Shown: piece after piece, positions 1 to 64,000 of the stretch
How the letters are laid out: each line of letters opens with the position of its first letter
How positions within the stretch are numbered: position 1 is the first letter of the stretch
Position numbers and translations under genes: made by a program
Source: a virus
DNA length: 64,000 nt
Reading direction: 5' to 3' (one strand)
IMG/VR virus record: IMGVR_UViG_3300033984_000416
Location: 32,001-96,000 of that record
The notes under the pieces: model-generated
Told to the model about the DNA's origin: nothing
What the model saw: only the letters and a program-made list of their open reading frames with translations
Database searches by the model: none

Positions 1-1865
1 TTGTCAAGCATATAACACCAAACATCGTGTTCAACACCTTTTGCTATGTTTATGTCCAAATCAATCTCTTTTGTATTGATAATTAATCTTTCATCGTTAA
101 CATCGTAATCTGTTTGACGGATTGATTGGTTTCCTAAATTGTTACTAACATCAAATTCTCTGTTTACGAAATAATCATTGTTTAACCAAGATTTCTTATT
201 ATCTACTACTCTATCTAAGTTAAAACCTGGAGATTGTGTTAAATAAATGTCATGTCTATCTACATCGGTACAAATTTTTTCCAATGAAATCATATCAACC
301 AATACGCAGAAATCACCACATGAACTATTGATGTTTAAACTTATTTTAATTTTTTTATTTGCAAATTTAGCTATTGCAACTGGGTCGGTAATATACGTAG
401 TATAATGTAACCAGTTAGACGCTAATATAGTCGATGCTAAGCTAGCGTTAAAATCACTTTGTGAAACACCAGCTTCATTAAATAATTCACTAATAAAAGC
501 GTCCTTAGCGTTAAGACAGGAATTTACATTTATGTTATGTTCTGGAATTATAGTTTGTACACCATTTTGAGTTAATTCTGGATAGATTAGTGGTGTACAG
601 TCATTAGCCCATGTTTCAGTTGCATTGGCGGCACCACAAACAAAGAAACCGCTGCTAGTTCCAGCTGTTGTTAAATAATCATATAAACCACCAGTTCCAA
701 TAGCTTGGTGTAATGTATAACCAGAAACACTTTCTAACGTACCATCATCTTTAACTACATCCAAGGACATAGAAACATCAAAGCTTTCAAATAAATCTAC
801 GGCTGTTTTACACTTGCTATAACCTACGTTAGCTATGGCGTTTAACGCTGTTAAAGCATCTTGTAGTTTTTGCAATTCAACAGTACATTCTGTTTGTATT
901 GTTACCAATTCACCTATTTCATTAAATAATTGTGTTTTAGTACCAAAAGGTGTTGTACATTCATTGATGTAAACATTTGTATCATTATTATTTAATATAT
1001 CTAAATTTTCATTATAAATTTTGATAACTTGCTCACATGTATATGAATTTGGGTCACCATTGATAAATGCATTATAATTGTTATCACCTAAAATGGTTTG
1101 CCATGCTGTTAAACCCTCAGTTGTAAGACAAAACGTAACTTTAGTTTTTGGGTTTGGGTAAGAAAATGGTGCCAATCCACCACCAAACCCAGTGTTTTTA
1201 AACGGACTTTTTTGTTTAGGTGTAATTACTATTGGTATTTCGGCTTGAATCGCAGAAATATCTAGGAATGAATTCAATGGAAATTTATCACATGTCATTG
1301 AATAACTTGTGTTGTTATATTCGTTTAAAATAATATTTAACTTACCAGTTATAGCTTCGCATTTAACTGTTTGTATTTGGATTTGATTTTCTAATTCTTT
1401 TATTTGTTTTACCAAATTAGGGTCAATAGCTGTTGGTACCAATAAATCAGAAAGTGTTTTACAATCAATCTTAAATAAATAATCAAAATCAATTTTTAAT
1501 GTACATATTTCATTGTTTTCAAAATAAAATATAGTACCATCATTACCTTTAGGGTTTAAAACTATTTTAATTGGTTTATCTTCTTTACAATCAGTAGCGA
1601 CTTTATTAGACCATCTACATTTTTGAGAATCTAAATCATAAAACCATGGTTCACTACTTATTTGGGCAAATAATTTACAGCATGTACTAGTAATTGGTGT
1701 TGGGCTAACAATACCATTTGCATTTTTAATATAAACCGATAATGTACCATCAGCATTTTTAATCAACCCATTTTCATTTTGAATTATCGACCAAAATTTT
1801 TTACATTGACTATTTGCCGCATTAATATCGAACCCTTTTGTTTCACCCTTTATTCCGTTTGCCAT
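1..1865 (-). CDS. Large Cys-rich virion structural protein, partial (runs off the window start; at least 621 aa)
   Basis: Not in the ORF track because it is truncated. Translated by hand from ATG at 1865: MANGIKGETKGFDINAANSQCKKFWS...VEHDVWCYMLD; frame consistent at both ends. ATATTTAT motif 13 nt upstream; follows the baseplate gene cluster. Confidence 0.8.
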   Translation of the reverse strand, partial: MANGIKGETKGFDINAANSQCKKFWSIIQNENGLIKNADGTLSVYIKNANGIVSPTPITSTCCKLFAQISSEPWFYDLDSQKCRWSNKVATDCKEDKPIKIVLNPKGNDGTIFYFENNEICTLKIDFDYLFKIDCKTLSDLLVPTAIDPNLVKQIKELENQIQIQTVKCEAITGKLNIILNEYNNTSYSMTCDKFPLNSFLDISAIQAEIPIVITPKQKSPFKNTGFGGGLAPFSYPNPKTKVTFCLTTEGLTAWQTILGDNNYNAFINGDPNSYTCEQVIKIYNENLDILNNNDTNVYINECTTPFGTKTQLFNEIGELVTIQTECTVELQKLQDALTALNAIANVGYSKCKTAVDLFESFDVSMSLDVVKDDGTLESVSGYTLHQAIGTGGLYDYLTTAGTSSGFFVCGAANATETWANDCTPLIYPELTQNGVQTIIPEHNINVNSCLNAKDAFISELFNEAGVSQSDFNASLASTILASNWLHYTTYITDPVAIAKFANKKIKISLNINSSCGDFCVLVDMISLEKICTDVDRHDIYLTQSPGFNLDRVVDNKKSWLNNDYFVNREFDVSNNLGNQSIRQTDYDVNDERLIINTKEIDLDINIAKGVEHDVWCYMLD

Positions 1866-1933
1866 TTTATTTTTTTATATAAATATCTTTTTTAATTTTT
1901 TATTAAGTTATACCTTGATTGGTACATTTGTAG

Positions 1934-4609
1934 TTAACCTATAGCTTCTGCGTATTTTACATAAACTTCTCTAGTAAATGAACAACAGGTATAACCTATA
2001 ATACCACCATTGGCTTTTAGTTGGAAATAATTAATCATAGTTTGAAATTCGTTTGGTACTAGACCAAAAGTTGTAATTTTACAACCAAAACCAACTTCAC
2101 CAGTATATGGGTCAGTAATCCCACCTATAGCTTCAGTCCATACTGGTGGACAATTTGAACCATCAGTTGTTACCACTTTATTAATACCAGAACCATATAA
2201 TGTTGTAAAATCACAATAAGGGCTAGGATTAGGTGTATTTAAAGGTAACATTACTGGTTTATCTTTTAAAATCCAATTACACGATATCTCACACCCACAT
2301 TTATTTGTAAAACAACACACATAACCACTATTAACAACGTTTGTCCTAGGGTCATATACATCATAATAACTTGATTGTCCACGTAATGAAGCACAACACT
2401 CTTTATCTATAAATGGTCCAGTTAATAGAACTGGAACACCATTTACACTAAATAATGAACCATCTGGGTTGTATTGATATTGTGAAAATATATAATATCC
2501 ATGTTCTTTATCTTCTTTTACTGTATCACCTAATGTAGCACAAACTTTAGTTGGTGTTCCTTCAACTCTTTTAACACAAACGCTTAACACATCATCTTCA
2601 ACACCACATGGGCAGCCACAAGCCGATAGAACGTCTTTTGGCATATCATCTTTAGCGATGCTAGATGTTACAACAACACAGTTACTTAATTCACTTCCAT
2701 CAGTATTTGTTACTTCAACATAAGTAGCACCAGTATAGTCAGTTATCATACCTAAGTTGTAATTTGTAAATAGATTTGTAGCTCCAGTTACAATTGTTTC
2801 ACCAGTAATTGTTACGGCTGAAAAGTTAGGTATAAGTGTTTTGAATTGATTCATATATTTTGACCCACCATCATATGGTCCTACGTGAGGATTGTTACCA
2901 GTAAGGATGTCAACAACAGAGTTAGCACCACCAGTTTCTCTATACCATAAACCATCGTTTTGGAAATACATATCTGGATTGTCTGGGAAAACTCTAGGGT
3001 AACCATCGTCATCAATAGGGTATATCGTTAAATCGACATCTAAATTATTTAATTCTAAAGCCTTAATAAACAAATCTATATCGATTGGTGCGTCAACTCT
3101 ATAAATATACTCGTTGAAGGTGACCAATCCTTGTGGTGTTCCGATAAATCTAAGTAAAAACTCAATTGATTTTCTAGCACCTTTTGATTTCCAAATCCAA
3201 GGGGAATTTAGAATAAGTCTTCTCCATAATTCAATATCGGCTTCAACTGGTGTTAACCCAACACTTTGACCAGCATATGGTGATTTACCAGTTTTAATAT
3301 AGTTAGACAAAAGGTCGTTTTCCATTACGGAAGAAATAATATCCCAACCCAATACCTTGGCCAAATCTTTTAAATAGATATCTGGCATGTTGTCTAGCTT
3401 ATCATATGTAACTGTATGTGCAAACGCAATACCAACAATAAAATTATTGAAATCATCAAATGACCTACCGTATATTGTAAGTGTTTTGTTTACTTTTTGA
3501 CCAGAACTATCCATGTGCTCATCAGCTAAATGTACTGGCATGGTATCAAAAGAAGTTATTGATTCTGAAACCAAAAACCTATTCATCAAGTCACTAGAGT
3601 ATAAATCGTTGTTTGCTGCAATATCAAATAAATCTGTTGCATATGAAATGTATTGTCCGCTATCAAAATCAATGTTATAACCATCAGAAGTTGGCCATGT
3701 GATTGTTTTGGATATGTATAATATTATTCCGCTATCAGATTTTATTGGGAAGTTAAATTTAGCTGTGTAAAGCGGATAAGAACTTCTATTTAATAAATAA
3801 TATTCAAATTCTGGTAATTCATTAAAGAATTCTTCTTCGTATGTTTTATTCGGTTTAATATGATAAAGTATTGTAGATGGTTGTCCAGAAAATACATCAC
3901 CTTGTACATCAAAATATATGTAATCACTAGTCAAATAAGTTGAACCTGTGAAATTTAACACTGGATACTCTACGTTATTCAATAAAATTGAATATGCTGC
4001 GTAATTAATTGTCATATTTCTTAAATCATTTGTTTCATTGAATGTATCAGCGATTGTACCGTTTGTTAAATAATTTATACCAAATTTATTTTCAATAAAT
4101 GATGTGTTTATTTTAAAACTTGAAACATTGTTTATTGAATCGTATGAATATCCTTCATATGTTAAACCATTAATCATTTGACCAGTGCTAGACATAGAAA
4201 TTGGTCTAATATACAGTGATGCTGGCCATTTTGTTATTATATCTTCTAAAGATACTCTAACAAATTCAGTCAAAGAACCGAATAATGCATAGTATTTTAA
4301 CTTGGTTTTATCCAAGTTAAGAAGTACCCCAGCATTGTCGGTTAATAACTTTTTAGTTTGTTCAAATGTTAAATTTAAACTATCTAAAGATATAAAGTCT
4401 GAAAACCTACTAGTAACATACGTTTTATCAGTTTTAGGTTCCATATTGGTAGTAATAGAAAAATTACCCATTGTAAACAAAGGGGTACCGCCATCACTAG
4501 CTAATTGTACACCAACTAAGTCTGGACTAAACGGTCTATATTCTATCTTGCCATTGTAAACTTCTTTTTTAGTATACCCAGCAACTACTCTAACTTTATT
4601 ATTACTCAT
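1934..4609 (-). CDS. Baseplate wedge-like protein (P2 gpI / T4 gp7-like motif) with Cys-rich C-terminal domain
   Basis: WRRLILNSPWIWKSKGARKSIEFLLRFIG resembles the KG-x-x-x-(A/S)I motif of gpI/gp7-type wedge proteins; lies in the baseplate cluster. Confidence 0.6.
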   Translation of the reverse strand: MSNNKVRVVAGYTKKEVYNGKIEYRPFSPDLVGVQLASDGGTPLFTMGNFSITTNMEPKTDKTYVTSRFSDFISLDSLNLTFEQTKKLLTDNAGVLLNLDKTKLKYYALFGSLTEFVRVSLEDIITKWPASLYIRPISMSSTGQMINGLTYEGYSYDSINNVSSFKINTSFIENKFGINYLTNGTIADTFNETNDLRNMTINYAAYSILLNNVEYPVLNFTGSTYLTSDYIYFDVQGDVFSGQPSTILYHIKPNKTYEEEFFNELPEFEYYLLNRSSYPLYTAKFNFPIKSDSGIILYISKTITWPTSDGYNIDFDSGQYISYATDLFDIAANNDLYSSDLMNRFLVSESITSFDTMPVHLADEHMDSSGQKVNKTLTIYGRSFDDFNNFIVGIAFAHTVTYDKLDNMPDIYLKDLAKVLGWDIISSVMENDLLSNYIKTGKSPYAGQSVGLTPVEADIELWRRLILNSPWIWKSKGARKSIEFLLRFIGTPQGLVTFNEYIYRVDAPIDIDLFIKALELNNLDVDLTIYPIDDDGYPRVFPDNPDMYFQNDGLWYRETGGANSVVDILTGNNPHVGPYDGGSKYMNQFKTLIPNFSAVTITGETIVTGATNLFTNYNLGMITDYTGATYVEVTNTDGSELSNCVVVTSSIAKDDMPKDVLSACGCPCGVEDDVLSVCVKRVEGTPTKVCATLGDTVKEDKEHGYYIFSQYQYNPDGSLFSVNGVPVLLTGPFIDKECCASLRGQSSYYDVYDPRTNVVNSGYVCCFTNKCGCEISCNWILKDKPVMLPLNTPNPSPYCDFTTLYGSGINKVVTTDGSNCPPVWTEAIGGITDPYTGEVGFGCKITTFGLVPNEFQTMINYFQLKANGGIIGYTCCSFTREVYVKYAEAIG

Positions 4610-4618
4610 TTTTTATAG

Positions 4619-5533
4619 TTATATCGTTGTTATATTGGTAAACGTTTTAGTAAAATCAATACTAGCTTTTTCTTCTCTAACTTCAAATAATGGTTTGTCA
4701 GTATACTTGTCTTTGATTTCGTATAAGTTGTATTGTTTGTAAATATCGTTATTGAAGTTGTAGATAGTGTAAATACCATCTTCAAGTGATTTAGTTTGAT
4801 TACCAAACAACGCAAAAGCAAGCGTTTCAACATCATGTTGAACCATTTCTACTTCGAGCATGATTGGGTTAAAGTAAGTATTCGTAATAATTACTTCTTG
4901 ATTTGGTTGACCGATAAATGGTAGTGCATTAGGTTTTACATTAGAAGCACTCGCTGGTGAAACTGTACAATAAGTTAGTGTTGAATTGTCATTAAATCTA
5001 TAACGAATCGCTTTTTGATTAGAATTTGTAAGATTTTGATTAACTGGTTCAGCTCTATTATTTGATGTTATGACTCTAAAAAAATTATGTAATTTAGGGT
5101 CAGATGTTCCGCTAGGATTTGGGTTTAAATACTCAATTCTGTAACCTACCAAACCATCATTCTCAAATTTACTTAAATATTTTGCGTCTATAGTTGATAA
5201 GTCAAATATTACACCTTTAATATCTGGAAAAGCCGACAAAACACCAACGTCAACAATCCTTGTTCTAATTTCGGCTGGTTTAATCATGATAGTATAAAAA
5301 CCTTTGGTACCAAAGGTTGCTACTGGTAATTTTAGAGTGTATAACCCACCAAAAATCTCAAGACCACCCCCGTTTGGGTTTACCGTTTGTATCAAATATT
5401 GTGATGGTGGGTCTAACTTAATTAACCCTGTGCTACCTATACTATCTCTAGATGGTGTAAAATGATAGAAAATCTCTACGTCTTCTGGTGTTATATCTGC
5501 TGGTCTTACAATACCGTATGTTCCTGTTGCCAT
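4619..5533 (-). CDS. Putative virion structural protein (304 aa)
   Basis: Long ORF tightly packed in the structural operon; no catalytic motif recognised. Confidence 0.6.
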   Translation of the reverse strand: MATGTYGIVRPADITPEDVEIFYHFTPSRDSIGSTGLIKLDPPSQYLIQTVNPNGGGLEIFGGLYTLKLPVATFGTKGFYTIMIKPAEIRTRIVDVGVLSAFPDIKGVIFDLSTIDAKYLSKFENDGLVGYRIEYLNPNPSGTSDPKLHNFFRVITSNNRAEPVNQNLTNSNQKAIRYRFNDNSTLTYCTVSPASASNVKPNALPFIGQPNQEVIITNTYFNPIMLEVEMVQHDVETLAFALFGNQTKSLEDGIYTIYNFNNDIYKQYNLYEIKDKYTDKPLFEVREEKASIDFTKTFTNITTI

Positions 5534-5581
5534 AATTTGTTTTTTTATTTAATATAATCTTTTTTTTTGAAAAGTATAACT

Positions 5582-6478
5582 TTATTGTTTATTTATATTG
5601 TAACAACCGTTACCATATCTACTTAGTTCACCTAAATTCTTTATTTCCGACATTCTTAAGTGTAAATCCAATACTGTTGTCACACCTCTATCAATAAATA
5701 CATCGCTTTCAACTTCTGGTGGAGAAATAATTCCAAATAAATATTCTTCTTTGGTTAATGCTGATAATGATACGTTTGTAGCGTTCAAACCTTCACCTAT
5801 AAACCTAAAGGTTGTCAAAGGAATTGTTTGTTTTATCTCGTCAATAACTACTTCTCTAGTTTTACCTGTGTAGTCTAAATATTGTAATCCGTATATTTGA
5901 TTATTCGTACCTAAATTAACATCATCTTTAGTGTCAAACACATAAATTCTAGGTTCAACAGATGTAATTATCTTATCAACCCCAACAAATCCATATGAAA
6001 CATAATTTTCATAGTATTGTTCAGACGTATTAAAATTAAACCTAAATGGATTACCTAAAGCATAAGACCTTACATCTTCAATTTTACTATCAGTTGCACC
6101 AGTAATAGGAAAATTACCAAAAGCATGGTAACTAGTACCAGTTAATCCTGGTAATCTTAACGTATATTTCGTGACAGGTGTAATGCTGGCAAATGGAAGA
6201 TATGGAACCGTAGGTGAACCATTCATAAATGTAAAACCAGAAAATGTATTACCTAAAGCATTTAATTTAGTTATTAATGGACTATAATTAACGGTTGCGT
6301 TTGTTGCTTTTGGAACATAATTTAAATCGGTAAATAACCCCATATCGTCTATATTTTGTGTTAACAAAACATTTACATAGAAACTAGTTCCACTAGGAAC
6401 TTCACCCCATAGTTTAATATCGGTAGTTTTTCTATCGGCACTGTCTTCTAATAATATTTTTCTTTTAATTACTTCCAT
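5582..6478 (-). CDS. Putative virion structural protein (298 aa)
   Basis: ORF in the structural operon; start overlaps the stop of the upstream gene. Confidence 0.6.
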   Translation of the reverse strand: MEVIKRKILLEDSADRKTTDIKLWGEVPSGTSFYVNVLLTQNIDDMGLFTDLNYVPKATNATVNYSPLITKLNALGNTFSGFTFMNGSPTVPYLPFASITPVTKYTLRLPGLTGTSYHAFGNFPITGATDSKIEDVRSYALGNPFRFNFNTSEQYYENYVSYGFVGVDKIITSVEPRIYVFDTKDDVNLGTNNQIYGLQYLDYTGKTREVVIDEIKQTIPLTTFRFIGEGLNATNVSLSALTKEEYLFGIISPPEVESDVFIDRGVTTVLDLHLRMSEIKNLGELSRYGNGCYNINKQ

Positions 6479-7347
6479 TATGTTGATTTTATTTGATATA
6501 GTTTTACGACAGCTGTATTTGAAGCACTTGAAACATTATTAGGTCCAGTGATTACATTTCCAAGTGGTCCCACATTTCCTTGATATTGCTCATCAATTTG
6601 ATAGAAATACCCTGTTGTTGTTCTTAGTAATTTATACCTAGTGTATAATTCATGGACCAATTTATCAATTGATTGTGCTGTATTCTTTACCATTAAATTT
6701 ACATTTCTACCCGTTTTAGCATTTTTAAAACTAGCTCTCATATATAAATACTTAGATTCATCAATTTTTAACTCATCTTTGTAGTCATACAAATGAAATC
6801 CTTCAGCAAACCCTCTAGGGTTTAGGATAGGATTTTCAACTATAAAATTTACTGGAATTTCAACTGCTGGTTTTGGTTGACCTGGTATTCCATTGGTAAC
6901 GTTTATAGATAAAAAATCGTTGCTATTCAAATTAGAGTATAACGTTAAATAAGATACCAATTTTTGCGTCAAAGGATTATCACTATCATAAAAATTTAAC
7001 GTAAGACTAGTCTCTAAAAAACTATTTTTTCTAAATTTAATATCATCATCTAAAAAACCAACGTCACCATAAAAATCAACATATGTTCCACTAGTGTTGA
7101 ATAGTTTTATATCGTAAATTATTTTATCAATATTAACACCTAACATATCTAACGGTAAAAATCTTACCCTATCATTATCAACAATTGGATTTATAGAAGC
7201 CTCAACTTCTGTATCAACGAAAACACGCTCAATCAATTCAGCTTGGTCTACATTTTGGAAGTCCATACTAACTGGAAATGTGATAGTAGTAGCTGTTGCA
7301 CCGCTACTAAATGTTGATAGGTTTATTTTAAAATTATTAACAAACAT
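6478..7347 (-). CDS. Putative virion structural protein (289 aa)
   Basis: ORF coupled to both neighbours by short overlaps. Confidence 0.6.
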   Translation of the reverse strand: MFVNNFKINLSTFSSGATATTITFPVSMDFQNVDQAELIERVFVDTEVEASINPIVDNDRVRFLPLDMLGVNIDKIIYDIKLFNTSGTYVDFYGDVGFLDDDIKFRKNSFLETSLTLNFYDSDNPLTQKLVSYLTLYSNLNSNDFLSINVTNGIPGQPKPAVEIPVNFIVENPILNPRGFAEGFHLYDYKDELKIDESKYLYMRASFKNAKTGRNVNLMVKNTAQSIDKLVHELYTRYKLLRTTTGYFYQIDEQYQGNVGPLGNVITGPNNVSSASNTAVVKLYQIKST

Positions 7348-9154
7348 CTGAGTCTACTGAATTAACTATGAATTTATCCGTTATACGGTCACCTACTGGG
7401 TCAGATGGGAAGTCTCCATAATATAACCCCCATACGGCAAATTGGTCTTGTCTTCTAACATGAAAACAATAATTTTGATACATGTAATGTGCTCCATTTA
7501 AAAATGGATAATTTAATGGTTTTTCATCTGTTTCATTAAAACCTATATCTATTAAATCACGCCATAAATATCTATCATCACCCAAATTTATAGCATAGCT
7601 AGGTGTATCGACTGTATTGATATCACCTTCTTCAATGTAATTTGAAAATCTTCTAATTTCTATTCTATGGTGTGGTTGATAAAAATACCCTTCATGTCTT
7701 GGGCCTAAATCTGTTACCTTGGTCTCTGGTTGTGTTGCGTTTAATACTACGTTGCTTATATATGTAAACCCAGGTGCTTGTATTTCTCTGTTTTTAGTGT
7801 TAAACCTGTGGGAAACGCTAGCTAGTGTTGTTTCTTTTAGTTCGCTAATACTATATTCAACCAAATCACCATAAAAATCATTATTACCAACCAAAACGTT
7901 TGTTTCTAATGCGTTATGTGATGGAAAAGGTTGTGGGAAAGGTGATGTTCCACCATTATGAATTTTATTTATACAAGGTATGTCTTTCAAGTACGTATTT
8001 ATATCGCTAGAGTTTAGTCTAGCAATATATGGTGTTTCTATTCCAGAAGAAATATTTGTAAATAACCCGTTACTATCAGTTTTTATCATACTAACATAAA
8101 TCTCACTCAATGGTCGACCTAAATTATCGATTAAATCTGTAACATCAATATCCTCGTTAAAAACAAATTGCACAATCTGGTCATTAAAAAAATTCTCACT
8201 AAAACCAGCTTGATATGTTTCATAATCATCAGTTTCTATCACTGCTGTCATTCTTGTTTTTATTTTTTTAAATTTTCTGAAATAATATTCTGTTTCAAAA
8301 CCACTTACTATTTTTTTCATTCTAGAATTGTTACCAACTGGCCCTAAATTTGTGGAATCAATAACAAAATAATAATCTTTTAAATCACCATTATCTAACC
8401 CTGTTCTAATAACAGTGTGGTCACCGTCATAAACTGTTGTACCAACAATTCTAACAGTATCACCAACAACCAAATTATGTAAACATGGCATGCCAAATGC
8501 CACCATATTTCTAGTTGCAACTACTACATTAACCACTTCAACTATTAACAAACCACTACCGTTTGTTGTGTCATAAACCATACCATGTGTTTTATCCGAG
8601 AAATATGGGTATGTTATTGTTATCTCCCAATTTTTTACTGGTTGTTGACCCGTAGAACCATGAAACGGTTTTGTATCTGGTAAAAAAGAAAATCTTTGTC
8701 TTTTAGGTTCCATATCAAAATAATTACACAGCGATGATGCTGTTATGTTTGGGTCATAATATCCAAACCAACCATCTTTTTCTTTAAGGTATTTGTTGAT
8801 ACCTTGTCTATAAGTCAAATCACCATCATCTAATACATCACCATCTTGGGGATACGAAGAATCTAAAAAGTCATACGAATTAAACCCAGCCCATGTATAT
8901 TTGTCAAATAATAAAGAATCGTTTAGATTAAACAATGTATTACTAACCAATGGATTTATAGTTCCAATTATTCTATAGAATTTACAACGTTGTCTTTCTG
9001 TGTTAAATCTTTCCGCAACGTTAACTATTTTATTAATTTCATTTGTAGGTAATAATCGCTCACTACTCTCAACATTAATTTTAACTAACGTATCGGTATT
9101 AACTGATTTCTTTGATTTTTCACTATTTAATCTTTGTTGTATTCTATCTGACAT
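7337..9154 (-). CDS. Putative baseplate-associated structural protein (605 aa)
   Basis: Long ORF rich in aromatic and beta-forming residues, in the baseplate cluster. Confidence 0.55.
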   Translation of the reverse strand: MSDRIQQRLNSEKSKKSVNTDTLVKINVESSERLLPTNEINKIVNVAERFNTERQRCKFYRIIGTINPLVSNTLFNLNDSLLFDKYTWAGFNSYDFLDSSYPQDGDVLDDGDLTYRQGINKYLKEKDGWFGYYDPNITASSLCNYFDMEPKRQRFSFLPDTKPFHGSTGQQPVKNWEITITYPYFSDKTHGMVYDTTNGSGLLIVEVVNVVVATRNMVAFGMPCLHNLVVGDTVRIVGTTVYDGDHTVIRTGLDNGDLKDYYFVIDSTNLGPVGNNSRMKKIVSGFETEYYFRKFKKIKTRMTAVIETDDYETYQAGFSENFFNDQIVQFVFNEDIDVTDLIDNLGRPLSEIYVSMIKTDSNGLFTNISSGIETPYIARLNSSDINTYLKDIPCINKIHNGGTSPFPQPFPSHNALETNVLVGNNDFYGDLVEYSISELKETTLASVSHRFNTKNREIQAPGFTYISNVVLNATQPETKVTDLGPRHEGYFYQPHHRIEIRRFSNYIEEGDINTVDTPSYAINLGDDRYLWRDLIDIGFNETDEKPLNYPFLNGAHYMYQNYCFHVRRQDQFAVWGLYYGDFPSDPVGDRITDKFIVNSVDSDVC

Positions 9155-9171
9155 ATTTTTATTTTTTTATT

Positions 9172-12100
9172 TTATACTATAATTTTACAACCAGTACTAT
9201 CAGTTACTACAGTAGTAATCACTTGAGTACTTGGTACTTCATATTGTGTTAACACAGTACCATCGTATACGTTATAAGGTGTTGACGAATAAGGTTGAAC
9301 CCCACCAAATACACTTAACCTCTTAATCACATTGGTAGATGGTGCTGGGGCTGGTATATTACCCCATTGACCTGTTAGTGTTGTAACTGGTAACACTATG
9401 TTTGGAATTGTTAAATTTGGATAAACAACTGGTAATGTTGGGTTTGGTGGTGGTAGTTGTGCTGGATTTGGATAACTAAAATAGACATACCCATCAATTA
9501 TATTGTATGGTTTTCTATAAGTAATTTCGATATATACTGAACATGAATAAGCTGGTGCACCACCAACTTGCGGCACTGTAAGTGTTACTGGTTTTAAGTT
9601 TTCTAGTAAAGTAAATTTAACCACAGTAGGGGTTGTTGTTGTTACACTTACAGTTCCAGCTTGATTCCAACCAGTTACCCATATGGTTGAGCGATAACCG
9701 TCAGCACCATTGTAACCACCTCTATAGTGAGTAGTATCATCTGTTGAATAGTTTTGCAAGTCATTAATATTAAAGCTAAAAGTAACTTGATTTGCTACAC
9801 ATTGTTTTGAATTATCAACACCATTAACGTTAATCCTTAAATCACCTTGTGGTAATATTATATCTGTTTTTTCATAAGTAATTTCGTTACTAAAACATGT
9901 ACCCATTGGGTTAGAAATACGAATAGTTATATTTTCACTTACACTCTCTGCTGGTACCAATAATATTAATGGTAATGTTGAGTTAACAAACGTAAGAGTT
10001 TGTGAAAGCCAAATCAGTTCACCAGTAGCATCTTCTGCATCATCAATATTATATTCTACACGTGTTGTTGGTGAATAACCACCATATGTTATATAAAATG
10101 GAAGGCGGTAATTGTTTGGGTCACCACCAGCTGCAATACTAGGATTAGCGTCTTGAACTTCAGTATCTGTAGGTTTAAGAATAACCATATAAGGGTTCAA
10201 TGATAATACCGTACTAACAACAGATATTGGTACACCGTTATTTGCATCTACAACACTACTAATATATGTAGCAGCAGAAAGACCAGTTATATTAGTCCCT
10301 TCTTCGTAAAAATTATTAGCACCAATAGTTGAAGCCGAGTATGGTGGTAGACCACCATTTATTGTAAGTAATATACCACCATTATCAGCACCAAAACATG
10401 TTAAATTAGTAGTTGTACTAACCACAGTCAATGCAGTTGGCCCAGTTACTAATAAATTAGTAACCGAAACTTGTGCACCAAGTGTATCGGTAACCGTTAA
10501 TGTATAACCATTAGTGTTAGGGTCGAACACGCTAATACCAATATCAATAGGTAAACCTGTAATGATTTGTGGTGTTGTTAAGTTAGTTATTGGTGGTGTA
10601 CCTGTTGGTGATACTACAATACCTTGACTATTAAATAATTGATATTCATATGTACCAGCACCATTACCACCACCAGCTGAACTAATAGTTATTTCACCAT
10701 TAGACGAAAGAAGGCTGGTACAATTCTCACTAACATAAGCATTTGCAAATAAAGGTCCTGGTGGTAAAATTTGAATTGTTTGCATTACAAAAGTACCATC
10801 TGAACTAGTGATTTCAATTGTGAAAGTTCCAACTGGTAAGCCAGTTATAATACCTTGACTAATACCGTTACTAGTGATAATCTGACCAGAATCTGTAAAA
10901 CCATCTGGTCCACTAATAATATAATTAAACGGACCAACACCAGCTGTAATTGTTACAGTTACGGTAGCCGTTAAATTTGAAGATGTAATTGGAATTATTG
11001 ATATCGATACATTAAATTCTACTACCGATTTTGGTATACATGTCGTAAAGAATTTTTGATTCAATTTATCTAAACCTGTTTTACCAGGAAGTATCCCAAA
11101 ATAAAAGAAATAAGAATGTTTTGGTTGTGAAAAGGCTGTAGCACCATTTGCTGCGTAACCTCTAAAATCAACATAGTCTTGACCGTTAGTGAACACAGTT
11201 GGTTTACATGGTGATGGTGTTGTACCACCACCAGCAAAATCGTAAACACCACAATCACCTAAGTTAAAGTTAGTTGTATATGGGTAATTTAATGTCCATG
11301 TATTGGCAGATATATTTAAGCCATAGAAAACATCTCTAAACCATTTTGGTCTATCACCATCATCTATATCTAAATCTGCTAACCCGATAATACCGTTAGC
11401 TGATGGTCCAAGTGGTGCTCTATTTTCATCTAACTCCACACCAAATTCACACTGATGTCTAATGTTAAGACATTGTCTATTATCAACGTGTAACCCCAAA
11501 CAATCTATATCAAAAAATATACCTATTGTTGAACCACCTATTCCGCATAAACCAGTTGTAAGCACAGTAGCTTGGTCATCAGCAACTTCTTGAATATCTG
11601 GGGCCATTTTGTATGTTGTTGGTATAAGGAATGGTTGTGTCTTTGGAACACCTTGCCAGTCACAACTAAAAACAGCACCTAAATTTATAATTTCAGTTGC
11701 AAATATTTTCTTTGAACCATCATGATTTGATGCCGCATAATAAAATTCAGAACCTATTTTTTTGATTAGACCTTCTCTTAATGATGATTTACGTGAATTA
11801 AATTGTGAATCTTTACCACCGCCATTATAACAAACGTCAACTAGGCTATTTGCTCTACACGCATTATCTGAATTACCGTCATTGTTTCCGTCTACACCAC
11901 CTTGGATTATCCCAAAGTCTGGTCCACAGTCATATTCACAAAATTTCTCAATTTTTTTTCTTTTTTTCTTATATTTTAACAAAAACCCATACAAAGAACC
12001 ATTAACCCAATCATTGTAGAAATCGAATTGAAATAAGTTCATAGATTTTGCCATTTCAAAAGCAATACAGTCATCTAAACCAACTAAACTAAAAATACCG

Positions 12101-13869
12101 CTATGACCAAAATTATCACCATTGTAATATGTTGGATAATCTGGGTTGGTAGCATCATAAGCTTTACCGCTATCTAAACCACCTTTAGAACAACCTGGTG
12201 CATATATGTTGTTTTCACCATCATTTGGACATTTAACCGTAATACATGGGATATATTTTAGTAAATCAATAATTAACCTACACGCAAACCCTAAGAAACC
12301 AAATATTCTAACACGTAGTATTCTTCTACGACTGGCACGACATAAAGCCCTCATTACTTTGTTCCACGCTTTAAGTAAAATGTTAATAATACTTAAGACT
12401 ATGTTTATAAGAGGTATAATAATTGCATTCATTACGGCTATCAAAAATGCCACAATTTTAATAATCAAACATATAATAAAAAACAAAGCTGTAAATGATG
12501 TGTTAACTTTGTTGTATGGGAAAGGTGTTTTATCACCACCACAATCATCAACATTTTTAACACCAGTTATGCTTCTGGTATGTATACCACCACCTAGTGC
12601 TGATGTTGTTTGATATCTTGATATAAAATTACTTACAGAATATATTTTGTTCCAATATAAACTTCTAAAGCTACTTTTTTTAGTTTTATTACCAAATTCA
12701 TAGTCAATTTCACCCTTTATATTTGGGTTGTGTGGAACTAAATATTTTGCTCTAGTTCTAAGTCTACCTTCACCACCTGTTTGGTCCATACCAATCCTAA
12801 ACCTTACGTTGGCTCTAGTTGCTAACCCTTTATTTGGGTCATCAGAAGGTTGTAACGTTCCGTTTTCAGAAGTAACCATATAATCTAAGTTCATAGGTAT
12901 TTGATAGGCCCATGCACCACTTTCATCCATTACTCGACCACCTTCTATGTCAAATCTTTCAATTGACCCGTCTAGTTTTTCTCTAATCATTTCAATCGTA
13001 CCTTCGTTGGCTACTTGCGTACATAGAGCACCAACACTTCGTCTAGGTCTACAGTTCTTACTAACACTATCTTTATCTTGGTCACCAAACATGCTACCCA
13101 TAAAGATAGCTGATGGTTTGATATCATAGTTTAAATCTAAATCAATACGAGTAATACCAATCTCACATGTATCTGTATCACCCCAAAATGGTTGTACGTT
13201 AACACCAGCGTTGGCTGACTTAACTTGAATCAACTTATCTAAGTTTGTACCGCCTTTGTATTTTGTAGGGCTTTCAAAGAATTTTTCTGGTGTTCCTTGA
13301 GTAATGCTGTCGTAAGGTCTTTGTGATGCAATACCGATATCTGAAATATCAGCATCAACATGTATTGTGTATGTCCCTAGTGGTACACCAAAAATCATGA
13401 AGTCACCAGCGTAGTTAGTGGTAGTTGTAAATTTGTAATATTTACAGTAGACTTCTAACATGTCTACGTTGTCTAATATTTCTCTTTTATTTGGGAAGGT
13501 ACCTATTTCAGTAAAACATTCATTGTCTGTTTCTGAACTTCTAGGTAAAGTATTATATCTAATACCGTTGTCATCTTTATCTGTAACTATTTCATACGGA
13601 TATAACCCTTTTATTTGTGGGTTATTTTTATCAACATCATCCAATGGTATAAAAATACTAACTCTGGCATTTGGAACACCAAAACCACTATTAATTATTA
13701 CTCTACCAGCAACTACACCATAGTCGGAACAATAGTTTGTATATGCTTCTTCTTGAGTAATCTTTAACGAAAGAATTTCGATAAAATCGAAATCTTGCTC
13801 TACTTTTACTTTAAGGTATTTATCACTACCATTTGGTGTAGTTCTTATTCTTACGGTATTATTTGACAT
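9172..13869 (-). CDS. Large baseplate/adhesin-like protein (1565 aa) with internal hydrophobic segment and SprB-like repeats
   Basis: C-terminal repeats such as TNLTCFGADNGGILLTINGGLPPYS...ITGLSAATYISSVVDAN match the SprB-repeat pattern; hydrophobic run near aa 460-545; many Cys. Confidence 0.6.
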   Translation of the reverse strand: MSNNTVRIRTTPNGSDKYLKVKVEQDFDFIEILSLKITQEEAYTNYCSDYGVVAGRVIINSGFGVPNARVSIFIPLDDVDKNNPQIKGLYPYEIVTDKDDNGIRYNTLPRSSETDNECFTEIGTFPNKREILDNVDMLEVYCKYYKFTTTTNYAGDFMIFGVPLGTYTIHVDADISDIGIASQRPYDSITQGTPEKFFESPTKYKGGTNLDKLIQVKSANAGVNVQPFWGDTDTCEIGITRIDLDLNYDIKPSAIFMGSMFGDQDKDSVSKNCRPRRSVGALCTQVANEGTIEMIREKLDGSIERFDIEGGRVMDESGAWAYQIPMNLDYMVTSENGTLQPSDDPNKGLATRANVRFRIGMDQTGGEGRLRTRAKYLVPHNPNIKGEIDYEFGNKTKKSSFRSLYWNKIYSVSNFISRYQTTSALGGGIHTRSITGVKNVDDCGGDKTPFPYNKVNTSFTALFFIICLIIKIVAFLIAVMNAIIIPLINIVLSIINILLKAWNKVMRALCRASRRRILRVRIFGFLGFACRLIIDLLKYIPCITVKCPNDGENNIYAPGCSKGGLDSGKAYDATNPDYPTYYNGDNFGHSGIFSLVGLDDCIAFEMAKSMNLFQFDFYNDWVNGSLYGFLLKYKKKRKKIEKFCEYDCGPDFGIIQGGVDGNNDGNSDNACRANSLVDVCYNGGGKDSQFNSRKSSLREGLIKKIGSEFYYAASNHDGSKKIFATEIINLGAVFSCDWQGVPKTQPFLIPTTYKMAPDIQEVADDQATVLTTGLCGIGGSTIGIFFDIDCLGLHVDNRQCLNIRHQCEFGVELDENRAPLGPSANGIIGLADLDIDDGDRPKWFRDVFYGLNISANTWTLNYPYTTNFNLGDCGVYDFAGGGTTPSPCKPTVFTNGQDYVDFRGYAANGATAFSQPKHSYFFYFGILPGKTGLDKLNQKFFTTCIPKSVVEFNVSISIIPITSSNLTATVTVTITAGVGPFNYIISGPDGFTDSGQIITSNGISQGIITGLPVGTFTIEITSSDGTFVMQTIQILPPGPLFANAYVSENCTSLLSSNGEITISSAGGGNGAGTYEYQLFNSQGIVVSPTGTPPITNLTTPQIITGLPIDIGISVFDPNTNGYTLTVTDTLGAQVSVTNLLVTGPTALTVVSTTTNLTCFGADNGGILLTINGGLPPYSASTIGANNFYEEGTNITGLSAATYISSVVDANNGVPISVVSTVLSLNPYMVILKPTDTEVQDANPSIAAGGDPNNYRLPFYITYGGYSPTTRVEYNIDDAEDATGELIWLSQTLTFVNSTLPLILLVPAESVSENITIRISNPMGTCFSNEITYEKTDIILPQGDLRINVNGVDNSKQCVANQVTFSFNINDLQNYSTDDTTHYRGGYNGADGYRSTIWVTGWNQAGTVSVTTTTPTVVKFTLLENLKPVTLTVPQVGGAPAYSCSVYIEITYRKPYNIIDGYVYFSYPNPAQLPPPNPTLPVVYPNLTIPNIVLPVTTLTGQWGNIPAPAPSTNVIKRLSVFGGVQPYSSTPYNVYDGTVLTQYEVPSTQVITTVVTDSTGCKIIV

Positions 13870-13874
13870 AAAAC

Positions 13875-14240
13875 TTATTTACTCTTATTTGTTATATCTT
13901 CAACATTTAACATAACAACATCATCTTCAGTCAAATATTCTTCTTCATCGTCATCATCATCATCGTCATCATCATCCTCTTCTTCATAGTTACTATTAAA
14001 ATATTTTTCATGTTTGATAAATTTATCAAGTATGATTCTTAAATCAACGTTTTTATTTAAAATAATAACGTCAAACATAAACCAAATTATCACCACCATA
14101 ATAATTGGTAATAATGCTAAGGCTATTAAAAACCCTATAGTTTTAGCCACATATTTTAATGTTAATTGAAGTGGTTTTTCTTTTATTATATTTTCTCCAT
14201 TTATTGGAGATAAGTTTGATGATTTACAATTACAACCCAT
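13875..14240 (-). CDS. Small single-pass membrane protein with N-terminal CxC and poly-acidic tail
   Basis: MGCNCK start; hydrophobic IGFLIALALLPIIMVVIIWFMFDVIIL; EEEDDDDDDDDDDEEEY tail. Confidence 0.7.
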   Translation of the reverse strand: MGCNCKSSNLSPINGENIIKEKPLQLTLKYVAKTIGFLIALALLPIIMVVIIWFMFDVIILNKNVDLRIILDKFIKHEKYFNSNYEEEDDDDDDDDDDEEEYLTEDDVVMLNVEDITNKSK

Positions 14241-14306
14241 TTTTTTCTTTTTTTAGTTATTTGTTATCCACAAATATAGTTATTTAAAAACAATAAGGAA
14301 ACCCTA

Positions 14307-16127
14307 TTACTTAACCCTTACAATAATATCCATTGTTGGGTATTTAATCTCAAACATAGTTGTTGGTTCACCGAAAAGAGTATAATCGTCAGTTAAATCA
14401 ATTTGTCTAGTTTCTGCATCAATATATGGTTGTGAAATCTCATTAAGACTGTATTTACCACCACCTACTTTATTAAATATTCTCAACCCAGTAACATTCA
14501 AAACACCACCAACGTTATTAATCGTTTCTAACAATGGTGATATATAAACATTATCACCCATACCAAATTTGTTAATATCTAAATAGTCTTTTACGTCAGT
14601 AATAACTTGTGATATGATTTGAGATGATGGCATTTTCTTATCGATAAATAAATCAATTTCAAATGCTAAATTAACAATTCTACCATTTGTTATTTGAACA
14701 TAATCATTAAGCATTCTATAGTCAGCTAAATATGTTGCAATATTATCCCTTAAAGCACTAGTAGATTCATTTGTAAGTCTACCATTAGCATCTAAACCTA
14801 ATATATATGTTTTTATTTTATTTTGTTCCTCAAATACACCACATCTAAATGGTACGCCAAATTTTCCAGGCATTTGAGCTATTCTTGTTTGATAATCTTT
14901 GATGGTTACAGCTCTATTTTGTGATGAAAAATTATATTTAACCATATTTCTAATTTCTTCAACACTTGGTACATCTTTACCACCCAAAGCTGGGAAAGCG
15001 TTGTTAACTTTAAGTGAATTTCTAACACTAGTATTTATCGAGTCGTCCGAACCATTAACACTCATGCTTAAAATACCCAAAGATTTCAAAACATTTGGAC
15101 CTAAATTAGTATCGGCACCACCACCAACTCTATATTTTACAAACATTGTTGTATTTGCCGTTGGTACAATACCTAACGATAAATTATTAACAAAATCACC
15201 TATTTGATTAACCAAAGCAGTGTTGGAATCAAAATCACAAAGACTACTAGTATCTTGTGCACCAGCACCTAATATAATCTTGGTAAAACCTAAATCTGTA
15301 TATTCAGTTATAAATTTTTTAACTGTTGATATCCATTTTCCTGGTCTTACACCAGCATTATCAGTAAATTTGCTATTGTCTTCAATAAAAACTTTATCTT
15401 CAGCCAAAGCGTCTACTTCAAACCATCTATTACTTAAGTCTAGAAATTGGTCCAACGAAGGTTCTTTAATGAAATTAGTACCTGTAAGTGTTATTATAGA
15501 ATCTATAGATAAAACATTATCTTCTGGTAAAACTATTTCTAAAAATGGTCTTACATCATTGGTTGTTATAACTCGTTTAAATACTTTGGTAAAACCATTT
15601 TTTACTATTTCTCTTTTGGTTATTGTATAATTAATCAACGTACCATTTGCGTTAAAATTAGGTATAATAATCCTATTTGGAATTCCACCTATTGTAAATG
15701 GACTAGCAAAATCAATATCATCACTGGCTTCGAATACTTTACCACCACCACTAACTTGAGAACCAGCTCTAATTATTGGTGCATACGATACGTCAAAGGT
15801 ATCACCCAAAACAGGTAAGGTTACGCTAAAATCTACAATTGTAACACTAGGTCTTTTTCCTGGAATTTTTAAACCAAACGTTCTAGCTAGCGATAAAACT
15901 GATTTACGCTCTTTAGCGTAATCAATTTGTGTTTCTTGGAACATTCTATCAGTATTGGTTGAAAGCATGTCACCGACAGCCGCATTTAGCTCTAAAAGCA
16001 TCATACCGACACTTGCGTCATTAAAATCATTAAAGATATCTGGATAGTATTGTTTAACCATGTTAACTAAGTCTGAACGAATGTCAGCGAAGTTTCTAGA
16101 AGTGTATTGTATTCCTTGATTTGCCAT
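14307..16127 (-). CDS. Baseplate wedge subunit (T4 gp6 / baseplate J-like)
   Basis: N-terminal YTSRNFADIRSDL...FNDASVGMMLLELNAAVGDMLS and C-terminal SQNRAVTIKDY motifs are typical of gp6/J; adjacent to a gp25-like gene. Confidence 0.85.
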   Translation of the reverse strand: MANQGIQYTSRNFADIRSDLVNMVKQYYPDIFNDFNDASVGMMLLELNAAVGDMLSTNTDRMFQETQIDYAKERKSVLSLARTFGLKIPGKRPSVTIVDFSVTLPVLGDTFDVSYAPIIRAGSQVSGGGKVFEASDDIDFASPFTIGGIPNRIIIPNFNANGTLINYTITKREIVKNGFTKVFKRVITTNDVRPFLEIVLPEDNVLSIDSIITLTGTNFIKEPSLDQFLDLSNRWFEVDALAEDKVFIEDNSKFTDNAGVRPGKWISTVKKFITEYTDLGFTKIILGAGAQDTSSLCDFDSNTALVNQIGDFVNNLSLGIVPTANTTMFVKYRVGGGADTNLGPNVLKSLGILSMSVNGSDDSINTSVRNSLKVNNAFPALGGKDVPSVEEIRNMVKYNFSSQNRAVTIKDYQTRIAQMPGKFGVPFRCGVFEEQNKIKTYILGLDANGRLTNESTSALRDNIATYLADYRMLNDYVQITNGRIVNLAFEIDLFIDKKMPSSQIISQVITDVKDYLDINKFGMGDNVYISPLLETINNVGGVLNVTGLRIFNKVGGGKYSLNEISQPYIDAETRQIDLTDDYTLFGEPTTMFEIKYPTMDIIVRVK

Positions 16128-16133
16128 AATTTA

Positions 16134-16520
16134 TTATAGTTTTATTACTATGATGTCTGATGTTGTGAAAACATCGTCCGTTATTGTGTATGTTATAGTT
16201 ACAACCGCAGCATATTCGCTTTCAATTGATTCAACTACTGTTATTTCATCTATTTGAAGACTTGGTAAAAATCTTTTTACCGTACTTTTTATTTCGCTTT
16301 TAATGTCGTTAAGTGTCATCCCATCTTCTGGTTCAAATATAAATTTAATTAAATCAGTACCAAAATCTGGATTGTAAAGTCTTTGTCCTTTTCTAGTAAG
16401 TATCAGATGAAGAAGGTCAGCTTTTATTGCTTGGTTATCTTCATCGTTTAAATCCAAGAAAAACCCCTTATGACTATCCTTAAAAGGGTAGTTTATGTTG
16501 ATATATTTTCCGTTAGCCAT
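16134..16520 (-). CDS. gp25-like baseplate wedge protein
   Basis: AIKADLLHLILTRKGQRLYNPDFGTDLIKFIFEP is the GPW/gp25 signature. Start moved to MANGKY at 16520; the track's longer start runs through a terminator and overlaps nrdA. Confidence 0.9.
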   Translation of the reverse strand: MANGKYININYPFKDSHKGFFLDLNDEDNQAIKADLLHLILTRKGQRLYNPDFGTDLIKFIFEPEDGMTLNDIKSEIKSTVKRFLPSLQIDEITVVESIESEYAAVVTITYTITDDVFTTSDIIVIKL

Positions 16521-16582
16521 AACTTGTTTATTAGATAAATATAATACTAAAGTATTTTTATAAGTAAATATGGCAAATAAAA

Positions 16583-16604
16583 AAAGGGACCATATGGTCC
16601 CTTT
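16583..16604. terminator. Intrinsic terminator after nrdA
   Basis: aaagggacc-atat-ggtcccttt hairpin with A/T tracts on both sides. Confidence 0.8.
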
Positions 16605-16623
16605 ATTTTTTGTGTTTATTTTT

Positions 16624-18978
16624 TTATGATGAACATCCAATACATTCAAATTGACTTTCTGTTGGTTTTTCAACAGCTTTTTGTTTAGTCATATCAATTG
16701 CCAAGTGTTTTGCTTTGTTATCCACTGATTCACTTCTTAAATAGTATTGGCCAGTTTTAAGACCTAACTTCCACGCTAGTGTATGTGATGTTGTTAATTT
16801 ACCCACCGTTGGTGTGCTAAAGAAAATATTAAGACTCTGTGATTGGTCGATAAATGGTGCTCTATCAGCCGACATTTCAATAAGGGCTTTTTGTGATATT
16901 TCCCAAACTGTTTTATATCTATCTTTCATTTCTTGACTGATAACTGGAATGTTTTGAACGCTTCCATCATTTTTAATTAATTCACTAAGAATTTCTCTAT
17001 TCCATAACCCTTCAGATTCTAAATCTCTTACCAAGTGTTTATTTACCATTGCAAATTCACCACCAGTTACTCTACGAACATATAAGTTAGATGTGAATGG
17101 TTCGAAAGCTTCATTAGACCCGATTACACGAGCTGAACTAGCAGTTGGTGGACATGTGGTTACTAGTGAGTTTCTAACACCGTATTTTTTTATGTCTTTT
17201 CTTAATTGTTTCCAATCATGCATGCCAGATAAATCTTCTTCTTTTCTTTTTCTATTTGTTACGTTTCCTAACTCGTCTGTTTCAGTTATATCCCACATTT
17301 GCCATTGAAAGATACCTTCTGAAATTGGCGAACCTTCATAACCATCATAAGTTAAACCAGTTTCTTTGGCCAAATCACACGATTCTCTCAACGCATTGAA
17401 GTAGATTGTTTCAAATATGTCTTTGTTTAATTGTCTAGCTTCATCTGATGTAAAGACTAATTTTAACATAGCGAAAACGTCTGCTAAACCTTGAATACCT
17501 ATACCTAACGCTCTTTGTTCTAAACCACCCTTTCTACCTTCTTCCGTTGAATAATCGTTCACCTCTAGGGCTATGTTTAATGATTTAGTTATTGAACGTG
17601 CAACTCTACCTAATTCTTCAAAATCGTATTTACCATCAATAACATATTTTTGAACTGGAATACTTGTAAGTGTACAAATAGCAGTTGTTTTGGCATCGGT
17701 TACTTCCATAATCTCCGAACATAAGTTACTAGAGTGAATTACACCCATATTCTTTTGGTTCGATTTTTTGTTAGCGTGGTCTTTGAAACACATGTAAGGC
17801 ATTCCACTTTCAATTTGAGCTTCAAGTATTTTAAGCCATAAGTCATGTGCTTTGATTTTAGTACCAATACCCATCTCTACGGCCTTATTATACTCTTCTT
17901 CGTATTCTGACCCATAAATCTCATAAAATGGCTTTAAACCAGCTGTTTTTATCTCGTGAGGACAAAATAGATGCCAATCACCATTTGTTTCAACAGCTCT
18001 CATGAAATTATCTGGAATCCAAAGAGCAGAAAATAAATCACGAGCTCTTAATTCCTCAGCACCGATTTTCTTTCTGATATCCAATACATCAAAGATATCT
18101 TTGTGCCATGGTTCAATATAAATAGCACACGAACCTGGTCTTTTACCACGTTGGTTCCAGAATCTAAGTGTTTCATTTACAACTTTAAGGTATTTAAGTA
18201 TTCCACCAGCTTTACCATTAGAGTTTCCAACGTTACTTTCTTTGGAACGAATATTCGAAACTGCTAACCCAATACCTTCAGCTTTTGAAGATGAAATGGC
18301 GATTCTACCTAATATGTTTAACAAACCTTCAGTTGAATCATCTGGAACAATAGATAAGTTACATGAAGCAATCTGACCTATGGTTGTTCCGATATTCATT
18401 TTTAATGGCGTTGCTGGACTTTCACCTTGATTACTTAAATCGTTGTACTTTTCTTTGAAGTCTTCTGGGGTATTGGTTGTCATAAGGGCAACTCTAACAT
18501 ACATTTGTTGTGGTCTTTCTAATATTATACCTTCAGAAGATTTCAATAGGTAGATATCTTTAAGTGAACACCAACCGAAATAATCAAATTGGAAGTCTCT
18601 TTTGTAATCTATTGTTGATTCAATAAGTTCAATGTTCTCTTTTATTTTATTGAAATAAGCATCATTTAATAAACCAGCGTTGTACATTTTCTTAGCGGCT
18701 TTCATAAACGAATCTTCAGTTTCTTTGTGTAGTTTCGTTATTGAAATATTTGCAGCTAATTTTGAATAGTCTGGGTGGTTCATCGCCAAAGATTCGGCAA
18801 CAACTGAAATTAGGTCATCCAGTTGATTTGTTGTCATATCATCAGCTATACCTTGCGTTACTTTAATGAAAACTTCATCAGCATTAACCTTCAACCCTTC
18901 CGATTGTTTCTTTATTCTAGTTAATATTTTGTTTGGGTTAAAATCTATTTTACTCCCGTTTCTTTTTATTACTTGCAT
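16624..18978 (-). CDS. nrdA: Ribonucleotide reductase class Ia alpha subunit
   Basis: N-terminal ATP cone (VIKRNG), SCNL, SNLCSEI (thiyl Cys), PTASS, YYLRS and C-terminal CxxC (FECIGCSS). Confidence 0.97.
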   Translation of the reverse strand: MQVIKRNGSKIDFNPNKILTRIKKQSEGLKVNADEVFIKVTQGIADDMTTNQLDDLISVVAESLAMNHPDYSKLAANISITKLHKETEDSFMKAAKKMYNAGLLNDAYFNKIKENIELIESTIDYKRDFQFDYFGWCSLKDIYLLKSSEGIILERPQQMYVRVALMTTNTPEDFKEKYNDLSNQGESPATPLKMNIGTTIGQIASCNLSIVPDDSTEGLLNILGRIAISSSKAEGIGLAVSNIRSKESNVGNSNGKAGGILKYLKVVNETLRFWNQRGKRPGSCAIYIEPWHKDIFDVLDIRKKIGAEELRARDLFSALWIPDNFMRAVETNGDWHLFCPHEIKTAGLKPFYEIYGSEYEEEYNKAVEMGIGTKIKAHDLWLKILEAQIESGMPYMCFKDHANKKSNQKNMGVIHSSNLCSEIMEVTDAKTTAICTLTSIPVQKYVIDGKYDFEELGRVARSITKSLNIALEVNDYSTEEGRKGGLEQRALGIGIQGLADVFAMLKLVFTSDEARQLNKDIFETIYFNALRESCDLAKETGLTYDGYEGSPISEGIFQWQMWDITETDELGNVTNRKRKEEDLSGMHDWKQLRKDIKKYGVRNSLVTTCPPTASSARVIGSNEAFEPFTSNLYVRRVTGGEFAMVNKHLVRDLESEGLWNREILSELIKNDGSVQNIPVISQEMKDRYKTVWEISQKALIEMSADRAPFIDQSQSLNIFFSTPTVGKLTTSHTLAWKLGLKTGQYYLRSESVDNKAKHLAIDMTKQKAVEKPTESQFECIGCSS

Positions 18979-18991
18979 ATTTTATGTTAGT

Positions 18992-19945
18992 TTAAATTTC
19001 CTCATCGAATGAGATTGGCCCACTTAAGTCAGCTGATTTATATTCTGTTGAACGACCTTCAAAAAAGTTTTGTTTTGTTTTTAAAGCGATTTGATTCATA
19101 AACTCAAAAGGGTTTTTTGAATTGAATTCTTTTTTACAATTTAATTGACTTAATAAACCGTCAACAACAAACTCTAAATATTGTTTCATCAAATCAGCAT
19201 TCATACCGATAAGTGATACTGGTAAAGATTCAGTAATAAATTCTTTTTCAATTTCCAAAGCTGATAAAAATATTTCTCTAATTCTAGCTTCGCTTGGTTT
19301 ATCAACAATATGATTGTTTAACAAGTGGATAGCGAAATCAGCATGCATTGATTCATCTCTAGAGATAAAAACGTTTGAATCACAAAGACCAGGCATAAGA
19401 CCCCTAGACTTAAGATAAAAAATACTACAAAATGACCCAGAAAAGAAAATACCTTCTACCGCAACAAATGCGATAAGTCTATCAACAAATGAATCAGATT
19501 CAATCCAATCCAAAGCCCATTCCGCTTTCTTTTTAACTGGTGGCATATATTCTATAGCGTTAAAACACTCTTGTCTTTCTTTCGTATCTTTAATGTACGT
19601 GTCGATAAGCAAAGAATACATTTGACTATGAATGTTTTCCATCATGATTTGAAAACCATAAAAGAATTTGGCTTCAGTGTATTGTACTTCGTTTAAAAAA
19701 TTGATAGCTAAGTTTTCATTTACTATACCATCTGAAGCTGCGAAAAAAGCTAAGATATTAGTTATAAAATATCTTTCATTATCTGTTAATTTAGTTTCCC
19801 AGTGAGAGATATCTTTTGATAAATCGATTTCCTCTACAGTCCACATGGCTGCCTTCTGGTCCAAATAATGTTGCCAAAGGTCTTGATGTTCTATTGGAAA
19901 TAGAACAAAACGATTTGGGTTGTTAATTAATATTGGTTCTGTCAT
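18992..19945 (-). CDS. nrdB: Ribonucleotide reductase class Ia beta subunit
   Basis: [15 protein letters not shown] (radical Tyr), [10 protein letters not shown] and RDESMH diiron ligands. Confidence 0.97.
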
Positions 19946-19972
19946 TTTGTTTGTTATTTTTATTGTTAATTT

Positions 19973-21400
19973 TTATTCTTCAGCCTTTGGAACCGTAATC
20001 CCACTTAAAACTGATTGTCTATTTTTTGCCGCAGTCAAAACTGAGTTAACTCTATCTTGATTGTTGACATTCACGTCTTGTTTGTGTTGTGTTTGTGTTC
20101 TACCACCTTTACTCTCACCCATGTCGATTTGAATTCTTGCGTTATCAAATTTAATATCCGTGAAAATAATACCATCTTTACCGAAACGAGATTTAAGAAT
20201 TGCCATTGTAGCAGTTCCAGCTTCTTTTTGGTCTAGAGTTTTCGCAATTGACACGATGAAGTGACCAATTTGACCTTTTTTGATTGAACCACCCATTTGG
20301 TCGGCTTCAACTACTTCAGCTTTAATCGAACTTCTATTACCTTGAACCGCTGTCCATCCAGCCATATCTAATTCAGATAACATAGTTTCAAACTGTCTCA
20401 TTACACTACCTTCACCAGCATTTACGTCATCAAATCTTCTAGAAGGTTCAACACAATCAATGTAATCTAATAGTACGATATCTGGTCTGAAACCTTGTGC
20501 TATTAATTTTCTAATGTAGTGTCTAATAACTGGAATTGTTGTTCCGTCACTAGAAAACTTTTTAAGTCTTAAGATACCTTTATCTGGACCAACTGTCATA
20601 TCAGTAACCATAGCTAAAAGTTCATCTTTATGTAATGATAAACTATTCAAATCATAACCAGACCAACACGATAAATGTTTTCTTTGGATTACCTTTGGAT
20701 TGTCCTCGAAAAACACTTGTAATACCTTTTTACCATCAGTCATAGCTGTATTGGCTATCTTGGTCATCATAGTTGTTTTACCAACACCAAATGGTGCTAA
20801 TATAACAGCTAATTCACCCTTAGATAATCCACCATCCATTACATCATCTAAACCTGTAATACCAGTACGAATTGGTTTTCTAAAGTCATCTACCAACACA
20901 TCATTGATATTGTCGAAAATGTCCATACCATCGTCTTTATTATCACCATGTTCTAAAGCCTTTCTAAGAATAGCTTCACATTTGTCATAATCTTCGATAT
21001 CACCTTTGTTGATGATTTTGGTTATTTCATTTACTGATTTTTTAAGTTCCTGTTGCTTACAGAACTTCATTGCGATATCTTGCACTTTAAGAGTATCGTG
21101 TAGGTTAGCATCTTGAATCTTGCGAAGTTGTGAGATAGCATATTTTCTTTGCGTATCATCTTTTACATCTTCTAATAATCTGAATTCCAGACTGCCAATG
21201 TCTGGAACGATATCATCGGTCATTTTAGCATCCTTAATTGTTGCAGCCACAACCCTTAAGTATGGGTCTTCAAAATAATTTGGGTCAACAATGTCTATTA
21301 TTGAATTTGCGAATTTTCTATCAGTAAGAATCTGTGCTATTAATCTTAATTGGTAGTCATACCCCAAATACCCTAAATTATTTTTGTCTATTTTTGCCAT
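19973..21400 (-). CDS. dnaB: Replicative DNA helicase (DnaB / T4 gp41-like)
   Basis: Walker A APFGVGKTT, LLDYID, AVQGNR, KSRFG. Confidence 0.92.
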   Translation of the reverse strand: MAKIDKNNLGYLGYDYQLRLIAQILTDRKFANSIIDIVDPNYFEDPYLRVVAATIKDAKMTDDIVPDIGSLEFRLLEDVKDDTQRKYAISQLRKIQDANLHDTLKVQDIAMKFCKQQELKKSVNEITKIINKGDIEDYDKCEAILRKALEHGDNKDDGMDIFDNINDVLVDDFRKPIRTGITGLDDVMDGGLSKGELAVILAPFGVGKTTMMTKIANTAMTDGKKVLQVFFEDNPKVIQRKHLSCWSGYDLNSLSLHKDELLAMVTDMTVGPDKGILRLKKFSSDGTTIPVIRHYIRKLIAQGFRPDIVLLDYIDCVEPSRRFDDVNAGEGSVMRQFETMLSELDMAGWTAVQGNRSSIKAEVVEADQMGGSIKKGQIGHFIVSIAKTLDQKEAGTATMAILKSRFGKDGIIFTDIKFDNARIQIDMGESKGGRTQTQHKQDVNVNNQDRVNSVLTAAKNRQSVLSGITVPKAEE

Positions 21401-21454
21401 TTTTTTTCTTCTTTTTTAAAAACCTTGTTATAATAAATATGCGAATATTTTCGA

Positions 21455-21958
21455 TTAACGCTCAATAATTGTATATTTTTTTTGACTCATTGAATGTCTG
21501 ATTTCAGACATGATTGACGGGATTATTTCCCTAACATCAACTGCGTATCTAACTTTAGGTGGAAAAAAGTTTCCACTAAATTGTGTTTTAGCAACAGACG
21601 CTTTGTCTACTTTTACTTCGAATTGGAAGTTGTCTTCTTTTTCGAAAATATTCTTAGAACCTTCTTCTGGTTGTAAGAAATATGGGTTATAATTATCCCA
21701 TAAATAAGTTAAAGATTTCTCTTTTAAATGGTTAGGAATAATACCTTGACTACCATAGTCACCATTATTCATACCAGCAATGTTGTCCATCATTTCTTTA
21801 AGCTCTAAAGACTTAATAGAATCCTCATTAAAGTCATAGATGTTGAAATATCTCTGGCAGATAATGTGGTCGTTAATGTACAATACAAATTCGAATCTTT
21901 GGTCTTCGATTTTTTTTCCGTCTGTACGTACACTTGGTTTTGTCGTTGTTGTTGTCAT
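21455..21958 (-). CDS. Hypothetical protein (167 aa)
   Basis: ORF within the replication block; no motif recognised. Confidence 0.7.
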   Translation of the reverse strand: MTTTTTKPSVRTDGKKIEDQRFEFVLYINDHIICQRYFNIYDFNEDSIKSLELKEMMDNIAGMNNGDYGSQGIIPNHLKEKSLTYLWDNYNPYFLQPEEGSKNIFEKEDNFQFEVKVDKASVAKTQFSGNFFPPKVRYAVDVREIIPSIMSEIRHSMSQKKYTIIER

Positions 21959-21973
21959 GTTTGTTTTTTAATG

Positions 21974-23026
21974 TTAAAAATTTAGTTTTTCTCTTTCGAT
22001 AAGCTTTTTGAATGGTATCAGATAATCTGGATACCTGTGTTCGCCAATTGTTTTATCTAACCCATCTCTTTTCATGTATATAAGAACATTTTTTAAATCT
22101 CTACCCGATGAGTCAAGGGTACCATCTATCAATTGTTCTAACTCTCTTATTCCATCTTCAGTCATCATTGGTTTCTTTAGGTTTACTAATCTTTCGTTTA
22201 TTTCGTAAACGTTAGTACCTTGCACACCTTCTGTGACTTTGTTGACGATGTTGTCTAACACCTTAAGAGGTGGTTTTTTTTCTTTAATTCTATTTTCTTG
22301 TAGTATTTTCGCTTCCTCTAGTACTTCAGTTAGACTTACATGTCTTTCACCGATTTGTGGGAAGTGAGTTAATAATGTTTTTTCACCTAAACCTTTTATT
22401 CCTTTAATAGAATCACTTTTATCTCCTAACATAGTCTTAACTAAAACGGAGTTTTCTTGATTATAACAAAAGTACGAAGAAAAATTGTCTTTTCCAACGT
22501 ATTTCTTCAAATGTAAGAAATAAATTTTAATATCTTCGCTAATTAGTTGAGCCATATCCACATCGTTGGTGCAAATGGTTATTTTTTCATTAGGGTTTTT
22601 GGTTAGACAATAATACGCTATGAAATCGTCACCTTCGATAATTTCATGTTTTAATTGTCTGATGTACATTTCATCTATGTATTCAATAGCTAATTCACGT
22701 TGTAATAATTCTGATTCATCTGTAGGTTGAGTGCCATTAATGAAATCTTTTCCTCTATCACTTTTGTAAGGTTCGTAAATTTCGTATCTAAGTTTACCAC
22801 TAAAATTCCCATCCCAGAATACGAAGACTCTATGGTATAGGTCCTCAGTTAATAACATTCTAAGTGTCGTGATAAATTGGTATAGGCCACCAACATGGTG
22901 TCCATTGACATTATAAGTGTCCTTGGCTCCGAAAAACCCTGTCTTGAACAGGGCATTTCCGTCTACCAATAAAGTATTTTGTATTTTTGAAACAGTTTCA
23001 CCGTTACGTGGTGGTCTTTTGTTCAT
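21974..23026 (-). CDS. 5'-3' exonuclease / flap endonuclease (PolI N-terminal, T4 RNase H-like)
   Basis: LLVDGN, FWDG, YKSDR, EGDDFIA, TNDVDMAQL and GDKSDSIKGIKGLGEKT (H3TH). Confidence 0.93.
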   Translation of the reverse strand: MNKRPPRNGETVSKIQNTLLVDGNALFKTGFFGAKDTYNVNGHHVGGLYQFITTLRMLLTEDLYHRVFVFWDGNFSGKLRYEIYEPYKSDRGKDFINGTQPTDESELLQRELAIEYIDEMYIRQLKHEIIEGDDFIAYYCLTKNPNEKITICTNDVDMAQLISEDIKIYFLHLKKYVGKDNFSSYFCYNQENSVLVKTMLGDKSDSIKGIKGLGEKTLLTHFPQIGERHVSLTEVLEEAKILQENRIKEKKPPLKVLDNIVNKVTEGVQGTNVYEINERLVNLKKPMMTEDGIRELEQLIDGTLDSSGRDLKNVLIYMKRDGLDKTIGEHRYPDYLIPFKKLIEREKLNF

Positions 23027-23059
23027 GTTAGAACATTTAAAAGGTTAATAGACTAACTC

Positions 23060-24175
23060 TTAGTCTTTTTCGTAAGCATCAGCTTTAAAGTCTTCTTCAA
23101 CAACCTCAAAATCAGAAAAACTAGTCCCTAATTTAGCATTGATGAAAACGTTGTTTGCTTTAACATACGCATTTTTTTCATCTGGATTAACAAACCCGTG
23201 TGGTGTTGAACAAATGGAACCCATTCTCTCAATACCATTTACGTGATTTTTAACACATTCAATATCAGTTCTTACACCGAAATTAAAACTTCTACCACCA
23301 TTTACAGCATCTAATTTTTTAGCTGATGATGTTGACTTACCACCCATGTGAAAAATCATTCTAACACCGTATTTAAAACCTTCACCACCATTATGCATGA
23401 TTGTTGGTTGTCCCACAGCATTTGGTCTTAACCAAATTTTTTGTACAGCAACGAATGTGTTGATGTATGGGGCACCTTCTCTCCTAGAAGCTGGAATTCT
23501 GAAGTTCAATATTGATTCGAATTCTCTTTTTAAAGCACCAGCAGTCCATTGGTTATTGTTTGTGTTTGATACAGCACCTTGGTAGCAACCGATGGAACCG
23601 ATAGAATCCCAAAGGAATGTAATGTTGTGTGGAAATTCACCTTTTTCTTGTTTGTCTAAGATTTCGTTCATCAAACGTGCGATGTCTTCAACAACTGGAA
23701 TGTATCTTAAAGGTGTTGTTTTCATTTTGGCATCTTTATAATCAAAATTTTGATACATAGCTAGTAAATCACTACCACCAAAATACATAAAGTCTTCACC
23801 ATCATAATCTAGGATTTCTCCAGTGTCTTCATCAACAACTTCCTCGAATTTAAAACCGACTAACTTTGCGTGTTCCCAGTTAAAACTTCCTTCAGTATCT
23901 ATGATGATACAGTAATCTCCTAATTTTTGAGCTCCAGCTAACGATTCGTAAATCCCTGTTGATTTACCAACATCTGAAAACCCTCTAAATTGTGTTGTGT
24001 AACCTCTTGGAACCCCAGGCAATCCAACGGCATCATGGAAAGCTTTTTTAAACGGAATCCATGTTAAATCTTTTTCTTTAACGATTTGTTCACCTAAACC
24101 TAGGTTTTTCTTAAATGCTTTGTTGTCAAAAGCTTTTTTTTCAATAGGTTTCTTTTCTGGTTTTTTTTGTGCCAT
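23060..24175 (-). CDS. uvsX: RecA/UvsX-family recombinase
   Basis: Walker A GFSDVGKST, IIDTEGS, FLWDSIG, GGEGFKY, KNHV. Confidence 0.88.
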   Translation of the reverse strand: MAQKKPEKKPIEKKAFDNKAFKKNLGLGEQIVKEKDLTWIPFKKAFHDAVGLPGVPRGYTTQFRGFSDVGKSTGIYESLAGAQKLGDYCIIIDTEGSFNWEHAKLVGFKFEEVVDEDTGEILDYDGEDFMYFGGSDLLAMYQNFDYKDAKMKTTPLRYIPVVEDIARLMNEILDKQEKGEFPHNITFLWDSIGSIGCYQGAVSNTNNNQWTAGALKREFESILNFRIPASRREGAPYINTFVAVQKIWLRPNAVGQPTIMHNGGEGFKYGVRMIFHMGGKSTSSAKKLDAVNGGRSFNFGVRTDIECVKNHVNGIERMGSICSTPHGFVNPDEKNAYVKANNVFINAKLGTSFSDFEVVEEDFKADAYEKD

Positions 24176-24214
24176 TCTTCTTATTAATTTTTCTTCTTGT
24201 TATTTTAGAACAAA

Positions 24215-24238
24215 AAAGAGGCAATTTCTCACCTCTTT
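24215..24238 (-). terminator. Intrinsic terminator after the SSB gene
   Basis: aaagagg-N10-cctcttt hairpin; the plus-strand A-run gives a U-tract on the minus strand. Confidence 0.6.
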
Positions 24239-24259
24239 ATGTTTTAGTTAAACCTCTAA

Positions 24260-25153
24260 TTAAAAAGGTAAATCATCTTCGTCTTCTTCAACGCTTACAG
24301 TTTCTGTAGTTGCTTCAGCAGCTTGTACATTAGCTTTAACGTTTTCAACACCCATTGTTAATTCAGACTCTAAAGTTGAATTTTCATCAGTACCGATTGA
24401 AGCTTTGTCAACGAATTTTTTCTCGTCCTTATCCCATACTGGAACACCACCTTTAACAATGATTTCTAAGTAATCGTAAGTTCTTACAGAATAAACATCT
24501 TCCCATGTTCTAGCATCTTCTAACCATTCCGTTTTTTGGTCTTGGTCTTCAGATAAACCACTTGGGTCTAAAGAAGCAACAGCTGATACAACTGGAATAC
24601 CGTTTTGATTTCTGTTAATAGTTAACAATAAATCTCTACCTGTCTCTGCGTTTGTAACATCTTTTTTGATTGCGTTAAGAACACCAATGATTTTGTCATA
24701 GATACCCTCTTTACGGTAATCGTGGTTGAATCTCCAGAATTTTACTCCTTCATCTTCGTTATCTCTATCGATAACTTTTACAACGTACATCTTACGTGCA
24801 TTGTATTTTTTAGCCAATTCTTTATCAGAATCTTTTCCAGTAGCCAATAAAGCTTCACGAGCTTCGCAGAAAGGACAAGCCTCACCTTTTTCATGTTTCA
24901 AACATGGGAATGTTTTCCATTCACCATCAACTTGAACTTTGTGTGCGTGTAATTCAACGAAAGGTGTAGAACCATCAGTTGTTGGAAGGACTCTAATTTG
25001 TTTAGTAGCCGATTTTACACCTTCTTTGATGAAAGTGTTAAAATAATTTTTTAAGTCATAAACCTTAGCGGTTTCTGATTTCACGTACTTCGGAGCGTTG
25101 TTCTTCTCGTACTGTGCTAACATTGCATCTAATGCATTTTTTTCATTACTCAT
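24260..25153 (-). CDS. Single-stranded DNA-binding protein (T4 gp32-like)
   Basis: IRVLP...PFVELHAH, Zn-type C-x2-H...CPFC, VKVIDR, GRDL and acidic tail EEDEDDLPF. Confidence 0.88.
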   Translation of the reverse strand: MSNEKNALDAMLAQYEKNNAPKYVKSETAKVYDLKNYFNTFIKEGVKSATKQIRVLPTTDGSTPFVELHAHKVQVDGEWKTFPCLKHEKGEACPFCEAREALLATGKDSDKELAKKYNARKMYVVKVIDRDNEDEGVKFWRFNHDYRKEGIYDKIIGVLNAIKKDVTNAETGRDLLLTINRNQNGIPVVSAVASLDPSGLSEDQDQKTEWLEDARTWEDVYSVRTYDYLEIIVKGGVPVWDKDEKKFVDKASIGTDENSTLESELTMGVENVKANVQAAEATTETVSVEEDEDDLPF

Positions 25154-25204
25154 TTTTGTTTTTGTTTATATATTTACGTTATTTATTCTCTTCTTTTTAT
25201 ACTA

Positions 25205-25234
25205 CAAATATACGAAATTTTACAAAAAAGTCAA
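25205..25234 (-). promoter_or_regulatory. Bacteroidota-type housekeeping promoter P1 for the SSB/recombination operon
   Basis: Minus strand TTG-N19-TATATTTG matches the Bacteroidota -33 / -7 (TAnnTTTG) consensus. Confidence 0.8.
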
Positions 25235-25283
25235 GCTTTTTTAACACTTATTTTAAAGTATTTTTATGTAATTTTCCTTTAAA

Positions 25284-25314
25284 CAAAGATACGAATGTTT
25301 TTCAAAGATTGCAA
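25284..25314 (-). promoter_or_regulatory. Bacteroidota-type promoter P2, tandem upstream of P1
   Basis: Minus strand TTG-N20-TATCTTTG. Confidence 0.75.
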
Positions 25315-25348
25315 CATTTTTACCGAAAAAAAAGTATATTAAATAAAA

Positions 25349-25369
25349 AAGCCCCTAAAATAGGGGCTT
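25349..25369 (-). terminator. Intrinsic terminator
   Basis: aagcccct-aaaat-aggggctt, followed by a U-tract on the minus strand, just after the 244-aa gene. Confidence 0.8.
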
Positions 25370-25388
25370 AATTGTTATTTATAATTGA

Positions 25389-26123
25389 TTACATGTCTTC
25401 TTCATCAAACTCTTCTGGTGATGCACCAAAGCTTTTTTTTATTTGTGGTTCGCTAAAATCAGCATCAACATCATCTTGTGTCAACACATATTCTTTTTTC
25501 TTTTCTTCACCATTCATAACATCATATTGACCTTCTTTGTCGGCCCAATAATCTGTAAGTTTTTGTGAGTAAGGGAATGAACTTAATGAACGCATTTCTA
25601 ATTTTTCAACATCTGTTGGGTTTCTTTTTATGATTTCATTTTCCAATTCTTCAATCTTAGCACTTACCATATCCATCTTAGCGATACGAGATTCTAAGTC
25701 AGTTAATTTTTGTAAAAGCATTTCAGAATTTTGACTAGCTTTATCAGCTGCCATCTTCGCTTCTTCGGAACCTTTTACCAATGAAGTAACGTCTATTTCA
25801 ACATCGTCTGTAGCTGGTTCAGCTGGCATCGCTGGTGCTGGTTCAACTGGTGGTACCGAATCTGCTGGTTCGGCTGGTGCTTCTGCATCTGCTGGTGCAG
25901 TATCGTCAACACCTAATTCAGCTCCAATACTAGCCGCTGCATCATCTGCTGGTTCTAAATCTGTAGGAACTTCGTCTTCTTCTTCTAATTTTTTATCGAT
26001 TAATAGAGGTTTTTCATAAGCTACAGGTTCTTGATTTTCAGCGTACCATTGGTAACCTTCCATTTGGTTGAAACGTTTTAGCTCTTCTTTAAGTAACTCT
26101 GGGTTAAATTTTGTTTTCTTCAT
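25389..26123 (-). CDS. Hypothetical acidic, coiled-coil protein (244 aa)
   Basis: Acidic P/A-rich linker plus heptad segment LLQKLTDLESRIAKMD. Confidence 0.7.
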   Translation of the reverse strand: MKKTKFNPELLKEELKRFNQMEGYQWYAENQEPVAYEKPLLIDKKLEEEDEVPTDLEPADDAAASIGAELGVDDTAPADAEAPAEPADSVPPVEPAPAMPAEPATDDVEIDVTSLVKGSEEAKMAADKASQNSEMLLQKLTDLESRIAKMDMVSAKIEELENEIIKRNPTDVEKLEMRSLSSFPYSQKLTDYWADKEGQYDVMNGEEKKKEYVLTQDDVDADFSEPQIKKSFGASPEEFDEEDM

Positions 26124-26317
26124 TAGAATAATAATTGTCTTCCGTCTTCTGTTATTATTTTTTTGTTTATTCTTTCTAAGATGCTTTTATCACCTTTGAT
26201 AATACAAACACCAGAACTACAATCTAAGTTAGGGTCTTGACCTTCAGTATTCAAAAAACTATCTAAGGTTTTATCCAAATTTTTAGTTGGTTGTTTTTCT
26301 ATTTTTTTATTTTCCAT
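26123..26317 (-). CDS. Hypothetical protein (64 aa)
   Basis: Stop overlaps the next start; ATATTTAT motif upstream. Confidence 0.6.
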   Translation of the reverse strand: MENKKIEKQPTKNLDKTLDSFLNTEGQDPNLDCSSGVCIIKGDKSILERINKKIITEDGRQLLF

Positions 26318-26369
26318 GATATTAATTTTTAAGTATATTTTTATCTTTTATATAAATATCACAAAAACA

Positions 26370-26771
26370 TTAAAAAATCCTAGATATGTTGAAAATGGTA
26401 AGGTCTTTACCGTTTAATAGTATAAGTTTGTTTTGATATTCATCCCAATTTACCTTGATTGATTTATTATCAACGTTACCGATAGATTCTGGAAATTTTT
26501 GTTCAATAAGTTTATTTAACGCATTTATTGTATATAAAGCATTGCCTCGTTTGTGTATGGATACAGCACTTGGGAATAGATTTTTAAGGTTTAAAGGTTT
26601 ATCTTCTGGAATAACTATCTTGAAGGTAATAACGACCTTAGATTCATCATCTAGGTTCTCATACCCAAAGACTTTATCTTTATTGATATTAAATTTTACT
26701 TCTAAATAGTTTAGAAACCATTCAACTCTCTCTGGGAATATGAATGATGCTAGTAGTATCGTTTTGTTCAT
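26370..26771 (-). CDS. Hypothetical protein (133 aa)
   Basis: ORF track; start overlaps the end of the upstream gene by 50 nt. Confidence 0.65.
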   Translation of the reverse strand: MNKTILLASFIFPERVEWFLNYLEVKFNINKDKVFGYENLDDESKVVITFKIVIPEDKPLNLKNLFPSAVSIHKRGNALYTINALNKLIEQKFPESIGNVDNKSIKVNWDEYQNKLILLNGKDLTIFNISRIF

Positions 26772-27360
26772 TTTTTATAGAAAATAAGTAAGGTACGTAT
26801 CGAACTTTATTACCTAGTTCTTCCACAGTATTTTTATATTCTATAAGTATCTCATCAGCACCCAAAAAGACCGCACTCATTGACTTAATTTTATTTCTTA
26901 TCTTATCTGAATTTAACCCAATGTAAGATAATAGCTTCAAATCCACACCAAATAGATATTTTTCACCATATAGATAAATCATATCACCTTGAACATATGT
27001 GATAATTTTTTTCAATGAGTAAATTTTTCTTATTATTTTCCAAAGTGTTCTGCTTCGATACTGTAATGGGTCAACAAAAATATAAGTTATTTCTTTTGTT
27101 AAATCACCATATACCTTACGAATAAACCAAGACATGTCTTCTTGGAATTTATCCCTCTTTTCGGTTCGCTTGAATGTCCAATAGAGATTAGGTTCAACAC
27201 GAATATCCATAATATCAAAATCTGGGTAGTGTTTGTTTACATAGTCATACCCGACAATTAGTGTAGGTAACCCATGGATTATTTCATCCATGGATTGTAC
27301 TACATTAAATTCTTCTGAAACGTCTATTTTATTGTTTGAAACTATATTTGCAATTTTCAT
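26722..27360 (-). CDS. Hypothetical protein (212 aa)
   Basis: ORF track; host-type promoter immediately upstream. Confidence 0.7.
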   Translation of the reverse strand: MKIANIVSNNKIDVSEEFNVVQSMDEIIHGLPTLIVGYDYVNKHYPDFDIMDIRVEPNLYWTFKRTEKRDKFQEDMSWFIRKVYGDLTKEITYIFVDPLQYRSRTLWKIIRKIYSLKKIITYVQGDMIYLYGEKYLFGVDLKLLSYIGLNSDKIRNKIKSMSAVFLGADEILIEYKNTVEELGNKVRYVPYLFSIKNEQNDTTSIIHIPRES

Positions 27361-27364
27361 ACTG

Positions 27365-27395
27365 CAAAGGTACTAAATTATTTTGAATAAACCAA
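27365..27395 (-). promoter_or_regulatory. Bacteroidota-type promoter, nearly leaderless
   Basis: Minus strand TTG-N20-TACCTTTG ends 4 nt before the ATG at 27360. Confidence 0.75.
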
Positions 27396-27397
27396 AT

Positions 27398-30300
27398 TTA
27401 TGCGTAACTTGCAAGATTTGGTGGGTTAGGTGGTGTACCATCTTTTATTTGTTTACCAGCATATTCCCAATAAAAATTATTATTAGTTTTATCTGGTGTT
27501 CTACTAATAACACCAACAGCTTTTGACGATTTTGGGTTATAAGCTAAAAATTCAGTCCTAGTACCTATAAATGACCTAGAATTCTCCTGTAATGTTGTAT
27601 CTTTTAGTGCCGCAATTGTTTCAGTTAAGAAAGATTTAGCTTTACTACTAGTTATTGATTTAGAATTCATAACTGCTTTAATTGCAGTTTGTTCGTCAGA
27701 TATAGCTTTCCATTCTGGTCTATTCTTAAATGTTGGTTCGTATTGACCTTCCTGTACCACAACCTCTTTGATTGTTTTACCGTATGGTTGTTTAGGTACT
27801 GAAACTCTGTTATAAATTGATTGTGCAACATCGGCTCTACTTTGTGGGCCACCAGCTTCTAAAGAACATATCGCCATCAACGCCCAATAATCTGCTTTAT
27901 CACCTAAAACAATTTCAACACCATCTTTATATTTTATTTGTTTATAAATACAATCTTTATAAATACTATCCTTACCATCATTTGATTTAGGGTTTTTAAC
28001 AAAATCAAATTGAGCTTGGAATTTTTTAATTTTATACCCACCAGTTGATGTTGGGTTATCTTTAGCACAATATTGAGCAGCAGTACCTTGGTATTCAAAA
28101 TGCCAGTATTCGTTATAACTACCAACGCCATCTCTCATTAAATATGGTAATTCAAAACCATATCTATATGAATTTTCTAATAACCATTCTAATGCTGGGT
28201 TGTTGGCAATATCAAAATATTTGACTAGACCATTTGTATTATCTATTTTAGTTCCATCTTTTTCAAAATAACCTAAATCAATAGCAATACCCCATTGGTG
28301 ATTCGACACACCTTTACTAGCATTTGAACCAGCCGCAGCTTGGTCGGCTTCAGTTCTATAAGCTGATGTTATTCTAGCAAAAGTTTTACCATTATCAGTT
28401 CCTTTGAAACCATTTTCTTTCATCCATGTAACCCAATCTTTTAACATATTTTCTAATGGTACAATTGCTTCAGCAATTAAACGATTTTTGTGTTTATCAT
28501 TTTTAGATGTAAGTTGATTTGAGATACCAGCTATAGTTGGTATTTCTAATAATTTAATATTTTTAGCCTCAATATTAGACGGTGAACCACCGTTATCAAT
28601 TATTGTTAATACTATTGCTGGGTATGCTTTAGTACTAGAAACATTAGTAACCGCACCATCACCAGCTTGGCTTGTATCCATTCCTTCGGCTAACGACATG
28701 TATAAATCCATTGCTGTCATTAATGGTGTTTCTGTGTATTTAATCCTAACACCACTAAAATTTGTCATCATTGAGTTTGGTTTAATAGAATGTTTAACCC
28801 TAGTAATCATATAGGCACCATGAAACATTGGTATATTATCCAATTGGAAATACATCATTGGTTGAATCATAGCATTACCCATCATTTCTATTTCTGCCGT
28901 ATAACTTCTTACTGAATATACATTATAAATGTTTTGACCAGCTATTGTTCTATTTGTTTCAGAACCTTTTTGTGATATGTCTTCCTGTATTTGAAGTGAC
29001 TCATCAGTTTCTGAAAATTCGCTTTGGTCTAGGTTGATATCTTTAAATATATTTTGATTTTGTTGACTGTATTTTACAGTAAACACACCCATACCATCTT
29101 CAAAATCATTTAAGTCGGTTGTAAAATCATCTGGAACGGTACTTGGACTAACGTTACCATTTTCATCACATCGTAAATTTATACCATCATCTGGATAATC
29201 AGCATTTTTGTAGTCTAAGTGTTTAGATTTTTGTCCAGAGTATACACATACAAAAGTTGGCCCACACGAACCTTTTGTTACCGCCTCACCATAGTTTGGA
29301 AATGGTTTAAAAATTGATTCAACTTCTTTTGGGTCACGGAAATTAATAAATGTTGGTAACGCCACAAAATCAAATTTATTAGACGCTAACATTGAACTAA
29401 TAGCATCGTAAGCACTAGTGTTTGAATTTTCAACCAAGTAATCATTGATTGGTAGTGGGTTAATATATAACTTATCACCAATATCTTTAAACGACCTACT
29501 AACAAATCTAAAAGAGTCTATAAATTTAGGTGTTTTATTACCATAATGGTCACCTAATTTAGCATCTACGTTGCTTCGACCACCGTCAACACCACCACAT
29601 TGATAAAGTATTTTATCAGCACTAGTTGTTCCAGCTAACCATTTATCACGTATGTTTTTACATGTTCTATATAATTGTAACTTAATCACATCTTCATTGG
29701 CAGTACCAAATAAAGATTGTTCTAAATTTTTTTTAACATTTACATCAGAATAAGCACTAGCAGTTGTTTGTAATTTTTTTAATATAGTGTTAATGTATAA
29801 ATCAAAATTTTTCTTAGTTACAGAAATTTCTTCAAATTCATTTCTATTCGTTGTGGCTACAGATGCTGACCCACCACCACCAATAGCCCCAGAGCCACCA
29901 TATGTACCTACTTGTGTTGTAGTTGTACCTACTTTTGTCCATATTTTATAACCAGTATTTGCGATGATAACAGGTTGCATCAATGCCGACATTAATGTGG
30001 TTACAGCACTATTGTTTGTATAATCACCATCTAGTTCTAAAGCTAAGTAATCAGTATGCACCGATGCTGACGAACCATCTGTTGTTGGTAAAGGTGTAAT
30101 TATTTTATATGCTTTACCGTTTGAACCGTTTCTAAAATTTGGATTTGTGAAACTTGATGCTGGAACGTTGTAGACATCTTTATCTTTATCTAGTGTTATT
30201 GTTACACGCAATGCTTTTAACCATACATTAAAATCACCACCAGAACCAGTCCATATTTCTAAGTTTTCACTTATAGATTTCCATGATATCATACCGTCAG

Positions 30301-33300
30301 TTCCATTAACAAATTCAAAGAACATTCTTTTGAATTCATTTTTTACCTGTTGTGGTAATCTATTAATAAGGTGTTCATCATCAATTTCTTGATAATCTAT
30401 TAACGCTGTAAGCTCTAAGGCTGTTACATACATATCTCGTGTAGGTGGTGTAAATGTTTGTGTTAAGTTTTTATGCCAAAGTATTGGGTCGTTCTTTCCA
30501 GAACCACCACCCGTTATTTTACCACCTTCAACCACTGGGTTGTTTGTTTGTTTTCGCCATATTATACTACCTATATAAGCACACCAAAGTCTAGGTGCGT
30601 GAACAAAACCACCTTTTTTATCAAACAAGTGTTTAATTTCATTTGTTTCTAAAGCACTACCTTTGGTTGTATTCCATGGAAGTGAATTTAAAAATAAAAA
30701 CGCTTTTGAATAATCACCACATGGAACCGTTGAGTTACTTGAAGTTGTTATACGTGCATATCCTTGGTTATAATAAAAATAACTACCAAATAAACTAAAA
30801 GAATCCTCATCATAAGCATCTCTATAATTAACGTTTTCAGATGCTTTAAACATAAAGGCTCTTTGTTCAACATAAGGGTAAGTAATATCTTTAACATTAT
30901 TGTTTATCCATTCGTTAAAAAAGTCTCTGTTTTTACCTAAATCTAAGTGAAGTGTATCTATTTTTTTTCCTTTATACCAACCTTTGTAAAACTCTTCTTT
31001 ATTTGCTGGTAGCCTAATGTTTCCAGTTTTTTTGAAATCCGACCATGATGTTGCTGAACTTCCGTCTGGTGAATTATCGTGTTTTTTTCTATTATACGCT
31101 AAACCACCATCTGTATTTTTATAAAACACAAACTCTAAGGGTAATTTAGTCATTCCATTACCATAATCTAAATTAGCATACTCTTGAATACCTAAAGGTC
31201 CACCAAATGTATTGTAACCAGCACTATTATCAACAATTTCATCGGCTGATAGTTTTTCCAATATTAACATATTGTTTTCTGGTTTAACTTTTTCTGGTGC
31301 TGGATATAAAAGTGCTTTTGTTTTAAACTCATCTGCTTTTAGTATTTTAATATAAACACCACCATCATCTGGTTTACTAAAATCACCATTTATTGTCGTT
31401 GCTGTACCATAATTAGAGCTGTAATTAGTTAAAAAAATGTAACCTTCTTCTTTTGATTTTAATGAAGTTTTAGCTGGTTCAATAATCCACTTACCAGTAT
31501 AACCACCATTAATTGGTATTACCATGTGTAAATCTGGATTACTGTACGTATATGTTTTTGTTTTTGTAGATACTGGGTTTCCACCAATATAGTTATAAAA
31601 ATAATTATCACCTAGAGGTTTTATTACATTTGTTGGTAATGCACCTCTAGCGTTTAAATCTATTTCACCAATTACACTAGTCACAGCACTTAGAGTTAAC
31701 ATAGACATCGATGATTTTATTTTAGGGTCTTTAACACCTCTTAATATGGCTTCAGATTCAATCTCGGCCATACTAATAATATCATCAGAAGTCATAATTG
31801 TTTCATCGTTTGTATAACCTAAAAAAGTCATACCTCTAATAACCATAAGTCTTGCAACTTCATCGTAATTTTTAAATTCCATTCTACTGTATGGCTCTGT
31901 AGTGTTAAAAATAGATGTATCAATTGGGTTGCTTGGGAACCAAGTTGTTTCTTGTTTTTCGGTATCCGCTTTAACATCTTCACTAGCTTTTGCGGCTTTT
32001 AAAAATGCCGCCAATAAATCATCAATAAATACTAATTCATTAACATCTTTAGGTTTTTCTAAAACACCTAAAGTACCTAAATATTTTTCAACATAGCTTT
32101 TTGTTTTTTCATCTTTTTCTCGATAATCTGGCCATGAAAAATATTTTTTAGTATCTAAATGTCTTTGCGTTAAATCACTATTTACAATATCAGTTTTAAA
32201 TTTTTTTTCTAGTTGGGTTGTTCTAGGGTCGTTTGGTTCAAATTCAGCCGCAACCGAAACATCAAAAATAGTTTCCATAAACACTTCAACGGCAGCTGTA
32301 AATACTTCTGTAATATTTCTAACGGTTGGTTCAAACCCTAAATCTTTTGCAACGCTACTTTTTAATTCTTTAGCAAATTCTTCTTTTGCCCCTTTTAAAT
32401 TTTGTTCAATTTGAGTTCTAGCCACAGATATTTTTTCAAATAATAAATTCATGTTGTAAATATCAACAACCACTTTTGGGTGATTAAATTTATAATTTGT
32501 GTTTAAATAATCATACAATTCTTTTTTGAATTTAGAAAAATCACTAGGTGAACCTAATGTTTGTTTTAAAACTTCATCAACCGCTGGGTCGCTAGTTGCT
32601 GGGTCTAGCATTTCTAAAGTTAAATTACCATAAAAACCCTTTCCTGGACCAGCTATGCTTATATCTTGAAATTCTTTAAGTACTAATTGAGCACCAGCTT
32701 TAAATGCGTTGAATGTGTCTATGTTTGTTTTAATATTCTCAGAGTATAACCCTATTGCTCTATCTTGATTTATTTTATCAGTGTCTGAAACTTCGTGAAG
32801 TTTCACGATATATGGGTATCTTTCTTTATTGGTATCAATATCAATAACTTGTCCCAATACTCTCATAACAATTTCTATAGCGTCTAGACTTTCTAAAGCT
32901 TTATTTATAGTATTTGTAGCAGCTGCGTTTTTAGATGATGATGATAATTTGCTTATACCTTTATTAACCTTAGAAATTGCTTGCATTAATTCAACCAAAG
33001 TTAATAATTGTGGTGCATCAGCTTTTCTATTGTCTCTATATTTTTGGTATTTATCTTCACCTATTGTTGTAAAAGGTATAGCTTTTAAATAACCAATAAG
33101 CATATCTGATAACATTGCGTAAGTATAACCGATAAATTGACATTGAATTTCAAAATTACCAGTTTGTGAATTAAATTTAGAACTAAATTTAAGCATGTGA
33201 AGACAATAAGTTACTGGTAACCCGTAGTATCCTTTTATTTCCAATTCAAACAATGGATATGGTAGTTGGAAAAACGTAGCATATTTATTACCACTATTAT

Positions 33301-33742
33301 TTCCACTTATTTTTTCCTCATTTTGAAATATTGAACTTCCTCTAACGTCAATAAAATTAATAGTAACCATAGGGGCCATTGACGAATTAAAATCTATATC
33401 AATAGACGTTATCCCTAATGTTTCATCATTGGTTGTATCTTTATCAAATACCGTTGTTAAGTCGGTGTATTTTGTTGTTAAAACTCTTTGACCAGAAATT
33501 TCACTACCTTCAATGAAATTAATAGAAATGTTGCTGGTACTTTCTCTAGTACCATCATCACCACCTTCTTTTGTTAAAACAGTTCTTCCCTTTTTTTTAG
33601 TTCTTAAAACTACAGATATATTCAAATCCTCTAAAGGAACTGAAATATTACTACTAGAATTAAAACCATCAAAACTATTTGGGTCGACAATTTTTAAACC
33701 ACCAGATTGACAACCTATTTTATTTGTTATGTTACTCGCCAT
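27398..33742 (-). CDS. Baseplate hub protein (2114 aa) with C-terminal M15 (VanY-like) peptidase and SleB/Hydrolase_2-like muralytic domains
   Basis: Hub-like SIDIDF...VTINFIDVRG and YTAEIEMMGN...YMITRVKHSI; SAYRT...SNHQWGIAID...EYWH (M15 Zn motif); SLEAGG...DVAQSIYNRV...TIKEVV...GQYEP (SleB-like). Confidence 0.8.
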   Translation of the reverse strand: MASNITNKIGCQSGGLKIVDPNSFDGFNSSSNISVPLEDLNISVVLRTKKKGRTVLTKEGGDDGTRESTSNISINFIEGSEISGQRVLTTKYTDLTTVFDKDTTNDETLGITSIDIDFNSSMAPMVTINFIDVRGSSIFQNEEKISGNNSGNKYATFFQLPYPLFELEIKGYYGLPVTYCLHMLKFSSKFNSQTGNFEIQCQFIGYTYAMLSDMLIGYLKAIPFTTIGEDKYQKYRDNRKADAPQLLTLVELMQAISKVNKGISKLSSSSKNAAATNTINKALESLDAIEIVMRVLGQVIDIDTNKERYPYIVKLHEVSDTDKINQDRAIGLYSENIKTNIDTFNAFKAGAQLVLKEFQDISIAGPGKGFYGNLTLEMLDPATSDPAVDEVLKQTLGSPSDFSKFKKELYDYLNTNYKFNHPKVVVDIYNMNLLFEKISVARTQIEQNLKGAKEEFAKELKSSVAKDLGFEPTVRNITEVFTAAVEVFMETIFDVSVAAEFEPNDPRTTQLEKKFKTDIVNSDLTQRHLDTKKYFSWPDYREKDEKTKSYVEKYLGTLGVLEKPKDVNELVFIDDLLAAFLKAAKASEDVKADTEKQETTWFPSNPIDTSIFNTTEPYSRMEFKNYDEVARLMVIRGMTFLGYTNDETIMTSDDIISMAEIESEAILRGVKDPKIKSSMSMLTLSAVTSVIGEIDLNARGALPTNVIKPLGDNYFYNYIGGNPVSTKTKTYTYSNPDLHMVIPINGGYTGKWIIEPAKTSLKSKEEGYIFLTNYSSNYGTATTINGDFSKPDDGGVYIKILKADEFKTKALLYPAPEKVKPENNMLILEKLSADEIVDNSAGYNTFGGPLGIQEYANLDYGNGMTKLPLEFVFYKNTDGGLAYNRKKHDNSPDGSSATSWSDFKKTGNIRLPANKEEFYKGWYKGKKIDTLHLDLGKNRDFFNEWINNNVKDITYPYVEQRAFMFKASENVNYRDAYDEDSFSLFGSYFYYNQGYARITTSSNSTVPCGDYSKAFLFLNSLPWNTTKGSALETNEIKHLFDKKGGFVHAPRLWCAYIGSIIWRKQTNNPVVEGGKITGGGSGKNDPILWHKNLTQTFTPPTRDMYVTALELTALIDYQEIDDEHLINRLPQQVKNEFKRMFFEFVNGTDGMISWKSISENLEIWTGSGGDFNVWLKALRVTITLDKDKDVYNVPASSFTNPNFRNGSNGKAYKIITPLPTTDGSSASVHTDYLALELDGDYTNNSAVTTLMSALMQPVIIANTGYKIWTKVGTTTTQVGTYGGSGAIGGGGSASVATTNRNEFEEISVTKKNFDLYINTILKKLQTTASAYSDVNVKKNLEQSLFGTANEDVIKLQLYRTCKNIRDKWLAGTTSADKILYQCGGVDGGRSNVDAKLGDHYGNKTPKFIDSFRFVSRSFKDIGDKLYINPLPINDYLVENSNTSAYDAISSMLASNKFDFVALPTFINFRDPKEVESIFKPFPNYGEAVTKGSCGPTFVCVYSGQKSKHLDYKNADYPDDGINLRCDENGNVSPSTVPDDFTTDLNDFEDGMGVFTVKYSQQNQNIFKDINLDQSEFSETDESLQIQEDISQKGSETNRTIAGQNIYNVYSVRSYTAEIEMMGNAMIQPMMYFQLDNIPMFHGAYMITRVKHSIKPNSMMTNFSGVRIKYTETPLMTAMDLYMSLAEGMDTSQAGDGAVTNVSSTKAYPAIVLTIIDNGGSPSNIEAKNIKLLEIPTIAGISNQLTSKNDKHKNRLIAEAIVPLENMLKDWVTWMKENGFKGTDNGKTFARITSAYRTEADQAAAGSNASKGVSNHQWGIAIDLGYFEKDGTKIDNTNGLVKYFDIANNPALEWLLENSYRYGFELPYLMRDGVGSYNEYWHFEYQGTAAQYCAKDNPTSTGGYKIKKFQAQFDFVKNPKSNDGKDSIYKDCIYKQIKYKDGVEIVLGDKADYWALMAICSLEAGGPQSRADVAQSIYNRVSVPKQPYGKTIKEVVVQEGQYEPTFKNRPEWKAISDEQTAIKAVMNSKSITSSKAKSFLTETIAALKDTTLQENSRSFIGTRTEFLAYNPKSSKAVGVISRTPDKTNNNFYWEYAGKQIKDGTPPNPPNLASYA

Positions 33743-34052
33743 ATAATGCTTTATGATTATTTACTTGTGTTATATATCTTGACACAGCACTATCGAAAGG
33801 AAAAGGAATCCTAATCAAAGTCATATCTGGTATATTAAATTCTAAACCACCAAATTGTGGGTTGGCTAACATAATCAACCAACCACTGTATGCATTATTA
33901 TAATACATGTTACTCATTTTGTCAAGTCTACTTAACCCTTGTTTATAAACCATTGATTTATCCGAACCAGATTCTGGGATAGTTATCCCAGGTAAAGGTT
34001 TCATATCTGCATTTACTCTAAATGCGTTATATCTGTCGTAATATTCTGCCAT
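33732..34052 (-). CDS. LysM-like baseplate protein (T4 gp53 / P2 gpX-like)
   Basis: RLDKMSNMYYNNAYSGWLIMLANP...IRIP pattern, in the canonical position next to the hub. Confidence 0.8.
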   Translation of the reverse strand: MAEYYDRYNAFRVNADMKPLPGITIPESGSDKSMVYKQGLSRLDKMSNMYYNNAYSGWLIMLANPQFGGLEFNIPDMTLIRIPFPFDSAVSRYITQVNNHKALYGE

Positions 34053-34054
34053 AA

Positions 34055-37000
34055 TTAATTTTGATATACTAGTGCTTTTGTTGCTGTTATTGTTTTTTTA
34101 CCACCACCTACAAGGTCTTTTATTTCAAGTCTTAACCTAAAACCGATATCAATAGTATAATTTCTTTCGCTAGCTGGTTTTGCTTCTTGTATTGCTACAT
34201 TACAAGCAATTAAACTCTGTTGTTGTGCAATTAAGTTATTAAATTTAGCTCTACCACCAAGTCGAGTGTCCTCATCAACCCAAACATAAACGTTTGCATG
34301 GTTAAACCATTGTGTTGTTATCTTTTTACCTTCTTTAGTTTCAACAACACCATCTTTTGTTAATAAAATACTACCGATAAAGTCACCGTTGGTGTCTGAG
34401 CTTGCAATCATATCTTTTGGACATGCTTTTGCACAGTTGTCATAACTAGCACCGTTTTTAGGTATCATAGCTTGAACTAAATACATATCTATTTGGAAAT
34501 CAGTTGTTGGTTTTATAACAACACCAGCACTATCTGTTTTAAAATTTAAAAAAGAATAAACAAATTGACTTGATTTACCAACGTGAAAGTATTCATCAAC
34601 AGCTGTAATATTATCTATTGTAAATGGACCGCCAGTTGGTGAAACTGCCGCTACTTGTGCTACTGGTGCTCCAGCGGCAATCTCAGCTGTTTTTACTTGG
34701 TTTGTTTCTGGTGTGTTATCTACAATGTCTGTCGCTGTAATAACTGTTTCTGGATTTGACATATCTAAATTACCGTTATTCAAATAATAACCAGTGTTGC
34801 TCAATGGTGCCATATTTGACATCGGTAAATCTTTACCATCTTTACCTTTAACGTTATAAGTTGGTCTTTCTTTTGTAACATAATCAGCTCTAGGGTCATA
34901 TACTTGTGAATTTGCAAAATAATTGAACGACAAAGCATTTTGTAATTTATTGATTGGACTCATAAGCGTTGAACCACCTATAAATTTGAATGAAATATTA
35001 ACGTTGGCAATCATTGGTTGAACACCTATACCTTCTGGGTTAAGGTCCCATACCAATGGTTCGTAATCAATAGCTACGCTGTCCATAACAATTTTTGTGT
35101 TATAGAAATCACCTATTCTTAAGATACAAATTGGTGGTCTACCAAATGCTAAGTTGTTAGCACCTTGAGCTTCAGAAGTTGGTCCTTGTCTTGTACATTG
35201 TAATAAAAATGTAAGTCTAGAGTTTAAACCTTCTGGTGTTGTCGAGTGAAACGCTGGGTGAAAATATCTAATTTTCTCTCTAAACGAATCAAACACTAGT
35301 GGGTCATAATCTGCTAGTTTTTCAAAGTATAAACATTCATCATAAAACCTATTCGTAATCTTTGTGTTCACATTTTGTGGTATTTTTTTAATAACTGGGT
35401 CTGGTTGTGCAACATCTGCCGCAGCTAATTCAGCGTCAAAAACAAAATGTATCACCGCTTTTCTATCTTGTTTACATGCAACACTATCAGTATCAGCACC
35501 ATGGTTAGGTATACAACCAGTATTAGTTAAAGCTATTCCTGGATTAGCTTTAAATCTTTTTTTAGTGTCACCACCAATGTGTGGCCCTAATTTTACATCT
35601 CTAAGGTCTTCCATAATAGCTTTTGCTCTTGCGTCAGCTAATTTTTGATTGTATTTAGCACTACCTTGTGGGCTGGCATATCCTGTTACTTCAACTCTAC
35701 AATGTGGACATTTTTGTGATAAATGGTCGATAAGAGCTGGAATATATAACGGGTCATAATAACCATAAAATTCTTGAACACCGATTCTAGAAGGTACGGT
35801 ATATGGTCCTTTATAATTTAAACCAAAGTTATATCTATCTGGCCATTTTTCAGTATTTCCAGGTGTAAAACTACTAGGATAATTACCTAACCCGTATCCG
35901 ATACCAGCTGGGTTTACATTGTAATCAATTGTATTTGTTGTTGACGAACCACTTAAACCACTTTCATAAGACATTGGTAGAATTGCATTATCGTTTGGAA
36001 AATATACAACCATATCATCTGGAACAAATTCTTCTGGAACAACTTTTTGTTGTGGTATCACTAAATCTCTAGTTGCTATTTTACTTTTCTCACTTACAGT
36101 TAATTTTTCACCCCATTTACTATTAGGGTCAATACAACCAGCCCAAAATGAATTAATATAATGGTCATCTGGTCCAGTTTCACCTCTAAACGCATTTATA
36201 TAACTAGGGTGGTCAACAACGATTTGAAATGATAAGTTACCACTTCTTTCAGTATTATTATAAGTGTAAACAGGTTCACCTCTACCAATAAAATTGTTAG
36301 ATTCCCAGTTTACAGAACTATTTTCACTAAATTTGATATTGTATGGTGGAAACCACATGATTCTACCTTTTTTACCGCTACTTAAATCTCCAGGACCTCT
36401 CTCGCATTCTGGCAAATTTTCTTTGGCATCGTGCCATGCAAGGTTTTCAATTGAAAACATAAATTTTTTAGGGTCTGTAGCTTTATCAGTTGTGTATGGA
36501 GCTATTTTAACAAAACCATTATCATCTAACACTGAATTTTCAGTATTAAACCTATATGGTACATTAGGGCTATCCCATAATCCACGAGCTCTAACCAAAT
36601 TGTATACCGTATCGTATCTATCTAAAGTCGTCCAACTTCTACAATATACATCACCAGCTGTTTTACCAGTTGCTGTACCCATGTATCTACCTGTAGTTTG
36701 GTCAAACATAGAACCTTGCATTACAGCATTACCCTTTGAAAACCCACCACCATTGGCTGTTGATATTTGACTTGAATGTTTACCCATATCACCTTTTTGT
36801 GAAACGATGTTTTTCATCGCTTTACTATTGAATAATTTTTGAGTTTTAACCAAAAGTGATTTTTTATCACCTAATAATTCATCATATTGAACTGTTTTAT
36901 TTACCGATTCACCATTACTAGTTGTCCATGTAAATCCAACATCACTTATTTTTCTATCATCATAACCAACATTACCTTTTGGTCCCGTATATGTTTCTTC

Positions 37001-38347
37001 TGGGCTTTTAAACCCAGCATTAGAAACCATTTCTTCTCTGTTGTAGCTAATATTTGCAATAACACCATCATCAGAACCAAATAGATTTATTATTTGACCA
37101 CCTTTATTGAAAGCATAAAGGATTCCATCGGTTATTTGAACTTCACCCTTGTTGTTAGCATATGCTGGTGCGTATCCGCTTCTAAACGATGATTTAGAGG
37201 GACTATCTATACCAGTTGGACTAACACCTAGCTGATTTGCTCTAACGTTCGTTAAAAGGGCTTGTATTTGACCCTTACCTGTATGTAGTATCATATGGTT
37301 AGCTCTATCAACATTTGATATGACACCACTTTCTGATTGAAAAATCGAACCATCATCTTCTAGATAACTTCTAGGTAACGTAAATCCTAATATTTTACCA
37401 GCAGTATCTAATATTCTACCACCAGTTGTTTTTGGGATTGTAATTTTGTAGCTTGGTCTAAAACCAGCAAGTGTACCGTTCTTAACAAGACTAAGAATGT
37501 TATTTTGAACATTTAAAGCACCCAATAATTCTTGTTGAACGTTGAATGCAGCATTATTTGCTAGTGCCAATGCTAATTGTTGTCCACCTATAGTTCCTAA
37601 CTTGGTATCGTTGATAAGACCTGTAGCACCTAATATTCTACCAGCCAATGAAGACCTAATATCAAAATTTGTTACAACACCACCTTTAGCCAAACCTAAA
37701 CCTTGACCATTCAATACACTACCAATAACGTTAGCAGCTTGAATCGCACCACTACCACCTAGATTTAAACCACCATAGGTATCTAAATAACCACTTATTT
37801 GTTGAGATGTATCTACGGGTTGTAAACCTATAAATGCCGACATATCTATTTGTTTGCTAGCATCTAAATAAAGATTTTTAATCGTGTTTTTCTTTCTAAA
37901 TTGACCATCGTTTGTTTTACCAATCAACCCATAATTATTTACATCGTCATTAGCACCTGTTGGATACGAAGTAATACCTTGCGGCCATTGTGCGTTAGGG
38001 AAATTAGAATTTACAGTTGGTATTACAAAATCTATTTGTGTTAATGCATTAGCATTTGAACCTACATTTTGAAATGTATTTGGAAGTACGTTTAAATTTT
38101 TAAATAAAATCCCTTCAACTTGTAAGGGTAACCCAATTGGAACAGTAACATTACCAGTACCAACCATAGTATCTAATACTGGTTGACCAATTCTAGGACT
38201 ACCATTCAATGAAGTTGATAGTTGAGGATAAACTGGTAATAAATTTTTATTAAGTAAAAAATCTCTAATACCATACGTTACAGCAGTACTGTTGATAGTA
38301 TTCCTTGTTGTTGGCGAAGGTGTTGAAGTGTTATAAAAGATTGGCAT
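34055..38347 (-). CDS. Tail-tube initiator / baseplate protein (1430 aa) with embedded OmpA-like domain
   Basis: WESNNFIGRGEPVYTYNNTERSGNLSF and PPICILRIGDFY...PMIANVNISF tube-initiator-like segments; VEVTGYASPQG...YNQKLADARAKAI...DRKA OmpA C-terminal motif. Confidence 0.7.
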   Translation of the reverse strand: MPIFYNTSTPSPTTRNTINSTAVTYGIRDFLLNKNLLPVYPQLSTSLNGSPRIGQPVLDTMVGTGNVTVPIGLPLQVEGILFKNLNVLPNTFQNVGSNANALTQIDFVIPTVNSNFPNAQWPQGITSYPTGANDDVNNYGLIGKTNDGQFRKKNTIKNLYLDASKQIDMSAFIGLQPVDTSQQISGYLDTYGGLNLGGSGAIQAANVIGSVLNGQGLGLAKGGVVTNFDIRSSLAGRILGATGLINDTKLGTIGGQQLALALANNAAFNVQQELLGALNVQNNILSLVKNGTLAGFRPSYKITIPKTTGGRILDTAGKILGFTLPRSYLEDDGSIFQSESGVISNVDRANHMILHTGKGQIQALLTNVRANQLGVSPTGIDSPSKSSFRSGYAPAYANNKGEVQITDGILYAFNKGGQIINLFGSDDGVIANISYNREEMVSNAGFKSPEETYTGPKGNVGYDDRKISDVGFTWTTSNGESVNKTVQYDELLGDKKSLLVKTQKLFNSKAMKNIVSQKGDMGKHSSQISTANGGGFSKGNAVMQGSMFDQTTGRYMGTATGKTAGDVYCRSWTTLDRYDTVYNLVRARGLWDSPNVPYRFNTENSVLDDNGFVKIAPYTTDKATDPKKFMFSIENLAWHDAKENLPECERGPGDLSSGKKGRIMWFPPYNIKFSENSSVNWESNNFIGRGEPVYTYNNTERSGNLSFQIVVDHPSYINAFRGETGPDDHYINSFWAGCIDPNSKWGEKLTVSEKSKIATRDLVIPQQKVVPEEFVPDDMVVYFPNDNAILPMSYESGLSGSSTTNTIDYNVNPAGIGYGLGNYPSSFTPGNTEKWPDRYNFGLNYKGPYTVPSRIGVQEFYGYYDPLYIPALIDHLSQKCPHCRVEVTGYASPQGSAKYNQKLADARAKAIMEDLRDVKLGPHIGGDTKKRFKANPGIALTNTGCIPNHGADTDSVACKQDRKAVIHFVFDAELAAADVAQPDPVIKKIPQNVNTKITNRFYDECLYFEKLADYDPLVFDSFREKIRYFHPAFHSTTPEGLNSRLTFLLQCTRQGPTSEAQGANNLAFGRPPICILRIGDFYNTKIVMDSVAIDYEPLVWDLNPEGIGVQPMIANVNISFKFIGGSTLMSPINKLQNALSFNYFANSQVYDPRADYVTKERPTYNVKGKDGKDLPMSNMAPLSNTGYYLNNGNLDMSNPETVITATDIVDNTPETNQVKTAEIAAGAPVAQVAAVSPTGGPFTIDNITAVDEYFHVGKSSQFVYSFLNFKTDSAGVVIKPTTDFQIDMYLVQAMIPKNGASYDNCAKACPKDMIASSDTNGDFIGSILLTKDGVVETKEGKKITTQWFNHANVYVWVDEDTRLGGRAKFNNLIAQQQSLIACNVAIQEAKPASERNYTIDIGFRLRLEIKDLVGGGKKTITATKALVYQN

Positions 38348-38430
38348 AAGTAACTTATTTTATATATAAATACTATAGTAGTAAAAATTTTGAAAAAATA
38401 AATGCTTATGGTGTTTTATAAAAACAAAAA

Positions 38431-38449
38431 AAGGCACAATTAGTGCCTT
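38431..38449 (-). terminator. Intrinsic terminator downstream of tape measure and of the 38541 promoter
   Basis: aaggcac-aatta-gtgcctt, followed by a 7-U tract on the minus strand. Confidence 0.8.
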
Positions 38450-38522
38450 AATTAAAAATATATAATTTTATTTATATATATTATATTATTTATATATTAA
38501 TTTTATTATTTATATATTATAT
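38448..38522. repeat. 75-nt G/C-free tract with three TTATTTATATAT copies
   Basis: Copies start at 38468, 38486 and 38506; no G or C from 38448 to 38522. Confidence 0.9.
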
Positions 38523-38540
38523 GTTATTTTTTTATTTGTA

Positions 38541-38571
38541 CAAATATACGGTTTTTTTTTCATAAAGTCAA
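38541..38571 (-). promoter_or_regulatory. Bacteroidota-type promoter with no ORF before the next terminator
   Basis: Minus strand TTG-N20-TATATTTG, almost identical in form to the SSB promoter. Confidence 0.75.
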
Positions 38572-38627
38572 GTTAATACATATAAACTTTTATAACAATA
38601 TTCTAATTGATTGATAATCAACGATAT

Positions 38628-41309
38628 TTAAGCAACGTTTGTACCACCATTTCTATTCTTTTCTAATTGTGAAGCAACAGCTCTTTGTAAATCAGAAATA
38701 AATCCAGGATTTTTTAATAAGTCTACAGCAGCTTTAGGATTTCCTGGACTATCAACGGTTATTTTACCGTTGATAACTATCTCACCAAAATCTACTTTCA
38801 TATTATTTCCACCAGATTTACTAGCATTATCAACTATACCTTTATCCTTCAAGGCAATTAAATCATCTTTATTATCAATTGGGTGAATTTTACCACCTTG
38901 AACAACACCTCTACCCTTAGAAAAATCTGAACCTAAACCCATAGCCATATCACCCATAGCACCTAAAGGGTTTAGAAAAGCACCACCAACCCTAGCCGCC
39001 ATAGAATCCATACCACCTTCAAAGAAACCATCATGTGTTGGTGTCCCAAGCGATAACCCACCATTACTACTTTTACCCCAAACAGCGTCACCACCAACAT
39101 CACCTATTTTATCACCAGCCATACCACCAGCTATACCACCAATCAAACCACCAATAGCTGTACCTACACCTGGAAAAATCATAGTACCAATAGTAGCACC
39201 TAACGCAGCACCACCCCATGCACCACCACCAGCAGCGGCAGCTCTAACACCTGTTCTACCTACGTTTTCACCAGTACCCATTCCAGCAGCAGAGTTTTCA
39301 CTATATTCATCATAACCAGATACACCAGCAGCTAATAAACCAGCACCAGCACCACCCCAACCTTTAGCGAATTTACCAATCTTAGAAGCACTTCTAAGTC
39401 TACCTCTTTTACCACCTTTACCTAATAAATCACCAAGACTATCCATAGCACCGCCACCACCGCCACCAGCACTAGCGGCTGAATTAAAACCTTGAGCCAA
39501 CAACACACCATTAGAAATCCAACTTAACTTATCCCATAACATACCACCCAACTTAGTACCTAAATAAATAGCTGCACTCATGATAGGGTTATCAATAACA
39601 AAACCAGCAATACCAGATACTAACTCACCAACGGTTGTCGCTAATTTTTCTATCTTTTCACCCCAACCACCTTTAGCAGTAAACTTATCACTTAATTCTC
39701 TTAATTTTGGTATTAAATTTTTATTAAGAGTATCAATAAATGGTATTAGATAAACTTTCAATTGATTCATTAAATCACCCAAGGATTCATCGAAAGTTCT
39801 AGCATCCTCAGCTCTTTTTTTCATTGATTCCTGTTCAACCATTTGAGCTTTAACTGCTGTAAGGTCGGCTTGTGTTAATTGCTTAAGTAATTTTTTGTCA
39901 CCATTAAGCATAATACTAGCCTCACCTTTTTTATTTAACACTGATTTGTTTGTAAGATATTCTTGTAAATCTTTACCATCTTGACCACCGCCAACACTAA
40001 AATTAATTTGAGATTTAATCTTTGTATATTTAGCTGCGTTTTTACCAGCAGTAACCAAATCATCATAAGCAACACCTGTTTGCTCAGCAATAATCTTAAG
40101 TTTATGCATTTCCATAGCACCCAAGTCAAATTCACCAGTTTTAGCGTTAAATTTAGCCGAAGCTGCCGCAGCGTTACCTAATTCTTCTGTTAAACCGTTA
40201 ACATCGTTACGAGCCATATACATCAAATGGAAAGGGTCGGCCATCTTAGCCCATTCACCCCCCATAACTTGCAATTGAGCAGACATATCAACAGCACCCT
40301 CAATATCAAACATTTTATCAGCCATGCTAGAAGCAAATTCCATATTAACACCCAACTTGGTAACTGTTTTAGCCATCTTAGCCAAACCAGCGGTACCTTC
40401 TTTAAAATTATATCTGTTAAGCATTTTCATGTTACCAGATATATTTTTCATTACTTTGGTTGCATTAAGACCCATTTTATGAGCATCATTCATAGTCTGC
40501 TCAACATACTTACCAGTACGTTCAGCTGAAAGACCTTGATTTTCCATATCAGCAGCCATTTTAGCTGACCCTTCAGCACCTAATCCACTAGCAGCGGCCA
40601 TTTGACCCATAGCGACTAAACCATCTTGACTCAACTCAACTGTTCTACCTAATTCCTCACTATATTGAGCTTGCATTGCAGATAATTCTTTTATCCCAAT
40701 ACCCATCATGTTGGTTTGAGTAGCAGCACCTCTAATGGTGTTTCTAAAACCTTCTGTTCCTTTAGAAAGAATACCCATAGATAAAGCCGACATTTTCATC
40801 GCCTTATCTAATTCAAATAACCCTAACCCCTTTATTTCACCGTAACCTTTTTTAACTAAGTTCGGTAATCCAACTACAATTTTTTCTAAACCTTTTAATG
40901 ATGTAGTAAAAGCTTTACTAGCTACAAGTGCTTTTTTATTAACACTACCTAATGCTTCGTCTAACTTTTCACCTTGTTTTTTTATTTCTTTGGTTTGAAG
41001 CTCAAGGATTCTCAATTTCTTTTTTGCAGCCTCAATAGCTGTAGCATCTTTAGAAGCAATAGCATCTTTTAATTTATCTTCTAATTTTAATGCTATTTTT
41101 TCGTTTCTAGCAATAGTTTGTTTGATTTTTTTAGAATCTTTTAACCCTTGAATATAGTCTTCTAGGCTAGCACTTACTTTTTGTCTAAGTCTAGCATCTT
41201 CTTCAAGGGCTCTGGTTGCTCTTTCAACTTCATTAGCATAAAGTGCCGCCTCTTCTTTTAGTAGTTTGGCGGCTTTAGCTGCTGCTTTTTCTTCATCACT
41301 TTTTGCCAT
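38628..41309 (-). CDS. Tail tape measure protein
   Basis: A/G/M-rich helical 893-aa protein with Gly-rich hydrophobic C-terminal segments (GAALGATIGTMIFPGVGTAIGGLIGG); lies between chaperone and baseplate genes. Confidence 0.85.
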   Translation of the reverse strand: MAKSDEEKAAAKAAKLLKEEAALYANEVERATRALEEDARLRQKVSASLEDYIQGLKDSKKIKQTIARNEKIALKLEDKLKDAIASKDATAIEAAKKKLRILELQTKEIKKQGEKLDEALGSVNKKALVASKAFTTSLKGLEKIVVGLPNLVKKGYGEIKGLGLFELDKAMKMSALSMGILSKGTEGFRNTIRGAATQTNMMGIGIKELSAMQAQYSEELGRTVELSQDGLVAMGQMAAASGLGAEGSAKMAADMENQGLSAERTGKYVEQTMNDAHKMGLNATKVMKNISGNMKMLNRYNFKEGTAGLAKMAKTVTKLGVNMEFASSMADKMFDIEGAVDMSAQLQVMGGEWAKMADPFHLMYMARNDVNGLTEELGNAAAASAKFNAKTGEFDLGAMEMHKLKIIAEQTGVAYDDLVTAGKNAAKYTKIKSQINFSVGGGQDGKDLQEYLTNKSVLNKKGEASIMLNGDKKLLKQLTQADLTAVKAQMVEQESMKKRAEDARTFDESLGDLMNQLKVYLIPFIDTLNKNLIPKLRELSDKFTAKGGWGEKIEKLATTVGELVSGIAGFVIDNPIMSAAIYLGTKLGGMLWDKLSWISNGVLLAQGFNSAASAGGGGGGAMDSLGDLLGKGGKRGRLRSASKIGKFAKGWGGAGAGLLAAGVSGYDEYSENSAAGMGTGENVGRTGVRAAAAGGGAWGGAALGATIGTMIFPGVGTAIGGLIGGIAGGMAGDKIGDVGGDAVWGKSSNGGLSLGTPTHDGFFEGGMDSMAARVGGAFLNPLGAMGDMAMGLGSDFSKGRGVVQGGKIHPIDNKDDLIALKDKGIVDNASKSGGNNMKVDFGEIVINGKITVDSPGNPKAAVDLLKNPGFISDLQRAVASQLEKNRNGGTNVA

Positions 41310-41312
41310 GGT

Positions 41313-42779
41313 TTATTTAGTTGTTTCTTCTTTTTGTTCGTTATAACCTTTTGATTGTAAAAATCTAACATTAGCTTCTACAGTATCTAGTGTTAGGTTT
41401 TCCCAGTTTCCACCTTTTTTTAATTTACCAACTTCTATCTCACAATTGTAAATGTTAGGGTCTTCTGTTTTATTTTTTACTATTATTCTTAAATCTAAAT
41501 TTTTATTAAGTTGCTTTATCAATACTTGGTCTCTATCTTCAATTACGTGTCGTCTAACACGTATGTAATCCGTTTCAGCTCTAAGAGTTTCAATATCATT
41601 GGTATTTTTACTAGTTTTGTAAGGTATTTCGATTGTTTTTAGTAATTGATATTTAGCATCGTTATCGATAACAAACCCATCACCAATCTTTTGTTTTATC
41701 TTATTCATACCGTATTTACCCAATAAATCTAGTGTTGGTATAATACCAGCCCCAGTCGGTTTATCCCCTCTTAAATCAGCAACAAATGCTTGCCAAAAAG
41801 TTGGTTGAGTGTAGAACGCTGCTTTTAACTCTGGGTCAGCTAAAATCATTTTAAACGCTAGTTGACCATCAGCTTTTAATTCTTCTGGTGATTGTTCTTC
41901 TTTCGATTTTTCCTCACCTTCTTCTTCATCAGATTCACATGAAGTGGTAACTGAAAAGTTTTGGATACCACTAATAACAGCTTCACCATTGTTATTACCA
42001 GCCACAACTTTAAATTTAAGATTCAATTTAAGGTTATCATTGGTTGAAAGTATATCTTGGTTTTCACTATAAAAATCAGTTGTTTCGTCCTCAACGTCAC
42101 CTTTGATTTCTAAGATATAAGTATCCCATTTGTTTAAATCTGGTAGTGTTTTGTTGGTTTCTTTTATTAACTCTAAAGTAAATGTGTTATTTGATTTTGC
42201 TAAACAACAAAACATAATATCACCATTATTAAATGATAATTTAAAACCTTTTTCTTTATCTAAATTTTCCAAGACATACCTTAATTCTTGGTTTATTGCA
42301 CTAGTAAAATCACTAGATACGTCTTTACCACTTAAATTATTCTTGGTACCTTGTTTTTGTTGTTTTTCAGCTGTAGGTGATAATGGGTCAACAATATCAA
42401 TTTGTTTCCCACCTCTAAATACTTGAATGTTGGTAATATCCTTAACAGTCATTGGTGACCACTCTTTAAAATCGGTCAATTTGTCTTTTTCGTTGATTTT
42501 ATGAACTCTTCTTAACTCTAAATCATCACCACTCAACCCAGTATAAACCATATAATATCGATAATTTATATTGCTAGAACCAGAATCAATATTATCCATG
42601 ATGACATGACCAGAAGTGTTATCAATAACTTTAAAATTATTTTTACTATTCTTCCATGTTATAACTACGGTGTCACCAACTTTCATAGTATTTTTTACCA
42701 TAGTGTCAAAAGGTGTTTCGTTTATAAAATTAAGAAGCCTTTGATATTGTGCTTCGGTTACTATTAGTTTATTGCTCAT
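41313..42779 (-). CDS. Hypothetical protein, possible internal virion protein (488 aa)
   Basis: N-terminus MSNKLIVTEAQYQRLL is shared in pattern with the 133-aa ORF; ATATTTAT upstream. Confidence 0.65.
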   Translation of the reverse strand: MSNKLIVTEAQYQRLLNFINETPFDTMVKNTMKVGDTVVITWKNSKNNFKVIDNTSGHVIMDNIDSGSSNINYRYYMVYTGLSGDDLELRRVHKINEKDKLTDFKEWSPMTVKDITNIQVFRGGKQIDIVDPLSPTAEKQQKQGTKNNLSGKDVSSDFTSAINQELRYVLENLDKEKGFKLSFNNGDIMFCCLAKSNNTFTLELIKETNKTLPDLNKWDTYILEIKGDVEDETTDFYSENQDILSTNDNLKLNLKFKVVAGNNNGEAVISGIQNFSVTTSCESDEEEGEEKSKEEQSPEELKADGQLAFKMILADPELKAAFYTQPTFWQAFVADLRGDKPTGAGIIPTLDLLGKYGMNKIKQKIGDGFVIDNDAKYQLLKTIEIPYKTSKNTNDIETLRAETDYIRVRRHVIEDRDQVLIKQLNKNLDLRIIVKNKTEDPNIYNCEIEVGKLKKGGNWENLTLDTVEANVRFLQSKGYNEQKEETTK

Positions 42780-42815
42780 CGTATTAATCTTTGTTTATAA
42801 ATATCATATAAAATA

Positions 42816-42842
42816 AAAATCCCCACTTTATGCGGGGATTTT
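42816..42842. terminator. Intrinsic terminator
   Basis: aaaatcccc-N9-ggggatttt immediately after the stop at 42844. Confidence 0.8.
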
Positions 42843-42843
42843 A

Positions 42844-43155
42844 TTATGTTGTTGGTAAATCACCATTTTTCATTCTGGTTTTTAAAGCCTCACCAGATAC
42901 TCTAGTTTGTCTAGAACCTTTGGTACCACTTGTTTTCGATTTCTCTTTTGCTTCTTCGTATTGTTCTTGTCTCTTAGCGTGGTCTTTTGTTAATAACCCT
43001 AAGAAATAACGCCTTTCATATGTCGGCATCACCAGAACATCTGAATATGAAATATTTTTCATATGTTGAGTGCAAATCCAAATCTCTTCCAATAATGGAA
43101 TCTTATAATCGGAAGTTAGGCCAAAAAAAGTTGAAGTTAAGTGGAAGAAAGGTGG
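42844..43155 (-). CDS. gp51-like / GT-type chaperone C-terminal ORF, probably reached by frameshift
   Basis: Frame open 43155-42844 with no ATG before QHMKN (the track start is a TTG); YKIPLLEEIW...SYSDVLVMPTYERRYFL resembles gp51-type chaperones. Confidence 0.65.
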   Translation of the reverse strand, partial: PPFFHLTSTFFGLTSDYKIPLLEEIWICTQHMKNISYSDVLVMPTYERRYFLGLLTKDHAKRQEQYEEAKEKSKTSGTKGSRQTRVSGEALKTRMKNGDLPTT

Positions 43156-44404
43156 CTACAGACCCACCCCCAGGAGTCTCGACATTAATATTCAAATCAA
43201 TACCACAGTCAACAGTTTCAATATATTCGTTAAACGCTTTAGCGTCACCAATTCTCATTCCATTAGCAACATCTCTAATAATATTTTTATCTCTATCTCC
43301 ATTTACTTCGAAAATCATACGCTCCAATCTGTATGTTGATGTATTATCAACCAACATATTGTTTTCTTTATCCTTAGCAATTCTTTTTTCTAAATCACTA
43401 ATATCTCCACATGTCAAAGGTCTAAATCTTAATTGTACCTTGCTTAATGGTAGTGTAAAACTAAATAACCCATCGCTATCTGGTTCAACACTCAATTCAA
43501 TAGTTTTTAAATCATTAAGGTTTACTACAGAATCAAAAGGCTCGTCTAATTCATCTAACAATGTTACTGGATACATTTCACCGTAACTAGTAGCTCTTAA
43601 CCAAATCATAATAGCGTTTCTATCACCAACCAATAAGTCTTTATATCTTAATTCTGGTTCAAGGATTTTTCTGTTGATAAGAATCTCTAAGAATTCACCA
43701 CTTTGTAATAAGTTAGGACTAGTAAGAATATTCTCATCAGCTGTAGTCATATAACCAACTCTTATGCTAGCTTTTTTATTTTTATATAATTTACCTTTAG
43801 AAGGCAACGGTATAACATCAAAAGGAGCGTTGTAATTTGGCTGACTTAACTCATAAATTGCTGGGTTGATATTAGAAGGGTTTTGACCATAACTATCACT
43901 GTAATTTGTGATTGGTGTTGAAGGCGGTGTTGGTGGTGTTGGTGGTGTATAATTATTTTGATAATTATTAGCCTGTACGTTTTGTGGCATCTCTGTTGGT
44001 GTTGGAATGTTATTATGTCTAGTTGTAGCTTCTTCAGTTTGTCTTTGGAAGTTTTGAGTATTTTCTAGGTTCTTTTTTAATTGTTCGTCACGAAGCCTCA
44101 TTTGTTCTTCGTTTTTTAACCTAGCCATTATTCCATAGCTAGAAGCTGAAGTTTCTTCCGCAAAATCATTTTCTTTAACAACATCACCATTTTGAATTTG
44201 TTGTAATTGATTTGCTGTTCGTCTACGCATCATTTCTACAGCACTAATTTGTCCATCTGGTACGTTGGCTTCATTGGTAGCGGTTGCATAGATATCGTTT
44301 GTTACTATTGCTTTTTCTGTTTCATAAGCATCTATCTTAGCCTTTTCAGCTGCTGCTGCATTCATTTGTTCTTTACTTGGGATTACGTTTGGTTTTTTAT
44401 CCAT
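43103..44404 (-). CDS. Tail/baseplate assembly chaperone (T4 gp26-like) with long low-complexity N-terminus
   Basis: IPLPSKGKLY...VGYMTTADENIL...DLLVGDRNAIMIWLRATSYG...FFWP pattern. Confidence 0.75.
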   Translation of the reverse strand: MDKKPNVIPSKEQMNAAAAEKAKIDAYETEKAIVTNDIYATATNEANVPDGQISAVEMMRRRTANQLQQIQNGDVVKENDFAEETSASSYGIMARLKNEEQMRLRDEQLKKNLENTQNFQRQTEEATTRHNNIPTPTEMPQNVQANNYQNNYTPPTPPTPPSTPITNYSDSYGQNPSNINPAIYELSQPNYNAPFDVIPLPSKGKLYKNKKASIRVGYMTTADENILTSPNLLQSGEFLEILINRKILEPELRYKDLLVGDRNAIMIWLRATSYGEMYPVTLLDELDEPFDSVVNLNDLKTIELSVEPDSDGLFSFTLPLSKVQLRFRPLTCGDISDLEKRIAKDKENNMLVDNTSTYRLERMIFEVNGDRDKNIIRDVANGMRIGDAKAFNEYIETVDCGIDLNINVETPGGGSVATFLPLNFNFFWPNFRL

Positions 44405-44507
44405 TTTAAAACTATTTGTTGTTTGTTATAACTTTACAAATAAATATAGAAAAAGAAATTTTTTTGTAAATAGCTTTATTTTTATCTAGTTAGTATTAGC
44501 TTTGAAT

Positions 44508-44915
44508 ATGGAAAAAATAATACTAAAATACTTAGAAAAAGAACTCAATTTAAAACATAGTGGTGTTTTTAGTGTTTTTGAGAATTATATTTTTGTTAAA
44601 GGTGATTATTTTAAACAAGAATGTAAAATTTTTGATATTACAGAAATTAAAATGATAGATATTATTTATGGTTATTTTGAAGGTAAACTAGATTATAAAA
44701 TATTTGTATTCGACCCCAAAACATTTATTCTAGATTTCGAAGATATTGAAGATGAGATAAAACTTGAAGGAGAATACTCAGAACTAATTGATACTTTGAT
44801 AAAATATGTTATAAATCTTAAACAAGAAGCAATTCTTAAACAGCATTATGAAGATGCTGCTAACTACCGAGATATAGAAAAAACACTAGAAACAAAAAAG
44901 CCACCCATGGGGTAG
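44508..44915 (+). CDS. Hypothetical protein with C-terminal UVR (UvrB/UvrC-type) coiled-coil motif
   Basis: LKQEAILKQHYEDAANYRDIEK matches the UVR pattern; ATG at 44508 preceded by TAGCTTTG (-7-like, 44497-44504). Confidence 0.65.
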   Translation: MEKIILKYLEKELNLKHSGVFSVFENYIFVKGDYFKQECKIFDITEIKMIDIIYGYFEGKLDYKIFVFDPKTFILDFEDIEDEIKLEGEYSELIDTLIKYVINLKQEAILKQHYEDAANYRDIEKTLETKKPPMG

Positions 44916-44923
44916 CTCTTTTT
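44894..44923. terminator. Bidirectional terminator between convergent UVR and tube genes
   Basis: aaaaaa-gccaccc-atg-gggtagc-tctttt (one mismatch in the stem). Confidence 0.6.
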
Positions 44924-45041
44924 ATTATTTACTAAGTGATTTTAATAGTTCTTCATTTTTCTTAATAACACTAAGACGTTTAACTTGGTTTACCCTATTT
45001 TTTTTAGGCTTACCTTCTTTTTTTGACTTTGACATAATTTA

Positions 45042-45530
45042 TTAGAATAATAAAATAGCTCTGTCAAATCTAAGTGTTGCAGTAATCTCAGCAATACCAT
45101 CATCATCCATTGATAAATCTCCGAATGAAACGTTTGTTAACATAGTACCGTCAAGTAACCATTTTTCGATAACAACACCAGTTGGGTCAAGCATTTCAAG
45201 TTCAACAGGTCTTTTATAACCAGCTGCGTAACCTTGACGACCTGTAATAGATTCAGAGTGTAAACGAACCCACTCCATAATAGCTTGTGTAGCTGATGGC
45301 CCGATTGGGTCACGGAATGTTACGTCAATTGCTTCCCAAGTAAATCTACCAATAACCCATGTAGATGTATTAAGGAATGGGATTTCAACTTCATTTTGTG
45401 TAATTGAAGGTCTAGATGCAGAAGATAACCACCATTGTTGGATACCTAAATCTGCTGGGAATGTAATTAACCAACGATTCTTTTTCTTAGGCTCGTATGG
45501 TAAGGGCATTTTCATCAATAAATCAGCCAT
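45042..45530 (-). CDS. Tail tube protein (T4 gp19-like)
   Basis: EPKKKNRW...RPSIT...GRFTWEAIDVTFRDPI...WVRL...EKWLLDG...FGDLS; lies downstream of the sheath gene. Confidence 0.92.
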   Translation of the reverse strand: MADLLMKMPLPYEPKKKNRWLITFPADLGIQQWWLSSASRPSITQNEVEIPFLNTSTWVIGRFTWEAIDVTFRDPIGPSATQAIMEWVRLHSESITGRQGYAAGYKRPVELEMLDPTGVVIEKWLLDGTMLTNVSFGDLSMDDDGIAEITATLRFDRAILLF

Positions 45531-45664
45531 GTCTTTTTTGTTTTAATTTTTTTGTTCTTATTTATTAATAAATATCTAAGAATTATTTTTTTAGAAAAAT
45601 TTCTTTCTTACCTATAAATATGGTAACTATATAAAATATTCTTTATTTTATTATTTTTTTTTCG

Positions 45665-45672
45665 TATCTTTG
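45665..45672 (+). promoter_or_regulatory. Bacteroidota -7 element (TATCTTTG) for the 94-aa plus-strand gene
   Basis: cgTATCTTTGtt 16 nt upstream of the ATG at 45689; no clear -33 TTG. Confidence 0.55.
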
Positions 45673-45688
45673 TTAAAATAATTTAACT

Positions 45689-45973
45689 ATGAAAATAACT
45701 GAAAAGGAATTACTCGAAAAATACAACATAATAATTGATAATATACTAGACGAATGTGATTGGAAAACTAATTTTACTGGTGAAGAAGTTTGTCAATTGG
45801 TGCACAATATTCTTAAACAAAATAATGAAGAACCATCTATTTCAGCTGAAAAACTTCATGAAGTATATTCTTTGAAGGTTTCCTCTTTAAAATTAACCCC
45901 AGAAGAATGGCGTGAAAACTATGGTATTCCAGAAATCATATCAATGATTTACGAAATACTACTTTCCTTGTAA
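45689..45973 (+). CDS. Hypothetical protein (94 aa)
   Basis: ORF with host-type -7 element; overlaps the convergent gene by 15 nt. Confidence 0.6.
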   Translation: MKITEKELLEKYNIIIDNILDECDWKTNFTGEEVCQLVHNILKQNNEEPSISAEKLHEVYSLKVSSLKLTPEEWRENYGIPEIISMIYEILLSL

Positions 45974-46360
45974 TTCCTTTAAATTCGTAATTGAAATAAA
46001 ATCTAATTTTTCATTAGGTGATATTTCATTAAATTTATCTTTTATTTTATCAGCATTGGTAGATAAAAGACTAGTAGGGTCACTAAACCCTTTTTCAGTC
46101 ATCGTAGCTATCAATTCATCCGTTTTTGATTTATCTTCTAACGTATTCTTAATCATAGATATCGTTGTTGGCTCTTTTAAAGCCTTGTTAGCGATAAACT
46201 CGTTTTGACCAGATAGTTTAACACCAGCCAACATTGCAATACCTAAGAGAGCTTCTTTTGAAGTCTCCAATATCATTTGCTGTTCTTTTGACGGACGATT
46301 AAGTTGTTCTCTTAAAAGTATAGTATCGTACTGTGCTTGAGTTATCTTTATCTTTCTCAT
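45959..46360 (-). CDS. Hypothetical protein, possible internal virion protein (133 aa)
   Basis: N-terminus MRKIKITQAQYDTIL; ATATTTAT upstream. Confidence 0.65.
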   Translation of the reverse strand: MRKIKITQAQYDTILLREQLNRPSKEQQMILETSKEALLGIAMLAGVKLSGQNEFIANKALKEPTTISMIKNTLEDKSKTDELIATMTEKGFSDPTSLLSTNADKIKDKFNEISPNEKLDFISITNLKELQGK

Positions 46361-46395
46361 AATATCTTTAGTAATAAATATCGATACAAAACAAA

Positions 46396-46418
46396 AAAAC
46401 CACCGATTTGGTGGTTTT
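46396..46418 (-). terminator. Terminator after tail sheath
   Basis: aaaaccacc-gattt-ggtggtttt. Confidence 0.85.
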
Positions 46419-46439
46419 AGTGTTTAATATTTATATGGT

Positions 46440-49286
46440 TTAGATGTTATCAAAAGATGCACCTGTATTCATAATTACAAATTCTAATTGAATGAACTCT
46501 AAAGCTCTTGTTGGTTTCAAGAAGATTTGACCAGTTAATTGATTTCTATCGATATCCTCTGGGTCATTCGAAAGAACAACACGGAAATCTGTAAGACCTC
46601 TTTCACTTCTAATGTTATCCAAGATTGGGTTAACAAGTGCCAAGAATTGGTTTCTAACTACGTTATCATTTTGTTCAAATAACAATCTGATAGAAACAGC
46701 AGAAATAAGTTTTCTAGCTTGTAATAACAATCTTCTAACGTTGATTCTGTTAAGTGCTGTATCTTTAACTTGAAGTGTTTTATTACCCCAGATTTTAATA
46801 CCATCACTTGTGAATGTAGCGATAGGGTTGATTCTATTTTCATAAAGAACATCTCTTTCAGCAAGAGTAAGTTTTTTACGAGCTTGAATAGCATCAACAT
46901 CACCTCTTTGGATACCAGCAACCGCAAACCATGGGAATGAAATGTTGTCAGTAAGTGCGATGTTTCTAACTACATCTCTTGTAGGTGGCATGAATATGTA
47001 AACATTGTTTTCAGCATCGTTTACTTGAATCCAAGGCCAGTAAGTACAAGAATAGTTACTATCGTAAGCACCATCTAAAGAGTCAGTGATATCTTCAACA
47101 GTCATTACATCACCACCACCATCTAAATCTGGAGTTGTCATGATATATAATGAGTCAGCTCTATCAGTTTCAATCATATCGATTGTAGCCTCAATAAGGT
47201 TAGAGTTATCTAAGTTATCAATACCAGGTGTAGCAAACACGTTAATGTTAACCGCTTCTGGGTTTTTGAATGTCCAAATAGCTTCTAAGTAAGCATAGTA
47301 ATCAGAGTTGATACCCAAGTCACCGTTTGTTAAGTTTCTAGGTACAAAAGCACCAGAAGTTGTACCGTTTTGTCCTAATGTTCCGTTGATTAAGAAACTA
47401 TCTAAATTACTTCTTCTAGTTCTATAAACATCCCATCCATCATAACCACCAAATGGTGCCATAGTAAATTTACGAGCATAAACTTTTTCGTATGGTCCAT
47501 TAACCAATCCAGAATCAGTTCTAAATTGCCAATCTCCAGTATCAAATGAGAATACAGGTGAATATGTATTACCGCTTGAATCGATGACAACAGTCACGTT
47601 ATCAATTGTAACAGCACTAGCATCAATATCCATGTGGAATCCGTTTGTCATACCAGTCCACATATTTGGAGAAGTAGTTAAAGGAATACCTTTGTAATCG
47701 AAGAAGTCAGCATCAATACCTACAGTTTCAGAAAGACCTAAGTAGAACTTACGTTTGTTTTCGTATTGTGTGTATTCAGTTTTGTATGTTAATTTAGGGT
47801 TAACAACTGAAGTATTACCATTAGTTTGGTAATCTCTAATTGGGAAACCTACAAAACCAGCTGGGAAAGCATCACTAGTATCAGATGTATCATCCATATC
47901 TACCAATACATAAGAAGATTTAGAAGGATATAAACCATCAAGTGTACCAATTCTTCTACCAATGTAGTTATTAGAAGTTGGGTCCATTGTACAACGGCTG
48001 TAACTTTCTAATACGGTTGGTTGAGCATCAGTATCATAGAAAGCTCTAATAACTACGTCAAATTCTCTAGTATCTGGTTTAATGTTTCTAAATGAAATTT
48101 TAAATTGTTCATTGGCAGCGTTACCATCAGAGATAGTCCAGAATCTGAAAAGTCTCAATACTTTTGTACCACGTAATTCAGATACAACATAAGGAGTAAC
48201 TGCTGGTTTGTATTCTTGTAAATAATCAGAGTAATCTCGATTATAATCAACGATAGTTTGTTTTATACCTCTAATTTTACCTTCATTGTTTAATTTATCA
48301 AACATTTTGTTGTAAAATTCTTCTAAAAATAATGGAGTGTTACCATTTTGAACACTTCTACCTAATACTCTAGGTAAATAGTTTTTCTTAGTTTTATCTA
48401 AAGACGCTAAATTTTCAAATAAGCCTTGTGTAGCAGAAAAACCACTCAAAGAGAAATCACCTAACGGACTAGTAATTGAACCAGTAAATGCTGGGTCAAG
48501 AACTACATTTCCAGTAACTTCAAAAGCTGGTAATTGTGTAGCTAAATCAATTCCACCTCTAGAACGCATCAAAGCAACTAATTTGTTTTCAACATCAGTA
48601 TATGCTGTACCTGTAATATCTACAGTTACACCAGTAGTTACACCAGTGATAAACGCACCAGAAGGGTCATAAGATTTATAATCTAAATAGATGTTAAATG
48701 ATACACCATTAAATACATTACCAGTTTTGATGAATTTAGGAGCAACATTAGAAGTAGCACCAATACTCATAGAACTCAAGTAAGCTAAATCGTTTGTTAA
48801 TTGACCATCATTAATAAGTGCTTGAACCATTGGGTCTGGAGACGTTACAGTCACCATTGTACCAGCAGAAGTTGCGGTAAATGTTAATAATGGGTTAGCA
48901 CTATCATATGTGTTAGTACCAGTAACAGCAGATGTTGCTGGGTCTAAAGCACCGTCAAGAACAATACCCCAAGCTTTACCAGCGTCATATCCAGAGAAAC
49001 CTAATACTCTAGTAACGAATAATTGGTTTGATTGAGATAAGTATGATTTTGCAATATAAGGTAACTCATATTGAGGTGCCCCATTATCTTTTACTTTTGT
49101 AGCGTTAAGGCCACCGAAGAAAGATTGGAATTCACCGTAGTTTCCAATAAAAATTGGTTGAAATGCTGGTCCGATAGTTGTTTCACCAACTAAACCTAGC
49201 GTTGTAACACCTACTTGACGTGTAATAAAAGTTAAGTCTTTTTCAGATGTATAAACTCCAGGACTTACGAATACTTTTGTTGACAT
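46440..49286 (-). CDS. Contractile tail sheath protein
   Basis: VFVSPGVYTSEKDL, GETTIGPAFQP and C-terminal WFAVAG..RG...RDVLYENRINPI...GNKTL...RINVRRLL...PTRALEFI. Confidence 0.97.
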   Translation of the reverse strand: MSTKVFVSPGVYTSEKDLTFITRQVGVTTLGLVGETTIGPAFQPIFIGNYGEFQSFFGGLNATKVKDNGAPQYELPYIAKSYLSQSNQLFVTRVLGFSGYDAGKAWGIVLDGALDPATSAVTGTNTYDSANPLLTFTATSAGTMVTVTSPDPMVQALINDGQLTNDLAYLSSMSIGATSNVAPKFIKTGNVFNGVSFNIYLDYKSYDPSGAFITGVTTGVTVDITGTAYTDVENKLVALMRSRGGIDLATQLPAFEVTGNVVLDPAFTGSITSPLGDFSLSGFSATQGLFENLASLDKTKKNYLPRVLGRSVQNGNTPLFLEEFYNKMFDKLNNEGKIRGIKQTIVDYNRDYSDYLQEYKPAVTPYVVSELRGTKVLRLFRFWTISDGNAANEQFKISFRNIKPDTREFDVVIRAFYDTDAQPTVLESYSRCTMDPTSNNYIGRRIGTLDGLYPSKSSYVLVDMDDTSDTSDAFPAGFVGFPIRDYQTNGNTSVVNPKLTYKTEYTQYENKRKFYLGLSETVGIDADFFDYKGIPLTTSPNMWTGMTNGFHMDIDASAVTIDNVTVVIDSSGNTYSPVFSFDTGDWQFRTDSGLVNGPYEKVYARKFTMAPFGGYDGWDVYRTRRSNLDSFLINGTLGQNGTTSGAFVPRNLTNGDLGINSDYYAYLEAIWTFKNPEAVNINVFATPGIDNLDNSNLIEATIDMIETDRADSLYIMTTPDLDGGGDVMTVEDITDSLDGAYDSNYSCTYWPWIQVNDAENNVYIFMPPTRDVVRNIALTDNISFPWFAVAGIQRGDVDAIQARKKLTLAERDVLYENRINPIATFTSDGIKIWGNKTLQVKDTALNRINVRRLLLQARKLISAVSIRLLFEQNDNVVRNQFLALVNPILDNIRSERGLTDFRVVLSNDPEDIDRNQLTGQIFLKPTRALEFIQLEFVIMNTGASFDNI

Positions 49287-49338
49287 ATTGTTTCTTGTTT
49301 TGTTTTATGTTATTATTTACTTTACAGTTTTCTTTATT

Positions 49339-49346
49339 ATAAATAT
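49339..49346 (-). promoter_or_regulatory. Putative phage late-promoter core ATATTTAT (representative copy, upstream of sheath)
   Basis: Same orientation upstream of many minus-strand genes (plus-strand ATAAATAT at 1879, 16535, 21433, 26352, 42797, 44440, 45568, 45614, 46374, 49339, 51441, 55287, 61748, 61847; variant at 38366). Confidence 0.65.
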
Positions 49347-49406
49347 TAACTTTTTTTCAAAAGTAGATAGTATTAAAAAGATATATTGTTTTTAGTGTGA
49401 TTTTTT

Positions 49407-49425
49407 TCATACTTTTGTCATACTT
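49407..49425 (+). promoter_or_regulatory. Candidate operator: TCATACTT direct repeat
   Basis: TCATACTT at 49407 and 49418 (11-nt period), directly upstream of the RHH gene. Confidence 0.45.
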
Positions 49426-49437
49426 ATGATAAAAACA

Positions 49438-49590
49438 ATGATGAAAAGGGATAAAAACTTAAAAATAACACCAACAACACATGAACTTTTAAAAAAGTAT
49501 TGTGAAGAAAATGGTTTAAAAATGTTTGCTTTTGTGGAAAAATTAATTCGAGAAAGATGTTCACCGAAAAAAGATTTATATGGTGAATAG
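49438..49590 (+). CDS. Small ribbon-helix-helix (CopG/Arc-like) DNA-binding protein, 50 aa
   Basis: Below the ORF-track cutoff. MMKRDKNLKITPTTHELLKKYCEENGLKMFAFVEKLIRERCSPKKDLYGE shows the beta strand (KNLKI) plus two-helix RHH pattern. Confidence 0.7.
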   Translation: MMKRDKNLKITPTTHELLKKYCEENGLKMFAFVEKLIRERCSPKKDLYGE

Positions 49591-49611
49591 TGATATTCAA
49601 TTAGATTAAGA

Positions 49612-49643
49612 AAGCTCTCTCCGTAACTTAGTTGAGAGAGCTT
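49612..49643. terminator. Strong bidirectional terminator ending the ncRNA (-) and the RHH gene (+)
   Basis: aagctctctc-N12-gagagagctt, perfect 10-bp stem. Confidence 0.85.
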
Positions 49644-50361
49644 GGTTTTTATCGAATAGAGTTCTAGAGTTCTTTTCGCTTAACCACTCCTAATCATTAG
49701 AAGTGATAGTCTGAGTCATTCCCTTTACAAAAACGGAACTTATTGTTGTGTGCAACCTTTACAGGGATAAAGGCCCGATATAGTCATACGTCTCCACTGT
49801 TCTATACCAAACCCAATCAAATAAAGTCCTCGCTTCCACCGTTTTGCTCATTGAGTTTTATCGCTCACGGGCTCCCTTAAGTAATAGGGGGTTACTCGAA
49901 TATTTATTTAAAAGACCCAAAAAAGTTAGGGTCGCACACAGTTACATTTACTAAGCTCCACAGCATGATTACTCACATTGCTTCTCAGAACAGTCTATAA
50001 CCCAACAATTCCTCGCCAGCATTACAGCATGACACAAATTAAGTTAAATATCTTAACTACCAACTCGATTACAAAATAAGCACCACTAAATCCACGCCTC
50101 GACTTTTACAGTCATAAATTTACTTTAGCCCTATGATAACCGAGTCGTTACCGACATATCACTTCTTTTTGGGTTGAGTTTCGAAATGGCTTAGCCAAAT
50201 CTAGATACATTAACTTGGTTTGGCAGAAGGAGCTAACCATCTCATCCACTCACAGTAGATACCTCGTTTCTTATACCTTAGTCATTTGTGCACGGAATGG
50301 TAACCACCCCTTTCGGTAGAATTAATAACTACCATGCATTTCCCAACTAATTTCTCAACCC
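49612..50361 (-). ncRNA. Large (~750 nt) highly structured non-coding RNA candidate, GOLLD/ROOL size class
   Basis: No ORF in the track; visibly more G/C than its flanks; many hairpins and several long-range helices (50354-50361/50171-50178; 50157-50165/49700-49708; 49987-49994/49796-49803; 49934-49940/49747-49753); ends in a terminator. Confidence 0.75.
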
Positions 50362-50380
50362 TTATTTATTATTATACGTT

Positions 50381-51400
50381 TTAATACGTTTTTTTTACTT
50401 TAGATTTTTTAGGAACATAATTTATGTTCTCTAATTTACCTTTAAGTACAATAAGGTTATCAGTTGCAGCTTTTAATGATTCATAAACACCAAGTCTATA
50501 AGTTGATAAATTTGATAAACCAGCTTTTTTATAACCATTAATAAGATTCATTAAATTTGTATATAATTTTTCATTTGTAAAGTTATCAAGAATTGTTGTT
50601 TCTTCATCAGTAGCGAATAACGCTCCTAATGATTGTTTTTTAGTAGCAGCTATTTGTCTTTCTAACACCTTTGCTTGTGTTTCTAAAAAATTAACTTCAG
50701 TAATAACATCAGTTAACACTACTGGCATTTTACCATTTGGATAACTATCAGTAATCAATTTATCAATAACCGATTGTCTAACAACATAAAAAGGTATATC
50801 AATATGACCTTCTGCCTCATATTCTGCTCTAATTGTTAATAGCTCCACTTCTCTTTCAGAGATTTTCCATTTTTCAAAAGCGACAGCCGTAGCTTCTTTT
50901 TCTGCTTGTTCTATTAAAGCAATATTTTCTGGTGTGTCCCCTTGAACAATACCTGTTGTGTTTCTATAATCTTGTATAAAAGCTCTAAAATTATCTGTAA
51001 CATAGTATTGTTCCATGGTATCAAACATAGGAAATTTTGGTTCTGTTACCATAATATCCCTACTAATTTTTGGCACGGCACCAATGTAGTTTTCTAAATT
51101 TTGAAATAACCTATCATTAGGTGTAACACTAAAAAATGGGTATCTTTTTCCATTGATAATTGCTGTTAAATCTAATGATACAGAATAACCAGTTTCCATG
51201 TCTGCTTCAAAGCTTAAAGTTTCTTCTAATTTTTCTTTTGTTGTTGTACCTTTTTTCTCAAAAGTAACACCATTCATCATATGATATACTAATATGTCAT
51301 ATTCAATAATAGCCTCTGGCGTTTCTAATATTCCAGAATTATTTTCTTCTTCTTCCATTATAAGTAATGCTACTTTTTTTCTAATCGAACCTTGCATCAT
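50381..51400 (-). CDS. Hypothetical protein (339 aa)
   Basis: ORF with ATATTTAT upstream; basic tail KKSKVKKTY; stop lies 20 nt before the ncRNA candidate. Confidence 0.7.
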   Translation of the reverse strand: MMQGSIRKKVALLIMEEEENNSGILETPEAIIEYDILVYHMMNGVTFEKKGTTTKEKLEETLSFEADMETGYSVSLDLTAIINGKRYPFFSVTPNDRLFQNLENYIGAVPKISRDIMVTEPKFPMFDTMEQYYVTDNFRAFIQDYRNTTGIVQGDTPENIALIEQAEKEATAVAFEKWKISEREVELLTIRAEYEAEGHIDIPFYVVRQSVIDKLITDSYPNGKMPVVLTDVITEVNFLETQAKVLERQIAATKKQSLGALFATDEETTILDNFTNEKLYTNLMNLINGYKKAGLSNLSTYRLGVYESLKAATDNLIVLKGKLENINYVPKKSKVKKTY

Positions 51401-51454
51401 AATTTTTTGTGTTTTTATTTATTATTATTATTATCTTTATATAAATATATCAAT

Positions 51455-52300
51455 TTACCCAATTGATACGACTAATCCATTTTTAATTACAACAATTAAT
51501 CCATCAATTGTTTTGAAGGTTGTTGTGATACCCACAGAACCATCACTAGATGAATAACCATCTGATTTTAATGTTCCATGCACTATCGTTTCTTTTGTTT
51601 TTACATTCCCTATTGTTGTAGTATTTGAACCATGACCAATTGAAGTTGAGCCGATTACTATTTCGTTTACACCCTCATCTTGTAGAGGTTTTGTGTTGGC
51701 ACCAATAAATATAGATTCATTTGATTGATTATTGTTTTGATTCTTGCTAGTTACTTTACCAGCATTAACCCCAATACCAATGTTTTCGACACCTCGCCAT
51801 ATAGCAGCCATTGAATGTCTACCCAATGCTGTATTGTTAGAACCCTCTCTGTTTGTTGCTAAAGAACCTTTACCAACACCTACATTTCCGCTACTAACAT
51901 TGTGGTTTAAAGCATTCTTACCAATCGCAACATTATCAATACCTTTCTTGTTCTTAAGCAAGGCATTTTTACCAATCTTAATGTTTTCGTCAGTACTAGT
52001 TATAGTTTCAGAAATAGTAGATTCAGAAATAGTAGGTTGTTGACTTAGTAACGCTACAACTTCTAATGCTCGAATATTACTAATAGGTTGTACTGTTGAA
52101 TTCAAATCAACAACATTTGGTAAAATCATTTGCTCTAATTCAATATCAGCGATAGTTGTTTCTTCAGTTTCCACTACAGTACCACCACCCCTTAAATATT
52201 TAATATATTTATCGTGAGGAACAGTCCCTTCAATCATAGGTATAGCAACCCCATTTAGGGTTATTATTCGGTTAGGGTTAATTTTATATATTTCTTCCAT
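51455..52300 (-). CDS. Tail fibre-associated protein with beta-roll (N-x-A-I-G) repeats
   Basis: IGKNAL...NVAIGKNAL...NVGVGKGSL...NTALGRHSM...NIGIG repeats; N-terminus weakly resembles fibre-assembly chaperone motifs. Confidence 0.6.
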   Translation of the reverse strand: MEEIYKINPNRIITLNGVAIPMIEGTVPHDKYIKYLRGGGTVVETEETTIADIELEQMILPNVVDLNSTVQPISNIRALEVVALLSQQPTISESTISETITSTDENIKIGKNALLKNKKGIDNVAIGKNALNHNVSSGNVGVGKGSLATNREGSNNTALGRHSMAAIWRGVENIGIGVNAGKVTSKNQNNNQSNESIFIGANTKPLQDEGVNEIVIGSTSIGHGSNTTTIGNVKTKETIVHGTLKSDGYSSSDGSVGITTTFKTIDGLIVVIKNGLVVSIG

Positions 52301-55266
52301 TATGAACTAATTGCGTTACGTTTGAACATCTGACAACCATAATCTTTAAAAGATACAGCCCCAGAAACTCCAGTATTATTTCCCATCCACGCTACTGGAT
52401 AATAGTTTACACCAGTATTATAATCACTAGTAATAGTAGTACCAGTAACCAATACAGCACCAGTTGAGTTTGTTATTTGTGTTAATTCTAAATTTATAGC
52501 CGCAACTCCGAATTTTTTAGATATTTTAAGTTTATAAGTAACAGTTGTTGCAGTACCCATAAAGTTAGGTCCTAAATCTAAATAACTTGCAGTACCAGAT
52601 GCGTCATTCCAAACAAAGTTAAGTGTTCCACCACTTTGCAACTTAGCAACACCAATACTATTTATTAGTGTTAACGGGTCAACATTGGTTGGTGCCGCAG
52701 TAGAATATAGTGAGGATATACCAACAAAAATTCTTTGATTACCGTTGTTTGTGTTTATTCTGAATTTTCTAATAGTTTCAAATTGAAAATTTGTACCTAA
52801 CAACGAACCACCAAAAACAGTACCATATTGTGCCGTTACCGAACCAACAGCCAGTGATGTCGTTAACAATATACCCATAGGATTCTCAACTAGTGTTGAA
52901 ATAGAACCAGTTGAAAGTATCGTACCACCGACTGTTCTAAGACCACTATAAGTAGCAGTATTATCAGAAGGTAAGAAATACGAATACTGGTTAGTCATGA
53001 ATTTATCATACAAATAATCATCAAGTGTCGGACTATAAATAGTCGTAGCTGATACTGTAGATGCACTCATACCATTACTATTAGCTGAGAAGCTAGGCGT
53101 TGCTAAGCTAGAACCAGAAATATAACCATCAGCTCTTATAAATGATGTAGCATCTCCAGCAGCATTAAGACCTTCTAATAATCTTGTAACGTTATCAGCG
53201 TTTCCAGTACCATTTTTGATACTTAAACCATCTAGAGTTGAATTTATAACAATTTCTGGGGTTGTTGAATTGTTGTATGCTTGTTGAAGTGTTGTAGTTG
53301 ATAAACCACCAGTTCCACCAAAACTTTCACCAAATTTAGAAACTAGTGTAAATTTAGCATAATCAGTGTTGGTTAAAGGTTCACCATCAGCAACAATATC
53401 ATTTCTAACAGAAAGAACACCAATAAGTATACCAGTAGACTCTACGTTAGGGTAAGGTATAAATGTTTCAGATTGTATATTAGCGATAGCTTCAGCTAAT
53501 GTGGCATACCTAGTTTGACCATACAAAACATTAATAACCCCAGTAGGGTACATATAAATTCTTTGATTAGTCGCATCATTACTACCAGCTGGTGTAATAG
53601 TAGTTATTACACCACCAATATCATATTTTCTAGGGTCAATAACTGTAACCGAACCACTAGTACCACCAGTTTGAGTTCTATAAAAAAATGACGCTGGTAC
53701 TTTTGCAGCAATATTAACATTATTAGGGCTTAATTGGTTATTATGCCAATTAATACCATTACCCCAAAGAATACCAGCTGAAGTATTAAAACTTAAATTA
53801 GCACCATTTGGTGAAGGTATAATACCTTGATTTATCAATCTTATAGGTGACCATAAATCACGCAAAGATGACATTGGTGATACATCGTAATCAACTGTAT
53901 TATTTATGTTTAATATACTCGTTCTATTTGGGTGATTAACTTTACCCAAAAATATATTTTCTCTTCTTTCTTGTGGCGTTGGAAATGTTACTTGTTGTGT
54001 AACTGTTAAAGCACTAGTGATTAAAATATATGTTGAATCCGCTGAAGCAATATTAGTAACTGAAATGTTTGTACCGCCAGTGTAATTAATACTTTGAACA
54101 TCTGGTGATAAAGCATATGTATATGTGTTTTTAACCAACCAACCTTTCAATGGTGCAACATTAAAAGTTGTTGTTGATGCTGTTGTCATACCAGTAAACT
54201 CAAACAAACCAGTAGATAATGTGTTACCTTCTAATACATTTCGTTCTAAATCTGTAAGTGATAAAACAGAATTTTCATTATTAATATTAACAAATAATTT
54301 ACCAGTTGTAGTACCAGTTTGTACTACATAACCAATACTATTTGTTCTAGCAGTAAGAGGGAAGTTTAAATATTTTGTAGCATCATCTATTTTACCTGGT
54401 ACTGTATCTGAAGCATAAACCAAAGAACCAACGGTTATTCCAGTCAACTCAATATTAGAAATAACACCATAAGTAATAGCAATACCTTCAGTATTGTTAG
54501 GTATGATTTCAGCAGAAACACCAACGCTATTAAAACCAGTATGTTTATTCACAGCTAGAGTTACAGATGGTAATCCGCTATAAGCAGAAAGTACTTCCAA
54601 AGCTTTACCTCTTTGGATATCAACACCAGAATTATTAAATACTCGTAGATAGTTTTGTTGTCCCATGTTAACGGTAACACCTTGGTTAATAGAAGTATTG
54701 TATGATAAAGCATGTTCTGTATTATTAAAATAAACAGTACCAGCTACTGTAGCAGCACTAGTTGTTCCAGTGTTAAATACGATGTAATCAACCATGTTTA
54801 TACTAGTAGCACTGAATGTATTCGCTGTAAGACCGTTAGTAAAATTAGTAGCACCAGATACTGTACCACCTGTAAACGTAGTTCCGTTGCTAGTACTAAA
54901 ACCAGTTACGTTAAACGTACCACCAGTTGTGTTGGTAAATATTGCTGTTCCAGCAGAATATGTTCCACCAGTTGTGAATATATCAGTAGGCAACCCTAAA
55001 TAAGTTGTTGCAGAAAAGGTGGTAGCACTAAGCCCACCACTAAAAAATGTTGCACCAGATACTGTACCACCGCTAAAACCGATAGATGTATTTGTTGAAT
55101 CTAAAAATTCTGCCCATGTTGCAATACCATCTTTATTGATGTATTCAATAGCGGTAAGCATGTCAATATAAATTGACCCTTTTATTGCTATGTGGTTTGG
55201 TGAACCATTACCACTTTGTATGGTTACATCACCGACAGATATTGACCTTATATTATTTGATGCCAT
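52300..55266 (-). CDS. Tail fibre / receptor-binding protein (988 aa)
   Basis: S/T/G-rich, with GGTVSGAT...SATTY modules and a beta-rich C-terminal domain. Confidence 0.7.
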   Translation of the reverse strand: MASNNIRSISVGDVTIQSGNGSPNHIAIKGSIYIDMLTAIEYINKDGIATWAEFLDSTNTSIGFSGGTVSGATFFSGGLSATTFSATTYLGLPTDIFTTGGTYSAGTAIFTNTTGGTFNVTGFSTSNGTTFTGGTVSGATNFTNGLTANTFSATSINMVDYIVFNTGTTSAATVAGTVYFNNTEHALSYNTSINQGVTVNMGQQNYLRVFNNSGVDIQRGKALEVLSAYSGLPSVTLAVNKHTGFNSVGVSAEIIPNNTEGIAITYGVISNIELTGITVGSLVYASDTVPGKIDDATKYLNFPLTARTNSIGYVVQTGTTTGKLFVNINNENSVLSLTDLERNVLEGNTLSTGLFEFTGMTTASTTTFNVAPLKGWLVKNTYTYALSPDVQSINYTGGTNISVTNIASADSTYILITSALTVTQQVTFPTPQERRENIFLGKVNHPNRTSILNINNTVDYDVSPMSSLRDLWSPIRLINQGIIPSPNGANLSFNTSAGILWGNGINWHNNQLSPNNVNIAAKVPASFFYRTQTGGTSGSVTVIDPRKYDIGGVITTITPAGSNDATNQRIYMYPTGVINVLYGQTRYATLAEAIANIQSETFIPYPNVESTGILIGVLSVRNDIVADGEPLTNTDYAKFTLVSKFGESFGGTGGLSTTTLQQAYNNSTTPEIVINSTLDGLSIKNGTGNADNVTRLLEGLNAAGDATSFIRADGYISGSSLATPSFSANSNGMSASTVSATTIYSPTLDDYLYDKFMTNQYSYFLPSDNTATYSGLRTVGGTILSTGSISTLVENPMGILLTTSLAVGSVTAQYGTVFGGSLLGTNFQFETIRKFRINTNNGNQRIFVGISSLYSTAAPTNVDPLTLINSIGVAKLQSGGTLNFVWNDASGTASYLDLGPNFMGTATTVTYKLKISKKFGVAAINLELTQITNSTGAVLVTGTTITSDYNTGVNYYPVAWMGNNTGVSGAVSFKDYGCQMFKRNAISS

Positions 55267-55301
55267 TCGTTTTTAGTTTATTATTTATAAATATCAATTT
55301 A

Positions 55302-56924
55302 TTATTTTATTATTTCCCAATTTGACTTCCATGTATAACTTTTGGCTGTTTCGCCACTTACACTTATCAAAATATTACCACTATTCGCAGAATATATAAC
55401 TGAGTTTGCTGTCATACCACTAGAAACCCTATCAAAATCAGAATTTTCACCAACAACCTTAACCAACCCAGATACTTTATTTATTGCAATTGTTCTTTTC
55501 CAAAAACCATAATCTACAGAATCTTTAAAAGCACTAACATAGTTAATTATAAATACATTTGAATTATCAGTAATTCCAGTTATTGTGTCGATTGTTTGTA
55601 ATGTATTATTACTCGTTGTTGTACTAGCAGTTAAAAACGTTCTAACAGGCAATACAACATCAATATTTGTATTGTCACTTCTAGTATTTCTTAATGTTTT
55701 AGAACTAGTATTAAAAGTACTACCAGTTATAGAAATACCACTTGGTATATTGTAATATGTTGTTGCAGAAATAGTTGTCGCACTTAAATTACCATTTATC
55801 AATGTATTACCAGATACATGTAAAGCATGTAAAGGTTTAACAACATTAATACCAATCCTACCGTTTGTTTGACCAGTAATACTTGGGTTACCTGTTATAG
55901 CACTATATGTCCCACTTCCAAATAAAATACCACCTAAGTTAATACTGTTGGTTGCTCCAGATGGTAACGATATATTTGTACCAATTATTATATTATTTGA
56001 ACCAATATTATTACTAGTAAAAGATTTCCCAGCATAATAACCAAATAAGTTTGAATAACTAGCATTAGTTGCACTATTACCAGCGTATTGACCAAAAAAG
56101 TTTGAATAAGTAGCATTGGTAGCATATTGACCAGCAAAAAGACCCATAAAGTTTGAGTTAGCCGCATTGGTAGCGTATTGCCCAACAAAATTACCCATAA
56201 AATTTGAATAATAAGCATTAGTTGCACCACCACCAGCAAAATAACCAAAAAAGTTTGAACCATTAGCATTAGTCGCTTGATAACCAGCTTGATTACCCAT
56301 AAAGTTTGAAGCATTAGCACTAGTCGCTTGATACCCAGCACTAATTCCCATAAAGTTTGAATCATAAGCAGTAGTGGCTTGATAACCAGCTTGATTACCA
56401 AAAAAGTTTGAGTTATAAGCAGTCTTTGCACTATAACCAGCTTGATTACCAATAAAGTTTGAATTATAAGCAGTCTTTGCAGTATACCCAGCGTCACTAC
56501 CATAAACAAACATATCATAACTTAATGCTTGTGCATTTTTACCAAAAGCAACGCTACCAGAACCAGTTGCAATTGGTTTAATTGTTGGTGCTATTGCATT
56601 TTCAGCATACCATTTTATATCAGTATAACCAGTAACTGTAAACGCAGTACCACCATTATTATTTTTAAAGGTAGTTGTTCCAGCAGTATACGTACCACCA
56701 GTTAATGTTGAACCACCAGATATTTCCCAACCAGTAGATTTTTTTGTGTATGTGTTTTGGTCTTCCAAAACAAAAGTTATCATACCTATAAATTGAGAAG
56801 GTAAGATTGTTGTATTTGTTAAATCAGAAATATTATCAACAACCATGTAATCTGCTACTGGTTGAGCTGCTTGTATTTTAAACCCTGTTAGTAATGCTAT
56901 ACCACCATTATATTTTTTCGCCAT
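55302..56924 (-). CDS. Tail fibre protein with ten 17-aa tandem repeats (540 aa)
   Basis: AYNSNFxGNQAGYxAT repeats; shares TGGTY/SATTY modules with neighbours. Confidence 0.7.
   Translation of the reverse strand: MAKKYNGGIALLTGFKIQAAQPVADYMVVDNISDLTNTTILPSQFIGMITFVLEDQNTYTKKSTGWEISGGSTLTGGTYTAGTTTFKNNNGGTAFTVTGYTDIKWYAENAIAPTIKPIATGSGSVAFGKNAQALSYDMFVYGSDAGYTAKTAYNSNFIGNQAGYSAKTAYNSNFFGNQAGYQATTAYDSNFMGISAGYQATSANASNFMGNQAGYQATNANGSNFFGYFAGGGATNAYYSNFMGNFVGQYATNAANSNFMGLFAGQYATNATYSNFFGQYAGNSATNASYSNLFGYYAGKSFTSNNIGSNNIIIGTNISLPSGATNSINLGGILFGSGTYSAITGNPSITGQTNGRIGINVVKPLHALHVSGNTLINGNLSATTISATTYYNIPSGISITGSTFNTSSKTLRNTRSDNTNIDVVLPVRTFLTASTTTSNNTLQTIDTITGITDNSNVFIINYVSAFKDSVDYGFWKRTIAINKVSGLVKVVGENSDFDRVSSGMTANSVIYSANSGNILISVSGETAKSYTWKSNWEIIK
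56013..56522 (-). repeat. 10 x 51-nt coding tandem repeat
   Basis: Exactly 510 nt; ataaccagcttgattacca recurs at 56382 and 56433. Confidence 0.9.
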
Positions 56925-56927
56925 TAT

Positions 56928-58433
56928 TTAAGATATTTGAATTACTACTGAAGTTGTGTTATTTACTATGGCTTGAGTTCTATATGTATACAAAGTTTGT
57001 GTTGTAACACCATCAGCCAAAGTTAATAGTATTTGTTTTTGCCACCAGAACGAACCGTCTTCAACACCAACAGCACTAACAGTAGTGGTAAACCCAGCTT
57101 GAGTTATTGCAGCATTTTGTTTAGTTGAAATAAGCCAAATATAATTATTGGTTGTTAACACATTTAGAGTTTGAACAGTAGAAGATTGAACCACTTTATT
57201 TAACCCTAAAGCCGTTACAGCAGCATAAGTAGTATTACCAGTAACCCCAGTAACACTAGTCGATAAACCATTCCATTGAGGGGCATAAGTTGTATATGTT
57301 GCTGTATTTGTAGATGTTAAACCACTTCCGTTTCTAGTATAATTAATGCTCAATGTATGAGCTGTGGTTAAATTAAAACTACCTATAGCTTGTGTATGTG
57401 GTAATCCATCAGCGTTTGATGTAACATCATAAGAACCAGGATTAATAATTGCACTATTAATAGTATCATCATTAGGTTTTATATTGTAATTTAATGTCAA
57501 TGTTGTTGCTGAACCTTTTTCACCTGTAGTAGGTGTAACACTAAAGGTAACTGAATTATTAACGTATATTAAATTTAAAACTCTAGCATATTGAGAACTA
57601 CCTAAATGATAATATTCGCTAGGTAACCCACCTTGTAACCCTGTTGTTGTATTATGGTTAACATTTTGATAAGTTGTTGCCGAAATAGTGTTTGCGGTAA
57701 GACCATTAGTAAATTGTGTAGCACCAGATATAGTTCCACCAGATATGTTAAATTTATCACTTAATAACGGTGTTAAACTTACATTATAAAAATTATTACC
57801 TTGTAAATTATTATTAAATTGAATTGTTTCACCACTAAGATTAGCACTAGTTGTAAATGAATCTGTCATACCACTAGTAAAACCAGTAACATTAAATGTA
57901 CCACCACTATTATTAGTGAAGGTAACAACACCTGTGTTGATATTATAAGTACCACCAGTTACGCTCATATCTGTAGCTAGAATACCTAAACTTTGTGTAT
58001 AATCTACACCATCATTACCCTTTATCGTGATATCATATGTAGAAGGGTTAAATGTCATACCAGTTGTATGAATATCTAAGGGTAACCCCAAGTAAGTTGT
58101 CGCACTAAAAGTATTAGCAGTTAAACCATTAGTAAATTGTGTAGCACCAGTTACTGTTCCACCAGTAAATTCATTAAGTGTCAACAATGTCCAATCTGAA
58201 ATTGTATTTGTCCATGGAGCTGGGTTTAATTTATAATAATCACCCCCATTATTCACACCAACAAGCATACCAGCTCTTCTCCTATCTGTTGTGATAGAAT
58301 TCAAATCAGTTGTACCACCACTTAAATTACGTAACCCATCTATACCATAGATTGAGTCAATTACAGCGTATGTATCTAACGTATTTGAAGGTACTATAAT
58401 ACCCGTTACTTTAACCCCTTGAATTGATGCCAT
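56928..58433 (-). CDS. Tail fibre-like structural protein (501 aa)
   Basis: RRRAGMLVGV N-terminal module; two GATQFTNGLTANT.SATTY modules. Confidence 0.65.
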   Translation of the reverse strand: MASIQGVKVTGIIVPSNTLDTYAVIDSIYGIDGLRNLSGGTTDLNSITTDRRRAGMLVGVNNGGDYYKLNPAPWTNTISDWTLLTLNEFTGGTVTGATQFTNGLTANTFSATTYLGLPLDIHTTGMTFNPSTYDITIKGNDGVDYTQSLGILATDMSVTGGTYNINTGVVTFTNNSGGTFNVTGFTSGMTDSFTTSANLSGETIQFNNNLQGNNFYNVSLTPLLSDKFNISGGTISGATQFTNGLTANTISATTYQNVNHNTTTGLQGGLPSEYYHLGSSQYARVLNLIYVNNSVTFSVTPTTGEKGSATTLTLNYNIKPNDDTINSAIINPGSYDVTSNADGLPHTQAIGSFNLTTAHTLSINYTRNGSGLTSTNTATYTTYAPQWNGLSTSVTGVTGNTTYAAVTALGLNKVVQSSTVQTLNVLTTNNYIWLISTKQNAAITQAGFTTTVSAVGVEDGSFWWQKQILLTLADGVTTQTLYTYRTQAIVNNTTSVVIQIS

Positions 58434-58453
58434 TTATACTTTTTTATTAATTA

Positions 58454-59497
58454 TTACGAACATAACCATACATTCTGTGACCCTGTTATTTGATTTGTAC
58501 TTCTATAAATATTATAAATTGTTGAAATACCATATGTATTTACTATGGTAGCCGTACCGACATTTGAATATGGTATATTATTACCGAAACAACCAGTTGT
58601 AGAATCTCTCCAGTCACTTGGCTGACCTAAACCTTGTGGTATTATAACGTAAAGATACTCTGGGCTAGAACTAGCTGTAAATGAAATACCAGTATTTGTA
58701 ACAGTAGTTACCAAATTTGTATTTGATAAACCCGTTATTTGTAATGTTGTTAAGGTTGTACTAACATCTTTACCATAATACCATCTATTTTTCCATGTTC
58801 TACTAATTGTTAACGTAAAATCTACTGAATTAGAGTTAGTTGCAGTTATTTTATACATAGAAATAGTACCAGCACCAGATAATAATATTGTCGAACCTGT
58901 AAGATTTATAATTTCACTACCATCATTGGTACTCCCACTGATTAGATTAACAATACTAGGATATAATTGGTCAATTTTTAAGGTATTTGGTAATATATTA
59001 CTAGAATTTGCTGTTACCCATGAAAAAGTTTGACTACCAGCCAATACTGGTTGACCTAAATCATATTCTGTTGATATATTCGTCCTACCAAAGTTAGAAA
59101 AACTTGGTGTTTGATATGGATATAATAATAAATTCCACATTTCTGTCATCGTTTTATTATTAAAACTAGAACCAGATGCTATACCACCAATTACATTAGG
59201 TGTTGAAGCACTATTAGTGTATGTTTCACCAGTTGATATACCAGTAAGGTTACTACCATCACCATAAAAAGTTGTACCACTAACTACATTGGCAGTAAAA
59301 TCATCATTGGTATATAAATTACCATCGAATGTAATTAAACCAGTACCCATTAAAATCTGAGTATTGCCATCACATGAAACAACAGCGTTAGTGTATAATC
59401 CTGTACATGCTGTAAGCGTTGGCGAACCACCAGTAATTGATAATGGCTCGATTATGAATGTTTGGTTAATATCCGATGTGTTGAAAAAATACGCCAT
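58454..59497 (-). CDS. Fibre/collar-like structural protein (347 aa)
   Basis: SGTTFYGDGSNLTGI knot motif; S/T/G-rich. Confidence 0.6.
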   Translation of the reverse strand: MAYFFNTSDINQTFIIEPLSITGGSPTLTACTGLYTNAVVSCDGNTQILMGTGLITFDGNLYTNDDFTANVVSGTTFYGDGSNLTGISTGETYTNSASTPNVIGGIASGSSFNNKTMTEMWNLLLYPYQTPSFSNFGRTNISTEYDLGQPVLAGSQTFSWVTANSSNILPNTLKIDQLYPSIVNLISGSTNDGSEIINLTGSTILLSGAGTISMYKITATNSNSVDFTLTISRTWKNRWYYGKDVSTTLTTLQITGLSNTNLVTTVTNTGISFTASSSPEYLYVIIPQGLGQPSDWRDSTTGCFGNNIPYSNVGTATIVNTYGISTIYNIYRSTNQITGSQNVWLCS

Positions 59498-60555
59498 TAT
59501 ATTGTACTACCTATTAATTTGAAAGTTCCAGTTGCCAAGAAATTTTTATATACCCTTATATTTATTACATCATTTGCGAAAATAATCAAAGGACTACTTA
59601 AAACCGTACCATCAAATACTCCAACGCCATTAACAGTAATTACAATTCTAGAAAGATACTCAATATCAACTAGTTGTGTAAAATTTACATCATATAATGC
59701 TGTAAACGAGAATTGTGGTTCTGATTTTGGTTTCCAAACAAAACTATAAGTAACAACGTTACCCTTTTTTAAAGGTTCAAAAATTACATTGTTATAAATC
59801 CTAGTATCATCAACTTCCATAGTTAAAACACTTCTATTTATCGTAGGTATAACTTCGTAATCTTCTTCATCTAGAATATAACCCAAAAGTTTCATTTCAA
59901 ACATTTGAACATAAAATCTTCTATTTTCAAAATCTTCAATATTACTCTCATCACCAATAGTTTCTAAATGCAACGGCATAGGGTGACCATTTACGTTGAT
60001 GTAGCATTGTCTTGATTGGAAAGCTCTTTGTATCTTACCATTAAACTTATTTAAGTCCTTCATTTTATTAGTAAACAATCTAACCTCGTAAGTCAAATCG
60101 ACAGCAGTTGGTTGTGGTACCTTATATAAATCAACACCACGTCTAACACCATCCCATGTCGGAACTTTCATATATGTATATGTTTGTTTTCCTGGTATGT
60201 TCCATAATCCAGCTTGGTTTTGACCTTGTTGAATATCTGGTTTTCTAACTATTGTGATAAACGGTAATTCTATGTTTTTGTATTTGTCTGAAAATTGCCA
60301 TGTTCTACTAAATTCAGTCCATCTTTGTATTGTTAAAAATATAACAGGAATCTTGGCACCATCAACACTAATAGAAAGACCTTCATCTAAATTCATAAAT
60401 TCGACAAAGCTTTGGTCCATGTCTTCTTCCATCACTCCTCTTGGTAAATAAGTTCCTTTGTCAGCAATTCCGTCAAGAATTTCTTGTCTTCTAGGGAAAC
60501 CTATCTTACCTTGGGTAATGTCAATATTCGTTTTGTATCCTTTTGGCATTGCCAT
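59497..60555 (-). CDS. Tail completion / sheath stabiliser (T4 gp15-like)
   Basis: IPVIF...LPFITIVR...PTAVDLTYEVRLFT pattern; adjacent to the neck gene. Confidence 0.7.
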   Translation of the reverse strand: MAMPKGYKTNIDITQGKIGFPRRQEILDGIADKGTYLPRGVMEEDMDQSFVEFMNLDEGLSISVDGAKIPVIFLTIQRWTEFSRTWQFSDKYKNIELPFITIVRKPDIQQGQNQAGLWNIPGKQTYTYMKVPTWDGVRRGVDLYKVPQPTAVDLTYEVRLFTNKMKDLNKFNGKIQRAFQSRQCYINVNGHPMPLHLETIGDESNIEDFENRRFYVQMFEMKLLGYILDEEDYEVIPTINRSVLTMEVDDTRIYNNVIFEPLKKGNVVTYSFVWKPKSEPQFSFTALYDVNFTQLVDIEYLSRIVITVNGVGVFDGTVLSSPLIIFANDVINIRVYKNFLATGTFKLIGSTI

Positions 60556-60574
60556 AGTTTCATCTTTTTATTAA

Positions 60575-61093
60575 TTACATTCCTCTGAATTCACTAGCGT
60601 CAACACTTGCACAAACAACTGTTCTAAACGCACCTTTGTAACCCATAATGGTATGTATGTTATCGTAATTTTTAGCCCCATCATTGGAAACACTAAAATA
60701 TCTAATTTCAGTTTCCGTAACAGGATAGCCGATGTAATCACCGTAGCTAATTTCAGTATCTAACTCACTTAATTGAGCTTCGTATATACCAAAGGTTAAT
60801 TGACCATCTTGAAGATATCTCAATCCACCATCCTTGTTATAAGCTTTATTCTCTGGAGCCGCCATAATTGGCATAATCTTAAGTTCTAAAGGTGGGAAAA
60901 ATCTTATACCATCTTTAGATGCCTCACCATACAAGTTATCAGATTCAGTCATTTCTCGATTAACTCGATATAAAATCACTGTAAAGTTTCCATCACCTTC
61001 AATAGCCTCACGACCCATTTCAATTTCTAATTGAAAATCCGATTCAGAGAAAAATTTATTAATTCTCGTAATAGGTACAATAGATTTAGACAT
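60575..61093 (-). CDS. Neck / head-closure protein (T4 gp14-like)
   Basis: DNLYGEA...FFPPLELK...GQLTFGIYEAQLSEL...ISYGDYI. Start MSKSIVP at 61093 overlaps the endonuclease stop. Confidence 0.7.
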   Translation of the reverse strand: MSKSIVPITRINKFFSESDFQLEIEMGREAIEGDGNFTVILYRVNREMTESDNLYGEASKDGIRFFPPLELKIMPIMAAPENKAYNKDGGLRYLQDGQLTFGIYEAQLSELDTEISYGDYIGYPVTETEIRYFSVSNDGAKNYDNIHTIMGYKGAFRTVVCASVDASEFRGM

Positions 61094-61733
61094 ATTTAAC
61101 TCCTTTCTTTTTTGACGGAACACCTTTTTTAGTTTCCGAAATTTTTGTTATTACTTCTTTAGAATGGTTTTTACCATAAAAATGATTTTTTTTACCCATA
61201 TGTGATTCGCTCATTTTTTTCTTTGTTTCTTCACTTAATTTAACACCTTTTTTAGCGTTTCTTATTTTTTCTTTAGTTTCCTCAGACATTGGTTTTCGTT
61301 CAATAAGTTTTTGTGATTCACTCATTTTTTGTTTAGTTTCATTACTAATATTTTTACCTTTATGTGCATTACTTAATTTTTCTTTATGTTCTTCAGTGAA
61401 TTTAATACCGATTCTAACCTCACTCATTTGTTTTTTTGTTTCTTCAGAATGTTTACGATTTAACATCGTCCCATTAGTTCCACCAAGACAAATATTATAA
61501 CCAATTAATTTATCTGTCGATTTATATTTTAAAATATAATTTTGCTCCATTTCATTCAGTTCTTTTTGTGTGTCACATTGACACAAAATTTCTTTTTTAA
61601 AATTTATTAAACCATATTTTTTTATTGCTTTTTTAATTAAATCACCAGAACCAAAATAATTAAAATTGTTTTTACTGTCTTGACCAATATAGATTTTACC
61701 ATTCACTAAATTTGTTGTTTTATATATTACCAT
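61086..61733 (-). mobile_element. Free-standing GIY-YIG homing endonuclease with ~6 NUMOD3 repeats
   Basis: VIYKTTNLVNGKIYIGQ...YFGSG; repeats HSEETKKQMSE, SEETKEKIR, SEETKKKMSESHMG. Confidence 0.92.
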
Positions 61734-61791
61734 AATAATTTTTTTAAATAAATATCATAATTATTCTATTTATGTAAGTTATTGGTGTTAT

Positions 61792-61836
61792 TTATTTATT
61801 GATACGTGTGATTGGTGTTATTTTCTTGTTGTCCAT
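61792..61836 (-). pseudogene. Orphaned 5' end of the neck gene (MDNKKITPITRINK*)
   Basis: Hand-translated; PITRINK is identical to the neck N-terminus MSKSIVPITRINKFF; has its own ATATTTAT motif at 61847. Confidence 0.8.
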
Positions 61837-61944
61837 CGTTTTTATTATAAATATTTATCTTTTGATTAATATCACCAAACACTTGATTTTTATTTATTTT
61901 TTTCTTATATTTAGATATAATTACCAGGATAAAACAAAAAGACA

Positions 61945-63786
61945 TTGATAAATTTAGACGACATACGAGGACATTCAGCAATTTCACTTCTAGAAGATTA
62001 TGAAGGTATTAACCCATATCTTAAGAAATTGAAGATTGCTTACTTAAAGAATAAAAAATTGGCTCTTACTGAGAACCAATCAAAATATATATTAGATAAT
62101 CACGATAGACAACCACAATACATCAATCGAGTGATTGGTATTACTAGCTATCTAGGTGATGAGTTAAAAAAACAAAATGAATTATCATTTACACCAGAGA
62201 AAATTCTAATCGAATTTATACTGGCCGATACTGAAAAAACATTTCACGTTTACGGTAAGCTTAAACAAAACCAAAAAGAATCTAAGATGTATTGGTTACC
62301 TAAAACACAGGTAACTGATGACCCATATTTTGAAGAAATAAAAGTAGAAGTAGATTTTACAAAATACAACGATATCTTAGCTGAGACGGGTAAAAAACTT
62401 TATGAGCATCAAGAAGACGGAATTAAGTTTTTATTGTCTAGAAACGGCTGTATATTAGCTGATGACATGGGATTGGGTAAATCTATACAATCTATTATTG
62501 CTGCGTTAGAAAGCGGAGCCAAAAAGATACTAGTTGTTTGCCCATCTTCAACAAAGATTAACTGGGAAAGAGAAATAAACGTTTTTTGTGACGATACAGC
62601 AATCATTGATGGTAAAAAATGGAACGATGCTAAATTCACGATTATTAACTTTGATATTCTTAAAAATTTCCATACTCTTAGTACTGGTAAAAAAAGAAAA
62701 GAAGGCGAACCAGAAGAAGTATTAAATAGAGAATTAGCCAACGCTGGTTTTGATTTAGCAATCATTGATGAGGCTCATTATTTGAAAAATAATGAAAGTA
62801 TCCGTGGTAAGGTTATGGTAGAGTTATCAACAAAACACAACATTGATAAGGTATGGTTACTTACAGGAACACCTGTTGCCAATAGACCTATGGATTTCTT
62901 TAATCTATTGAAGATTATTAAGTCACCTATTGCCGATAACTGGAAACACTTTGCGGTTAGATATTGTGATGGAAGACAATTCTTTAGAACACTTAAAAAT
63001 GGTCAAAGAAAACAAATATGGTTAACTGACGGTGCTAGTAATCTTGAAGAATTGGCATCGAAAACAAAAAACATTATAGTTAGACGTTTAAAGACTGAAG
63101 TATTGGATATGCCAGACAAGGTAATGACACCTATGCATCATATGTTAGATAAAAAAGGGCTTAAAAATTATGAGTTGCTTTGGGAACAATATACCGAGAA
63201 AAGAAAATTAGAAGGTAAGAAAACGAATGAGTTACAAAAAGATTTGGTTGAACTTATTCTTTTAAGACAATTTATTGCTTTAGAGGCTATTCCTTATACT
63301 ATTGAAATGGTTGAAAATGCGATTGAAATGGGACGTAAGGTAATTGTTTTTACAAGCTTTACCGAAGAATTAGAAATAATAACAAACCATTTTGGAAAGT
63401 TAGCCGTTAAACATAACGGGCCAATGACGACAACACAAAAACAAAGGTCTGTAGATGCTTTCCAAACCAATCCAAAGGTTAAGGTTTTTGTTGGTAACAT
63501 TAAATCAGCTGGTGTTGGTATTACACTTACTGAAGGTACTGTTGTGATATTCAATTCATTTGATTGGGTTCCTGGAAATAATGAACAGGCTGAAGATAGA
63601 GCGTTCCGTATTGGTCAAAAGAATGATGTTAATGTTTACTACCAATTATTTGACGATACAATCTCAACTAGAATGTGGAATATGTTAAACAGTAAAAAAG
63701 ATGTTATATCAACCATTATGGGTGATAAAAAATTAACAGATGATGAAATAACTGCCTTATTGGTGGATGAATTAATAGCAGCATAA
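61945..63786 (+). CDS. SNF2/SWI2-family helicase-like ATPase
   Basis: DDMGLGKS, IIDEAH, LLTGTP, QAEDRAFRIGQ. Confidence 0.93.
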   Translation: MINLDDIRGHSAISLLEDYEGINPYLKKLKIAYLKNKKLALTENQSKYILDNHDRQPQYINRVIGITSYLGDELKKQNELSFTPEKILIEFILADTEKTFHVYGKLKQNQKESKMYWLPKTQVTDDPYFEEIKVEVDFTKYNDILAETGKKLYEHQEDGIKFLLSRNGCILADDMGLGKSIQSIIAALESGAKKILVVCPSSTKINWEREINVFCDDTAIIDGKKWNDAKFTIINFDILKNFHTLSTGKKRKEGEPEEVLNRELANAGFDLAIIDEAHYLKNNESIRGKVMVELSTKHNIDKVWLLTGTPVANRPMDFFNLLKIIKSPIADNWKHFAVRYCDGRQFFRTLKNGQRKQIWLTDGASNLEELASKTKNIIVRRLKTEVLDMPDKVMTPMHHMLDKKGLKNYELLWEQYTEKRKLEGKKTNELQKDLVELILLRQFIALEAIPYTIEMVENAIEMGRKVIVFTSFTEELEIITNHFGKLAVKHNGPMTTTQKQRSVDAFQTNPKVKVFVGNIKSAGVGITLTEGTVVIFNSFDWVPGNNEQAEDRAFRIGQKNDVNVYYQLFDDTISTRMWNMLNSKKDVISTIMGDKKLTDDEITALLVDELIAA

Positions 63787-63788
63787 TT

Positions 63789-64000
63789 ATGGTAACAATT
63801 TACACATTCCCAGAATGTCCATACTGTACAGAATTGAAAGAGATTCTAGTAAGTGAAGGTATTGAATTTAAAGATGTCAATATCAATTTAGATGAAAATA
63901 AAGAAGAATTCGAAGCAATTCTAGAAGTTTCAAAAGCAGAAGAAGTACCTGTAATTAAAATAGGTAAACAATTGCTTATTCCTAATGTTTCTTTTAGAAG
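63789..64000 (+). CDS. Glutaredoxin (NrdH-like), partial at the window end
   Basis: Hand-translated MVTIYTFPECPYCTELKEIL...EVPVIKIG; CPYC active site. Confidence 0.88.
   Translation, partial: MVTIYTFPECPYCTELKEILVSEGIEFKDVNINLDENKEEFEAILEVSKAEEVPVIKIGKQLLIPNVSFR

Follow-up and report, generated by a model that had tools for sequence, protein, structure and literature searches.

What does a large phage keep in a long stretch of its virion gene module that encodes no protein? The question is raised by a 64,000-nt window (positions 32,001 to 96,000) of the IMG/VR record IMGVR_UViG_3300033984_000416; coordinates below are those of the window unless a contig is named. The record comprises 121 kb with a CheckV completeness of 36%, implying a phage genome of ~340 kb, and its source is an uncultured, T4-like freshwater jumbo phage. 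From the stop codon of a 339-aa open reading frame (ORF) down to ~49600, 781 nt (49601-50380) contain no ORF, close to the ~790 nt given by a sequence-only reading of the locus. This gap carries 14-26 stop codons in each of the six frames and, the contig end aside, no other ORF-free stretch in the 121-kb record reaches 300 nt. The elevated G/C content that had been reported was reproduced, with a GC fraction of 0.38-0.40 in the gap versus 0.33 for the genome and 0.22-0.28 for nearby spacers, and the minus strand of the gap is G-rich. Extensive minus-strand folding was likewise recovered, the minimum free energy (MFE) of 49612-50361 on the minus strand being -210.9 kcal/mol (z = -2.6, 20 shuffles).

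The gap lies among virion genes which, in addition to the tail tube and tail sheath genes, encode a baseplate hub-like protein and a 281-aa protein weakly similar to virion structural proteins. The small ribbon-helix-helix (RHH) gene next to the gap had been assigned to the operon strand; it is actually on the plus strand and convergent with the RNA described below, and gene callers place the RHH genes of relatives on the opposite strand as well. Two ORFs overlap on opposite strands at 49424-49600. Similarity to Arc-like RHH repressors is confined to the plus-strand ORF, and the minus-strand ORF of 58 aa is probably spurious. Elsewhere in the window, an A/T-rich spacer (38350-38630) upstream of a 1430-aa ORF contains repeated TATATAAATAA units.

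In order to establish whether the gap is retained in other phages, relatives of the 339-aa protein were collected. Fourteen were found among 5.8 billion proteins, with 41-84% identity in gap-bearing loci. A gap following the 339-aa homologue, in equal gene order, was present in contigs from ENA, JGI and Logan representing about ten uncultured phage lineages from freshwater and other aquatic samples. The gaps of these relatives span 460-800 nt and the RNAs 420-760 nt. The collection comprised nine full-length distinct copies and the window's own, one copy (L019) missing only the 5' start, and four 5' fragments. A scan for the invariant 3' motif, performed with no protein guide, yielded two extra copies, L019 and L020, with a replaced 5' domain. 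Pattern scans with the 5' and 3' motifs across IMG/VR, JGI metagenomes and GTDB genomes recovered only L018, L019, L020 and L022, with no prophage or host copy; L021 and L027 were rejected as chance motif matches, since they sit in coding or GC-rich unrelated DNA. Protein-guided scans of IMG/VR returned only one already known contig, and no similar sequence was returned by a blastn search of the RNA in 50,697 phage records. Judged by the sheath, the nearest cultured phage is Microcystis phage Mel-JY01 (190 kb); its sheath gene is not preceded by a gap, and its sequence gave no match to the 3'-domain model. The host group is a small clade of jumbo phages, uncultured and from freshwater, whose sheath is distantly T4-like, and the genome fragment studied here carries one copy of the RNA. 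The RHH gene is missing from L014, L015 and L026, all of which retain the RNA, indicating that it is a neighbour and not part of the RNA. In L026 (220-1380) the RNA is intact but the 339-aa homologue is broken into ORFs of 191 and 79 aa and a C-terminal portion that was left uncalled; the split may reflect assembly errors or real decay.

The copies share a common plan, consisting of a 5' domain built on a four-way junction (D1), a long-range helix (PL) closing a hypervariable centre (D2), and a nearly invariant 3' domain (Table 1). An unconstrained MFE fold of the window RNA (50361-49602) includes every core helix.

Table 1. Features of the RNA locus in window coordinates. Subtracting an RNA position from 50362 gives its window coordinate; end positions are predicted from helices.
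Feature	Position	Strand	Remarks
Tail tube gene	45042-45530		Virion neighbour
Tail sheath gene	46440-49286	minus	Virion neighbour
Arc-like RHH repressor gene, 54 aa	49426-49590	plus	PHROG Arc-like repressor, E 8e-5
Whole RNA gene, ~758 nt	49604-50361	minus	Limits from covarying P1 (5') and P9 (3')
3' domain, nearly invariant three-way junction	49604-49695	minus	Covariation, RNAalifold, unconstrained MFE
P9 (GAUUAGGA with UCUUAAUC)	49688-49695 with 49604-49611	minus	Encloses P10+H2 and hairpin T
Terminator-like hairpin T, 10 bp	49612-49643	minus	Double changes in 6/10 pairs
P10 (GGUU/AACC)	49682-49685 with 49644-49647	minus	
Hairpin H2	49653-49678	minus	
H2 loop AACUCUAGAACU	49660-49671	minus	First 11 bases invariant in 11/11 copies
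PL 3' strand UAUCACUUC	49700-49708	minus	
Hypervariable central domain D2	49709-50156	minus	~450 nt here, 190-460 nt in relatives
PL 5' strand GAAGUGAUA	50157-50165	minus	Pairs with 49700-49708
5' domain D1, four-way junction	50171-50361	minus	MFE folds of 7/8 copies
P1 GGGUUGAG/CUCAACCC	50354-50361 with 50171-50178	minus	Compensatory changes
P5, variable hairpin	50184-50201	minus	
P4	50273-50278 with 50203-50208	minus	Compensatory changes
P2	50345-50350 with 50278-50283	minus	Compensatory changes
P3, variable three-way junction	50289-50338	minus	
A/T-rich motif AAUAAA(A)UA	50362-50380	minus	Abuts first G; kept in all copies
339-aa ORF	50381-51400	minus	Directly upstream of RNA in every locus found
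ORF starts preceded by GATATTTAT(A)	1865, 42779, 45530, 46360, 49286, 51400, 55266, 61733	minus	

To determine whether this fold is maintained by selection, base pairing was evaluated across the copies and compared with slid controls. Eight core helices were anchored on invariant motifs by a script, because MAFFT misaligns P2 and P4; the 5' strands of these two helices were taken as the best match in a 14-nt (P2) or 8-nt (P4) window, which introduces a slight bias. In these helices 97.9% of cells were paired and double changes occurred at 22 of 58 positions, compared with 34-51% paired and 1-3 double-change positions in the slid controls. In the 3' domain, according to the tool count, 96.9% of cells were paired and 8 of 29 pairs showed double changes, compared with 41-62% and 0-1 pairs after sliding by 1-3 columns. 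The corresponding values for P1, PL, P10, H2 and T in the full alignment were 98.3% and 12 double-change pairs, with 38-54% and 0-2 pairs in the slid control. In both sets the covariation score exceeded that of all 500 shuffles, a significance that is inflated by the relatedness of the copies, which represent about ten lineages and perhaps five deeper groups. Furthermore, RNAalifold predicted 123 pairs from six copies, 25 of them with double changes, and recovered PL, P9, P10, H2 and T without input from the authors. The excess of G-U over A-C cells in the eight core helices (47 versus 6) identifies the minus strand as that of the RNA, as had been proposed, and UUCG tetraloops also occur on this strand.

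The region is non-protein-coding, with a fold conserved by compensatory changes. A decayed protein gene or a functionless spacer with chance folds might be suspected in DNA that carries no annotation, and A/T-rich genomes yield many short hairpins. Against this stand the doubly changed core positions and the collapse of pairing on sliding, the lack of an open frame in any relative, the UUCG tetraloops in the copies, and the selective presence of the RNA in metatranscriptomes (see below); this explanation is considered extremely improbable.

The helix comparison also separates the pairings proposed by the sequence-only reading. Closure of the 5' domain by GGGUUGAG/CUCAACCC corresponds to P1 and is supported by the relatives, as are the stems GGUAG/CUACC and GGGGUGG/CCAUUCC, which are arms of the variable three-way junction P3. 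The stems GAGAUGGUU/AGCCAUUUC and GCCAAA/UUUGGC are present in the sequence but cross the covarying P4 and have no counterpart in relatives, and were discarded. The pairing GAAGUGAUA/UAUCACUUC, said to close a second domain, is PL, a helix of 9-10 bp separated from D1 by a 5-nt linker; 97% of its cells are paired across 11 copies and double changes occur in 4 of 9 pairs.

Within D1 the junction sequences CGAAUG, CUAGA and UCGAAA are conserved while the arms vary widely. The domain measures 95-271 nt depending on the copy, P3 may be as small as a 2-bp hairpin or as large as a branched domain of 140 nt, and P5 has 17-100 nt. The compact minimal form is L014, with 419 nt in total and a 95-nt 5' domain; its single-sequence MFE fold differs from the architecture given by the other seven of eight copies. 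In L019 (4648-5130, minus strand) and L020 (836-1575, minus strand) the 5' domain is replaced and the layout is unchanged. This alternative domain has a P1 of GGAAAUAG/CUAUUUCC and contains both GAAUG and CUAGA, while P4 is substituted by a hairpin with a GUAA cap. A D2 of the window type is retained in L020 despite its different 5' domain, suggesting that whole domains have been exchanged between lineages.

D2 occurs in at least four different versions among the copies, and in B-type copies it is enlarged by added UUCG-capped hairpins. Hairpins of the form GGGCUUCGGCCC number four in each of L008 (6340-6833), L010 (6373-6870) and L023 (3109-3606), two in each of L015 and L026, and one in L005. 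A further D2 module, a short hairpin whose hexaloop is conserved (UUUGUGU-(stem)-UGUAAU-(stem)-GAG-GGAAU), is found in the window-type D2 (50025-50055) and in L014, and is duplicated in L020. The detailed D2 fold predicted for the window agrees only in part with the substitutions of close relatives (L002 and one metatranscriptome contig), which keep 11-12 pairs and break 7-9.

In the 3' domain, the H2 stem covaries beneath its invariant loop (C-G to U-A, G-C to A-U). The 12-nt loop AACUCUAGAAC carries the adenine-flanked 6-nt palindrome UCUAGA, and CUAG/UCUAGA motifs recur in the junction J4/5 and in several T loops. The RNA had been described as ending at the 3' stem; it probably runs 8 nt beyond that limit, to ~49604, as predicted from P9, in which UCUUAAUC following the hairpin pairs with the upstream GAUUAGGA. 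A local hairpin immediately after PL (CACUUCUAA/UUAGGAGUG in the window) can be drawn in each lineage but in an inconsistent register, and it was dropped in favour of P9, which has one double change and a constant register. At the start of the 3' domain, the invariant GGUUAAGYRA (49679-49688, RNA GGUUAAGCGA) is identical to the 5' end of bacterial 23S rRNA, which reads GGUUAAGCGA in E. coli; the resemblance may be a coincidence, and Rfam LSU models gave no match in the region at E<=10.

Evidence for transcription was obtained from public RNA libraries. Parts of a 2.8-kb stretch around the RNA are contained in 11 RNA-labelled runs of ten studies, mostly freshwater or aquatic, and expression was examined from assembled contigs in four runs (X1-X4) of four studies. 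Contigs of 680 nt (49660-50339), 696 nt (49641-50335) and 538 nt (49646-50183) had depths of 23, 23 and 13, respectively, and a further set of shorter contigs covered 49658-50347; all were confined to 49641-50347. By comparison, the 339-aa ORF had a depth of 2-3 in X4 and was uncovered in X1, X2 and X3, and the RHH gene was uncovered in all four runs. Such contigs give neither strand nor exact ends, and DNA can occur in RNA libraries; since carried-over DNA would cover the flanks evenly, the simplest reading is that the RNA is far more abundant than its neighbours. The RNA thus accumulates in natural samples as a discrete species far above the flanking genes. The contigs end 14-26 nt before the predicted 5' end and just ahead of hairpin T, a shortfall expected from the poor coverage of transcript ends, and the 3' limit is not proved thereby. 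Together, the covarying fold, the lack of coding capacity and the presence as RNA are the generic marks of a structured noncoding RNA gene.

The signals at either end of the RNA were examined with regard to its origin. The A/T-rich motif preceding the first G occupies the 19-nt interval between the 339-aa ORF and the RNA and could be a candidate promoter element or processing site. It differs from the GATATTTAT(A) motif, which is found 15-45 nt upstream of many virion-gene start codons on the minus strand and is probably the phage's promoter for these genes. No GATATTTAT motif was present in front of the RNA, and a simple scan detected no convincing sigma-70-like promoter ahead of it and no canonical terminator. 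An RNA that has no GATATTTAT and starts 19 nt past a stop codon behind an A/U-rich motif points to another promoter or to cleavage of the operon transcript. The 5' end would then arise from cleavage within the A/U-rich motif or from a promoter that reaches into the last part of the 339-aa ORF, and the 3' end would be protected through the P9 pairing of the last nucleotides. As for the perfect 10-bp terminator stem previously proposed at the 3' end, the stem itself is upheld by covariation, and a terminator function is less certain. A Rho-independent terminator has a GC-rich stem and a short loop, immediately followed by at least 5 U; here the loop is 11 nt, the RNA-strand tail UUUCUUAAUC is a poor U tract that pairs in P9 instead, and the hairpin was uncalled by the simple terminator scan.

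These end signals could also be taken to suggest that the RNA is a cis-acting part of the late operon, either a stabilising or terminating 3' untranslated region that insulates the operon from the RHH gene, or a leader of the sheath gene. The start just behind a stop codon with no recognisable promoter would suit such a role, as would the end hairpin, which reads as a good plus-strand terminator for the RHH gene and is followed on that strand by GGUUUUUAU; in L014, L015 and L026, moreover, the RNA is directly upstream of the next same-strand gene. However, an opposite-strand gene separates the RNA from the sheath gene in the window, a multi-domain fold of this size with invariant loops exceeds what a terminator or stabiliser needs, and RNA-library contigs cover the RNA at a depth of 23 with the upstream ORF at 2-3 (X4) or absent (X1-X3). 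A cis-acting role is regarded as improbable.

In order to assign the RNA to a known family, the window and nine relatives were searched with Rfam 15 cmscan, which gave no matches at the gathering score. At E<=10 only four chance-level matches were obtained for the region, and at E<=5 only chance-level matches for L010; these (a PyrG leader on the 3' hairpin, a miRNA and snoRNAs) were rejected. Neither GOLLD (RF01998), ROOL (RF03087), OLE, HEARO, group I or II introns, self-cleaving ribozymes, RNase P nor tmRNA models matched, and ARAGORN detected no tRNA or tmRNA in the 64-kb window. Outside the unnamed candidates of the IMG/VR catalogue of Fremin et al. 2023, a literature search found no paper describing this family.

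A ribozyme, an intron-like RNA or a mobile element, for instance a self-cleaving domain or a group I or II intron remnant, would be in keeping with the large size, the conserved junction nucleotides, the fixed distance to the upstream stop codon, and the whole domains swapped between lineages, as in L019 and L020 with their other 5' domain. Yet intron and self-cleaving ribozyme families gave no match even at E<=10, no split exons flank the RNA, no intron-encoded protein is present, and the RNA occurs as a single copy per genome in a constant place; such an origin is very unlikely.

The sequence-only reading had offered two identities, a relative of GOLLD or ROOL and a new class of giant phage RNA. 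The former is unsupported, with neither an Rfam match nor nearby tRNA genes, while the latter agrees with the covarying fold, the discrete metatranscriptome species and the same negative Rfam search. The RNA resembles GOLLD and ROOL in kind, not in sequence, and on this comparison it belongs to neither family. GOLLD, likewise an ~800-nt noncoding RNA that phages or prophages encode and whose function is unknown, also combines a conserved 3' part with variation elsewhere. Its usual setting is beside tRNA genes in phages and prophages, whereas the RNA described here is within the virion module of a T4-like jumbo phage. ROOL is likewise a large ornate phage and prophage RNA with no known protein partner, and differs in architecture, setting and habitat, the present RNA being from freshwater and other aquatic samples. 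The RNA is further distinguished from both by its fixed place between neck-side genes and sheath, its host group and its domain-level mosaicism. GOLLD and ROOL form RNA-only homo-oligomeric cages; in the present RNA a palindromic invariant loop is seen.

The reading preferred here, and considered likely, is that the locus is a separate gene for a large structured noncoding RNA of a previously undescribed family. Action in trans as a stable late RNA is judged quite likely; late expression is plausible and is suggested by where the gene lies among the virion genes. The working core would be formed by the 5' and 3' domains, with D2 as a tolerated peripheral expansion, and the active surface would include the invariant H2 loop and the invariant junction sequences.

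Self-association by loop-loop kissing of H2, leading to a dimer or higher RNA assembly, is proposed tentatively, by analogy with known RNAs, and is favoured by the adenine-flanked palindrome. In HIV-1, the DIS hairpin presents a loop with an adenine-flanked 6-nt palindrome and forms a homodimeric kissing complex. The H2 loop, AAC-UCUAGA-AC, has a matching layout; the analogy concerns one hairpin and implies no relationship. Whereas the DIS palindrome is GC-rich, UCUAGA would yield only two G-C pairs and a weak kissing duplex, and a 6-nt palindrome in a 12-nt loop has a chance of ~10% at random. Kissing loops are among the contacts holding OLE dimers and ROOL and GOLLD multimers together (PMC12286853). 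The H2 palindrome could make a contact of the kind by which ROOL is partly assembled. Other partners of the H2 loop were considered. Pairing with the UCUAGA of J4/5 is unlikely given that the UCU there belongs to the covarying P4 (J4/5 reads CCUAGA in L002, compensated within P4, and UAUAGA in L026). Pairing with the T loop can be drawn per lineage but in different registers, and no antisense target of the loop was found in the 121-kb genome fragment.

The same invariant loop and junctions might instead bind a protein, the RNA serving as the scaffold of a ribonucleoprotein with no self-assembly; the partner could be a phage protein, such as the 339-aa protein or some other neck or virion protein, or a sequestered host protein. 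The 339-aa gene is directly upstream in every locus, 19-20 nt away, invariant single-stranded motifs beside covarying stems are typical protein sites, and the recurring CUAG/UCUAGA in J4/5, the H2 loop and several T loops would suit a repeated binding site. On the other hand, nothing points to a particular partner, and the linkage to the 339-aa gene is partly an artefact of the way in which loci were collected. Neither Pfam nor PHROG has a family matching the 339-aa protein, and its AlphaFold2 model, of moderate confidence (pLDDT 67), gave no fold match in the PDB and no RNA-binding clue. A protein-binding scaffold is a rather unlikely explanation, nearly as likely as kissing self-association.

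A more specific form of the self-association reading is judged improbable, namely that the RNA has a structural part in the virion pathway and assembles itself into a ring or cage in neck, tail or packaging steps. A precedent is the phi29 pRNA, an RNA of ~170 nt from small podophages that acts in virion morphogenesis and multimerises via loop-loop pairing; its loops are complementary between copies, while the H2 loop is palindromic. The position of the RNA between neck genes and sheath is that of the terminase genes in T4, and we know of no requirement for RNA in T4-like packaging. If true, a virion-pathway RNA cage would extend the use of RNA in morphogenesis beyond the phi29 group for the first time.

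Few RNAs are large and intricately folded with a conserved, tertiary-looking core and, to our knowledge, every known class (rRNAs, RNase P, group I and II introns, OLE, GOLLD, ROOL) has proved to be a machine or an assembly. The present family is new, while its kind, the large ornate phage RNA, is already known through GOLLD and ROOL. Its fixation in the virion module, and not beside tRNAs, suggests a biology different from that of GOLLD and ROOL. The compact 419-nt form of L014 makes the family tractable for cryo-EM, SHAPE and oligomerisation tests. Furthermore, its domain mosaicism, with a swapped 5' domain and a D2 growing by UUCG hairpins, amounts to nature's own test of which RNA parts are indispensable, in a new RNA family that is clearly expressed in nature.

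Follow-up and report, generated by a model that had tools for sequence, protein, structure and literature searches.

The neck-protein gene in the 64,000-nt stretch of DNA analysed here (the window), whose host is a giant (jumbo) freshwater phage, most probably carries at its 5' end a homing cassette that contains no intron and replaces the end of the gene it enters. As a preliminary description of this DNA had proposed, a homing endonuclease gene, probably of the GIY-YIG type, lies within the 5' end of the neck gene, which is uninterrupted in empty alleles. The duplicated arrangement of the gene start is far beyond chance, and the sequence statements of that description all hold, namely the mini-ORF, the endonuclease ORF, the overlapping start, the spellings of the repeated PITRINK codons, and the AATAAAT junction.

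Organization of the insert and of the two gene starts

Relative to the nearest endonuclease-free relatives, a 740-bp insert is located at the codon 14/15 boundary of the 173-codon neck gene (Table 1). Its elements are, in order, the decayed remnant of an older stub, a motif resembling a promoter, a gene for a 215-aa GIY-YIG/NUMOD3 endonuclease, a ribosome-binding site (AAAGGAG), and a new start, MSKSIVPITRINK, which overlaps the endonuclease stop. The window is identical to L083 base for base over the stub and the entire upstream intergenic region, up to ...ATCAATAA, after which L083-like sequence restarts at TTTTTCTC, exactly 740 bp further on. In L082, L083, L084, and L085 the gene is uninterrupted, and these endonuclease-free relatives thus represent the empty site rather than carrying both copies of the start. 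Both junctions are bridged by contigs from two other studies, so that the arrangement is not an assembly artefact of one sample; among contigs of four DNA runs, none skipped the cassette, which means that no endonuclease-free allele was found in those runs.

Table 1. Features of the neck-gene locus, in coordinates of the window
Feature	Position	Strand	Description
Neck/head-closure gene, 172 aa	60575..61093	-	Codons 1-13 from the cassette, codon 14 onward native
Downstream PITRINK-coding repeat	61055..61075	-	CCTATTACGAGAATTAATAAA; donor spelling, cassette-borne
Mobile unit	61055..61794	-	740-bp insert between ancestral codons 14 and 15, as aligned with L082 and L083, which lack the endonuclease
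Free-standing homing-endonuclease gene, 215 aa	61086..61733	-	SegE-like GIY-YIG N-terminal domain, then four NUMOD3 repeats
Shine-Dalgarno-like AAAGGAG	61100..61106	-	6 nt before the replacement ATG, inside the last endonuclease codons
Second ATATTTAT motif (putative)	61748..61755	-	Cassette-borne, 22 nt upstream of the endonuclease ATG
Decayed older stub	61766..61791	-	ATAACACCAATAACTTACATAAATAG (roughly ITPITYINR); carried within the cassette
Stub	61792..61836	-	Mini-ORF of the native first 14 codons (MDNKKITPITRINK), with ATG at 61836 and TAA at 61794-61792; identical to the gene start in endonuclease-free L082-L085
Upstream PITRINK-coding 21-nt repeat	61795..61815	-	CCAATCACACGTATCAATAAA; recipient (native) spelling, equal to L083 except for the last base (A vs G)
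Promoter-like motif ATATTTAT (putative)	61847..61854	-	18 nt upstream of the stub ATG, in the native neck-gene leader

Alignment of endonuclease-free relatives identifies the stub as the ancestral N-terminus: the exact start MDNKKITPITRINKFF is found in 42 of the 120 relatives listed, most of which are 173 aa long. In nearly all endonuclease-free relatives, AAATATTTAT precedes the ATG, and the native leader is devoid of an AAAGGAG-type ribosome-binding site. On the minus strand there are 19 occurrences of the ATATTTAT motif, 11 of which fall no more than 60 nt ahead of the start of a minus-strand gene; the plus strand has 6, and an equivalent is present in every cassette copy. The downstream gene begins with the ATG at 61093 and reads MSKSIVPITRINKFF, its overlap with the endonuclease stop lying within ATGTCTAA. 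Since MSKSIVPITRINK is in frame with native codon 15 onward, the predicted product has 172 aa, compared to 173 aa in the relatives. All six copies of the window's cassette type (type A) share the same 22 nt ahead of the replacement ATG (TCAAAAAAGAAAGGAGTTAAAT), although their endonuclease genes differ by up to 23%. The neck gene had been described as split, and the insertion into the gene stands, but the downstream copy is a complete gene of 172 codons, predicted to be the functional and expressed neck gene, and the stub is a relic.

The non-coding part of the insert amounts to 58 nt, all of it upstream of the endonuclease ORF, with none downstream, and a search of positions 60400-62100 against Rfam at E<=10 yielded four noise matches and no group I or group II model. 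This agrees with the earlier contention that there is no room for a group I intron, and the cassette is considered intron-free, the ORF not being flanked by a conserved catalytic RNA core. In principle, the stub could be joined to codon 15 by a cryptic intron or by translational bypass, which would make the second N-terminus incidental: both copies end in AATAAA-T, so that a join would stay in frame, and phages can bypass short gaps beside a mobile endonuclease, as in gene 60 of T4. We give this almost no credence, for not only is any match to group I, group II, or another RNA family lacking at E<=10 in and around so short a non-coding segment, but a TAA directly follows the stub and the AAAGGAG-N6-ATG is perfectly conserved in the cassette. 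Moreover, the older stub has decayed, which implies that stubs are not maintained, and L157 contains a 43-codon deletion relic, a decayed stage of the cassette, in which stub codons 1-12 are fused to endonuclease debris (codons 1-22 of the enzyme plus its final 9), whereas the substitute start is retained.

Alternatively, the stub could serve as a mini-ORF ahead of the endonuclease and neck genes, its translation adjusting the expression of both. In the window, the stub indeed retains a promoter-like motif and an ATG, its stop follows immediately, and 58 nt separate that stop from the endonuclease ATG; stubs are also intact in every recent insertion. However, the intact stubs are each identical to the gene start of the recipient's relatives, and their intactness is explained by the recency of the insertions. 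The older stub within the cassette has lost its start and frame, and stub ends differ among loci, being either a direct TAA or a read-through into ITPIS or LIK followed by a stop. A regulatory role has, accordingly, very little probability.

The label 'neck', which the preliminary description had attached to the gene, is backed by fold. An AF2 model of the protein (pLDDT 82.8, pTM 0.73) matched, in a Foldseek search against the PDB, chain 9mkb_0 of the T4 portal-neck-tail complex (E=1.5e-4, TM 0.63), as well as the T4 gp13/gp14 assemblies 9lu7_M, 9lu5_M, and 9lu6_M and many neck or stopper chains, each with a probability of 1.00. Fold matches in BFVD carry the name 'neck protein'. These models support a product that would fold like T4-type neck/head-closure (stopper) proteins, and the matching T4 chain may be gp14. 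The identification was obtained by fold search only: the protein, which has 954 homologues, matched no Pfam or PHROG family, tblastn gave no match among 50,697 phage records, and the family profile gave none among PDB sequences. In L082 and L083, a gp13-like gene (PF26809) lies three genes away, past a helicase and a glutaredoxin gene.

The window's enzyme matches the phrog_314 'homing endonuclease' family (E=1.5e-46), and four stretches of NUMOD3 (87.6 bits) form a modular DNA-binding region. Its GIY-YIG domain scores below the Pfam cut-offs, with 16.1 bits vs 22.6 for PF01541 and 22.3 vs 25 for PF19835 (the SegE type), and it shows the IY...YIG motifs (VIYKTTNLVNGKIYIG). At the same locus, sister enzymes are above cut-off (PF01541 30.8 bits in L079, PF19835 26 bits in L054), as is the enzyme of L101, from a terminase locus (PF01541 24.4 bits). 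Type A lacks the C-terminal I-HmuI-type NUMOD/HTH module present in the 253-254-aa sister versions of types B and D; without this HTH-like module, the window's enzyme could be weakened or mobilised in trans. Within type A, the enzyme is under purifying selection (dN/dS 0.11-0.30, with six of six ORFs intact). A phmmer search against the PDB returned spurious methyltransferase matches only and no solved GIY-YIG structure, and blastn of the locus against phage records gave matches confined to the GIY-YIG N-terminal domain of unrelated Seg-like genes.

Distribution, spread, and variants of the cassette

The mobile unit is present in at least six phage backgrounds, scattered on the gene tree. Type A is represented by six copies (the window, L024, L048, L050, L063, and L089) in at least four backgrounds, all with an identical 22-nt junction, and the units of the five others are 710-740 bp long. 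Two of seven exact matches to this junction in viral contigs, L086 and L087, were discarded as chance occurrences in an unrelated gene; L080 was left out, its gene and neighbours being fragmented; and an apparently truncated endonuclease of 151 aa in L095 proved to be a scaffold gap of Ns rather than a deletion. The decayed older stub is found in the window, L024, L048, and L089, as well as in L092 and L094, but is missing from L050 and L063, where the cassette is 30 nt shorter.

Both a sporadic distribution and horizontal spread of the cassette are indicated. On a tree of the gene body, the window is sister to the endonuclease-free L082, and the 10 endonuclease-bearing rows call for 9 events, gains and losses being counted alike, of which at least six are forced by well-supported branches. 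In L048, which is a mosaic, the stub is of recipient type (L076), the downstream PITRINK copy is of donor type (L024), and the sequence is again of recipient type right at F15, so that the switches between donor and recipient fall exactly at the unit borders. Co-conversion tracts are shorter than 10 nt on both sides, which is unusually short for double-strand-break repair and speaks against the homing reading; borders this sharp also suggest a cut at the insertion point.

An alternative is that the insertion is old and immobile, was inherited vertically, and owes its patchiness to repeated precise loss via the 21-bp direct repeats. Recombination between the PITRINK copies would indeed restore a perfect empty allele, the tree does not distinguish gains from losses, and divergence between the two cassette subtypes matches that of their hosts: between the window and L050, the cassette is 77% identical and the flanks 77-78%, without any excess, which means that not all of the spread is recent. 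Within subtypes, by contrast, the cassette is far more alike than its flanks, with 88.6% vs 73% identity between the window and L024, 99.7% vs 90-95% between L024 and L048, and 96.5% vs 86-90% between L050 and L063. The mosaic L048, in which an L024-like cassette and downstream repeat sit in an L076-like genome, and the purifying selection on the enzyme also run counter to vertical inheritance with loss, which appears decidedly improbable.

Besides type A, variants of the same design with other endonuclease versions or another insertion codon were identified: L054 has type B, type D occurs in L092, L094, and L159, and L079 has type C, with a duplication of 22 codons and a stub fused in frame to the enzyme. 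The same arrangement is found with a related enzyme at a T4-type large-terminase gene in L101. A scan with the endonuclease protein retrieved, beyond the known copies, only enzymes of at most 43% identity at other loci; among about 25 of these that were checked automatically, an upstream duplicate of the downstream gene's start was detected only in L101, by a crude 5-mer test that is likely to miss cases. Separately, L028 has an extra leader of about 70 nt with a stub-like stretch, weakly matched by BLAST, which may be the scar of an endonuclease loss.

Spelling of the duplicated codons and presumed escape from cutting

The two PITRINK copies of the window differ by 6 nt in 5 consecutive codons, all changes being synonymous, and AATAAAT continues past the junction in both. 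This had been proposed to be a recoding that destroys the target, in other words a selected immunity patch against an enzyme that recognizes the native spelling. The copies of L048 and L050 are likewise 8 and 5 nt apart, and respelled replacement ends have been reported in fungal mORFs (PMC3630166). The proposal nevertheless fares badly when the loci are compared. The copies differ by only 3 nt in L063 and by a single nucleotide in L024 and L089, and yet the cassette is intact in the latter two. Among endonuclease-free alleles, all Pro codons are in use, as are Arg codons of both the CGN and the AGR type, and 35% of random pairs of such alleles differ by at least 6 nt in the 21-mer (mean 4.75). 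Finally, the 'recoded' spelling of the window is only 2 nt from one invaded native stub (L089) and 3 nt from another (L048); a spelling that the enzyme evidently accepts in stubs invaded elsewhere cannot be what destroys the target. Selected recoding is therefore unlikely, and the six-difference spelling would be ordinary between lineages, as a trace of divergence between donor and recipient.

More plausibly, immunity would come from the splitting of the site together with the replacement of codons 1-7 (MDNKKIT to MSKSIV). Types B and C retain a native-like MENKKIT start, so that replaced codons 1-7 cannot be the immunity determinant there.

Proposed mechanism and comparison with known systems

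The following scheme can be proposed for the homing cassette. In a mixed infection, the endonuclease would cut alleles that lack it, at the boundary of codons 14 and 15 or close by, and the break would be repaired on the template of the cassette-bearing genome. The stub and promoter region would provide homology on the left and the gene body from codon 15 onward on the right, and exactly 740 bp would be copied. The new allele would escape re-cutting through its split target and the replacement of the left part (codons 1-7), not through synonymous respelling. The native promoter and first 14 codons would remain upstream as a stub that is not translated for function, and translation of the neck protein would start in the ordinary way at the ATG that the cassette supplies and that overlaps the endonuclease stop. 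An invasion that finds no usable left arm would put a new stub ahead of the old one, which explains the fossil stub. At a later stage, the endonuclease would decay while the substitute start stays.

Gene-start replacement by a homing cassette is apparently undescribed for phages. Homing endonucleases usually spare their host by hiding in introns or inteins or between genes, and a spare gene start would be a further solution. This design accounts for unexpected short ORFs and seemingly 'wrong' N-termini in annotated phage genomes. It also gives selfish elements a way to overwrite the start of a virion protein, here from MDNKKIT to MSKSIV, the change persisting after decay of the element. With 954 homologues and empty, intact, variant, and decayed states, the locus offers a natural cleave-and-rescue system rich in sequences, usable for studying target recognition, co-conversion, and the cycle of gain, decay, and loss. 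Chances seem about even that start-replacing cassettes are, for Seg-like endonucleases of freshwater jumbo phages, a general intron-free route into essential genes of the virion and of packaging, those for the neck protein and the large terminase and probably more. If so, each cassette would be a natural cleave-and-rescue drive with its promoter motif, ribosome-binding site, and resistant start; resistance would reside in the split site and swapped first codons instead of silent respelling; and serial invasions would leave a readable stack of fossil starts. The host gene would permanently retain a foreign N-terminus once the enzyme has decayed, and homing would thereby drive the N-terminal turnover of structural proteins.

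The literature searched, a limited collection, contained no description of a phage gene-start version of gene-end replacement; PMC2248197, considered as a precedent, deals with a tail-fibre domain duplication. Among free-standing phage endonucleases, the seg and mob genes of T4-like phages ('intronless homing') probably belong to the same GIY-YIG and NUMOD3 class, share the same layout, and spread by double-strand-break repair with marker co-conversion in mixed infections (PMC2988022). Unlike the cassette, they lie between genes, and where they are within genes (mobE in nrdA, mobA in gene 39/60, seg in gene 43), two pieces must reassemble; no duplicated replacement gene end is described in that review (PMC2988022). 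Group I intron-encoded GIY-YIG enzymes such as I-TevI resemble the cassette's enzyme in its probable catalytic family, modular architecture, and conserved coding target, but they depend on RNA splicing, whereas the cassette is intron-free and the gene is kept whole by duplication of its start at the DNA level.

The analogy with fungal mitochondria drawn in the preliminary description is apt, with the 5' end affected here instead of the 3' end. In Allomyces macrogynus (atp6) and Glomus sp. (atp6, atp9, cox2, and nad3), mORFs form gene hybrids in which, as in the cassette, an intron-free endonuclease ORF lies inside a protein gene, the foreign duplicate becomes the expressed gene end, and the native end is left as a relic matching close relatives, the carried copy being more divergent in DNA and conserved in protein (PMC3630166). 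The mORFs differ from the cassette in that they replace the 3' (C-terminal) end, often by in-frame fusion, and reside in organelle genomes; their enzymes are mostly of the LAGLIDADG type, with a GIY-YIG enzyme in atp9 (PMC3630166). In Torulaspora and Lachancea yeasts, WHO elements homing into FBA1 also swap the end of an essential gene for a resistant version at each integration, and their repeated homing stacks relics comparable to the fresh and decayed stubs of the window (PMC7282813). They act, however, at the 3' end, in nuclear genomes, and with intein-like (HO-related) endonucleases, and their allele-specific cleavage has been demonstrated experimentally (PMC7282813). The cassette, hosted by a jumbo phage, replaces the 5' end, and must therefore also supply translation-initiation signals. 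It is thus a mirror-image variant of the gene-end-replacing mORF and WHO elements, rather than a strict member of either, with the 5' and not the 3' end of the gene being exchanged.

The interrupted locus and its ancestral start

The source of the window is an uncultured freshwater jumbo phage, since the contigs that carry its relatives are 270-372 kb long and the DNA runs containing the stretch are labelled lake water or freshwater metagenome; the parent fragment measures 121 kb (IMG/VR), with a CheckV completeness of 36%. All elements of the preliminary description were found where it had placed them (see the table), the neck-gene ATG overlapping the stop of the preceding ORF inside ATGTCTAA. 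The feature is real, and both junctions of the 740-bp cassette, which carries the endonuclease gene and a substitute neck-gene start, are spanned by contigs of two further studies.

Features of the neck locus and of related loci (positions are those of the window or, for L-numbered loci, of the related phage sequence)
Feature	Position	Strand	Details
Stub (mini-ORF)	61836-61792	minus	14 codons, MDNKKITPITRINK, then stop
Endonuclease ORF	61733-61086	minus	215 aa
Neck-gene ORF	starts 61093	minus	172 aa, begins MSKSIVPITRINKFF
PITRINK 21-mers	61815-61795 and 61075-61055	minus	6 silent differences across 5 codons
ATATTTAT copy	61854	minus	before stub
ATATTTAT copy	61755	minus	inside cassette, before endonuclease gene
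ATATTTAT / TATTTATA example copies	61854, 61755, 55294, 46381, 42804, 1886	minus	
SNF2 helicase gene	61945-63786	plus	transcribed divergently from neck locus, which is downstream of it on the minus strand
L101 (IMGVR_UViG_3300035698_024968)	350-1260		GIY-YIG/NUMOD3 enzyme, 223 aa, inside start of T4-type large terminase gene
L079 variant	1197-2484		insertion after codon 21; 22-codon duplicate downstream; stub fused in frame to endonuclease
L157 relic ORF	1377-1508		43 codons: stub codons 1-12, endonuclease codons 1-22, endonuclease's last 9
L028 leader	2930-3018		endonuclease-free allele, start MSKPIT
L054 second endonuclease ORF	3513-4298		261 aa, classical GIY-YIG motif (...IIYCLEDSDGIKYIGKTNNLNQRLYRH...)
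L080	2977-3480		neck gene, helicase and neighbours all in short ORF pieces

Against PHROG, the 215-aa protein hits family 314, 'homing endonuclease' (E=1.5e-46), and NUMOD3 is present in it as four repeats (87.6 bits). A GIY-YIG domain can be made out at its N-terminus (VIY...YIG, SegE-like), yet scores under the Pfam cut-offs. The 172-aa protein has 954 metagenome homologues and gave no match in Pfam, PHROG, PDB sequences or phage tblastn. Structures that match its AlphaFold model (input alignment of 70 sequences, pLDDT 82.8) include chains from the T4 portal-neck-tail complex and from T4 gp13/gp14 assemblies, as well as stopper or neck proteins of many phages. Because of this predicted fold, and because a gp13-like gene lies three genes off in relatives, past helicase and glutaredoxin genes, the label 'neck gene' stands as a fold-based assignment.

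Most of 120 listed neck homologues are 173 aa long, and 42 of the 120 begin exactly MDNKKITPITRINKFF; the nearest (97% and 95% identity) pair this start with the window's body sequence. The neck gene is uninterrupted in DNA of the related loci L082-L085. The window equals L083 throughout the intergenic region and on through codon 14, to ...ATCAATAA, and rejoins it at TTTTTCTC after 740 additional bases. Given this match on both sides, the stub is the ancestral neck-gene start, with the insertion between codons 14 and 15. The earlier outline, an endonuclease supplying a replacement N-terminus, holds, but the gene is not split as had been proposed.

An Rfam search of the locus at E<=10 gave no intron match, the non-coding part of the insert amounts to only 58 nt, and the locus is predicted to contain no intron. 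The AAAGGAG-N6-ATG is conserved, which speaks for ordinary initiation at the neck gene. With 19 minus-strand and 6 plus-strand copies in the window, ATATTTAT is strand-biased. Of the 19 minus-strand copies (ATATTTAT / TATTTATA), 11 have a gene start 18-60 nt downstream, and nearly every relative has AAATATTTAT ahead of its neck gene. ATATTTAT / TATTTATA probably forms a phage promoter core.

Mobility and the spelling of PITRINK

Sequence comparisons indicate that the cassette is a mobile unit. L024, L048, L050, L063, and L089 share its architecture and, base for base, the 22-nt junction TCAAAAAAGAAAGGAGTTAAAT-ATG; the stub of each is of the type of its own background. Cassette vs flank identity was 88.6% vs 73%, 99.7% vs 90-95%, and 96.5% vs 86-90% in three comparisons. 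In the gene-body tree, carriers adjoin empty (endonuclease-free) sisters, and 9 changes are needed for 10 carriers, at least 6 being forced by well-supported branches. The most telling evidence is a three-way comparison, in which the L048 stub is spelled as in its empty cousin L076, the cassette and downstream PITRINK are spelled as in L024, and L076-type sequence returns exactly at the F15 codon. Endonuclease ORFs are intact in all 6 copies, with dN/dS of 0.11-0.30.

Synonymous recoding of PITRINK had been proposed as a mechanism that destroys the target site. This proposal fails, as the differences between the copies vary by genome and fit ordinary allele divergence. They number 1 nt in L024 and in L089, 3 in L063, 5 in L050, 6 in the window, and 8 in L048; for random pairs of empty alleles the mean difference is 4.75 nt (>=6 nt in 35% of pairs), and every synonymous variant is in use among empty alleles. 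In L089 and L048, where the element invaded the native sequence, the stub differs from the window's 'recoded' spelling by 2-3 nt. Given this range of differences, the comparable random pairs and the nearness of invaded stubs, the respelling appears to be divergence of donor against recipient. What constantly distinguishes the carried copy from a target is that codons 1-7 are replaced and that the site is no longer continuous; these two differences would confer immunity.

Variants, relics and a terminase counterpart

In the cassettes of the window, L024, L048, L089, L092, and L094, the fresh stub is immediately followed by another that has decayed, which points to serial invasions; the L050 and L063 cassettes are without the decayed stub and 30 nt shorter. 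Sister cassettes (L092, L094, L159, L054) encode enzymes of 253-254 aa with an additional I-HmuI-type NUMOD/HTH module, and the replacement neck-gene starts that they supply read MAKS[IV]V, MGKNLI or MENKKIT. The second L054 endonuclease ORF directly follows the neck gene, overlapping the neck-gene stop, so that endonuclease genes flank the neck gene on both sides.

The L079 variant suggests a second invasion, at another codon, of a genome retaining an earlier substitute start; its neck-gene codons 1-21 (MAKSVPITRINKFFSAEDYNL) are themselves a cassette-type start. The L157 relic (NCBI GCA_040384245.1, 350-kb contig) overlaps a retained substitute start, MSKPIV, and represents the element's decayed stage. 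All 172-aa alleles examined are linked to an endonuclease or its relic. In L028 the promoter-like motif and the ATG are about 70 nt further apart, and the added sequence contains a stub-like ...CTCGTAAATAG; this leader may be the scar of full endonuclease loss. The fragmentation of L080 could reflect frameshifts, poor assembly or a decaying genome.

At L101, an enzyme with 43% identity to that of the window lies in a large terminase gene (PF03237/PF17289). The layout is as at the neck locus: a strong AAAGGAG precedes a stub MDQEIVRRTVEKAPEIEYEPLNLNAS that ends in a stop, and the gene restarts as ...RRIIDVAPIIEYEPIQ.

Comparison with known homing elements

In a review of T4, free-standing endonucleases inside genes are described only as splitting them in two, and 'duplication' in any form is absent from its text (PMC2988022); our literature search found no phage precedent for a start-replacing endonuclease cassette. 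The window cassette is a homing element of known type, but new in replacing the 5' end of a gene. Fungal mitochondrial mORFs (PMC3630166) and yeast WHO elements (PMC7282813) replace gene 3' ends, and the window cassette is the mirror image of their design.
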